A stretch of DNA of 37,345 bases from a virus (lineage: Duplodnaviria; Caudoviricetes). Each line of letters opens with the position of its first letter. Positions within the stretch are counted from its first letter, which is position 1. The DNA lies in IMG/VR virus record IMGVR_UViG_3300021560_000040, positions 1 to 37,345 of that record; one strand, written 5' to 3'. The notes beneath the pieces were generated by a model. It was given only the letters and a program-made list of their open reading frames with translations. It was not told the DNA's origin and made no database searches. Positions 1 to 37,345 of this stretch are shown piece by piece. The position numbers and the translations under genes are program-made.

Positions 1-126
1 ACCCCCCTACAATCACCACCACTGCCCCCATCACCCGCCCACTACTGCCCACCGCCAACCACCCCCAACCACCGCAACCAACGCCCCGTCCACCACCGGA
101 GCCGACATAGGGAACCGGGATGTCAA

Positions 127-570
127 GTGAACTCTGGGGTTTTAGTCCTGGCGACGATCCTGGCGATGGCGATTGGCCTGCTGAGCGGGATTCTGCTGAC
201 CACGCTGATCGCCAACAAGAGGAACGGGACCTCCAGCGGTTGGAGTCCCTCATCCGATCCGCAGTCGCAAGGCCAAGCGGACCGGGCCTTTCTCCAGTCC
301 CTGGTCCTCGGCCTCCTAAGGTTGGACAGAAGTTCTACCGAGACGACCTCTCCGGACGCCACTCAGGCCCCCGACGCCGCCGCACTCCTCCCGGCCTGGG
401 CGACGGAGCCGACCTCGCCGGAACCCCTCGAACAAGTCCTCCTGATGGAGCGCGCCACGATGCAGGAGGAGATTCGGCGCTTGCAGAACGCCCATCTGAC
501 GACCTCGGAGACCGAGTACGACAACGCGACCTGGGAGCAGATGATTTCCCCAGAAGAGGACTTACCGTAG
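127..570 (+). CDS. Membrane-anchored hypothetical protein (147 aa)
   Basis: GTG start; N-terminal hydrophobic helix VLVLATILAMAIGLLSGILLTTLIA; this frame has G/C-ending codons, unlike the overlapping 120 frame over the same span. Confidence 0.65.
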   Translation: MNSGVLVLATILAMAIGLLSGILLTTLIANKRNGTSSGWSPSSDPQSQGQADRAFLQSLVLGLLRLDRSSTETTSPDATQAPDAAALLPAWATEPTSPEPLEQVLLMERATMQEEIRRLQNAHLTTSETEYDNATWEQMISPEEDLP

Positions 571-842
571 ACGCGGAAGACCTCCCGTCGAATTCGCAAG
601 GCCCACGCAACTCCGCCAACCACGACATCCCCCTCACCTTCCAGTCGGCCGAACTCAGCGCCATTGTGAAGGAAGTGAAGTTCGTGTCGTCCGGCGACAT
701 CGACATCAAGATCACCGTCCCATACGAGTACCGCGCCGAGGCGACGAAATTCGGAGATGCATACGGACTCCTCATCGACATCCGCGCCGCCCGTCACTAC
801 TTCACCTCCCCCACCCCCTCCGATGGCCCTGACGCTCAGTGA
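567..842 (+). CDS. Hypothetical protein; start uncertain (C-terminal part of the 120..842 ORF)
   Basis: Codon bias switches to this frame at ~567; globular-looking sequence FQSAELSAIVKEVKFVSSGDIDIKITVPYEY; AGAGGA at 555-560 precedes GTA at 567. Confidence 0.5.
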   Translation, partial: VDAEDLPSNSQGPRNSANHDIPLTFQSAELSAIVKEVKFVSSGDIDIKITVPYEYRAEATKFGDAYGLLIDIRAARHYFTSPTPSDGPDAQ

Positions 843-1215
843 AATCGCCGTCTCACTCCTAGAACAGTCCATCTCCCCGCGCGTCATCGCGGTCGCCCTT
901 CGCTGTTCCGAGCAGGAGATAATAGACCTGCGCACCGATTACAACATCACCGTCCAGGCATCTGATGTCATCGGCGCCATGAACGACCTCGCCTGGCAGG
1001 CTTATAACCGTGCCGCCTTCCTCCTCCACTCGGGCAACCCCAATCAGCAAATGAACATCATCCGCATGATGTTCGGCCACATGCGCGGCCTCGCTGGCTC
1101 GACCTCCCCAAAGGAGATGCAGGAACTCATCGACATGTTCCGCTCCACCATCGAGATGTCTCCCGACTCTCCCGACGAGGACGATTACCCGATCCCAGAG
1201 GATGCCCCCGCGTGA
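823..1215 (+). CDS. Putative terminase small subunit (N-terminal HTH-like)
   Basis: Directly upstream of TerL with GTGA overlap; HTH-like SPRVIAVALRCSEQEI; helical core and acidic tail; ATG at 823 preferred over 757. Confidence 0.55.
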   Translation: MALTLSEIAVSLLEQSISPRVIAVALRCSEQEIIDLRTDYNITVQASDVIGAMNDLAWQAYNRAAFLLHSGNPNQQMNIIRMMFGHMRGLAGSTSPKEMQELIDMFRSTIEMSPDSPDEDDYPIPEDAPA

Positions 1216-2864
1216 ATCGCCTCAACCTCACGCCCATCATCGAGGACCTCGTAATCTCCACCAAAGACGCCACTATCGAACCTATCAACCTCACGAACCC
1301 CACCGGACCGGATTTCGAGTTCGCATGGGCACAACGCCGTCTCGTCAAGGAAGTGGAGCGCCAATACAATGCTGGCAAACCTGTCCGCATCATTGTCCTC
1401 AAGGCTCGACAGCTTGGCATTACGACGATTAGCGAAGCGGTGCTCTACGCATGGTCTTTCATTTTCCCTGGAACTTCCTCACTCGTCATCGCCCATGAAA
1501 CAGACACTTCTCAGTCGGCTTTTGAGAAGAACGTCATGTTCTGGGAATACTGGCCGTACAAGGACTTCTACAAACTCCGCTCCACGACACAGCGCCGTAT
1601 CGTCTGGGAGCACGGTTCGGCTATACGTATCGCCACCGCTCGTAATGTCAAGTCTGGTCGTGGTCGCACACTCCAAGCCCTCCACGCCACCGAGTGCGCC
1701 TTCTGGGACGACCCGCAAACCCTAATGACAGGCTTACGCCAAACAATCCCCAATAAGCAAGGCTCAATCATCATTCTCGAATCAACAGCCAATGGCGTTG
1801 GCAACTGGTTCCACGGGACATGGGAGGATGCAGTCGATGGACGCAATGACTACACCCCCCTCTTCTTCTCCTGGCTCGAACACGACGAATACCGGCTCCC
1901 CTGCCATTCGATAAACCCTCTCGCCCCCGACCTCGACTCCACAGAAATCAATCTCCTCCGTCTTGGCGCCACCCTCGAACATCTCGAATGGCGGCGATGG
2001 GCGATTCCCTCCCTCTGCCATGGTGACGACGACTACTTCAAGCAGGAATACCCCGCCACCATGGAAGAGGCATTCCTATCCACTGGGCGAAACGTCTATC
2101 CAATCGCCAAGCTCGATGAGCAATACGAACCTCGCCACGGTCACCGCGGAGAACTCCTGGAAATCGACGGCCGAATGCGGTTCTACGACGACCCGCTCGG
2201 CAAGCTAATCCTTTACGCGACTCCCTCTCTCGACCGCCAACACGGCCAGTACATGGTTTCTGGTGACCCATCCCGCACAACAATGGGTGACAACGCCTGC
2301 ATCCAAGTCCTCAACATCAACACGTTCGAACAGGTAGCCGTCTGGCACGGCAAATGTGACCCTGTTACCTTCGCGGACGAAATGGCAAAGGTGGGTGCGT
2401 TCTATAACACCGGCTGTCTGATCCCAGAAATGGAGGGTCCAGGTTACGCGACCATCGCCGCCCTCATCAAGATGAACTACCCGAACCTCTACAAGTTCCA
2501 CCGTGGTGACCGTGGCGGCATGGCCCAAGTCGCGATGAACGTCTACGGTTGGTCTACCAACTACCAGCGCAAACACTGGGCTGTCGCCAATACGATCAAG
2601 TTGCTCTACGACGGTTCTCTCGTCATCCATGACCCCGAAACCTACCATCAGATGCGTAACTACGTCGTCCTCGACAACGGCGAAATGGGAAATGCCCGCG
2701 AAGCCTGGAAGTATGATGACGCCTGCATGGCATTGAACATTGCAGTCGCCGGAATCATTACCCAGGGCGGTGTACAAATGCTCGAAACCGGTCCCCTCGG
2801 GCACTCCGACTACTTCGATGAACCCCCCGGCACAGCCTGGAATACCACCTTGACTGGGCTGTAA
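1212..2864 (+). CDS. terL: Terminase large subunit
   Basis: Walker A IIVLKARQLGITT, Walker B LHATECAFW, coupling motif ESTANG, nuclease acidic residues SGDPS...DN and YDDACMA. Confidence 0.95.
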   Translation: MNRLNLTPIIEDLVISTKDATIEPINLTNPTGPDFEFAWAQRRLVKEVERQYNAGKPVRIIVLKARQLGITTISEAVLYAWSFIFPGTSSLVIAHETDTSQSAFEKNVMFWEYWPYKDFYKLRSTTQRRIVWEHGSAIRIATARNVKSGRGRTLQALHATECAFWDDPQTLMTGLRQTIPNKQGSIIILESTANGVGNWFHGTWEDAVDGRNDYTPLFFSWLEHDEYRLPCHSINPLAPDLDSTEINLLRLGATLEHLEWRRWAIPSLCHGDDDYFKQEYPATMEEAFLSTGRNVYPIAKLDEQYEPRHGHRGELLEIDGRMRFYDDPLGKLILYATPSLDRQHGQYMVSGDPSRTTMGDNACIQVLNINTFEQVAVWHGKCDPVTFADEMAKVGAFYNTGCLIPEMEGPGYATIAALIKMNYPNLYKFHRGDRGGMAQVAMNVYGWSTNYQRKHWAVANTIKLLYDGSLVIHDPETYHQMRNYVVLDNGEMGNAREAWKYDDACMALNIAVAGIITQGGVQMLETGPLGHSDYFDEPPGTAWNTTLTGL

Positions 2865-2884
2865 TCCCCTGTCACACTCCCCCT

Positions 2885-3244
2885 ATGCCTCTCTACGAGT
2901 TCAAATGCCGTAAGTGCGGCCTAATAACAACCACAACTCGTTATGGAGTCGTCCCCGAGTGCGATGTCTGCGGCGCCGAAACACGCAAGCAGTTCTCCTT
3001 CTTCATCGAGAAGCCTTTCGTTCCCCACTTCAACCCGTCTGTCGGACGATACGTCGCTTCCGAACACGACTTCAACGAGGCCCTGAAAGCCGCGTCAGAT
3101 GCCGAGTCCGCTCGTACCGGCATCGACCATAACTACGTCCGCGTTGACAATGCCGACCGCGATGCATTCGGCGCAACCGATGAAGGCATGGACAGTTACT
3201 ACGAATTCAATAATAACGCGGCCCATGAAACCCTTCTCCCATGA
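2885..3244 (+). CDS. FmdB-like zinc-ribbon protein
   Basis: MPLYEFKCRKCG...CDVCG signature; sits between TerL and portal. Confidence 0.8.
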   Translation: MPLYEFKCRKCGLITTTTRYGVVPECDVCGAETRKQFSFFIEKPFVPHFNPSVGRYVASEHDFNEALKAASDAESARTGIDHNYVRVDNADRDAFGATDEGMDSYYEFNNNAAHETLLP

Positions 3245-5076
3245 CTGACACCTCCTCAACCTCTCGTCTCGACTCCCTCGAACTATTCTCCCGCCTCGAT
3301 TCTCTCTACTACAACGCCCTCACCAAGAAGCGCCGTTACTACGAAGAGTGGCGGCGCAACTATCTCCTCCTCAACAACAAGATGTGGTCGGAGTGGCGTA
3401 CTGCTAACTGGCTCCCCACCCCTACATCCTCCGAAATCTTCCCCATCCTCTCTGCCCTCATCGCCTGGATTACTGACCAGGACGTGATCTTCTCCTGTTC
3501 AGCCTCTTCCGATCCCCACACCCTCTACTCGGACTGGCTCTCCAAGCTCTCTAATGACCTCGAAGCCATCCTCCAGTCCAACTGGCTGAACAACGCCAAC
3601 GACGAACAGGTCTATCTCTCTCTCTGGGATGCTGGACTCTTCGGCTCCGGCATTATGAAGGTCGTCTGGGATGCAGGACTTGTGGATGGCTTGGGTGATG
3701 CGGTCCTTCGACGCGTTGACCCGTGGTTCTTCTACCCAGACCCTAATGCGTCGTGCTGTGAAGACGCCCAATACTTCATCGAGGTATACCGTCTATCGTT
3801 CGAGGAATGCCAACGCCGGTTCCCGCTCGCCTACGATGAACTCATGGCGTCGGAATCTCTACTCTTCGGGTCGTCTGACACCTTCGACTCTCGCCCCAAT
3901 CTCTACGACCAAGAACAATTCCCCAAAGCCAATCCCGGTGCCATGCCATCATCAGGCACTCTGGGATCGCTTGGCCCCACAGGACGCCCTGGTTCTTACG
4001 GGTTACCCGGCCAGGGTCGTCGTCAATCCTCACTATCTGAGGGCATCGTCGTCAAGGAGTTCTGGCTACGTGAGAATCGGGTCGAACATGTGGAAGATTC
4101 GGTTATCGAAGAGAAACCGAATCCTAATTTTGAGTACCCGGATCATATAGTTACCGACGAATGGCGCGTTGTCGTTGTCGCTAACGGTGTCGTCCTCATG
4201 GACGAGTACGCCTCGGACCTCTGGGCATCCGGTCGCCATCCCTATGTCCGCTTCACCTTCGATGACATCGGGGAATTTTGGGGCGTCTCATTGGTCTCTC
4301 ACCTCGCGCCAGCCCAAATCGCCATCAATCGTCTCCTATCTGCTCTCCAGCACCACGCCGAACTCACCGGCAACCCCATCTTCCTCGAACCCGATGACTC
4401 CGGCATCGCCCGTACCACCATCGTCAACCGCCCCGGCCAGCGTCTCCGCATCAAGGGCGGTCCCAATGCGCAGAACTACCAACCCAACTGGCTCAATCCG
4501 CCCCCCATGCCACAACAAGTCCAGCAACTCATTGAGTTCTGGATATCCCGAATGGAAAATCTTAGTGGACTATCGTCGGCCTCCAAAGGCCAACTGCCGC
4601 CTCCGCGGACACCATCGGCCTCGGTACAAGCTACGCAGGAGTCCGGGTTTGTGCGTGTGCGACAAGCAATGCGAAACCTTGAGACTTGCCTTCGAATCGC
4701 TGGGAATCTCATCACGGAACTCATAACCGAGAACTACACGACCCCCCGTGTCGTCGCGATTGTCGGCCCAGACGGCGAGCAAACGTCCCTCCAGACCGCG
4801 GCACGTCATTTCTACGGCCCTAATGACTCCGGCTCAGTCCCATTCCGCTTCTCCGTCTTCATTGACGCGGGTGCCAACAACCCGACCTCGCGCACATCGC
4901 GTATCTCCGAAGCCGACACCCTGTTCGCCATGCACGGTATTGACCGCCAAGCCCTACTCCAAGCCCACAATTATCCCCACGCCATGGAAATCAATGCTCG
5001 GATGGAGCAACAAGAGGCACAACAGGCCCAGCAGAATCCTCCTGGGGCGCGCGTTCGCGCACGTCGCACCACTTAG
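3241..5076 (+). CDS. Portal protein (P22-like)
   Basis: 611 aa after terminase; G.GIMKVVWD, RVDPWFFYPDP, FWGVSLV..L...Q..IN motifs typical of podovirus portals. Confidence 0.88.
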   Translation: MTDTSSTSRLDSLELFSRLDSLYYNALTKKRRYYEEWRRNYLLLNNKMWSEWRTANWLPTPTSSEIFPILSALIAWITDQDVIFSCSASSDPHTLYSDWLSKLSNDLEAILQSNWLNNANDEQVYLSLWDAGLFGSGIMKVVWDAGLVDGLGDAVLRRVDPWFFYPDPNASCCEDAQYFIEVYRLSFEECQRRFPLAYDELMASESLLFGSSDTFDSRPNLYDQEQFPKANPGAMPSSGTLGSLGPTGRPGSYGLPGQGRRQSSLSEGIVVKEFWLRENRVEHVEDSVIEEKPNPNFEYPDHIVTDEWRVVVVANGVVLMDEYASDLWASGRHPYVRFTFDDIGEFWGVSLVSHLAPAQIAINRLLSALQHHAELTGNPIFLEPDDSGIARTTIVNRPGQRLRIKGGPNAQNYQPNWLNPPPMPQQVQQLIEFWISRMENLSGLSSASKGQLPPPRTPSASVQATQESGFVRVRQAMRNLETCLRIAGNLITELITENYTTPRVVAIVGPDGEQTSLQTAARHFYGPNDSGSVPFRFSVFIDAGANNPTSRTSRISEADTLFAMHGIDRQALLQAHNYPHAMEINARMEQQEAQQAQQNPPGARVRARRTT

Positions 5077-5149
5077 TACACATCTCCCCCCTCATTCCCC
5101 CCCCGGTCTCTCTTGACAGTCGCCATCCCCCCTCGCCAACCTCTCTCTA

Positions 5150-5380
5150 ATGCCCGATTACGCCTACCATCGCTGGAGCCGCACCACTCCCGACAACCGC
5201 GATGACTATGCGGAGTGCGATCCCGGCGTTATCGCCGCCGAAGACGGCCGCACCGCGATCCTCCAATGGTCTGATGGCGACGAAGACGACGAGGACTACA
5301 TCTACGCGATGATCCACAACCGTCGAAACGTACGCCCTCTTCCCGATGCCCCCGATCCCTACTTCAAAAGGGGTCGCTAG
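5150..5380 (+). CDS. Small acidic hypothetical protein
   Basis: ATG ORF of 76 aa with C-ending codon bias, fills the gap after portal. Confidence 0.6.
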   Translation: MPDYAYHRWSRTTPDNRDDYAECDPGVIAAEDGRTAILQWSDGDEDDEDYIYAMIHNRRNVRPLPDAPDPYFKRGR

Positions 5381-5403
5381 ACGGTGGGAAGGTGGTGATT
5401 CAT

Positions 5404-5442
5404 ATGGCACGTCGCGGCCACCGTGGACACAAGCGGCGCTAA
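5404..5442 (+). CDS. 12-aa basic micropeptide MARRGHRGHKRR (not in ORF track)
   Basis: Strong SD-like GGAAGGTGGTGA at 5387-5398, ATG 5404, TAA 5440-5442. Confidence 0.5.
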   Translation: MARRGHRGHKRR

Positions 5443-5461
5443 CCACGCCCGTGTAACTCGC

Positions 5462-5513
5462 TGAGGGGCTGTGGTTGATGAATGTGCCGTTGCCAAATCA
5501 CCACAGCCCCTCA
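5462..5513 (+). other. 14-bp perfect stem-loop (terminator, RNA-stability or processing element)
   Basis: TGAGGGGCTGTGGT (5462-5475) / ACCACAGCCCCTCA (5500-5513); intergenic. Confidence 0.6.
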
Positions 5514-5536
5514 TTCACTTACAAGGAGAACTTCAC

Positions 5537-5665
5537 ATGGCAGAAGCAGGCGGTAGTCGGGGCGGCAAGGCCCCCATCATCAAGCAGGGGCAGACCTCCG
5601 GGCAGTTCGGCAACGACCCTGCCGTCAAAACGGTCAACCGCCCGGCGACTCCGTACACGAAATGA
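5537..5665 (+). CDS. Small virion-module protein (42 aa)
   Basis: SD AAGGAG at 5523-5528, ATG 5537, ATGA overlap with the next gene. Confidence 0.65.
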   Translation: MAEAGGSRGGKAPIIKQGQTSGQFGNDPAVKTVNRPATPYTK

Positions 5666-5997
5666 CCGACCCGGCGCCTCCCTACGTCCACAGCGACGAC
5701 AACTCGGACCCGTCTGACCCCGGCTACATCCCACCCGCCGCTCAGTCCACCTCACATGGGGGCTACACGGACTGCCTGTTGTGCGGGCAGCGGATCAGTA
5801 AGGCTGGCATCAACGACGGTTGCCAGGCTCTCGACCCGAGTCTGTTCGTAGACACCTGCGACCGCTCCGAGTCGGCTATCGAGGCTCGCCAAGCTGCCGA
5901 CACCGCCGAAGCCGCCGACCTCGCGGCCGAGGAATCAGTCGCCGCCAAGTCCTCGTCTTCCTCGCGCGTCTCCACCCCGACCTCCACCTCTTCCTAA
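5662..5997 (+). CDS. Hypothetical protein with CxxC and two further Cys
   Basis: Coupled to both neighbours; CLLCG...GC...TC. Confidence 0.65.
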   Translation: MTDPAPPYVHSDDNSDPSDPGYIPPAAQSTSHGGYTDCLLCGQRISKAGINDGCQALDPSLFVDTCDRSESAIEARQAADTAEAADLAAEESVAAKSSSSSRVSTPTSTSS

Positions 5998-6540
5998 ATG
6001 CCGGGGTCGTCATCTGAGCCGCAGTCGATGAACGCTTCTCTCGGTCGCGTTCTCCAAGACATCGCCGGGGCGATGGCGGCTCCAGACGCCGACCTGCAAT
6101 TCCTGTCGCAACTTCAAGGCGTGGTGGTCGGGCGGATGCGACAGGCGGTTGTACCACCAACGGGTCCCCGTGGCCCTGGTGGTATGCCCGGTGGTGGGCC
6201 TCCTGGTGCTGGGGCAGCTCCACCAGGAGGACCGCCACTACCCCCTCCGGGTGGTCTGGGAGGCCCTGGTGGCCCCGGTCCCGGCCCCGGTGGCCCGCCG
6301 CCTGGTGCTGGTGGTCCACTCCCGCCTGGTGGTGGTCCCGGTGCTGGAGGTCCGCCGCCCGGTGCAGCCGTCCCCCCCGGTCCCCCCGGTGGCCCCGCTA
6401 TCCCCGGTCAAGCCCTCCCTCCCGGTGGTCCTCCCGGTGCGCTCGCCAACGCCCCCACCCCGAACGGCGTCACCCCCCTCGCCCCTCAACCGAACCCCGA
6501 CGAACTCCGTCGCATGATCGCCGGTCGCGCAGGAGCCTGA
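5998..6540 (+). CDS. Pro/Gly-rich low-complexity head-module protein
   Basis: Abuts both neighbours; helical termini flank ~100 aa of PPGG repeats. Confidence 0.65.
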   Translation: MPGSSSEPQSMNASLGRVLQDIAGAMAAPDADLQFLSQLQGVVVGRMRQAVVPPTGPRGPGGMPGGGPPGAGAAPPGGPPLPPPGGLGGPGGPGPGPGGPPPGAGGPLPPGGGPGAGGPPPGAAVPPGPPGGPAIPGQALPPGGPPGALANAPTPNGVTPLAPQPNPDELRRMIAGRAGA

Positions 6541-6541
6541 T

Positions 6542-7474
6542 ATGCCAGGTGGCTTCGACTACTCCATCACCCCCGAAGAGGAACAGGAACTCGCGTCCGC
6601 CTTCGCCAATCTCCGCGCCCAGTGGGACAGTGACCCTGACTCTGCCTCTGCCTCTGACCCTGACCCCACGGAGCCACCAGATGACGATGAAGAAGAACAG
6701 GAACCAGACGGTGGCCCAGAAGAGGGAGAGGAGACTGAATCTCCTGAGGAACCACTATCTGAACCCGAACCTGAATCAGAAGACGCCTCCGCCGACCGCC
6801 TCACCCCGGCGACAGCAGCAGAACTCCGTTCCCTCCGCGCCCTCCGCGCCTCCCTGGACGCAGCTAACGCTTCCGGCTCCCTACAGGCCGCTACGTCATA
6901 CCAGCAGCAGCAGCCGCCCGTGCCTGCCGCGCCCGGACCTAGCTACGAATCCCCTTACACCACTCCCCCGGAAGACCTCGACCTAGAAGACCCCAACATC
7001 CGTGCCCTGTGGGACAAGTTCTCCCTCCTCGGCACTCAGTTCGAGGCACAGCGTCAGCAGCTTCTCTACCGCGAACAGCAGGAGTCCGTCGCCGCAGTCA
7101 ATCGCGCGGTCGAAGACTGGAACACGCGCTACCACCTAGACGAGACCACGTTCTCCAAGGTCCGCCAAGCCGCAGCCAACCTCAACATCCTCCCCAACCT
7201 CGCGGCCTCCGGCAAATCCCCCTACGACGCCACCGTCATCGCCCTTGACACCGCGTTCTGGTCTGACTCCGACTTCCGCGACGCCTATGTCAACGCCCAA
7301 GCGGCCGACGACAAAGCCCGTGCCTCCGCCGACCGCGCCCACTCCCGCAAGCTATCTGCCCTAGCTGGCCGCAAGTCTGCCCCGTCCGCCCCCAAGCCCG
7401 TCTCTCAGATGTCAGCCGACGAACGACGGGAAGCAATGGCAGCAGAAATCGCAGAACATCTAGCTAGGAGCTGA
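6542..7474 (+). CDS. Capsid scaffolding protein
   Basis: Acidic disordered N-terminus, coiled coil, C-terminal helix; immediately before the major capsid gene. Confidence 0.7.
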   Translation: MPGGFDYSITPEEEQELASAFANLRAQWDSDPDSASASDPDPTEPPDDDEEEQEPDGGPEEGEETESPEEPLSEPEPESEDASADRLTPATAAELRSLRALRASLDAANASGSLQAATSYQQQQPPVPAAPGPSYESPYTTPPEDLDLEDPNIRALWDKFSLLGTQFEAQRQQLLYREQQESVAAVNRAVEDWNTRYHLDETTFSKVRQAAANLNILPNLAASGKSPYDATVIALDTAFWSDSDFRDAYVNAQAADDKARASADRAHSRKLSALAGRKSAPSAPKPVSQMSADERREAMAAEIAEHLARS

Positions 7475-7481
7475 GTCAATC

Positions 7482-8468
7482 ATGGCCGTCACCCCTATTG
7501 GGACTGATGTAGTCACCGCGATTTCTCGCCGCTACATCACACCGCAGATCGCAGACAACATCTACGGGTCCAACCTGATGTTCCACCGCCTCAATGCGTC
7601 CAACCGCCGCATTGTCCAGGGTGGTTATCAGATCGAGCAACCCCTGATGTACTCGAAGTTCTCGGCTGGTGGACCCTACCAGGGTTACCAGAACCTGACA
7701 ATAACTCCCTCCGACACGATCCTCAACGGGGCGTGGCAGTGGAAGCAATACTACTCCCCCGTCACTGTCGATGGCCTCACCCTCATCAAAACGGACGCCC
7801 CAGACGCCATCGCCAACTTCCTCAATGTCTACTTCGCGCAGGCGGAGATGGACTTGGCAGACCAGCTCGGCCAGGGCACATGGTCAGATGGCATCACCAA
7901 CACCCTCCACATCGACGGCCTACTCGGCGCGGTGGACAACTCATCTGTCCTCGGCACCTATGGTGGCCTCTCCCGTGCCACCTTCACCTGGTGGAAGGCG
8001 CAGGAAGACAACGTCACCACGGTCACGGCGATGGCGAAGCTCCAGGCGCTCTTCGGCCAATGCACTTTCGGTGGTCGTCACCCGACAATCATCGTCAGCA
8101 TCCAGCCGAACTACAACTTCTACTACGGCCTCCAGACTTCTCTCCAGACCTTCCCATCCCAACCCGCAGGCCAGGACGAACAGCTCGCCCAGGCCGGGTT
8201 CAACAACCTTCTCTTCAACGGTGTCCCGTGGACGGTCGATTCCCACATCGCCACGGCTCCCGGTTACGTCGCAGGCACCACCGGCAATGTCTTCTTCCTC
8301 AACGAAGACTACATGTACCTCTGGGTATCGCCGCGTGCCAACTTCACCCTCGAAGACTTCCAGACCGCCATCAACCAGGACGCGATGGTGGCGAAGCTCC
8401 TCTGGGCAGGGAACCTCACCCTGTCCAACTGCAACGCCCAAGGCAAGTTCACAGCCCTCACCTCATAG
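7482..8468 (+). CDS. Major capsid protein
   Basis: 328 aa; IADNIY.SN, GG..IEQPL.Y, IDGL, AGFNNLLFNGVP.TVD, FLNEDY, GNLT.SN motifs typical of HK97-fold MCPs; synteny. Confidence 0.88.
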   Translation: MAVTPIGTDVVTAISRRYITPQIADNIYGSNLMFHRLNASNRRIVQGGYQIEQPLMYSKFSAGGPYQGYQNLTITPSDTILNGAWQWKQYYSPVTVDGLTLIKTDAPDAIANFLNVYFAQAEMDLADQLGQGTWSDGITNTLHIDGLLGAVDNSSVLGTYGGLSRATFTWWKAQEDNVTTVTAMAKLQALFGQCTFGGRHPTIIVSIQPNYNFYYGLQTSLQTFPSQPAGQDEQLAQAGFNNLLFNGVPWTVDSHIATAPGYVAGTTGNVFFLNEDYMYLWVSPRANFTLEDFQTAINQDAMVAKLLWAGNLTLSNCNAQGKFTALTS

Positions 8469-8489
8469 CCTCATAGTCAGGAGTCCTCC

Positions 8490-8927
8490 ATGGGTGGAGT
8501 AATCGACCTCGAAAACTCACTCCTCGCATTCCAGTCGGCGGGTCAGAACGGTCCACCTTCCCTCCCGTCCCAGTACGTCGTCTCCCTCCCGGTCACGGCC
8601 GCGGTCGCCCTCGGTCAGATCGTCGCCGTCTCCTACTCCGCCACCTCGGGCCTGTTCACCTGTGCCCCGGCAGGTGCCGGTGCGGCCGGGACAATCGGGG
8701 TCGCGCTCGCCGGACAGCCCCTGATCGGTGGCCTCTGCCCCATCGTCGTCTACGGTCCCGCCCTTGTCACGGCTTCGGCGGCGCTCGGTGCGGGCACGAT
8801 CTTCTCCTCGGGGGCGGCAGGAACCGCCGCAGCGGCCTCTGCGACCATCGGCGCGAACGCGGGCATCCTCGTGCAAGCCTCTTCCGGAGCCGGACAGCTC
8901 GTCGCCTGCTGGGTCTGCAAGTCCTAG
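8490..8927 (+). CDS. Capsid decoration/cement protein
   Basis: Ala/Gly-rich beta protein after MCP (GQIVAV...IGVAL...IVVYG); SD AGGAG. Confidence 0.65.
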   Translation: MGGVIDLENSLLAFQSAGQNGPPSLPSQYVVSLPVTAAVALGQIVAVSYSATSGLFTCAPAGAGAAGTIGVALAGQPLIGGLCPIVVYGPALVTASAALGAGTIFSSGAAGTAAAASATIGANAGILVQASSGAGQLVACWVCKS

Positions 8928-8933
8928 CCCCCC

Positions 8934-9572
8934 ATGCAATACGACTCGATGCTCCGTGTAGAGAACAACTCGCCCACCCTCTCGTACATTTTCTCCTTCA
9001 ACTCCAAGCGCTACATCATCCCGCCTCAACGCACCGCCTTCGTTGACTTCGACGCGCTCGTCGTCGGCCTCGGTGACCCGCGCTCCGGCCCGGAGCCGTC
9101 CCATTGGGTCATCGAGGGCCGCGAGAAGCCGGTCCCGATCCCCTCGCGCAAGGAAGAACTCACGCGCCTCGGTGTCCAGTACGGCGTCTACACGACTCAC
9201 CCGGACACGCCAGCCTCCCCCTACTTCGAGGACGTGGCTGGGCGCACCCTTCGCGACATGATGCCCGATGTCACGGTCTACAACATGTCCGACAACGAGC
9301 CAATCGTCTTCCCAATAGACGACCCGGACTGCAACAAGTACCTCCCGCCAGAAACCGACCTCTCGACAGTCGCCTCTCTCCAACGCCAGGTCGAGGCGCT
9401 CGGTCGTCAGCAGGCGATCCTTCGTGAACAGCTCCGGCAAGCCTCAACCGGTGAAATGGCGCTTCCCCTCGAAGACCTCCCCACCGATTCCCCGTCCCCC
9501 ACCCCTCCCCCCACCCGCCGTCAACCTCAACCCCCCTCCCCATCCCCCTCCCAATCACCCCGCTCAGCCTAG
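8934..9572 (+). CDS. Hypothetical virion-module protein
   Basis: 212 aa, strong codon bias, coiled coil and Pro-rich tail. Confidence 0.7.
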   Translation: MQYDSMLRVENNSPTLSYIFSFNSKRYIIPPQRTAFVDFDALVVGLGDPRSGPEPSHWVIEGREKPVPIPSRKEELTRLGVQYGVYTTHPDTPASPYFEDVAGRTLRDMMPDVTVYNMSDNEPIVFPIDDPDCNKYLPPETDLSTVASLQRQVEALGRQQAILREQLRQASTGEMALPLEDLPTDSPSPTPPPTRRQPQPPSPSPSQSPRSA

Positions 9573-9581
9573 ATGTCCTAG

Positions 9582-9965
9582 ATGTCCACCCCGACCAATG
9601 TCACGTTCACTCGCCCAATCCAAACGTATCCATCCCTCGACCCTCAGGACCTCGAATACTACCTCCAGCTCACCTATTATGAACTCATCATCTCCCTTGA
9701 GGACTATGGCCGCATCCAAGGTGACGAGACTCGCTCCAAAGGCGAAGCCTGGATGCATTCGACCGAGGCCACCATTGCGGGTCGTGAACGGGATGCTGAA
9801 TCAGCCGTCCTCTACGTCACAGAAGAACGGCTCAAGCTCCGGGGGAAAATCGAATCACTCAAAGAGGAGCGCGACTATCTCCTCCACCTCCTCCACCCCT
9901 CCATCCCCACTCCTCCTCCCACTCTCCCCTTAGGAGGCCCCATTGGCTCGCATCCAACCGTCTAA
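9582..9965 (+). CDS. Hypothetical coiled-coil protein
   Basis: 127 aa, helical, codon bias. Confidence 0.7.
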   Translation: MSTPTNVTFTRPIQTYPSLDPQDLEYYLQLTYYELIISLEDYGRIQGDETRSKGEAWMHSTEATIAGRERDAESAVLYVTEERLKLRGKIESLKEERDYLLHLLHPSIPTPPPTLPLGGPIGSHPTV

Positions 9966-10164
9966 CGCGCGTGGCCTCGGTGCTTCCCGTCACCGTGGCT
10001 CAGGTGGCTTCGGTAAGAACGCTGGCACCAATCGCGACACCGTTGCCCTCGCCAAGCGTGGTCGCGCTGCCCGCCAGACCAAATCGCACGCGATGATGAA
10101 GCAGCACACGCGCGGTCGCAAGGGCACTCGCAATCTCTCCTGGTGGATGTCAGCAGGCCGCTGA
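9943..10164 (+). CDS. Small highly basic protein
   Basis: SD AGGAGG then TTG; Arg/Lys-rich; TGATG coupling to the next gene. Confidence 0.65.
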   Translation: MARIQPSNARGLGASRHRGSGGFGKNAGTNRDTVALAKRGRAARQTKSHAMMKQHTRGRKGTRNLSWWMSAGR

Positions 10165-10370
10165 TGGCTAAGTCCTCGTCCAATTGGATCAAGGGCGCGA
10201 TCAAACGCCCCGGTGCGTTCTCCGCCAAAGCCCGTCGCGCGGGGATATCAACCTCCGCCTACGCCAGCAAGATGTCCTCTGCACCCGGACGTACCGGTCG
10301 CCAGGCCCGTCTCGCCAAGACCCTCATGTCAATGCGCAAAGGTTCCCGCAAATCGTCGTCGCGTAGCTAA
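10164..10370 (+). CDS. Small basic protein (WIKGAIKRPGA...GRQARLAKTL type)
   Basis: ATG 10164 overlaps previous TGA; resembles a basic small-protein type recurrent in podovirus head modules. Confidence 0.7.
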   Translation: MAKSSSNWIKGAIKRPGAFSAKARRAGISTSAYASKMSSAPGRTGRQARLAKTLMSMRKGSRKSSSRS

Positions 10371-10393
10371 CTCCCCGGTGGTGACTCGCTCCC

Positions 10394-12169
10394 ATGCCTT
10401 CTAACGTCACCACTTCACAGGGCCAACAGCAGGTCCTCACCCTCAACGACTTCACCCAGGGCATCTTCGATAACGTCGAGACGCCCACCGCCAACTCCAC
10501 CACCTACTTCAACCGCGCCCCGATCATCTACGGGAACACGGTCACGTTCACCCACAACACCTACGGCGTCATGGGGCTGGTGAATGGGGGCCTCCTCCTC
10601 GGTCCGTCCCTCGTCAACGGTGCCGCCTTCGCCACCCAGCCGAACTTCGGCGGCTTCTCATTCGCCAACAATCAGGTCTACGTCACCGGAGTCGTAAAGG
10701 GTGCGGCTCAGGGTGCTTATGGCATCACCATCTCCGGTTACATGCCCACCGCGCAAGCTATTGGCACGGAACTCTACTCCGCACTCGGCCCCAACCTCTC
10801 CCCATCCGGCGCTGCTCTCGCATTCCTTCAGTCTGGTTCCTCAATCCCCTCGAACCAGTACCAACTCGCCTCGATGCCGACATTCCCCTTCCGCACTCTT
10901 CTATCAAACGGCACCAACTTCGAAGACTCCATCATCTTCACATGCTGCCAGGGCTCCGCCAACAACGGCATCGTCTACTACAACGTCGCTGGCACCGGCA
11001 ACATGCTCGCCACTACCTCCCGTTTCGGATTCGCCATCCCCGCCAATGGCCGTGTCTGGTTCTGTGAGGGTGGCGTCGTTCCCCGAGGGCCATTCTCACT
11101 CGTCAACTCCAACGTCATCTCATTCACCGACCCTACTCTCGCTGCAAACACCGCCAATCTCTCCATCGGTACCCAAGCCACCCTCGTCGACTACGACGAC
11201 ACCTCCACATTCGGGGCCTGGGGTGCTATTTCCTCCTCTGAATCCCTCCTCGTCAAGTCCACAAACGGCGGAATCATCGTCTCAGGAGACATCTTCAACC
11301 CTACAATCTCCCGTTCTCCTGCTGTCCAGGGCACTAATGGCCTCCAGGGGCAGTCTGCAATGACCCCAATCGGCCTCGTCTACCGCTCAATGCGCGCCGG
11401 AGTATGGTCCTGGGACGGTGGATCGACGGCGACAAAGCTCTCTACGCAGATCAACGATGCCAACTGGCCCGAAAACTCATTCGGTATCGGCTCAATCACC
11501 GGTCCTCAGCAGACCTACAATTCCGCTGGACCCTTCTTCAACGTCCAAGTCATCCGCAATTGCATCTTCTTCGACGGTGGCTGGTTCCTCTCCCTCGACA
11601 CCAACTCCTGGTGGCGCCTCCCACCGTGGAATACGTCCTCCTGGACCATCTCCCAGGGCCTATTCTCTCCCACTTTCTACCTCGACCACACCCCGATGGG
11701 CTATTCCAACGTCCCATCATCCCAAACCGGCATGTTTACCGCCATCTACATGGCTGGTGTGAATGGTCTGCAACTCTTCGGCACCACCTACGCGTTCGAC
11801 ATGGGCGTCACCTCCCTCCAGCCGCCTGCTCTCGGTACTTACTACCACTCCTACATCGAAACCAACCCGATCCAACTAGACGACGGTGGCGCCATAGTTG
11901 AGGTCCAGGAGATGGACGTTGTAATGCAGGGCAATGGCGCCCTAACCGTCTCCATCCTCGGCATCGCGGGCGCATTCCTCAACTCCCGCACCGTTCCTGT
12001 CAACAATTCCTCGTACGGCCGCATCTCCATCGTCCTCCCCACCCTCGAAACCGATGTCCTCATCCTCCAATTCGGCTGGACGAACGCCCCTGGAGGCAAC
12101 AACCCTACCCCTATCATCCAAGAAATCAACGTCTATTGGCGTCAGCGCTTCCCAGTCCCGAGAATCTGA
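10394..12169 (+). CDS. Tail nozzle / tail tubular B-like structural protein
   Basis: 591 aa beta-rich; starts LNDFTQGI, internal GVWSWDG and KLSTQI, ends IQEINVYW; position in tail module. Confidence 0.6.
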   Translation: MPSNVTTSQGQQQVLTLNDFTQGIFDNVETPTANSTTYFNRAPIIYGNTVTFTHNTYGVMGLVNGGLLLGPSLVNGAAFATQPNFGGFSFANNQVYVTGVVKGAAQGAYGITISGYMPTAQAIGTELYSALGPNLSPSGAALAFLQSGSSIPSNQYQLASMPTFPFRTLLSNGTNFEDSIIFTCCQGSANNGIVYYNVAGTGNMLATTSRFGFAIPANGRVWFCEGGVVPRGPFSLVNSNVISFTDPTLAANTANLSIGTQATLVDYDDTSTFGAWGAISSSESLLVKSTNGGIIVSGDIFNPTISRSPAVQGTNGLQGQSAMTPIGLVYRSMRAGVWSWDGGSTATKLSTQINDANWPENSFGIGSITGPQQTYNSAGPFFNVQVIRNCIFFDGGWFLSLDTNSWWRLPPWNTSSWTISQGLFSPTFYLDHTPMGYSNVPSSQTGMFTAIYMAGVNGLQLFGTTYAFDMGVTSLQPPALGTYYHSYIETNPIQLDDGGAIVEVQEMDVVMQGNGALTVSILGIAGAFLNSRTVPVNNSSYGRISIVLPTLETDVLILQFGWTNAPGGNNPTPIIQEINVYWRQRFPVPRI

Positions 12170-12174
12170 TTCCC

Positions 12175-12759
12175 ATGTCCCCAGTCAACCCCAAATCCCT
12201 CCTCTCAGCCCCAATCCTCCCCTACACTGGCATAACCAACCCTTCCAAATCCCAGCAATCCCACCAGCGTTCCGACAACGCCAACCAGCCGTGGACAGCC
12301 GCTTTCGCCCTCTCTGCCAACTTCGCATTCGCCTATGGCGGTGGTGCATACGACGTTCCCATGGACACTGTGGCCTGGACTACCTATAAAGGTCTCCACG
12401 CCCCGTCCTCTCTCCTCATCCCCTCTCGCCAACTCACCTCTAATGGCTCTTACACCCGCCTCTACTTCCGCATTCCCCAGTATGGTATCTATCATTTCCT
12501 GGGCCAGATGGGGTTCACGAACACCAATGCTGGCTACGCGGTCCCCTATATCTGGATCAACGGTAGTAATCTCATATCAACTGGCTCATGGGTTGTCTCC
12601 GGCAACTCTACCCAGACGACCAACATGGAAATCTCCTACTACCGTTACTGTTCCCCCGGTGACATAATCCAATTCGTCTTCGGAATGTCTGTCACTGGCA
12701 CTTTCACTACGAATACATACGGCACCGACTTCTTCATTCGCTATCTAGGACCCACATAA
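12175..12759 (+). CDS. Tail fibre/spike protein with C1q/TNF-like C-terminal domain
   Basis: FRIPQYGIYHF...PGDIIQF...FFIRYLG pattern; ATG at 12175. Confidence 0.55.
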   Translation: MSPVNPKSLLSAPILPYTGITNPSKSQQSHQRSDNANQPWTAAFALSANFAFAYGGGAYDVPMDTVAWTTYKGLHAPSSLLIPSRQLTSNGSYTRLYFRIPQYGIYHFLGQMGFTNTNAGYAVPYIWINGSNLISTGSWVVSGNSTQTTNMEISYYRYCSPGDIIQFVFGMSVTGTFTTNTYGTDFFIRYLGPT

Positions 12760-12760
12760 C

Positions 12761-12976
12761 ATGCCCTGGTCTACATCAGACGCCTCCCGTCACAAGAAGA
12801 ACCTCAATCGCGTCCAGTCCCACGCGTGGCGCGACATCGCCAACAAAGTCCTTGCGTCGTCGGGTGACGAGGGGAAGGCTATTCGCATCGCCAATGCCAA
12901 AGCCCCCAACGCGCGCCGCATCATCCATCGCACCCGCACCCGCACCCGCACCCGTACCCGTACCCCTAGGAGGTAG
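12761..12976 (+). CDS. Small ChaB-like protein with Arg-Thr repeat tail
   Basis: MPW...W..IAN..L...GDEGKAIRIAN; tandem CGCACC/CGTACC hexamers encode RTRTRTRTRTRT. Confidence 0.6.
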   Translation: MPWSTSDASRHKKNLNRVQSHAWRDIANKVLASSGDEGKAIRIANAKAPNARRIIHRTRTRTRTRTRTPRR

Positions 12977-12978
12977 TG

Positions 12979-13335
12979 ATGGCAGGACTCCTCAACATCT
13001 GGGGGACGCAGTACAACACCCCTGGTGGCGGGGTCTACAACGATGGCCCCTTCGCGATCCCCTACTCCGCCACCTACGAGGCCGTCCTGTGCCCTCAGGG
13101 CGTCACCACGACCGTTCCCGTGCCCGCTGCCCCGAACACCCCCGCGGGCGTCATCATCCTCGGTACGGTGGCCTCTGTGGCCTTCTCCGCGGGCTTCATC
13201 GTCGGCCAGCTCACCCGCTTCTCGGCCTCCGCCTACCCGGTCATCTGGCCCTTCGACCCCCTCTCCATCCCCGCCAACGTCATCGTCACGGTCGGGGCGG
13301 CAGCGGGTGCCCTCGTCACGGTCCGGTTCTTCTGA
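12979..13335 (+). CDS. Hypothetical structural protein
   Basis: SD AGGAGG at 12968-12973; TGATG coupling to the next gene. Confidence 0.65.
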   Translation: MAGLLNIWGTQYNTPGGGVYNDGPFAIPYSATYEAVLCPQGVTTTVPVPAAPNTPAGVIILGTVASVAFSAGFIVGQLTRFSASAYPVIWPFDPLSIPANVIVTVGAAAGALVTVRFF

Positions 13336-14012
13336 TGTACACCCTCTCGGCAGAACTCACGGCCCTCGGACAAGACTTAGACGACATCAATAACGTCTAC
13401 TGGACTCAACTCGCCCTCACTCAGTGGATAAACCAAGGTCTCGTCACAATAGCCCGCAAAGCCGAATGTCTCCTCGGCACCTCCTCAGTCCCCGCCTCCA
13501 CCAATCAATCCCAGTACCCCCTCCCCCCCGACCTCGTCCGCGTCCATGAAGTTACCTTCTCCCCCAACGACCCGACGCAAATCTATCCCCTCACCTTCAA
13601 GGGTCGTCAGGAGATGAACACGATCTGGTACATCAACCAGACGACTCCCGCCTCCTACCCCATCTACTACACGACATGGGCGCAGCCACCAGTCACCTGG
13701 ATGCAGGTCTATCCAGTCCCCGCCCAACCCGGCAACTTCACCTACCTCTACTATCGCCTTCCCCGTACTGCTGTCCTCACTACCGACACCCTCGATATCC
13801 CGGATGGCTACGAAGACGTTCTCCGTGCCTTCGTCCGCTACAACGCCCGCCGTCGCGCCGGTGACCCCATCTGGCAGGACGATATGACGATCTTCCAAGA
13901 CGGTCTCTCAGACCTCATCACCAACTCCCGCAACTGGACAGACAACGCGGGCATGTTCACCACAGGTGGAGTCTTTGTCCCCGGTTGGTTGTACGGGGGA
14001 TGGGGGTCCTAG
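13335..14012 (+). CDS. Head-tail adaptor / tail tubular A-like protein
   Basis: ATG 13335; L.D....WT...L..WINQG...IAR, QYPLP.D, QVYPVP, YYRLP, DIPDGY motifs of podovirus adaptors. Confidence 0.7.
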   Translation: MYTLSAELTALGQDLDDINNVYWTQLALTQWINQGLVTIARKAECLLGTSSVPASTNQSQYPLPPDLVRVHEVTFSPNDPTQIYPLTFKGRQEMNTIWYINQTTPASYPIYYTTWAQPPVTWMQVYPVPAQPGNFTYLYYRLPRTAVLTTDTLDIPDGYEDVLRAFVRYNARRRAGDPIWQDDMTIFQDGLSDLITNSRNWTDNAGMFTTGGVFVPGWLYGGWGS

Positions 14013-14016
14013 TTCT

Positions 14017-15450
14017 ATGCCAACCACCTCAGAAGGCATCGTCACCGCGGGTGCGAAGACCGGTTCCGGCACCCCACAGCCCTCATCCACCGCCGCCAAA
14101 CGCCCAGCCCCCGCCCCCTCCGCAGTCTCCGGCAACCCCGCGTTCGGCCAGGCAGAACAGCAAATCCTCGCGGGCAAGCCTGTTGACATCAACAAGGTCG
14201 CACAGCAGTTCGGCCCGAATGCTGGCCTCGTCTCGTCACTCCTCCAGGGGGCGGCGTATCAATACCAGTCCGGCCAGGCACAGCAGAAAGCCCTCTCCGG
14301 TCAGCTATCCCAGGCCCAGACCCAAGAGGCGGCTACGGTCGCCCAACAGCAGCAGCAGGCCGCTCTCTCCCAAGCAGGTGTCGGCCTCTCGCGCGCCTCT
14401 CTCGGTGTCGAACAGCTCGGTCTCGGGCAACAGCAAGCCTTAAACCCAGTTCTCCAGCAAGCCGAAGTCGGCCAGTACAACATCTCTCAGCAGCAAGCCG
14501 CACAGGGGCTACAGGCGATGGGGGTCCAGTCAAATATCGCCTCCCTCGGCCAACAGGGTGAACTCCAGCAGTTCGCTAATCAGTACGGCACGCAAGACCT
14601 GAACGCCCTCAACGCCTACCTCGCGAACCCGTCCTCAGTCCCCCCCGACGTGGCTGCGCAAATACAGAACTCCCAATGGGGGGAATCCTACCAGCAGGGG
14701 CAACTTGGGCTGTCCCAGCAGCAACAGGGCATCCAACAGACTCAGGAAGCCCAACAGCAGCTCAGCAACACCATGGGCTACCAGACTCAGCAATACCAGC
14801 AGTCGCTCCCTGTCCTCGCCTCACAGGCAATCGCCACGGGCGCTGGTAACTCTCAGATGGCCCAACTCACCGGTCAGCAGAACACCCAGGCATACCAGTA
14901 CACCCAGGGGCAAGAGCAGCTCCAGCAGCAACAGCAGTCTCAGCAGCTTCAACAGCAGCAAGAAGCCCTCCAGCAAGCCCAACTCGCCCAGCAAATGTCC
15001 ATCCAGCAGGCTCAACAGGCATCACAACAGCAAGGCATTGAGGAGCAGCAGTACCAACAGCAGTACGGCACCTATAATCCATCCACCGGGAAAACAACAA
15101 TCACCCCCGGCTCCCTCCAGGGTCTCTCCCAATCCCAAGCCATCGAGGCCATTCGCTCTGCCACTATCGGTCAGGGCGCGGAGCAGGCTCAGTACAGGTT
15201 CTCCCAACAGCAGCTCGCCAACCAGGCCAAGTCCTACCAGATCGCCGGATCACAACTCGGCCTGTCCTCTGCCCAAATCAACACCCAACTCCGCCAGGCG
15301 CTCCAGACAGCCGGAATCTCCTACACGTCATTCGCGGCCTCAATCGCCTCCCAATCCGCCCAGGATCAGGCCAACACCATCGCCAGCGTCATCCAAGCCC
15401 TCGGCCCCGGTGCCATTGCCGCCTACAACGTCACCCCAGCGAAGAAGTGA
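14017..15450 (+). CDS. Gln-rich internal virion / DNA-ejection protein
   Basis: 477 aa, extremely Q/A-rich and helical; position before the large virion protein. Confidence 0.6.
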   Translation: MPTTSEGIVTAGAKTGSGTPQPSSTAAKRPAPAPSAVSGNPAFGQAEQQILAGKPVDINKVAQQFGPNAGLVSSLLQGAAYQYQSGQAQQKALSGQLSQAQTQEAATVAQQQQQAALSQAGVGLSRASLGVEQLGLGQQQALNPVLQQAEVGQYNISQQQAAQGLQAMGVQSNIASLGQQGELQQFANQYGTQDLNALNAYLANPSSVPPDVAAQIQNSQWGESYQQGQLGLSQQQQGIQQTQEAQQQLSNTMGYQTQQYQQSLPVLASQAIATGAGNSQMAQLTGQQNTQAYQYTQGQEQLQQQQQSQQLQQQQEALQQAQLAQQMSIQQAQQASQQQGIEEQQYQQQYGTYNPSTGKTTITPGSLQGLSQSQAIEAIRSATIGQGAEQAQYRFSQQQLANQAKSYQIAGSQLGLSSAQINTQLRQALQTAGISYTSFAASIASQSAQDQANTIASVIQALGPGAIAAYNVTPAKK

Positions 15451-15456
15451 GCACCC

Positions 15457-16440
15457 ATGTCACCGATGACCACCAATCGCCAACCCACCCCCGACATCGC
15501 CGGTCGCGCCCTCGGGGAATGGGGAGTCCTTGCGCCGACCTCCGCTGACAACCCCACCTCCCTCCAGCAGCAGTCCCCGCAAATCCCTTCCGCCTCCCTC
15601 TCGACCCCCCAAACCATCCCCGTCAATCCCCAATCCTCTGGCCCCTTCGGCCCGACCCCCACCCCCCTCTCCGCGCAAATCCAACAGCAGCTTCGGAACT
15701 ACAACAACAAACCTGGCGACTACGGCGCCAATATGCCAGCCCAAATCGGCCCTCTCGCCAATCAAACCTTCGGCGCCAATCCGCCTTCCGTCCCCGTCAA
15801 CTCTCAAGGCCCATCCCTAACAACACCACCCTCTCTCGCTACCCCCACAGGCCCAGTCAATAACGCCCCGCCTAAGTCCACCACCCCCGCTTCCACCTTC
15901 ACTGACCCACTCTCCTTCCAGGCCGCGATGTCCTACGCAATCGCCCCCCTCCTCCACGGTTTCGCCGCCGCCAATTCCCCCGGCCAAATCAATGCCGCCC
16001 TCGAAAACCCCCAATCCGCCGCCAACTCCCCTCTCTCCACGAACCTCGCATCTCAGCTCTCCTCGAACATCCAGTCCCAAGTCGCTGACTACCAGTCCGG
16101 TCTCAACGCGCTAGCCCAGTCCTCAGGCGCAGCACCATTCAAGGGACAGCCCGACTCGGCCACCCTCCAGGCAATCCTCAAGGGAATGACAGAAATCCTC
16201 GCCTTCCCAACTTCCTACTCTGGTCAACAGGGTGCGCCGCCCTCAGCAGCAAACTCCCCTCTCATGACTCTCCTCTACTCCACCCTCAACGCCTATCGCA
16301 ATCCCGCATCCGTCTCCGCAGGCCCCCAGATTGGTCCCTCTGCCGCAGTCAACCCGACAGCCCCCGTCTCCACTCTCCCAACCTCCAACGCAGCTCAATA
16401 CTCCACCATCAACAACATGCTGTTCCCCCAGAACGGCTAG
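15457..16440 (+). CDS. Internal virion protein (P/S/A/Q-rich)
   Basis: 327 aa, codon bias, synteny. Confidence 0.6.
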   Translation: MSPMTTNRQPTPDIAGRALGEWGVLAPTSADNPTSLQQQSPQIPSASLSTPQTIPVNPQSSGPFGPTPTPLSAQIQQQLRNYNNKPGDYGANMPAQIGPLANQTFGANPPSVPVNSQGPSLTTPPSLATPTGPVNNAPPKSTTPASTFTDPLSFQAAMSYAIAPLLHGFAAANSPGQINAALENPQSAANSPLSTNLASQLSSNIQSQVADYQSGLNALAQSSGAAPFKGQPDSATLQAILKGMTEILAFPTSYSGQQGAPPSAANSPLMTLLYSTLNAYRNPASVSAGPQIGPSAAVNPTAPVSTLPTSNAAQYSTINNMLFPQNG

Positions 16441-16455
16441 TACACCCACCACACC

Positions 16456-19400
16456 ATGGCACATCCCCCGATCCCCGAGTTCTCCAAGTGGGAACAGAAC
16501 TGGAATGGCCGCGAGGTCTGGGCGAAGAACAACAACATCCCAGCCGCCGACTTCCAACAAGTCCTCCAGGCCGACTACAAGCGCCTCACTAACCCCAATG
16601 GCTATGGCACCCCAATGGGGGACTCAGAGGTATTCACTACCCTCTCCGCGATGCAGCGTGGCTACTCCCCCTTCCGCACCCCCTCCGACACCCCCCCGAC
16701 CGTCTTCCAGAACCCCGCCAAGGCCGTCTACAACAACCTCCAGGACATCGTCACCGGCCTCTTCCACGCCCCTGGTGTCCTTATCAACGACTTCACCCAG
16801 GCGATTCGCGGTCACCCTCACCCTCTCTTCAACACCCTCGCCAACCTCATCCCCGGCTACACCGACATCACCTCCCTCTTCTCTCCCTCCGGTCGCCACT
16901 ACCTCGCCTCCAACCCCCTCTCCGACATCCTCGACTTCCAGGGCTTCGGCAGGCTCGGGGACCTCGCCGCGACCGGTCTCGCACACGCGGGCATGGATGG
17001 TGCAGCCGCCACTCTCCGCGCCATCCCCGATCACCCAATCGCCAACGCGGTCCGCGGCTACACCCTCGACGCCATCGCCAAGTCCAAGTACCTCTCGACG
17101 CGCGCGGAGAACATCACCAACGTCCTCGGGCAAGGCGGCTATCTCCCGTCCCAGAAGCCGATCCTCCGTGGAATCGCTGCCTCCCAACAGCAGCTCTACC
17201 GCGCCCGCGCCTATCCGCGCACCCCTCTCCTCTCCCCCGGTGAGTCACTACAAGCTCTCTTCTCCAAAGTAGCTCAGTCCGCCCCGGACGAAACCTTCTC
17301 CCACATGCAATCTCTCGTTCGCAATCTCTCCCCCGAGCAAATCCGCAACGTCGAATCGGTGATGACTAATCGCCATCTCACCTACCCTGAAGCTAACCAC
17401 ACCATCTCCGAGCCAATCGACACCGCCACCTACATGACAGACCCTGGCTTCAATGGTGAGGCCAAGCAGCTCATGAAAGCCCTCGCCGAATCCACTTCCG
17501 CTCTGCAAACTTCCCACATAATCGCCGGGGACCTCCACATCGTCACTCACCCGACCGATGGATCAACCGGTGTCACCCCGGTCGATGGGCGTTGGGATGC
17601 ATACGAACGCCGCTACACACAACTCCTCGAAGCCTTCTGGAAGAAGGAAGCGATCTGGGCGAATGACCAAACTCGCCTGGACGAAGCCGAAGCCTTCCTC
17701 TATCGCAACTCCCACCGCCTCCCCGAAACCGTTCGCCAATCACTCCCCGGTTCCTCCGACTATCCCCTCCGCGGTGCGACTCGATACCTCTCCGACTTCT
17801 TCTATTACAACCGCGAGGGATTCTCCCGTCGCTACGCCGCCTCCCCCCGCTCCCAAAAAGCCTTCCTCCGCCGCATCGACACCCTCTTCGGCCCAGGCTC
17901 AGTTCCCGGTCAAGGTCTCTTCCGCAAACTCCAGTCCGAACTCGACACCCTCGCTCCCTCCGCCGAGCGCGTCTCCACCCTTACGAAAACCCTCCTCGCA
18001 CGCACTCGCGCGCTCCCAGCCGACTTCCCCGCCAAACAGTGGATGCTTGATACCCTTATCGCCATTCGCAAATACGCTGGCCTCTCGCCCAATTCCAACA
18101 AGTCCTGGCTTATGATCCTTCGCGGTCGCATTCCCCGCGTCACCGAGGACATGAACCAGGCGCGTCGCACATTCCGCGACCACGACGCCAATCTCCAGTC
18201 CACCTGGAATCGCTATACCCAGCTCGAATACCAGTCCATGGTCAATGAGCACTACTTCAAACTCGTCCGGGAATACTATACCTCGCACTACTCGACAGGT
18301 GAAATCGCCGTCACAAAAGACCTCCGCCGCAACATCGAACGCCTCACTCGATTCCACCCTGGGGGTCAGGTCGGAGAACTCACCCCGGAAATCGCCAGCA
18401 ACGCCTTCAACGCCGCTGAGCAACTCTGGGATACGTCACCAGACCTCCGCGCGCTGATCCCCGACTACGAACGCGAGGAGATGATTAACTCCGCGTACAT
18501 GATGATAGACGAGTGGAAGAGACAAAACCTTTCCCCACCCATCTACGTCCTCCCGGTCTCCCACGAAGACGTTGTCCGCTTCCAGGAACACCCACAAGCC
18601 CTAATGAAACTCGGACAAGTATCCCAGCTCCGCCACGACCCCGTCACTCGCGAACAGCTCCCTTTCGGTAAAGCCTTCCGCCCAACAGTCGCCATCCCCA
18701 AGGACTCAATCGGCCTCTACCATCAGGCGATCAACGACTCCCTCATCTACGACTTCTTCCTCCCCAAAACCATCGACCCATCCACGTTCGCGCAGATGGC
18801 GATGGATGAGGCAGAATCAATGGGCACTCGCCATATCACCCCTGACGAGGCAATTGCCCAATACAAGGATCGTCACCAGTACGTCGAGTGGTCGCCTACC
18901 ACCATGGCCGAACTCACCCCGCACGCGCGTACCGAATCGACAGCACTCGCCTCAACTGTCTACATCCGCCGTTATGACCTCAACCTCATCGACCGCTCCC
19001 TCCGCCAGATCAACGCTGACATCAAGGGTGCCTACAACAAGGTCATGCAGGTCTATCGGTTTGGTATCCTCAACATCTCCCCCCGCTACGCAATGCACCT
19101 CGCCGCTGGCGGTGGCTTAATGACACTCCTCTCGATGTCCCACCCGGTCATCGACACGATCCGTTTCACTCGCCAATCCCTCAACATGGCGATGCACCCG
19201 GACCGTTCTCCTCTCCCCGTCTACATCTCCCCACACGCGGGCGAGACCGACATCCACGGGCGCATTGTCGCCTCCCCAATCGAATCCGCCCAGCTCCTCC
19301 CCGGATTCAAACTCGGTGGCCTCATGCAGCAGGGGTGGATCAAACAGGGTCTCAAACCCCTGGAAGGCTGGCGCCGGTTCCTCGAACGCATCGTCCTGTT

Positions 19401-20481
19401 CCAAAAATCCCTCCTCTACCTCTCAGGTCGGGCACGCGCCACCCCAGAGGAAATCGCCGCTGTCTCTGACGAAGCTGCCCAGTGGCAAATGGACCCCACC
19501 GACCTCGTTGGCGCCAAACTCGCCACTCGCGCACTCGCAGACACCTACACCATTCCCCCACTCGAAAACTCAGTCCTCCGCTTCGTCTTCCCCTTCTGGG
19601 GATGGACGCGCACCATCCTCCGTCGCACCTGGCAGCTTCCACTCGAACACCCCCTCCGCTTCGCGATCCTCAACTCTCTCTCGATGACCGCCATCGGCAA
19701 CAACTCTTCCTACCCCGACTTCCTGATGCGGCTCTTCTTCCTCGGTGCCCCAGACAAGTCCGGCAACCAACTCGTCTTCGACCTCCGCCAGTGGAATCCG
19801 TTCCGCGATGTTGCCTCCTATCTCACATGGGGGGGTGTTGTCGCATCAATGAACCCATTCCTCTCAGCAGCGTTTGAATCTGCATATGGCATTGACTCAG
19901 CGACAGGAACACCGCAACTATATCCCGAGTTGACATACGACTCATTCTATGGCTCTCAAACTCCCGTAGAAGGCGAGTCATATCCGCTAGCTTTTCTCCA
20001 ACAGCTATCGCCGCAAATTGCAACTCTAATGGGTGTTCTATCGAAGAACTCCGTCCTTCGGCAAGAAGCCTATAACGATCCATCGAAACTACCGTATCTG
20101 ATTGCCGACTCTGTTGGGTTCCCTTGGATTCCATATCGCCTTAACCTCACGCAAGAACAACTGCACACTCAAACCGACCGCTACTCAATCGCCTCCGCCG
20201 CGGTCCAGCGTGCTCTCCAATCCAACGACATGTCCGCGCTCGATGGTTTCTCCGGCTATCTCCCACTCCCGACTCCCGGTGGAACCTTCATAGCACCGAA
20301 GTCCTACATCGCCCAAATCATCGCCGGTGCCCAGTCCGTCAACCTCCCGGCATCGCAAGTCTTCGCGCCGCCCTCCTACGCCTCTCCCTATATGCCTAAC
20401 TACCTCGGGGCAACAGTCGCAAACGCCCCAACTAGGGCCGAGGAAGGCCCAATAGCAATGGCAACTGGTTTGGTTAGCTAA
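16456..20481 (+). CDS. Large internal virion / ejection protein (1341 aa)
   Basis: Last and largest structural gene, helical, with the RFVFPFWGWTR motif seen in large podovirus ejection proteins. Confidence 0.7.
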   Translation: MAHPPIPEFSKWEQNWNGREVWAKNNNIPAADFQQVLQADYKRLTNPNGYGTPMGDSEVFTTLSAMQRGYSPFRTPSDTPPTVFQNPAKAVYNNLQDIVTGLFHAPGVLINDFTQAIRGHPHPLFNTLANLIPGYTDITSLFSPSGRHYLASNPLSDILDFQGFGRLGDLAATGLAHAGMDGAAATLRAIPDHPIANAVRGYTLDAIAKSKYLSTRAENITNVLGQGGYLPSQKPILRGIAASQQQLYRARAYPRTPLLSPGESLQALFSKVAQSAPDETFSHMQSLVRNLSPEQIRNVESVMTNRHLTYPEANHTISEPIDTATYMTDPGFNGEAKQLMKALAESTSALQTSHIIAGDLHIVTHPTDGSTGVTPVDGRWDAYERRYTQLLEAFWKKEAIWANDQTRLDEAEAFLYRNSHRLPETVRQSLPGSSDYPLRGATRYLSDFFYYNREGFSRRYAASPRSQKAFLRRIDTLFGPGSVPGQGLFRKLQSELDTLAPSAERVSTLTKTLLARTRALPADFPAKQWMLDTLIAIRKYAGLSPNSNKSWLMILRGRIPRVTEDMNQARRTFRDHDANLQSTWNRYTQLEYQSMVNEHYFKLVREYYTSHYSTGEIAVTKDLRRNIERLTRFHPGGQVGELTPEIASNAFNAAEQLWDTSPDLRALIPDYEREEMINSAYMMIDEWKRQNLSPPIYVLPVSHEDVVRFQEHPQALMKLGQVSQLRHDPVTREQLPFGKAFRPTVAIPKDSIGLYHQAINDSLIYDFFLPKTIDPSTFAQMAMDEAESMGTRHITPDEAIAQYKDRHQYVEWSPTTMAELTPHARTESTALASTVYIRRYDLNLIDRSLRQINADIKGAYNKVMQVYRFGILNISPRYAMHLAAGGGLMTLLSMSHPVIDTIRFTRQSLNMAMHPDRSPLPVYISPHAGETDIHGRIVASPIESAQLLPGFKLGGLMQQGWIKQGLKPLEGWRRFLERIVLFQKSLLYLSGRARATPEEIAAVSDEAAQWQMDPTDLVGAKLATRALADTYTIPPLENSVLRFVFPFWGWTRTILRRTWQLPLEHPLRFAILNSLSMTAIGNNSSYPDFLMRLFFLGAPDKSGNQLVFDLRQWNPFRDVASYLTWGGVVASMNPFLSAAFESAYGIDSATGTPQLYPELTYDSFYGSQTPVEGESYPLAFLQQLSPQIATLMGVLSKNSVLRQEAYNDPSKLPYLIADSVGFPWIPYRLNLTQEQLHTQTDRYSIASAAVQRALQSNDMSALDGFSGYLPLPTPGGTFIAPKSYIAQIIAGAQSVNLPASQVFAPPSYASPYMPNYLGATVANAPTRAEEGPIAMATGLVS

Positions 20482-20524
20482 CCCCAATCAAACCCTAATC
20501 ACCCATCAAAAGGAGTCTGTCTCT

Positions 20525-20863
20525 ATGGGCCTCCACGACGATCCGACCCCGCCTCCCGCGAACTACCCGACCCACCGGACTCTCCCCGATGGCACCGTGG
20601 TCCGCATCGAACCCCCGCGCACCACCAAACTCCGCCAGCTCCTCATCCACAACACGTACCCCCAGTACGTCGTCGCAGGGGCCTGCCACATTCACCCGGT
20701 CCAACTCTCCTACTACGCGCTCGGTCGCAAACCGATCCCTACCCACCACCTCGTCGCCCTATGCGCGTACTTCGAGCGAGAACCCGAAGATATCCTCGGG
20801 TACGTCAACCTCCCGGATGTTGTCGATTGGATCGACAAGTCCGAGAAGGGCCGGTCATCCTAA
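20525..20863 (+). CDS. XRE-family HTH protein
   Basis: SD AAGGAG; KLRQLL....PQYVVAGACHIHPVQLSYYALGRKPIP..HLVALCAYFEREPEDIL fits the XRE fold. Confidence 0.75.
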   Translation: MGLHDDPTPPPANYPTHRTLPDGTVVRIEPPRTTKLRQLLIHNTYPQYVVAGACHIHPVQLSYYALGRKPIPTHHLVALCAYFEREPEDILGYVNLPDVVDWIDKSEKGRSS

Positions 20864-21585
20864 TGGCTTGGTTCGCCTGCGCCACGCGACGCCCAATCGC
20901 GGCCAACACCGGAGGCCCTCTCAACCCCAATCTCGGTTGCCTCCTCCACCACGCGGTCACCGACGCCGACTCCCTCTTCTCCCAGTTCAACTCGCCCTCC
21001 GCAGGTGTCTCGGCGCACTTCTACATCACCCAGGCGGGCCTCATCGAGCAGTACGTGGACACCGCCTACGTCGCATGGCACGCGCGCGACCTCAACATCA
21101 ACTACGTCGGCGTCGAAACCCAGGGTTGCGCACAACCTCCCTACGCAGACCCAATGTCCGACGCGATGGTCAACGCATTCGCCCGCCTCTACGCCGAGGG
21201 TATGCAGATTCACCGTTGGCCTGCCGTCCTCATCTCCCAGAAGGGCCAGTCAGGCTTCGGCTACCACCGTCTCCCCGGAAGTGAGAATGGACCGGGTGGG
21301 CGCTATCCGACAGGGTGTCCCTGTGATGTCCGCATGAACACCAGACAACGCATTCTCGACATCGCCACAGCATCTCCAGAACAGATCGGACAGGAAGACA
21401 TGGTTCTCTTGGTTCAAAACCCCAACAACAAGGGTTGGGCGATCCTCGATATCGCCACCGGCACATACAAGGGCCTCTCCGATGCCTCAGTCCTCGACTT
21501 CTATCAGCGCAACGGAGTCCCAACAGCCAATCCCCAGCCGTCAGCATCTCAATGGTCGAAGTTCAAGCAGTCAGGGACGATATAA
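20863..21585 (+). CDS. Endolysin, N-acetylmuramoyl-L-alanine amidase (Amidase_2-like)
   Basis: LLHHAVT, SAHFYI, EQYVD...AWHA, VGVE, GYHR, TGCP zinc-amidase motifs; TAATG coupling. Confidence 0.88.
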   Translation: MAWFACATRRPIAANTGGPLNPNLGCLLHHAVTDADSLFSQFNSPSAGVSAHFYITQAGLIEQYVDTAYVAWHARDLNINYVGVETQGCAQPPYADPMSDAMVNAFARLYAEGMQIHRWPAVLISQKGQSGFGYHRLPGSENGPGGRYPTGCPCDVRMNTRQRILDIATASPEQIGQEDMVLLVQNPNNKGWAILDIATGTYKGLSDASVLDFYQRNGVPTANPQPSASQWSKFKQSGTI

Positions 21586-21791
21586 TCCCGCGCCCGTCAT
21601 GGCAGGGAATCGCCGCAGTCATTCTTGCCGCCTTCTCGGGCTTGTCGATCTTCACCATCGCCTTCGGCTCGATCTTCACCCACAAGTACGTCCTCAGCTC
21701 CGAGGAATCCACGCTCATCGGGACGGTCGTCGGTGCGTCCGTGGGGGCGGTCGCGACGTACCTGTCGATCCGCAACGGCGGTCACGACTAG
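21552..21791 (+). CDS. Holin-like protein with two TM helices (start ATG 21552 or ATA 21582)
   Basis: GIAAVILAAFSGLSIFTIAFGSIF and LIGTVVGASVGAVATYL; directly after endolysin. Confidence 0.7.
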   Translation: MVEVQAVRDDIIPRPSWQGIAAVILAAFSGLSIFTIAFGSIFTHKYVLSSEESTLIGTVVGASVGAVATYLSIRNGGHD

Positions 21792-21826
21792 GCGGCTACT
21801 CACCCCGGAGAGCACATAGCCACATA

Positions 21827-22029
21827 GCGGATATCGGATACCTAGATATCCGCCATAGTCCATGGATATCCGTATACCCAGATATCCCGTCTAGTAGAAT
21901 AAACTGAATGTCCAGGTCGCGGAGCTAAATATCTAAATATCCACCTTAAGAGCGTATACTTAGATATCCCTAAGAGGCTTTCCAGATATATGAATATACG
22001 CCAAGAGAGTGGATATCTCGCGGAGCTAA
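21827..22029. repeat. AT-enriched non-coding block with six GATATC palindromes; candidate origin or operator array
   Basis: GATATC at 21830, 21845, 21865, 21881, 21963, 22012; TCGCGGAGCTAA at 21917 and 22018; inverted repeat GCGGATATC/GATATCCGC. Confidence 0.7.
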
Positions 22030-22113
22030 TACATAGAAGAAAGGTGGGGGCCTTCCGTGACACCAAGAATCCCTTGCTTCGTCCACCGCCGCGCGCCTAG
22101 GCTCAGGCATCAC

Positions 22114-22173
22114 GCGCTCCCCCGTCCCCTGGCGGGCGAGTCCCCTCCAGGGGACGCCAGGGGCGGGGGGCGC
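22114..22173 (+). other. Long GC-rich stem-loop upstream of the replication module
   Basis: GCGCTCCCCCGTCCCCTGGC / GCCAGGGGCGGGGGGCGC with inner GTCCCC-TCCA-GGGGAC. Confidence 0.6.
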
Positions 22174-22205
22174 CGCCACCTTTTCGCCCGAGGAGGTAAT
22201 CACCG

Positions 22206-22772
22206 ATGAGTGATGATTCTGAGTTCCTTCGGCTCATCTCCGGTGAAAGCGACAATGCTGAGTTCACGTCGTTCAACGAACTCGTCGCTGAACTTGAACC
22301 GCTCATCATCTCTCATCCTGAGGCAGTCGTTCATCATGGGAAGCTCCCCAAGTTAAAGTCCGGGGAGAAGGCAGATACTGTCAAGGTAATGTTGACTCTG
22401 CCCAGTCAACTAGACGCCATCCTCAATCGCTTCATTGGGACCCGTGGACTCCTTCCCGAGTTCGACACGAAACAAGACTTCATCCGCTTCTGCACTATCG
22501 TCGGTGTCTCTGTCAGCTTACGACACGTTGAGGACGAGAAGGTAGTCGCCACCTACAATCAACTCATGGCGCAACAGAATGCTATGGATAAGCTGCAATC
22601 TCAGGAACACGATCTTGAATTCTATAAGAAAATGAGGGAAGCAAGCGGTAACGAAAGTCTCTCTCGCTCTGCCAAACGGGAGCTAATGATGAGTATAGAA
22701 GCCGTCCATCTATCTGACCCAGAACTCGACGCTCAACTGCACGGCCTGTACTGGGGATCACTTGACCAATGA
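22206..22772 (+). CDS. Putative ribbon-helix-helix DNA-binding protein
   Basis: SD AGGAGGT; KVMLTLPSQLDAILNRFI...FDTKQDFIRFC resembles the CopG/RHH pattern. Confidence 0.5.
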   Translation: MSDDSEFLRLISGESDNAEFTSFNELVAELEPLIISHPEAVVHHGKLPKLKSGEKADTVKVMLTLPSQLDAILNRFIGTRGLLPEFDTKQDFIRFCTIVGVSVSLRHVEDEKVVATYNQLMAQQNAMDKLQSQEHDLEFYKKMREASGNESLSRSAKRELMMSIEAVHLSDPELDAQLHGLYWGSLDQ

Positions 22773-23739
22773 TGAATCCCCCACCTGGCTATCACATCTC
22801 CGTCCTCACCAACCCACCGCCATACAATCCATCCTGGAACACTACACATCCAACAACGATATCGTCTTCCTCGAAGCACCTACAGGTTCAGGAAAGACGC
22901 TTATCGCCGAGATGGTTCGACAAAACCTTGGTGGTCGATGTCTTTACCTGTGCTCCTCAATCTCCCTGCAACGACAGTTCCTTCGTGATTATCCATACGC
23001 GTCGCTCCTCATGGGTCGCGCGAACTATCCGACTCTTAACCATCCTTCACGTTATGACCCCCACAACACGGCGTTCTCCCTCTCCTGTGCTGACTGCACA
23101 AAACACAAGGTAACCGACCACTGGGAGTGTGACTGGTGCGATCCTGTTCTCAACTGTCCCTACGAGTCAGCCAAAATCTCCGCAGTCCGTTCCCCACTCG
23201 CCTGTACCAACACGTTCTACTTCCTCTACGAAGTGAACTATGTCGGCGCCTTGGGTGGACGCGACCTGATTGTCGTAGACGAAGCCGACACACTCGAACG
23301 CACCCTCATGTCATTCATCACGGTCGAAATCACCCAACGGCGCGTAGAGGAATTCGAACTCCCCACCCCTGACAAGAAGACCGTCGCATCATCCTGGCTA
23401 TCCTGGGCACAAGAGACTAAGGAACACGTTGACCGACTCGTCCGCCGCCACCACCAACAGCCGCTTTTCAAAGCGGAACCGGACCTACGCGACGTTAAGA
23501 GAGCTAATCGCCTCTCTACTCTTCGATCCGACATCAACCGCCTGCTCGATCCAACATACGGCCTTGAACAAGGAAACTGGGTCTACGACGGTTACCGTGA
23601 CAATCACATTATCTTCAAACCCATCACAGTGGCTCCCTATGCTCGGGATTATCTCTGGCGCCACGGAGTCCGCTGGCTCTTAATGTCAGCCACCATTATC
23701 TCTGTAGACGAGATGAAGGAATCACTAGGTGTCGATTGA
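22762..23739 (+). CDS. DinG/XPD-like SF2 helicase, N-terminal half (motifs Q, I, II, III and Cys cluster)
   Basis: LRPHQ, EAPTGSGKT, GRANY, CADC..C..C...CPY, VVDEAD, LMSAT; stops shortly after motif III. Confidence 0.88.
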   Translation: MTNDESPTWLSHLRPHQPTAIQSILEHYTSNNDIVFLEAPTGSGKTLIAEMVRQNLGGRCLYLCSSISLQRQFLRDYPYASLLMGRANYPTLNHPSRYDPHNTAFSLSCADCTKHKVTDHWECDWCDPVLNCPYESAKISAVRSPLACTNTFYFLYEVNYVGALGGRDLIVVDEADTLERTLMSFITVEITQRRVEEFELPTPDKKTVASSWLSWAQETKEHVDRLVRRHHQQPLFKAEPDLRDVKRANRLSTLRSDINRLLDPTYGLEQGNWVYDGYRDNHIIFKPITVAPYARDYLWRHGVRWLLMSATIISVDEMKESLGVD

Positions 23740-24007
23740 ACCCATCCCCACTCCACCCACTATCCCCTCCGATGACTCCACCACCCACCACCGTTCCGGC
23801 TGGTACCGTTCCCAGCGCCTCGACATAGTGAACGGGTCACTGTCCATTCAGCACGCAAAAGAAGGAGGCTGGATGAAACTACGCGTCTTCCCCAAATACG
23901 AGAACGCCCAACGAGCAGTCGCCATCCTCAACGCATCAGAGGTCGAATCACTCCTCGACCTCATCATGCAGTACACGCACGGCGAGAACATCGTCCAGGA
24001 CGCCTAA
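23729..24007 (+). CDS. Hypothetical protein inserted between helicase halves (92 aa)
   Basis: SD AAGGA at 23716-23720, GTG 23729; TAATG coupling to the next ORF. Confidence 0.6.
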   Translation: MSIEPIPTPPTIPSDDSTTHHRSGWYRSQRLDIVNGSLSIQHAKEGGWMKLRVFPKYENAQRAVAILNASEVESLLDLIMQYTHGENIVQDA

Positions 24008-24312
24008 TGACAACACCTACTACATCACACACAACACACTGGGACCCCTACACGCCAGAAGAACTCTCCGCCCTATTCGACTGGTGGTTCGGTCGCACCA
24101 AGAAACTCCCCACGTTCATCATGACAACCGGCAGATGGATCGAGACTGTCCGTGCCCTACAAGACCGCCTTAGTCAAAGTTCCGTCCACGTTCCCGCCAT
24201 CGTCCCGCCCGATCTACATCTACCCTACCGCCTCGATGTCTCATCGCAACAAGGAACAAGCGTACCCGTTGATGGCAACGGCCGTCCAATCAATCCTTCA
24301 ACGACATCCTAA
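24007..24312 (+). CDS. Hypothetical protein inserted between helicase halves (101 aa; 3' half overlaps helicase C gene)
   Basis: Coupled ATG; first ~55 aa look protein-like (YTPEELSALFDWW...RWIETVRALQDRL). Confidence 0.5.
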   Translation: MTTPTTSHTTHWDPYTPEELSALFDWWFGRTKKLPTFIMTTGRWIETVRALQDRLSQSSVHVPAIVPPDLHLPYRLDVSSQQGTSVPVDGNGRPINPSTTS

Positions 24313-24802
24313 TGACAGAATCCTCGTCCACACCGTCTCCTACGACCTCACCCGATACCTGGACGACCGCCTACGACAGTCTGATCCTGGAGACCATCTC
24401 ATTGTGTCGTACACAGGCCCGTCTGATCGAGACTATGCAATCCGAACTTACACCGGCAACCCTGGGGGAGTCCTACTCGCTCCGTCCTTGGATCGAGGAC
24501 TTGACCTCCCTGACGACGATTGCAGGGTCATTGTTGTATGCAAAGTCCCTTACCCCAACCTCGGAGACAAGCAAGTCAACGCCCGAATCCATTCAAAGGG
24601 AGGAGAACTCTGGTACATAGTCCAAACCATTCGCTCTCTCGTCCAGATGACCGGTCGGGGAATGCGGTCGGAGTCAGACTACTGCGCCTCCTACATCCTC
24701 GACACCCAGTTCATCAACTCCATCTACCGTAAATACCGTCATCTGCTTCCCTCCTGGTGGAAGGAAGCCCTAATCACCCAAGGACTCGGCAAACTGATAT
24801 GA
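24152..24802 (+). CDS. DinG/XPD-like helicase, C-terminal half (Helicase_C_2-like)
   Basis: VPSTFP..RPIY, ILVHTVSY, LAPSLDRGLDL.DD.CR..VVCKVPYP, QMTGRGMRSESDYC..YILD. Confidence 0.88.
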   Translation: MPYKTALVKVPSTFPPSSRPIYIYPTASMSHRNKEQAYPLMATAVQSILQRHPNDRILVHTVSYDLTRYLDDRLRQSDPGDHLIVSYTGPSDRDYAIRTYTGNPGGVLLAPSLDRGLDLPDDDCRVIVVCKVPYPNLGDKQVNARIHSKGGELWYIVQTIRSLVQMTGRGMRSESDYCASYILDTQFINSIYRKYRHLLPSWWKEALITQGLGKLI

Positions 24803-25545
24803 CCATCGAACAGTGGGAATCCTTCTTCGGCTCCGGCCTCCGCACGGACTACGACCTGACAATCGATGTCGCTTCCTTCGGCACAGATGCTTCCTACAAC
24901 AACGGGCAAACCTGGCTCCTCCTCCTCACTGGCCACGACGAGAACGATGATGTCGTCTCCGAGATGTTCTCTGTCGGCGATAAGTGGGAGTCCCTCGACG
25001 GCGGCTTCACCCTCTCGCGTCCCGATGGCAAGGGCACAATCAATCGCAACTCCAACTACGGCAAGTTCTGCCAGTACGCCGCCGAAGCCATTCAGAAGGC
25101 CGGTGAATCCTGGATATTCACCGCCAACCCCTTCGACTCGCGCATCTGGCTCAACACGCATTGGCACTTCACAGAAAAAGTCGCGATGGCGGCGTGGCAC
25201 AACCGCGCCACCAACGAGGACATCCCGGAGCGCAAGCGTGCCTTCCCCGACACCTACCTCGGGCGCGTGGCAGACGTGCCTCCATCGACCCCGCTGATCG
25301 GTCTCGGCTCGCCTCCAGCGCCCTCGAACGGTCTCGCCGGTCCCATTCCCCCCGCCGCTGCTCCTGCGGCCCCACAGGTCTCCAATTCATTCGATGCCCT
25401 AAGCACCCTGGCGCGTTCCTCCGCCACTCAGTCCGCATTCGCCGCGGCTGCTGTCCAGATCGAGTCGGTTGCTGCTGACGACACCCTCCTTCGTGATGTG
25501 CTCGACGTGACCGACCAAGGCTTCTATGCTCGGAACCACGGCTAA
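24799..25545 (+). CDS. Hypothetical protein, possibly ssDNA-binding
   Basis: ATGA overlap at 24799; beta-rich N-domain and Pro/Ala linker; function inferred from context only. Confidence 0.6.
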   Translation: MTIEQWESFFGSGLRTDYDLTIDVASFGTDASYNNGQTWLLLLTGHDENDDVVSEMFSVGDKWESLDGGFTLSRPDGKGTINRNSNYGKFCQYAAEAIQKAGESWIFTANPFDSRIWLNTHWHFTEKVAMAAWHNRATNEDIPERKRAFPDTYLGRVADVPPSTPLIGLGSPPAPSNGLAGPIPPAAAPAAPQVSNSFDALSTLARSSATQSAFAAAAVQIESVAADDTLLRDVLDVTDQGFYARNHG

Positions 25546-25563
25546 TAGAAAGAAGAACTCACC

Positions 25564-26163
25564 ATGACCGTGGAAAACACTTGGGACGACGCCCTTTCCG
25601 ACGACGACCCTGACACCGACGACTCCGACGACTCCAACTCCCCCGACGACGACTCCGAGGAAGGTGTCCTCGCCACCATCGACTCGATGATCCCGGACGA
25701 CTCGTCCCTTGCCGGACTCGCCCTCGCATTCGAGCCTCGCCCGTCCACCCTCCGTCCGGTTCGCCCGTCCCCTCTCCCGCGCGTCGTCCTTGCGTGGGAG
25801 GAGTACGTCGATGTCCTGACCGATCCCCACAACATCGGGCGGACGATGCGCCTGTTCCGCTACGTGGATGACGGCGTGTACGTGGAGGTTGGTGAGGAGG
25901 GCAAGCGGCGTTCTGTCCTCCGCGCCAAGCACCAGGCCCAGCAGCGCGCCCGTTCCGTCCGCAGTCGTCTCCGCAAGACTCGGATGCAGCAGGTCTGGGA
26001 GGTGACGGCGGAGAAGGCTGGTGACTCCTCGTGGTGTGTCTACATCTCCTACGAGGGGCTGGCTACCCCCGAGGAACTTGCCCGTCGCGCCGAAGTCAAC
26101 GCACAGCGGGCGGAACGCGGTCGGCAGATGGCCGCTGACCGCATCGCGCAGGCCACTGACTGA
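25564..26163 (+). CDS. Hypothetical protein with acidic N-terminus and basic C-domain
   Basis: 199 aa, codon bias. Confidence 0.7.
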   Translation: MTVENTWDDALSDDDPDTDDSDDSNSPDDDSEEGVLATIDSMIPDDSSLAGLALAFEPRPSTLRPVRPSPLPRVVLAWEEYVDVLTDPHNIGRTMRLFRYVDDGVYVEVGEEGKRRSVLRAKHQAQQRARSVRSRLRKTRMQQVWEVTAEKAGDSSWCVYISYEGLATPEELARRAEVNAQRAERGRQMAADRIAQATD

Positions 26164-26258
26164 CGCAGCTCCGGGCCGTCAGTCAGTTGAGGGGGAGGGG
26201 TGTCGGCGTACTTGTCCTTTCCGCCGATGCCCCTCCCCAATCCCCCATCGAAAGGACA
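26155..26258 (+). promoter_or_regulatory. Tandem hairpins; loop of the second is complementary to the downstream SD
   Basis: ACTGACTGACG/CGTCAGTCAGT (26155-26187); 17-bp stem 26192-26238 with two G-U pairs; loop TGTCCTTTC vs GAAAGGACA at 26250-26258. Confidence 0.65.
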
Positions 26259-26265
26259 CACCCCA

Positions 26266-27276
26266 ATGCCCACCGATCTTGACTACCCCTGCGTCTTCAC
26301 CAATTCCTCCGGCACCACCCTCTATCGCGCTTCCACCCTCCTCAATTGCCCCCGCACTTTCATCTTCACCCGCAAATCCTTCCCCCAGTCCCCTCTCCCC
26401 ACCCCCCTCGCCACTGCATTCACCGAGGGCCATACCCTCGAACCACACGTTCTCGCCATCCTCCAATCGCGCGGCTACCACGTCTACTCCCTCGGCCGCG
26501 AAATCACTCTCCCTCTCCCCCCGTTGTCTTCAACTCCATCCTCCCTCGCCATCATCGGTCACATTGACGCTCTCGCCAAACACCCCGACACCGAAGAACT
26601 CGTCACCGAAGTCAAGTCTCTCTCCCATGAGAACACTGAACTCTTCCGCAACGACTGGCTGACGCACTTCCCTGCCTACGCCTACCAACTCTCCTGTTAC
26701 ATGCTCTCTCTTCGACGCAAAGGTCTATTCGCCATCTATGACAAAGACGAAAAGGAACTCCATCTCATCAACGTCCCCACTGCACCCATCCCTCTCGACG
26801 CAATCGTCGCGCGCGTTGAGTCACTTGAAAGGGATGCGATGGTCAATGCTGCCACCGACGATCTACCCGAATGCACTAAGGACACATACTGTCCATTCTG
26901 GACTCTCCATGCCGAGTATGCCGACGAGCCATATAATCTTGACTCCGACCCTACCCTCCTCGCGCTTACTGCTGCGTACTCGGCTCTATCTACGCGAGTG
27001 GCGATATTCTCTAAGGCGCGCGATTCACTCCGCAGTCAACTGGAGGAATACTTAAATGCCCGCTCGATTACTGACGGTAGTGGGCGGGATTATAGTCTAC
27101 GTCTATCTCATGTCACGTCTCGGCGGCTGGATAGCTCGGCGGTTACACGCTACCTCCGCGAATCCAACCTGCTATCAACATACCAAATCACTTCCTCCTA
27201 TGACCGTCTGACGGTTACCAAGAAGGAATCCCCTACCACCGACACCCCATCAACAGAGAAGCCCCCGGTGAGTTAG
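26266..27276 (+). CDS. PD-(D/E)xK exonuclease (Cas4/YqaJ-like)
   Basis: RAS.L..CPR, G...E, GHID, EVKS, YQL..YM, C....CPF; SD AAAGGA; ATG 26266. Confidence 0.85.
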   Translation: MPTDLDYPCVFTNSSGTTLYRASTLLNCPRTFIFTRKSFPQSPLPTPLATAFTEGHTLEPHVLAILQSRGYHVYSLGREITLPLPPLSSTPSSLAIIGHIDALAKHPDTEELVTEVKSLSHENTELFRNDWLTHFPAYAYQLSCYMLSLRRKGLFAIYDKDEKELHLINVPTAPIPLDAIVARVESLERDAMVNAATDDLPECTKDTYCPFWTLHAEYADEPYNLDSDPTLLALTAAYSALSTRVAIFSKARDSLRSQLEEYLNARSITDGSGRDYSLRLSHVTSRRLDSSAVTRYLRESNLLSTYQITSSYDRLTVTKKESPTTDTPSTEKPPVS

Positions 27277-27292
27277 GCCGGGGGCTTCTTCT
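27257..27292 (+). terminator. Intrinsic terminator-like hairpin spanning the nuclease stop codon
   Basis: AGAAGCCCCCGG / CCGGGGGCTTCT, 3' arm running into a TTCTTCT tail. Confidence 0.65.
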
Positions 27293-27341
27293 GTGACATC
27301 ACCTGGACCGGCCACGACATAACCGGCAACGAAAGGATACC

Positions 27342-28106
27342 ATGCTGCTCTCTCCGCACAAGTACCCTGAGCGCATACTTCTGTACGGCGAACCTGGCAC
27401 GGGGAAGTCCCATGCTGTCATCACTCTCGCCAAGTTCCTTGAAGCTACACACTCTGACGCCTACATCCGCGTCCTCGACAATGACCGGTCCTACCGTCGT
27501 GCTGTTGAGAACAACAACCTATCCCATGTTGCCGTGGAGGACGTTTACGATTTCCCGGAGTACCGTAAATCGCTCACCGAGTTCCTCCGCGCCAGTCAAC
27601 CTAATGACTGGCTTGTCTGCGACCTCATGTCCGAGGCTTGGACGGCTGCCCAGACTTATTATACCGAGTCTGTCTACGGTGACGATGCCAATTATTTCAT
27701 GCAGGTTCGTGCCGCGATGACGAACCCGAACAAGGAGAACGTCCTCGAAGGCTGGACTGATTGGCAGTTCATCAACAAGCAGTATTTCGCATTCGCTAAG
27801 CCCTTCGTCTACAAGTCCCCGTGTAACATCATCGCCGTATCTACAGCCGATCCCCTGAATCGTACTGGCCGCAACGTCGATGATAAAGAAACTGTCAGTG
27901 TCTATAATCAGGTCGGCTGGAAACCCGAAGGACAGAAACGGTTGAAGCATCAGTTCGACACCACCATCTTCATGTTCAAGGACAACTCCTCCAACTATCG
28001 GATGACATCGGTGAAGGACCGCGACCGCGCCCTACTCGTCTCCCGCCCCGTCAACAACTTCGCCATCGACTACCTCGTCACCACCGCTGGGTGGACAATC
28101 ATCTGA
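27342..28106 (+). CDS. P-loop ATPase, AAA_24/Sak4-like recombination protein
   Basis: RILLYGEPGTGKS, VLDND, WLVCD; adjacent to the exonuclease. Confidence 0.75.
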   Translation: MLLSPHKYPERILLYGEPGTGKSHAVITLAKFLEATHSDAYIRVLDNDRSYRRAVENNNLSHVAVEDVYDFPEYRKSLTEFLRASQPNDWLVCDLMSEAWTAAQTYYTESVYGDDANYFMQVRAAMTNPNKENVLEGWTDWQFINKQYFAFAKPFVYKSPCNIIAVSTADPLNRTGRNVDDKETVSVYNQVGWKPEGQKRLKHQFDTTIFMFKDNSSNYRMTSVKDRDRALLVSRPVNNFAIDYLVTTAGWTII

Positions 28107-28472
28107 TGCCTCGGTCAGCGGGTTCTCCAACGTCTGATTACTGCTGCCCGACTCCTCAATGCTCGTATCCAGACCACTGTGAGATTCTGTGGTACGCCCA
28201 GGCCCTACGTACTGCATCGTTACTCGGCCTGAATCTGTATCAATATCTCTATGGACCCTTCCCCCAATCTCCTCCACAAAGCAGTCAATGTGCCAATACT
28301 CAGGAACATTGAACAGCCCCCCTGTCTCTATTATCCTCCAACTGTCCACTTCCACGCCTTGATCGTGCGCGTGAATCCGCGTGTTGCATCCCACACACAC
28401 CTGACCCACAGGAGTCGCCATATGCGCGCCCTCGCAAACCGGAGCGCCCCAGTCCTGCCCGAACCAACGCAT
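28032..28472 (-). CDS. Cys/His-containing hypothetical protein on the opposite strand
   Basis: SD GGGAAGGAG; MRWFG..WGAPVC...TPVGQVCVGC...H.DC; fills the gap between two + strand genes. Confidence 0.7.
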   Translation of the reverse strand: MRWFGQDWGAPVCEGAHMATPVGQVCVGCNTRIHAHDQGVEVDSWRIIETGGLFNVPEYWHIDCFVEEIGGRVHRDIDTDSGRVTMQYVGPGRTTESHSGLDTSIEESGSSNQTLENPLTEASDDCPPSGGDEVVDGEVVDGAGDE

Positions 28473-28497
28473 TCGATACTCCTTCCCTGTTGTTAGG

Positions 28498-29241
28498 GTG
28501 TTAGTCCTCGTCTCCCCTACTGAGCACTCCCCTGCCATCGCCTCCCTCGGTCGCTACTCTACAATTCCGGAGTCGCAGGGTTGTGATGTCATCATCTACC
28601 ACGCTTCTATATGTCTCGGCGTTCAGCGTAAAGAGGTACATGACCTGATCGTCTCCATTCAGGACGGTCGGGTCGCCAAAGAAATAGCTCAGATGACAAC
28701 TTCCCCAATTCTCTCCCATTCTGCTGTCTTCATTGAGGGACAGTTCAAATTCACAACTGACGGTGTACTTGCGGACCCCCATGTCCGTTCGAATTTCTCC
28801 CGCGAAGCTCTGAACATGTTCATCGTCGGTCTGCAACTCCAGGAGATAATCACTGTCGTCACCGACTCTCCAGTCACCACCGCTTCCAACATTCTCGCCC
28901 TCGCTACCTATCTCGCCAAGCCCCATCACGCCTCCCTCACCCGTCGCCCGAATCCCCCGCGTTCACCCTGGGGCCAGGTAACCAACCGCGACTGGTGCAT
29001 CCATCTCCTCCAGTCGTTCCCCGGTGTCGGTCCAGACCTGGCAGGGCGTATCTACGACCACTTCTCCACTCTGCCAATGGCCTGGACCTGCACCGAGGAT
29101 GACTTACTCGCCATCCCCGGTATCGGTCCTACCCTTGCCCGTCGCCTCCTATCGTCCCTTCGTCCATCGCCGCCTGAGCCTCGTCCCCTATCGTCAGACT
29201 CCTCTCGTACTCCAGCCTCTGCAAGTCCTCGAACTCCTTGA
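28498..29241 (+). CDS. ERCC4/XPF-type structure-specific nuclease with tandem HhH
   Basis: CDV...GVQRKEVHDL..SI.DGR...E, FIEG; HhH motifs LQSFPGVGPDLA and LLAIPGIGPTLA. Confidence 0.85.
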   Translation: MLVLVSPTEHSPAIASLGRYSTIPESQGCDVIIYHASICLGVQRKEVHDLIVSIQDGRVAKEIAQMTTSPILSHSAVFIEGQFKFTTDGVLADPHVRSNFSREALNMFIVGLQLQEIITVVTDSPVTTASNILALATYLAKPHHASLTRRPNPPRSPWGQVTNRDWCIHLLQSFPGVGPDLAGRIYDHFSTLPMAWTCTEDDLLAIPGIGPTLARRLLSSLRPSPPEPRPLSSDSSRTPASASPRTP

Positions 29242-29482
29242 AGCTCATATCCAGCCATCCCTCGACTGGCCCGTCCTCTGCTGGCTTGTTCTTCACTTTG
29301 AACATAATCCTCGCCCGAATCTCCCTATCGTTGTGCACCATCGTCCACGCGACGACGTGAATCCCCTCCGGGTCCAGTGTCTCTACGAACTCCCAAGCCA
29401 GCGCCCTGTTACTATTCCTCCGCCACGCCTGCTTGTTGATCCTCTCGACCTCATCCGTTGTCATCAATATGGCTGTCGGCAT
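29129..29482 (-). CDS. Hypothetical protein
   Basis: 117 aa; end of the leftward gene chain. Confidence 0.7.
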   Translation of the reverse strand: MPTAILMTTDEVERINKQAWRRNSNRALAWEFVETLDPEGIHVVAWTMVHNDREIRARIMFKVKNKPAEDGPVEGWLDMSFKEFEDLQRLEYERSLTIGDEAQAAMDEGTIGGDGQG

Positions 29483-29750
29483 CGCCTTTATTGTCCTCTC
29501 CCTCTTCTATTTCCTCATTAACCCGCACGTTCACCCTCACCACCATCCTCTGAGGTGGCCTGTTCTCCCGATTCCAGTATAGAATCGCCCGCGAGCTGAT
29601 GAACTGAGAAATCTGCAAAAGAAACGCGTCAAGCGCTTCACTCGACCAACTCCTATCCGGTTCTCTCTCCCTACCCTCCTTCGTCCTGTCTATCTCGAAC
29701 GTGAAATCCTCACCCTCCACGTCGAACCAATCGCCCGGCTTCTTACTCAC
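29451..29750 (-). CDS. Hypothetical protein
   Basis: GTGA coupling with upstream gene. Confidence 0.65.
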   Translation of the reverse strand: MSKKPGDWFDVEGEDFTFEIDRTKEGREREPDRSWSSEALDAFLLQISQFISSRAILYWNRENRPPQRMVVRVNVRVNEEIEEGEDNKGDADSHIDDNG

Positions 29751-30091
29751 CCTCCTCCATTCCCCTTCCTATTCCTCTCCCTATCCCTCTCCCTTTCCCT
29801 CTCCCTATCTATCCTCTCCTCCCTCTCCAACATCTCCCTCAGCAACTCCCCATCGTTACTCATCACCACCATGTAATTCCCCTTGACGAAATCGAACTCC
29901 TTCCCGCACTCGCTACATTCCATCCTCGGGTACACAGTGTTCGGCTCCTGGAACATCGGCCGCGCACCGCACCATGGGCATGTCGCCTTGAAGAACACAT
30001 GACATGCAACGCCCTTCCTCAGATTCTCGCTAATCACCTCCTCCGCGCTCTCGACCAGTTCCCTAACCGGATAGTCGTTGTACTCGCTCAT
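29747..30091 (-). CDS. Zinc-ribbon protein
   Basis: ATG 30091; CPWCG...CSECG; ER-rich tail. Confidence 0.7.
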   Translation of the reverse strand: MSEYNDYPVRELVESAEEVISENLRKGVACHVFFKATCPWCGARPMFQEPNTVYPRMECSECGKEFDFVKGNYMVVMSNDGELLREMLEREERIDRERERERDRERNRKGNGGG

Positions 30092-30098
30092 GTCCCCT

Positions 30099-30260
30099 TC
30101 AGTCGAACCATTTCCGTCTTGTCGCTCCGCAGTAGCAAATGAAATCGGTGTACCCATATCCCACACCCATAACCTCTTGCCAGACGTGATCCCTACGGCG
30201 ACGGTGGAACCACAGATGCTGTGAGGCGATCCGAAGATCAACCATCGGGATTACTCTCAT
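30099..30260 (-). CDS. 53-aa protein with HVW...CYCG (not in ORF track)
   Basis: Manual translation MRVIPMVDLRIASQHLWFHRRRRDHVWQEVMGVGYGYTDFICYCGATRRKWFD; ATGA overlap. Confidence 0.55.
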   Translation of the reverse strand: MRVIPMVDLRIASQHLWFHRRRRDHVWQEVMGVGYGYTDFICYCGATRRKWFD

Positions 30261-30499
30261 GCCCCACCATCCCCGCCATCTCCCTTTCCTCTCTCGAAAT
30301 GGCTCTCCTCATACCTCGCTACCCTATCGCAGCCTCTACACACGACAGTTACCTCGTCCGTACTCATCCAGCCACCCGCCACCTTAAATGCGGCGATGAC
30401 CTCCTTATGAGTCGTCGTCTGGTAGATGAGGTCATCGGCACACCGATGCCACCATCGCCCATCCTCCTTCAACCACTCGTCGGGTAACTGTCTCTCTAT
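30257..30499 (-). CDS. Hypothetical protein with H.C...CxxC; start uncertain
   Basis: Non-overlapping part of ORF 30257..30655; GGAGGT upstream of an in-frame ATA at 30499. Confidence 0.5.
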   Translation of the reverse strand: MERQLPDEWLKEDGRWWHRCADDLIYQTTTHKEVIAAFKVAGGWMSTDEVTVVCRGCDRVARYEESHFERGKGDGGDGGA

Positions 30500-30828
30500 G
30501 ATCCGAGGAACCTCCGCTCGTATTCCATCCTGAACGACTGCCGACTGGTGTAGGCGTTGCTGTCGTACCCATCGCGGATTCCCCGTAGTGTCTCTGTATA
30601 TCCGAGCGAATATACGTAGTTGCGACTTACTACAATCCCCGAATTCCTCCCCCATAGCTCCCTCTTAATCGTCTGGCATCTGACGCACAAGAAACTCACT
30701 GGCATGTCCACGATGCTCTGCATGTCGATATGCCAATCATCCTGGGGGTAGTCCTCCCACTCATGCCCCAGTAGCCCGCATCTCAGATACTCCTCAGTCT
30801 CCCGCTTAGTCGGAGGGCGTGTGCTCAA
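30496..30828 (-). CDS. Hypothetical protein (C...GH.W...C.RC)
   Basis: TTG start with GAGGA; putative metal-binding motif. Confidence 0.7.
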   Translation of the reverse strand: MSTRPPTKRETEEYLRCGLLGHEWEDYPQDDWHIDMQSIVDMPVSFLCVRCQTIKRELWGRNSGIVVSRNYVYSLGYTETLRGIRDGYDSNAYTSRQSFRMEYERRFLGS

Positions 30829-30976
30829 GTTTCATCCTCTCGTATGTTGCAATCGCCCATTCTCGGGCTGCAATCTCAACCCCCGGTGCTAATCTAAACC
30901 CACTGGGGAAGGCCCCTGCCATAAACCCGTCGATCCACCCTTTCCTATAGTCCTCCTCTCTCACGACTCCCGCCAT
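30806..30976 (-). CDS. 56-aa hypothetical protein (not in ORF track)
   Basis: TGATG coupling; MAGVVREEDYRKGWIDGFMAG... Confidence 0.55.
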   Translation of the reverse strand: MAGVVREEDYRKGWIDGFMAGAFPSGFRLAPGVEIAAREWAIATYERMKLEHTPSD

Positions 30977-31656
30977 CATCCAATCTCCTTCACGATCTTT
31001 CTCAACCTCGGCAGGTCGCTCATCAACAGCTCCGTCAGCGTCTGCCTCAACTCCGCGTTCTCACGTTGCAGATGGCGAATGACCTCGCCCATCTCACCCG
31101 CGATCACCTGTGGCTCACTTCCCGCCAACGCCTGTCTCGTCTCCGCTTCCCTCGTTGCCTTCGCCGCTTCCCTCGCCCTCGTTATATGCCTCCCGCGAAT
31201 CTTCACGTCCAACAATGAGAACCCGTCCTCTTCGATGAACTTCTTCATCGCGGGCTCATACTCCTCCCACGCCCCCGCCAACCTCATACTTACCGCTTGT
31301 TTTGCCCCCTGTGTCGCCCACTCCACATGGATCAGATGCCTGTCCTCCAGCTCAGCCCTCGTCCTCCTGACATAGCTGACTGGATCGGCACCACTCCTCG
31401 GATACCCCATGCCATAGGCAATCTCCCTATGCCACTGGTTCGAGTCCTGCTTCGGGTCCTTCCTCGTCTCATATCCCGGTTGCGTGTACAGCCACGCCAT
31501 GAACCGAATGTTCCTGGCAGTCCCACTCGCCCCGTTCTCCCACCACTTCACCTCGGTCCCGCCAGCCGCCACTTCCTCCCTACTCGGGAACACGACCCCT
31601 TCCATCAGCCTGTCCATCTCTCTCTTGTCCTCGTCGTTCTTCGCCTGAAACGGCAT
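30976..31656 (-). CDS. Putative winged-helix DNA-binding protein with C-terminal coiled coil
   Basis: HREIAYGMGY...VSYVRRTRAELEDRHLIHVEW. Confidence 0.6.
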   Translation of the reverse strand: MPFQAKNDEDKREMDRLMEGVVFPSREEVAAGGTEVKWWENGASGTARNIRFMAWLYTQPGYETRKDPKQDSNQWHREIAYGMGYPRSGADPVSYVRRTRAELEDRHLIHVEWATQGAKQAVSMRLAGAWEEYEPAMKKFIEEDGFSLLDVKIRGRHITRAREAAKATREAETRQALAGSEPQVIAGEMGEVIRHLQRENAELRQTLTELLMSDLPRLRKIVKEIG

Positions 31657-31662
31657 CTGTGT

Positions 31663-31791
31663 CTACTCCCCTTCCTTTGTCGCTGCCACCAAGGCCAACA
31701 TCGCGTACACGTTCGCCTTGGCCCTCCCAGTCGGAGTGCCCTCCTCCAACTCCTTCTCCGCCAACTCTGCGTACTGATCCGCCGTCTTCAT
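31663..31791 (-). CDS. 42-aa helical protein
   Basis: ATG 31791 after GGAAGGA; MKTADQYAELAEKEL... Confidence 0.55.
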   Translation of the reverse strand: MKTADQYAELAEKELEEGTPTGRAKANVYAMLALVAATKEGE

Positions 31792-31796
31792 TACTA

Positions 31797-32240
31797 TCAG
31801 TCCTTCCCAATCAAGGTGGCTCTGTACAAGTTGCCTTCCTCGTCTTTGACGTACATATCGTTCGCGCTGGACCATCTGCTCTCCCTGACCGAGTACGCAA
31901 TCACTGTCATCAGGATCAGTCTCTCCCCCGGCTTTGTAATCGCCGGTCTCTGTCTCTCTGATCCCCCTGCTGCCGTTGTCTCCCCCGTCTCCCCCGTCTC
32001 CCCCGTCACCTGTTCCATCTTGTAACTCTCCGGCACCTCGTTCAGCCGGTACTCACCGCGCTTAATCACCGCGATGCCCCAGCCTTTCCCCTTCAACCCT
32101 TGAATCGCCCCACTCACCTGCTGAGTCGTCAGGTTCAAGTCCCTTGCCAATTGCCTGAGAAACACTGTCCTCCCCAGCCTTGAAATCAGGTGGGTCCCGA
32201 CGACTCCCTCTATCGAATACTGCGGTGGTCTCTGCACCAT
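31797..32240 (-). CDS. Winged-helix HTH protein
   Basis: ATG 32240, SD GGAAGGA; VFLRQLARDLNLTTQQVSGAIQGL...IAVIKRGEYRL. Confidence 0.75.
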   Translation of the reverse strand: MVQRPPQYSIEGVVGTHLISRLGRTVFLRQLARDLNLTTQQVSGAIQGLKGKGWGIAVIKRGEYRLNEVPESYKMEQVTGETGETGETTAAGGSERQRPAITKPGERLILMTVIAYSVRESRWSSANDMYVKDEEGNLYRATLIGKD

Positions 32241-32288
32241 CCCTACATCCTTCCCACAATCACAAATCGTCCTCTCCACACAACATCC

Positions 32289-32329
32289 GCCGGGGGCAGG
32301 GCGGAAAGGACAAGGACCCTGCCCCCGGC
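32289..32329 (-). promoter_or_regulatory. 13-bp perfect hairpin with anti-SD-like loop
   Basis: GCCGGGGGCAGGG / CCCTGCCCCCGGC; loop TCCTTGTCCTTTCCG on the - strand. Confidence 0.65.
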
Positions 32330-32332
32330 TTG

Positions 32333-32388
32333 TGGCGTGGCAGGGAGTCGAACCCTGCCCAACTCCACCAAACTCCACCACTCACGCC
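32333..32388 (-). ncRNA. Minimal tRNA-like element lacking an anticodon arm
   Basis: Acceptor GGCGTG/CACGCC+A; D-loop-like TGGTGGAGTTTGGT; T-arm CAGGG-TTCGACT-CCCTG; 56 nt. Confidence 0.6.
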
Positions 32389-32465
32389 TACCTTGTCATT
32401 CGCCAACCACTTACCACCATGGCGACAATCGCACCCACCATCACCCAACTCCAAATCTCTCTCAC
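32388..32465 (-). CDS. 25-aa membrane peptide MREIWSWVMVGAIVAMVVSGWRMTR
   Basis: GTGA coupling, purine-rich SD, one hydrophobic helix. Confidence 0.45.
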   Translation of the reverse strand: MREIWSWVMVGAIVAMVVSGWRMTR

Positions 32466-32575
32466 CTCCTTCTCCTCCACCATCGCCTCCCCATGTGGCA
32501 ATGGTGCATACACTCGCCCTTGTACATCCACCCGCCACCATCACACTCCCAGCAACACTTACCCCTCCACGGCAT
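32462..32575 (-). CDS. 37-aa Cys/His-rich peptide
   Basis: SD AAGGAG; MPWRGKCCWECDGGGWMYKGECMHHCHMGRRWWRRRR. Confidence 0.45.
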   Translation of the reverse strand: MPWRGKCCWECDGGGWMYKGECMHHCHMGRRWWRRRR

Positions 32576-32900
32576 CCTTCAACTCCTTCATCCCTCTCCT
32601 GAATTGGAACCCTCGGCCCATCATCGCCCTCTGCTCACCCGAGAACTCAAACCCGTCCACTGCCTCGGCGATCTGGTACATGAGACTCAGCGCGCTGACT
32701 GCCTCTGTCTCATCCCCCTCATTCAAGAACGGGAAGTACGCGCCCTTGAACGTGCTCCTCTCGTCCTTCATCTGAATCGTTATCAAATCCTCCCCAATGA
32801 ACGGCTCTGCAATCTGGTGTGCAATCGCCAATCCACTCCCACAGAAGATGTCATGGCCGTCATACTCGGCCAATTCCTCAATCGCTTCCCTCTTGTCCAT
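32559..32900 (-). CDS. Hypothetical protein
   Basis: 113 aa in the leftward chain. Confidence 0.7.
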   Translation of the reverse strand: MDKREAIEELAEYDGHDIFCGSGLAIAHQIAEPFIGEDLITIQMKDERSTFKGAYFPFLNEGDETEAVSALSLMYQIAEAVDGFEFSGEQRAMMGRGFQFRRGMKELKDAVEG

Positions 32901-33252
32901 TACCCTCTTCTTCTCTCACCTCACACACGATCCTCTTATGTTCCCTCTCGGCCTGTTCCTTAGTCTCCCACCTCCACTGTTCCCCATCCATCTTCCCGCC
33001 GAACACCATCGTCTCGAAGATCAGCGGTCTGCCATCGCCAGTCCACCGGTGATTGATCCCCAGCCACACTGTGCTGACCCTGCACTCGCCCACCTGATCC
33101 AGCCCGATTCTCTTGTACTCGTACTCGTCACCCCCCGTCCCCTTAATCAGCTCACCCCACTCCTCCAACTCAATCGGCTTCCCATTGATGTCGAAGAACA
33201 TCCCCTCAAACACCGCACCCTCCCCATATTCAGTTGTCATTGGAGTCTCCAT
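32878..33252 (-). CDS. Hypothetical phage protein (VSTVWLG.NH...PLIFETMVF...A...H motif)
   Basis: Motif pattern familiar from phage hypothetical proteins; start at 33252 or 33240. Confidence 0.75.
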   Translation of the reverse strand: METPMTTEYGEGAVFEGMFFDINGKPIELEEWGELIKGTGGDEYEYKRIGLDQVGECRVSTVWLGINHRWTGDGRPLIFETMVFGGKMDGEQWRWETKEQAEREHKRIVCEVREEEGNGQEGSD

Positions 33253-33276
33253 CTACATCTACATCTTTATCTATCG

Positions 33277-33392
33277 TGGGTTAGGCAGGTCCCGAACCTG
33301 CATCTCCAACCTTGTGTACGTCCTATTGCCGTCTGCCTAGGACACGCGCTCAACGTACATCTTGTGGCGATCTACGATTGATCTACTAACCC
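33277..33392 (-). ncRNA. tRNA-like element with enlarged anticodon arm (116 nt)
   Basis: Acceptor GGGTTAG/CTAACCC+A; TA at 8-9; D arm GATC-AATCGTA-GATC; T arm GCAGG-TTCGGGA-CCTGC; ~60-nt structured arm replaces the anticodon stem-loop. Confidence 0.65.
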
Positions 33393-33396
33393 AGGT

Positions 33397-33443
33397 GGGG
33401 CGAATGTGGCTGGCTCTCCCAACCAACCAACCACACTCGCCCC
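33397..33443 (-). other. 17-bp hairpin between the AAA+ stop and the tRNA-like element
   Basis: GGGGCGAGTGTGGTTGG / CCAGCCACATTCGCCCC; mismatches are G-U pairs only on the - strand. Confidence 0.65.
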
Positions 33444-33451
33444 AGGCCCCT

Positions 33452-34921
33452 CTACCTCTCTGTCACCTCCTCCGGCAGCTCCAATCGCGCGAAGATGTCG
33501 TCGTGACCGTCTCTCCTCACCGCGACACCCTCGACGCTGTGTTGTGAAATCCGCTTGAACGCGTTCTCCAGTGAATCCACCTTCGGCGCGTCACTCGCAG
33601 CTTCCATCAGCTCCAACTGTGGCCGCAGACTCTTCGCAGCCTTCAAGAAGTCGTCGGTCGTCAGCATGGTCACTCCGCTGCCTTCCTTGACTCCTCGCAC
33701 CATGTTCTTGACCATCGCCCGGTCCACCATCTCCCGGACAAATGCTGGCAAGAACCCATCCGCTGCCTGCCCGACGCTCACCCAGTCAACGTCATCCGCG
33801 ATCTTCCCTTCCGGTGCGACCGCGTATGCCATCCTCCTCACGCCGTCACTGTCCAACTTGCCAATGTGGATCATTCCGTCGATCCGTCCTGGCCTCGTCA
33901 GACCCTTGTGCAACTGCTCCACCTTGTTCGTCGTGAACATCAGCTGCATTCGCAGCCCCTTGCTTTGTATCCCGTCGAAGATGTCCAGTATCCTCGACAT
34001 CGTCTGGCTCTCTGAATCCACGTTCCCGATGATGTCGATGTCCTCGAAGAACACCACAGACGGCTGATACAGCTTCGCCGTCTGCATACACTCCTCGAAG
34101 TTATCTCTCCCCGGTCTGCAATACACGAACGTCACGCCATTCGCGACTGCCTTCTGTGCCGTCAAGTATCCGCCGAGCGTCTTGCCCGTCCCATACTCGC
34201 CGTACATCGCCGTGGACCGCTTCGTCCCGACGCCCAACGCTTCCAATTCATCGGGGTGCTCGATGAACTGCCACACGTTCTCGTCCAACTCCTCCATCGT
34301 GTCGTGGTTGTAGATGACCTTCTTCGCATCCACCCCACTCAAATCGATGAAGTTTGGCATCTCCTCGCCGTCGAAGCACTTGCCACGATAGATGCTTCTC
34401 TGTCGTAGCTCCTCTTCCACCACTCGAAAGATGCCCTCCGCGATGCCGCCGTCCTTCTTCGGGCATTCGATGGTCAACTGAAACAGTATCCCATCTTCCT
34501 TACTCGGCGCCTTGCCCGTGTAGATGTGTCCCCGTTGAAACCCTGGAACTTGGAACTCACCCCACGGACACCGCACCGTCTCGTTCACTCCGACTGGGAT
34601 GTCAATGAACGTCGCCTGCGTGAACAGGCTATTGGGCATCCTCACAACTCCAAATGCATTCTTCAATGCATTGAAAGTCGCCACCGCGCCGTCCCACGGA
34701 CGGAACTTGTACGTCTTCGTGAACGTCGCCATCTCCCGCTGCTCCGAATCCCACGCGTAGATGAAATCCGCAGCATCGGTCGGACGTTCCCGCATCGTGG
34801 CAGGAAGGATGATGCGCTTCCCTTCGAAGACAACATCGTCTTCGCCAGTCAGCCCACCACCCAACTCTCGCAACGTTTCCAGCACCGCTGCGACAGCCTT
34901 ATCCTGTGTCGTCTCCGGCAT
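33452..34921 (-). CDS. Classic-clade AAA+ ATPase (489 aa)
   Basis: GEYGTGKT, VVFFEDID, TTN, LTRPGRID (second region of homology); SD GGAGGT, ATG 34921. Confidence 0.9.
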   Translation of the reverse strand: MPETTQDKAVAAVLETLRELGGGLTGEDDVVFEGKRIILPATMRERPTDAADFIYAWDSEQREMATFTKTYKFRPWDGAVATFNALKNAFGVVRMPNSLFTQATFIDIPVGVNETVRCPWGEFQVPGFQRGHIYTGKAPSKEDGILFQLTIECPKKDGGIAEGIFRVVEEELRQRSIYRGKCFDGEEMPNFIDLSGVDAKKVIYNHDTMEELDENVWQFIEHPDELEALGVGTKRSTAMYGEYGTGKTLGGYLTAQKAVANGVTFVYCRPGRDNFEECMQTAKLYQPSVVFFEDIDIIGNVDSESQTMSRILDIFDGIQSKGLRMQLMFTTNKVEQLHKGLTRPGRIDGMIHIGKLDSDGVRRMAYAVAPEGKIADDVDWVSVGQAADGFLPAFVREMVDRAMVKNMVRGVKEGSGVTMLTTDDFLKAAKSLRPQLELMEAASDAPKVDSLENAFKRISQHSVEGVAVRRDGHDDIFARLELPEEVTER

Positions 34922-35073
34922 GTTACCTCCAATTGTCAATGTTCTACAATCACGACTGGCGTTGTCCTTTCCGCCAGCCGGGTGTTTGTGTTTCCACCAA
35001 CGAGTGCATTGGGGAGAGGTAACAGAATCCCCAATGCACCCGTTGGTAGCAACACACCTATGCCGCTGCTACC
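34921..35073 (-). promoter_or_regulatory. Structured 5' leader of the AAA+ gene (three hairpins)
   Basis: Stems at 35045-35073, 34997-35046 (19 bp) and ~34951-34984; all show G-U pairs on the - strand. Confidence 0.6.
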
Positions 35074-35089
35074 TCACATTCAATTCACT

Positions 35090-35242
35090 TCACTCGAAGT
35101 CCTCCCAGTCCACCGCCGCCCAGACCGCGTTATCCGCCTCCTCCAATTCCTCCGCCCTCTTGTCCAGCTCGTCGTCACCCATCTCCTGCAATCGCAAAGT
35201 CCCGACGATTATCGACTGTAGAAAATCTCTGCCATTCGCCAT
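35090..35242 (-). CDS. 50-aa acidic protein
   Basis: TGATG coupling; MANGRDFLQSIIVG... Confidence 0.6.
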   Translation of the reverse strand: MANGRDFLQSIIVGTLRLQEMGDDELDKRAEELEEADNAVWAAVDWEDFE

Positions 35243-35466
35243 CACAGATACATCCCCGTTCCGCCGACGTGCTTGTGTAGAGGAATCACCTTTGCCATTC
35301 CCCCATCGCCATCGCCCTTCCCCTCCCCCTCCATCAGTCGCCTCTTCAACTGACACACGGCGCAGTCGCATTCCTCCTCGCCATCGCCATCCCCCATCCC
35401 TATCCCGTATATAATCTTAACTGCGTCCGCCGCCGTGAACGCATCCCGTTTCGTAATCACGCCCAT
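35242..35466 (-). CDS. Hypothetical protein (CDCAVC)
   Basis: 74 aa, coupled to neighbours. Confidence 0.55.
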   Translation of the reverse strand: MGVITKRDAFTAADAVKIIYGIGMGDGDGEEECDCAVCQLKRRLMEGEGKGDGDGGMAKVIPLHKHVGGTGMYL

Positions 35467-35651
35467 CTCGTGCAGTGCGTACTCAGCACTGCATACGCGT
35501 GCTCATCATCCATCATATACGTCATCATCGTCACAGTCGCCATCAGCGTCTCTGCCTTTGTCAACTGTTCTGTGATGTACGCGACTCGCTGTACCCTGTC
35601 CTCTGGGAGCTGGCTAATGTCCAACTCCCTGCCATGCCACTTCATCTCCAT
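35457..35651 (-). CDS. Hypothetical protein
   Basis: 64 aa, purine-rich SD. Confidence 0.6.
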   Translation of the reverse strand: MEMKWHGRELDISQLPEDRVQRVAYITEQLTKAETLMATVTMMTYMMDDEHAYAVLSTHCTRWA

Positions 35652-35707
35652 GTCCCTTCCTTTCCCTTGTCCTTGTCCTTGTCCTTATCCCCGTGTCCCC
35701 GTCTCTC

Positions 35708-35791
35708 CTACGGTGTCCACTTTCCTGTTGCCACCATCACCGCGCTGTAGATAAAGAACGCAACCAACACCACAGTCGCAATCCCCGTCAT
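35708..35791 (-). CDS. 27-aa membrane peptide MTGIATVVLVAFFIYSAVMVATGKWTP
   Basis: ATGA coupling, SD GAGGT, one hydrophobic helix. Confidence 0.5.
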   Translation of the reverse strand: MTGIATVVLVAFFIYSAVMVATGKWTP

Positions 35792-35985
35792 CGTTCTACC
35801 TCTACCTCGACGTACTCCACATCCTGCGGCCTTTCCACTGAGAACGTGTTGTCGTCCCAATGTACGACTACCTCAAATACGTCCTCGCCATCTGGAATGT
35901 TCACCACCGTCCCAAACTCGGCGATCCCCCATGCCACTTGGCTGACTCTGTCTCCCACCTGATACTTAACATCTGCTGCTTTCAT
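35788..35985 (-). CDS. Small SH3-like beta-barrel protein
   Basis: SD AAAGGA; YQVGDRV...GTVV...VVVHWD. Confidence 0.65.
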   Translation of the reverse strand: MKAADVKYQVGDRVSQVAWGIAEFGTVVNIPDGEDVFEVVVHWDDNTFSVERPQDVEYVEVEVER

Positions 35986-36097
35986 TGTGGTCCTTTCTCC
36001 ACCCCATGTTCTCAACGCAGGTAGCAATGTCCTCACACCACGCTGCTATCTACCTTGAGACTCACTTTGAGCGAGCGGCGACCCCGCCAGAAACGGG

Positions 36098-36141
36098 AAA
36101 AGCCCCGCCCGGAGCCGGTCCCCCGGTCCCCGAGCGGGGCT
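36098..36141 (-). terminator. Intrinsic terminator after the first early gene
   Basis: - strand AGCCCCGCTCGGGGACCGG / CCGGCTCCGGGCGGGGCT ending in a short T run. Confidence 0.6.
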
Positions 36142-36185
36142 GGCGGGCCGACCTGGCCCGCCCGCTCCCCGTGCGCTCCCCGTGG

Positions 36186-36824
36186 TTAGCTCACCCGCTG
36201 ACAGGCCACCACGGCCGTGTCTGCGTAGCCGTCCCCGTTCTGGCGGGCCACTTGCCCCGTTACCTTGAGCAGAATGCGCCACCCTGACGGCGTGACGTTG
36301 GCAAAGCCCTTCCGCAGCTGGCCTTGCACGTATTCGGCGCCCTTGCTCCGCACGGCGCCCTCCGTCAGACCCTTGTACTGGGTCCGGCCGATCACCTCCG
36401 GTGTCGTCAGCGATCCCGCCAACGTCACCTCAAGGTTTGGCGGGAGGTAGCCGACCTCCTGCGTCGCACCCGAGAGCGCGTCCGCCATCAGCAGACTGAC
36501 CACGTACTCGGTCACCTCCCGAAGCGTCACGTCAGCGGCGATTGCGACCCAGACCGCAGGTCGGGCCTCGCCACGGGCAGCGATTTCGCCCCGATTCGCC
36601 GGGCCGAACTTCGCCGCCAGCGTCGCCGCCCGCTCCGCAGCCGCTTCGGCCAGCTTCGCCACGGGCGTGGCCTCTGCCGCTTCCGTCCGCTTCGCAGCGT
36701 CCGCAGCGACCAGTTTCGCCGTCGTCTCCGGCAGCTCCACCGCTTCTCTCGCCGAATCGGCCGCAACCTGGGCCGTCCGACGCTCCGTCGTGTTAGTTGC
36801 ACTTGGCATGTCATGTCCTTCCAT
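36186..36824 (-). CDS. Ala-rich early protein (212 aa)
   Basis: SD GGGAGGTGA before ATG 36824; alternative start 36809. Confidence 0.7.
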   Translation of the reverse strand: MEGHDMPSATNTTERRTAQVAADSAREAVELPETTAKLVAADAAKRTEAAEATPVAKLAEAAAERAATLAAKFGPANRGEIAARGEARPAVWVAIAADVTLREVTEYVVSLLMADALSGATQEVGYLPPNLEVTLAGSLTTPEVIGRTQYKGLTEGAVRSKGAEYVQGQLRKGFANVTPSGWRILLKVTGQVARQNGDGYADTAVVACQRVS

Positions 36825-36963
36825 CTGCTCACCTCCCTTCTTGGAAGCGAGCCCCACGGCCGTGCACGTCACGGCCACCGCTGCCGCCGCTCACCAGGTC
36901 AACTGTCGCCAGGGCATACCTCGCCCCCGCTCCCGCCGACCCGCCTCGCTGCCACATGGTGGC

Positions 36964-36990
36964 AGCGTACCATATTGCACGTCATTGCAA
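36964..36990 (-). promoter_or_regulatory. Candidate leftward early promoter with overlapping palindrome
   Basis: - strand TTGCAA-N15-TACGCT with TGn extended -10; TTGCA-N6-TGCAA inverted repeat; spacer is short. Confidence 0.35.
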
Positions 36991-37036
36991 CTTCTCTCCG
37001 TGGTAATTCCGGCCACGCAGCGTGACGATCCACAAC

Positions 37037-37215
37037 TTATCCACAGGAAATCTCCGCCGACTAGTCACCCGTTGACCATCGCTGACCTGCGATGCTTCGA
37101 CCATCTAAGTCAAGATTCGATCAAGTGTTGCGCTACTTGTCGCGCCACCTTGTCACACGACGAGTGATGCGCGACTTGTTGCGCCACTTCCGGCTGACTA
37201 GTCAACCGTTGACTA
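37037..37215. repeat. Non-coding control region: DnaA-box match, 12-mer repeats, duplicated palindrome
   Basis: TTATCCACA 37037-37045; TGTYGCGCYACY at 37126, 37138, 37177; GACTAGTCAMCCGTTGAC at 37059 and 37196. Confidence 0.55.
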
Positions 37216-37345
37216 CTGGCGATTCCCGACTATTCCTATCAACTTACTAGGAATTAGTCCCAATGCCCCGTGCGATTAACCCAGTGGGGGTAGCGTAAGG
37301 TTCCGCTAACGGAGCAAAATTTGCCCCCTACCACCCGGTTTACAA

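What the first reader, a model, noticed from the sequence alone, without database searches (positions are those of the whole stretch)
33277..33392. tRNA scaffold with a ~60-nt structured arm in place of the anticodon loop
Seen: on the - strand there is a perfect 7-bp acceptor stem (GGGTTAG/CTAACCC, discriminator A), T8-A9, a 4-bp D stem, a short variable loop (AGAT) and a 5-bp T stem, all at canonical spacing. The anticodon arm is replaced by CCAC-AAGA-TGTACGT...GTCCTA-(12 nt)-TAGGACGTACA-CAAG-GTTGG, a multi-helix extension. The D loop (CG for GG) and T loop (TTCGGGA) are deviant, and CCA is not encoded. Known parallels: tmRNA and other tRNA mimics, intron-containing tRNAs. It is far too short for tmRNA and lacks G3-U70. 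Inference: a non-decoding phage tRNA mimic, such as an RNase P/Z processing signal, a decoy for tRNA-targeting defences, or a protein scaffold.
Basis: partly seen in the sequence, partly recalled or inferred. Interest (0 to 1): 0.8.

Follow-up and report, generated by a model that had tools for sequence, protein, structure and literature searches.

The report
Non-decoding tRNA look-alike in soil phage
Between two genes, this soil phage carries a tRNA-shaped sequence whose codon-reading loop is replaced by a 62-base arm; it likely serves as a cutting mark for the host's tRNA-processing enzymes, a design already annotated in phage T5 and common in related phages, though this copy has no known homologue.

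Summary
Confirmed. 33392-33277(-) has fully Watson-Crick acceptor (7), D (4) and T (5) stems at tRNA spacing; 7.5 Mb of shuffles gave 0 equal hits. A 62-nt arm replaces the anticodon loop, no in-register excision restores one, and ARAGORN and Rfam find nothing. The arm's fold is weaker than claimed (259 of 1000 shuffles fold as well), and C18 and G58 break the elbow consensus. The element lies 3 nt behind a 20-bp hairpin that follows the AAA-ATPase stop and 36 nt before the next start. Phages with the same ATPase carry dozens of elements that keep acceptor and T arm but vary or lose the middle; one pair shows four compensatory changes, and one displays a loop antisense to gene starts. This copy has no homologue and no antisense target in its genome. 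Best reading (0.5): a non-decoding processing signal, cut by host RNase P, that splits the operon RNA; partial decay (0.2) is the main rival. The design is annotated in phage T5 (RNA1, RNA2), and this scan reported it before on other DNA. A second, minimal element with an anti-Shine-Dalgarno hairpin lies 0.9 kb downstream.

The parts
33277..33392 (-). tRNA-like element 1 (116 nt): acceptor, D and T arms kept, anticodon arm replaced
   Evidence: not called by ARAGORN or Rfam
33386..33392 (-). acceptor stem 5' strand GGGTTAG; predicted RNase P cut just 5' of 33392 (U at -1)
   Evidence: sequence; pair probability 0.96-1.0 alone, 0.78-0.81 in context; the cut is inferred
33369..33383 (-). D arm GATC-AATCGTA-GATC; A11:U24 pair and C in place of G18
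   Evidence: D stem GATC in 0 of 303 other scaffolds; the loop AATCGTA occurs in 2 ordinary phage tRNAs, L308 and L327
33306..33367 (-). 62-nt arm in place of the anticodon arm: bulged basal stem, 4x4 internal loop, interrupted helix, distal hairpin GTCCTA/TAGGAC with 12-nt loop
   Evidence: folding not above shuffles; no homologue
33285..33301 (-). T arm GCAGG-TTCGGGA-CCTGC; G in place of A58, U54 predicted to pair with A60
   Evidence: A58 present in 303 of 303 other scaffolds
33277..33284 (-). acceptor 3' strand and discriminator A; CCA not encoded
33396..33444 (-). 20-bp GC-rich hairpin without U tract, between the ATPase stop and the element; leaves a 3-nt leader
   Evidence: -41 kcal/mol, z -4.98, 0 of 200 shuffles as good
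33452..34939 (-). upstream gene, AAA ATPase (PF00004, phrog_10440)
   Evidence: best relatives 47-49% identical
32878..33252 (-). downstream ORF of unknown function; GGAG at 33250-33247 and ATG at 33240
   Evidence: no Pfam or PHROG match
32333..32388 (-). tRNA-like element 2 (56 nt): 6-bp acceptor plus 6-bp T stem with canonical TTCGACT loop, no D or anticodon arm
   Evidence: weak Rfam mascRNA match, 24 bits, E 1.1, below gathering score
32289..32329 (-). hairpin directly behind element 2; its pyrimidine loop is complementary to the phage motif GGCGGAAAGGACAA

Best explanation
This is a tRNA-derived sequence without an anticodon loop, placed between the AAA-ATPase gene and the next gene, that likely works as a processing signal: the host's RNase P would recognise the 12-bp acceptor-plus-T helix in the operon RNA and would cut in front of it. 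Shown: the scaffold, the missing anticodon, the hairpin 3 nt upstream, the ribosome-binding site 27 nt downstream, and the same acceptor-plus-T core with variable middles in related phages. Inferred: co-transcription with both neighbours; an RNase P cut at 33392/33393, which would leave the ATPase mRNA ending in a 20-bp protective hairpin; the downstream RNA would start with a paired 5' end, and a 3' cut by RNase Z or trimming plus CCA addition could free a stable RNA of about 116-119 nt. The arm is tolerated cargo whose own job is not shown.
For: (1) All 16 scaffold pairs are Watson-Crick and the stems are far above chance, while the anticodon is gone. (2) In 159 loci around related ATPases plus the window, 160 acceptor-plus-T cores were found against 2 in shuffles; 74 lack a canonical anticodon arm by my rule, 19 of these are called tRNAs by ARAGORN, and 71 of the 72 outside the window lie on the ATPase strand. 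[quoted passage not shown] (3) One homologous pair in relatives (L038/L040) keeps 26 of 26 pairs with 4 two-sided changes. (4) The order ATPase stop, hairpin, element, ribosome-binding site recurs in L042, L239 and L240. (5) A second, minimal element lies in the same genome, which has no ordinary tRNA gene. (6) RNase P cuts phage M3 RNA, C4 antisense RNA, mRNAs and a T4 dimer with a 3-nt spacer (PMC11143913 section 11).
Against: No homologue, so no covariation for this copy. A58 is replaced by G; 303 of 303 other scaffolds have A58 and 299 have the D-loop GG (part of that set was selected by a pattern that demands A58). A58 is a strong interference site for RNase P, altered T loops lower and shift cleavage, and CCA, absent here, helps. 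The position behind the ATPase is not conserved: 7 of 132 regions carry a core, one being this window and one an ordinary tRNA, against 161 of 5690 tiles anywhere in these loci. The 3-nt leader is about half paired and U54 is predicted to pair with A60. The L038/L040 test has only 2 sequences (36 of 500 shuffles reach it) and concerns another element.
Confidence: 0.5

Rival explanations
1. A decaying relic: a former tRNA or tRNA-like gene that took an insertion, perhaps by local duplication, and is losing function.
For: C18 and G58 break the elbow consensus; the arm is no more structured than shuffles; CACAAG flanks the insert as a direct repeat, and part of the arm is an imperfect inverted copy of the D arm (29 of 2000 shuffles pair as well); no homologue.
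Against: 16 of 16 stem pairs are Watson-Crick, including the unusual A11:U24, a two-sided departure from the common C11:G24; the tertiary-core bases are kept; removing the insert and one repeat leaves 12 nt, not a 17-nt arm.
Confidence: 0.2
2. A tRNA-scaffolded regulatory RNA: processing releases a stable RNA whose arm pairs with an RNA target or binds a protein.
For: A relative does this: the L039 element's loop is complementary over 17 nt to a gene start, the motif occurs at 6 same-strand sites of record G001 with 0 control matches, and my start-window test detects it (p 0.01). C4 RNA of P1/P7 is an RNase P-processed antisense RNA.
Against: For this arm the longest perfect complement in its own genome is 9 nt; duplex energies to 102 start windows match shuffles (31, 29 and 10 of 60 as good); start-window test p 0.83. 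Only 1 of 20 elements in that test had a start-antisense middle. Host targets and protein partners could not be tested.
Confidence: 0.17
3. A decoy that soaks up host tRNA-targeting defence nucleases or uncharged-tRNA sensors.
For: Only analogy (recalled: anticodon nucleases and other defences act on tRNA). tRNA shape without an anticodon loop would resist anticodon cutting.
Against: Single copy, no promoter found in front of it by the sigma-70 scan (a weak test), deviant elbow, and many relatives reduce the element to a bare acceptor-plus-T helix.
Confidence: 0.08
4. An intron-containing tRNA that is spliced to a decoding tRNA.
For: Insert at the anticodon position; canonical-looking intron tRNAs occur among the pattern hits (seen). 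One excision of 43 nt gives a 19-nt arm with U33 and GUA.
Against: None of the 18 in-register excisions gives U33 or a pyrimidine at 32; the one hit is out of register by 2 nt with A32 and C37; no bulge-helix-bulge by inspection; no RNA ligase or nuclease of that kind among the proteins scanned; no Rfam intron or ribozyme match.
Confidence: 0.03

Closest known systems
Phage T5 RNA1 and RNA2 (GenBank AY543070, 30501-30644 and 32959-33083; 'tRNA-like stable RNA with unknown functions')
   Same: tRNA-like body with T arm and D-like arm and a long arm where the anticodon arm should be (RNAfold structures); similar size (144 and 125 nt against 116).
   Different: T5 RNAs lie in a tRNA cluster, have canonical T loops and a variable-arm hairpin, and are recorded as stable RNAs; no sequence match was reported for T5. 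This element stands alone between protein genes, has a short variable loop and lacks A58 and G18.
C4 antisense RNA of phages P1/P7 and phage M3 RNA (RNase P substrates; PMC11143913 section 11); P4 CI RNA (recalled)
   Same: Phage RNA in an operon transcript with a shape that RNase P could cut.
   Different: No Rfam C4 match and no antisense target for this arm in its genome.
YrlA-type bacterial Y RNAs (PMC4201824, passages)
   Same: tRNA-like D, T and acceptor module joined to another module; the M. smegmatis RNA is cut by RNase P and gains CCA.
   Different: YrlA lies next to a Ro60 gene and its acceptor stem is internal; here the acceptor stem holds both ends and no Ro60/TROVE match was found.
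mascRNA/menRNA and plant mitochondrial t-elements (RF01684; PMC1920247 seen as a search listing)
   Same: tRNA-like shape used to make RNA ends; upstream stabilising structure next to the cut (mechanism recalled).
   Different: Eukaryotic or organellar; element 1 has no Rfam match, element 2 only a sub-threshold one.
tmRNA
   Same: tRNA-like ends with the anticodon region replaced by a larger domain.
   Different: 116 nt, G3:C70 not G3:U70, a full D stem, no tag found by ARAGORN.

Membership tests
Canonical tRNA (RF00005) | 7-bp acceptor, D arm and 5-bp T stem at standard spacing | tested here: met
Canonical tRNA (RF00005) | 5-bp anticodon stem with 7-nt loop and U33 | tested here: not met
   62-nt arm
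Canonical tRNA (RF00005) | G18-G19 and T-loop TTCRA | tested here: not met
   C18 and G58
Intron-containing tRNA | one excision restores a canonical anticodon arm | tested here: not met
   0 of 18 in-register excisions; one out-of-register product with A32 and C37
tmRNA | G3:U70 alanine identity, tag reading frame, length of several hundred bases | tested here: not met
   G3:C70, 116 nt; (defining features recalled)
YrlA Y RNA | adjacent Ro60 gene | tested here: not met
   no such match among 56 proteins against PHROGs and 49 against Pfam
YrlA Y RNA | match to the YrlA covariance model | tested here: not met
C4/CI-type antisense RNA | exposed sequence complementary to a site in the phage's own transcripts | tested here: not met
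   longest complement 9 nt; (positive control L039 detected)
T5 RNA1/RNA2-type tRNA-like phage RNA (a descriptive kind, not a curated family) | tRNA body with an extended arm and no anticodon loop | tested here: met
   the T5 structures are RNAfold predictions
T5 RNA1/RNA2-type tRNA-like phage RNA (a descriptive kind, not a curated family) | accumulates as a discrete stable RNA | not testable with these tools
   no RNA run holds the stretch
RNase P substrate | 12-bp acceptor-plus-T helix with accessible N-1 | tested here: met
   7+5 bp, U at -1; leader about half unpaired
RNase P substrate | canonical T loop and 3' RCCA for efficient, accurate cutting | tested here: not met
   G58, no CCA; determinants from PMC11143913
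RNase P substrate | cleavage at +1 | not testable with these tools
   needs an in vitro or in vivo assay

The most novel reading that the evidence does not exclude
The element is a switchable tRNA mimic. Its deviant D arm is complementary to the 5' side of its own arm (11 pairs, probability 0.78-0.90 in context), so it could flip between a tRNA shape that RNase P cuts and a shape it cuts poorly, with a ligand on the arm (two unpaired ACAAG strands, a GUCCU/AGGAC stem echoing the phage's GAAAGGACAA leader motif) setting whether the operon RNA is split. Together with element 2 and its anti-Shine-Dalgarno hairpin this would be a phage regulatory circuit built on borrowed tRNA processing.
Probability: 0.08. 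Interest if true: 0.8.

Novelty: new member of a known kind. Interest (0 to 1): 0.38.

Why it matters
Phage tRNA-like RNAs without an anticodon have stood in the T5 annotation with no function, and tRNA finders miss them. If they are RNase P marks, they give phages a way to cut polycistronic RNA and to release stable small RNAs with host enzymes, a natural version of the tRNA scaffold used in the laboratory. The group of ATPase-bearing actinophage-like genomes studied here offers a graded series, from bare acceptor-plus-T helices to long arms and one loop antisense to gene starts, that makes the question testable in vitro. This particular copy is a weak flagship: it is unique, deviant at the elbow and unexpressed in any data at hand.

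Tried and rejected
ARAGORN default: 0 genes; with introns and lowered thresholds only noisy calls with other boundaries. Rfam: nothing relevant in the whole window or in 33200-33470. Homologue searches: blastn of 351 nt against 50,697 phage records, no match; exact 23-nt T-arm pattern in viral contigs, 0; D-arm pattern, 45 stretches, none with an extended arm, 2 ordinary tRNAs; extended scaffold with TTCGGG T loop, 6 stretches, none real; blastn against 2.5 Mb of fetched loci, only the D-arm words I had selected for and short chance matches; earlier findings by sequence and by place, none. The single-protein locus search found no relative. No RNA holder listed. Runs X2 and X3 hold identical pieces of this phage at low depth but none covers the element. 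Antisense target in its own genome: none. Across 50 hand-listed elements, 4 middles and 2 downstream stretches reached p under 0.05, about what chance gives; only L039 stands out. Element 2's hairpin loop was not better than shuffles by duplex energy (24 of 60). attP core: rejected, both acceptor strands are present and no integrase match was found. Coding role: only short or opposite-strand ORFs overlap, the longest without Pfam match. Promoter scan: 1 site against 3.0 expected. No acceptor-plus-T core near the ATPase in the four actinobacterial-type genome contigs checked (L336-L339). No literature on RNase Z in Streptomyces was retrieved, so that step rests on recall.

Full report
Setting. 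The window is a whole virus record, 37,345 bases, 99% complete by CheckV, with terminase, portal, major head, endolysin, helicase, Cas4-like exonuclease and Sak4-like genes on the + strand and a - strand arm of small genes with an AAA ATPase. The ATPase's best relatives are 47-49% identical. Named relatives are Gordonia and Mycobacterium phages at about 36% and contigs of Acidimicrobiia, Bifidobacteriaceae and Actinomycetes genomes at 39-45%, so an actinobacterial host is likely (inference). The three runs that hold the DNA are soil metagenomes, one possibly its source. ARAGORN finds no tRNA in the genome.

Observation. The element reads as described: 7+4+5 Watson-Crick pairs at tRNA spacing, a 62-nt arm, variable loop AGAT, discriminator A, no CCA. 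In 7,468,218 shuffled bases my scanner gave 0 such hits and 1 looser one. Bases that form the tRNA core (numbering recalled) are mostly kept, including A15/U48, a combination seen in 68 of 181 ordinary tRNAs of my loci. G18 and A58 are not. Acceptor and T stems form in either fold (0.78-0.81 and 0.99 in context). Low D-stem probability is common in real tRNAs too (36 of 170).

What it is not. No in-register excision gives U33 (0 of 18); one out-of-register 43-nt excision gives a loop with GUA but A32 and C37. It has G3:C70 and no tmRNA call, no Ro60 gene nearby and no Rfam match. Five sequence or pattern searches found no homologue (with 54, 52 with 54, 70).

Context. The ATPase stop (33452) is followed by a 20-bp hairpin without U tract (z -4.98), three bases, the element, and 27 nt later a GGAG and ATG. 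A second element at 32388-32333 keeps only a 12-bp acceptor-plus-T helix with a canonical T loop and is followed by a 13-bp hairpin whose loop is complementary to GGCGGAAAGGACAA. That 14-mer occurs three times in the genome, each time in a hairpin loop, against 0.0004 expected from a Markov model (the motif was chosen after seeing it).

Related phages. An alignment of 60 of the 120 listed ATPases fetched 80 viral and 80 metagenome loci (L203 is the window itself and was left out). In 159 loci plus the window, 160 distinct acceptor-plus-T cores were found against 2 in shuffled sequence; 86 have a canonical anticodon arm and 74 do not by my rule, of which 19 are called tRNAs by ARAGORN and are mostly my mis-parses. 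Of the 72 outside the window, 71 are on the ATPase strand; 37 of 160 sources have at least one, 24 of them with no ordinary tRNA in the stretch held. Middles range from 7 nt to over 100 nt; 21 of 74 keep a D arm. L042 (159 nt), L065 (153 nt), L037 and L237 carry extended arms on an intact body. L038 and L040 share an element with 26 of 26 pairs kept and 4 two-sided changes (two sequences, 36 of 500 shuffles reach this). The order stop, hairpin, element, ribosome-binding site recurs behind the ATPase in L042, L239 and L240, but the position is not conserved: 7 of 132 regions, counting this window and one ordinary tRNA, against 161 of 5690 tiles anywhere and 7 of 2640 shuffles. More widely, one pattern for a tRNA body with a long middle has an estimated 2800 stretches in the viral collection; the 121 loci fetched held 106 non-canonical scaffolds (output partly cut), a mixed set that includes what look like ordinary intron-bearing tRNAs.

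Does the arm carry a guide? In L039 the loop at the anticodon position is complementary over 17 nt to a gene start; the motif stands at 6 same-strand sites of that record with up to 2 mismatches and 0 control matches. A start-window test over nine related records and the window found this case (p 0.01) and no other middle among 20 elements; the arm studied here gave p 0.83, and the stretch behind element 2 gave p 0.04. Longest perfect complement of the arm in its own genome: 9 nt. Host targets could not be tested.

Mechanism. [quoted passage not shown] It also cuts phage M3 RNA, C4 antisense RNA, mRNAs and a T4 dimer with a 3-nt spacer, where CCA helps (same paper, section 11 read whole). What this phage group keeps is that helix. 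I therefore read the element as a processing signal: a cut at 33392/33393 would end the ATPase mRNA in its hairpin and start the downstream RNA with a paired end, and 3' processing (RNase Z and CCA addition, recalled) could release a stable RNA. Every step after the anatomy is inferred. The missing A58 and G18 count against efficient cutting: 303 of 303 other scaffolds have A58 and 299 have GG (part of the set was selected for A58). The D loop alone is tolerated in two ordinary phage tRNAs. Hence 0.5, with decay at 0.2, cargo function at 0.17, decoy at 0.08 and intron at 0.03.

Comparison with what is known. The T5 record annotates RNA1 and RNA2 as 'tRNA-like stable RNA with unknown functions'; their predicted folds show a tRNA-like body with a long arm at the anticodon position (my strict scanner did not parse them). 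T4 rnaC and rnaD are expressed late RNAs of unknown function (PMC9697503, passages). YrlA RNAs are tRNA-like, lie beside Ro60, and one is cut by RNase P (PMC4201824, passages). A survey of viral structured RNAs lists five tRNA-like candidates without describing replaced anticodon arms in the passages seen (PMC10690425; its supplements were not opened and may hold such models). Irregular tRNAs in soil metatranscriptomes are described in PMC5389517 (passages). Ten full-text searches listed no paper devoted to phage tRNA bodies with a replaced anticodon arm; the library lacks most subscription papers and older T5 work. This scan has reported the design in at least eleven other genomes (unchecked notes), one of which pointed me to T5.

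Verdict. A real, non-random tRNA-like element and a new member of a known but poorly described kind. It works most likely as an RNase P mark; its arm has no shown function and no homologue. Interest 0.38. The most novel reading, a D-arm switch that gates processing, is not excluded (29 of 2000 shuffles pair as well, a test made after seeing the fold) but is unlikely (0.08).

Noticed in passing
window 32289-32329(-), 26184-26240(+), 34954-34980(-): Three GC-rich hairpins share one 14-nt loop motif. Two are transcribed as the pyrimidine (anti-Shine-Dalgarno) strand, each just upstream of a matching site (GAAAGGACAC at 26250+, GGAGAGGAC near 32277-); the third, in the ATPase leader, is transcribed as the purine strand. 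Could be cis pseudoknots over ribosome-binding sites with loop-loop control in trans, or DNA hairpin sites.
   Followed up: partly
window 32333-32388(-): Second tRNA-like element with only acceptor and T arm (6+6 bp, canonical T loop), 4 nt in front of the anti-Shine-Dalgarno hairpin; a better RNase P candidate than the element under study.
   Followed up: partly
L039 5259-5332(+); record G001: tRNA-like element whose 18-nt loop is complementary to a start-associated motif found at 6 same-strand sites. The strongest antisense case among the relatives.
   Followed up: partly
L038 9004-9095(+), L040 8961-9052(+): Homologous tRNA-like elements with four compensatory changes and an invariant loop containing the palindrome GTGCAC.
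   Followed up: partly
L084, L087, L094, L155, L159, L163, L179, L185, L194 (each near locus position 1490-1610 or 290-410): A recurring subfamily of extended-arm tRNA scaffolds with a hairpin followed by ACAGCAA, which could pair with the hairpin loop as a pseudoknot (seen).
   Followed up: no
L054 11552-11633(+), L003 3683-3756 and 3767-3839(+): tRNA bodies with pyrimidine-rich, anti-Shine-Dalgarno-like loops; L054's matches one gene start over 12 nt, L003's gave no signal.
   Followed up: partly
L065 6354-6506 and 6731-6854(+): tRNA bodies whose inserts contain a second T-arm-like hairpin.
   Followed up: no
window 34987-35056: Long near-perfect inverted repeat (29-bp arms, z -8.87) upstream of the ATPase leader.
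   Followed up: no
window 1-37345: Negative GC skew on the + strand along the whole record, although gene orientation switches near 29.2 kb.
   Followed up: no
window 37056-37213: Repeated GACTAGTC-containing 21-nt sequence near the right end, as direct and inverted copies; possible packaging, origin or operator sites.
   Followed up: no
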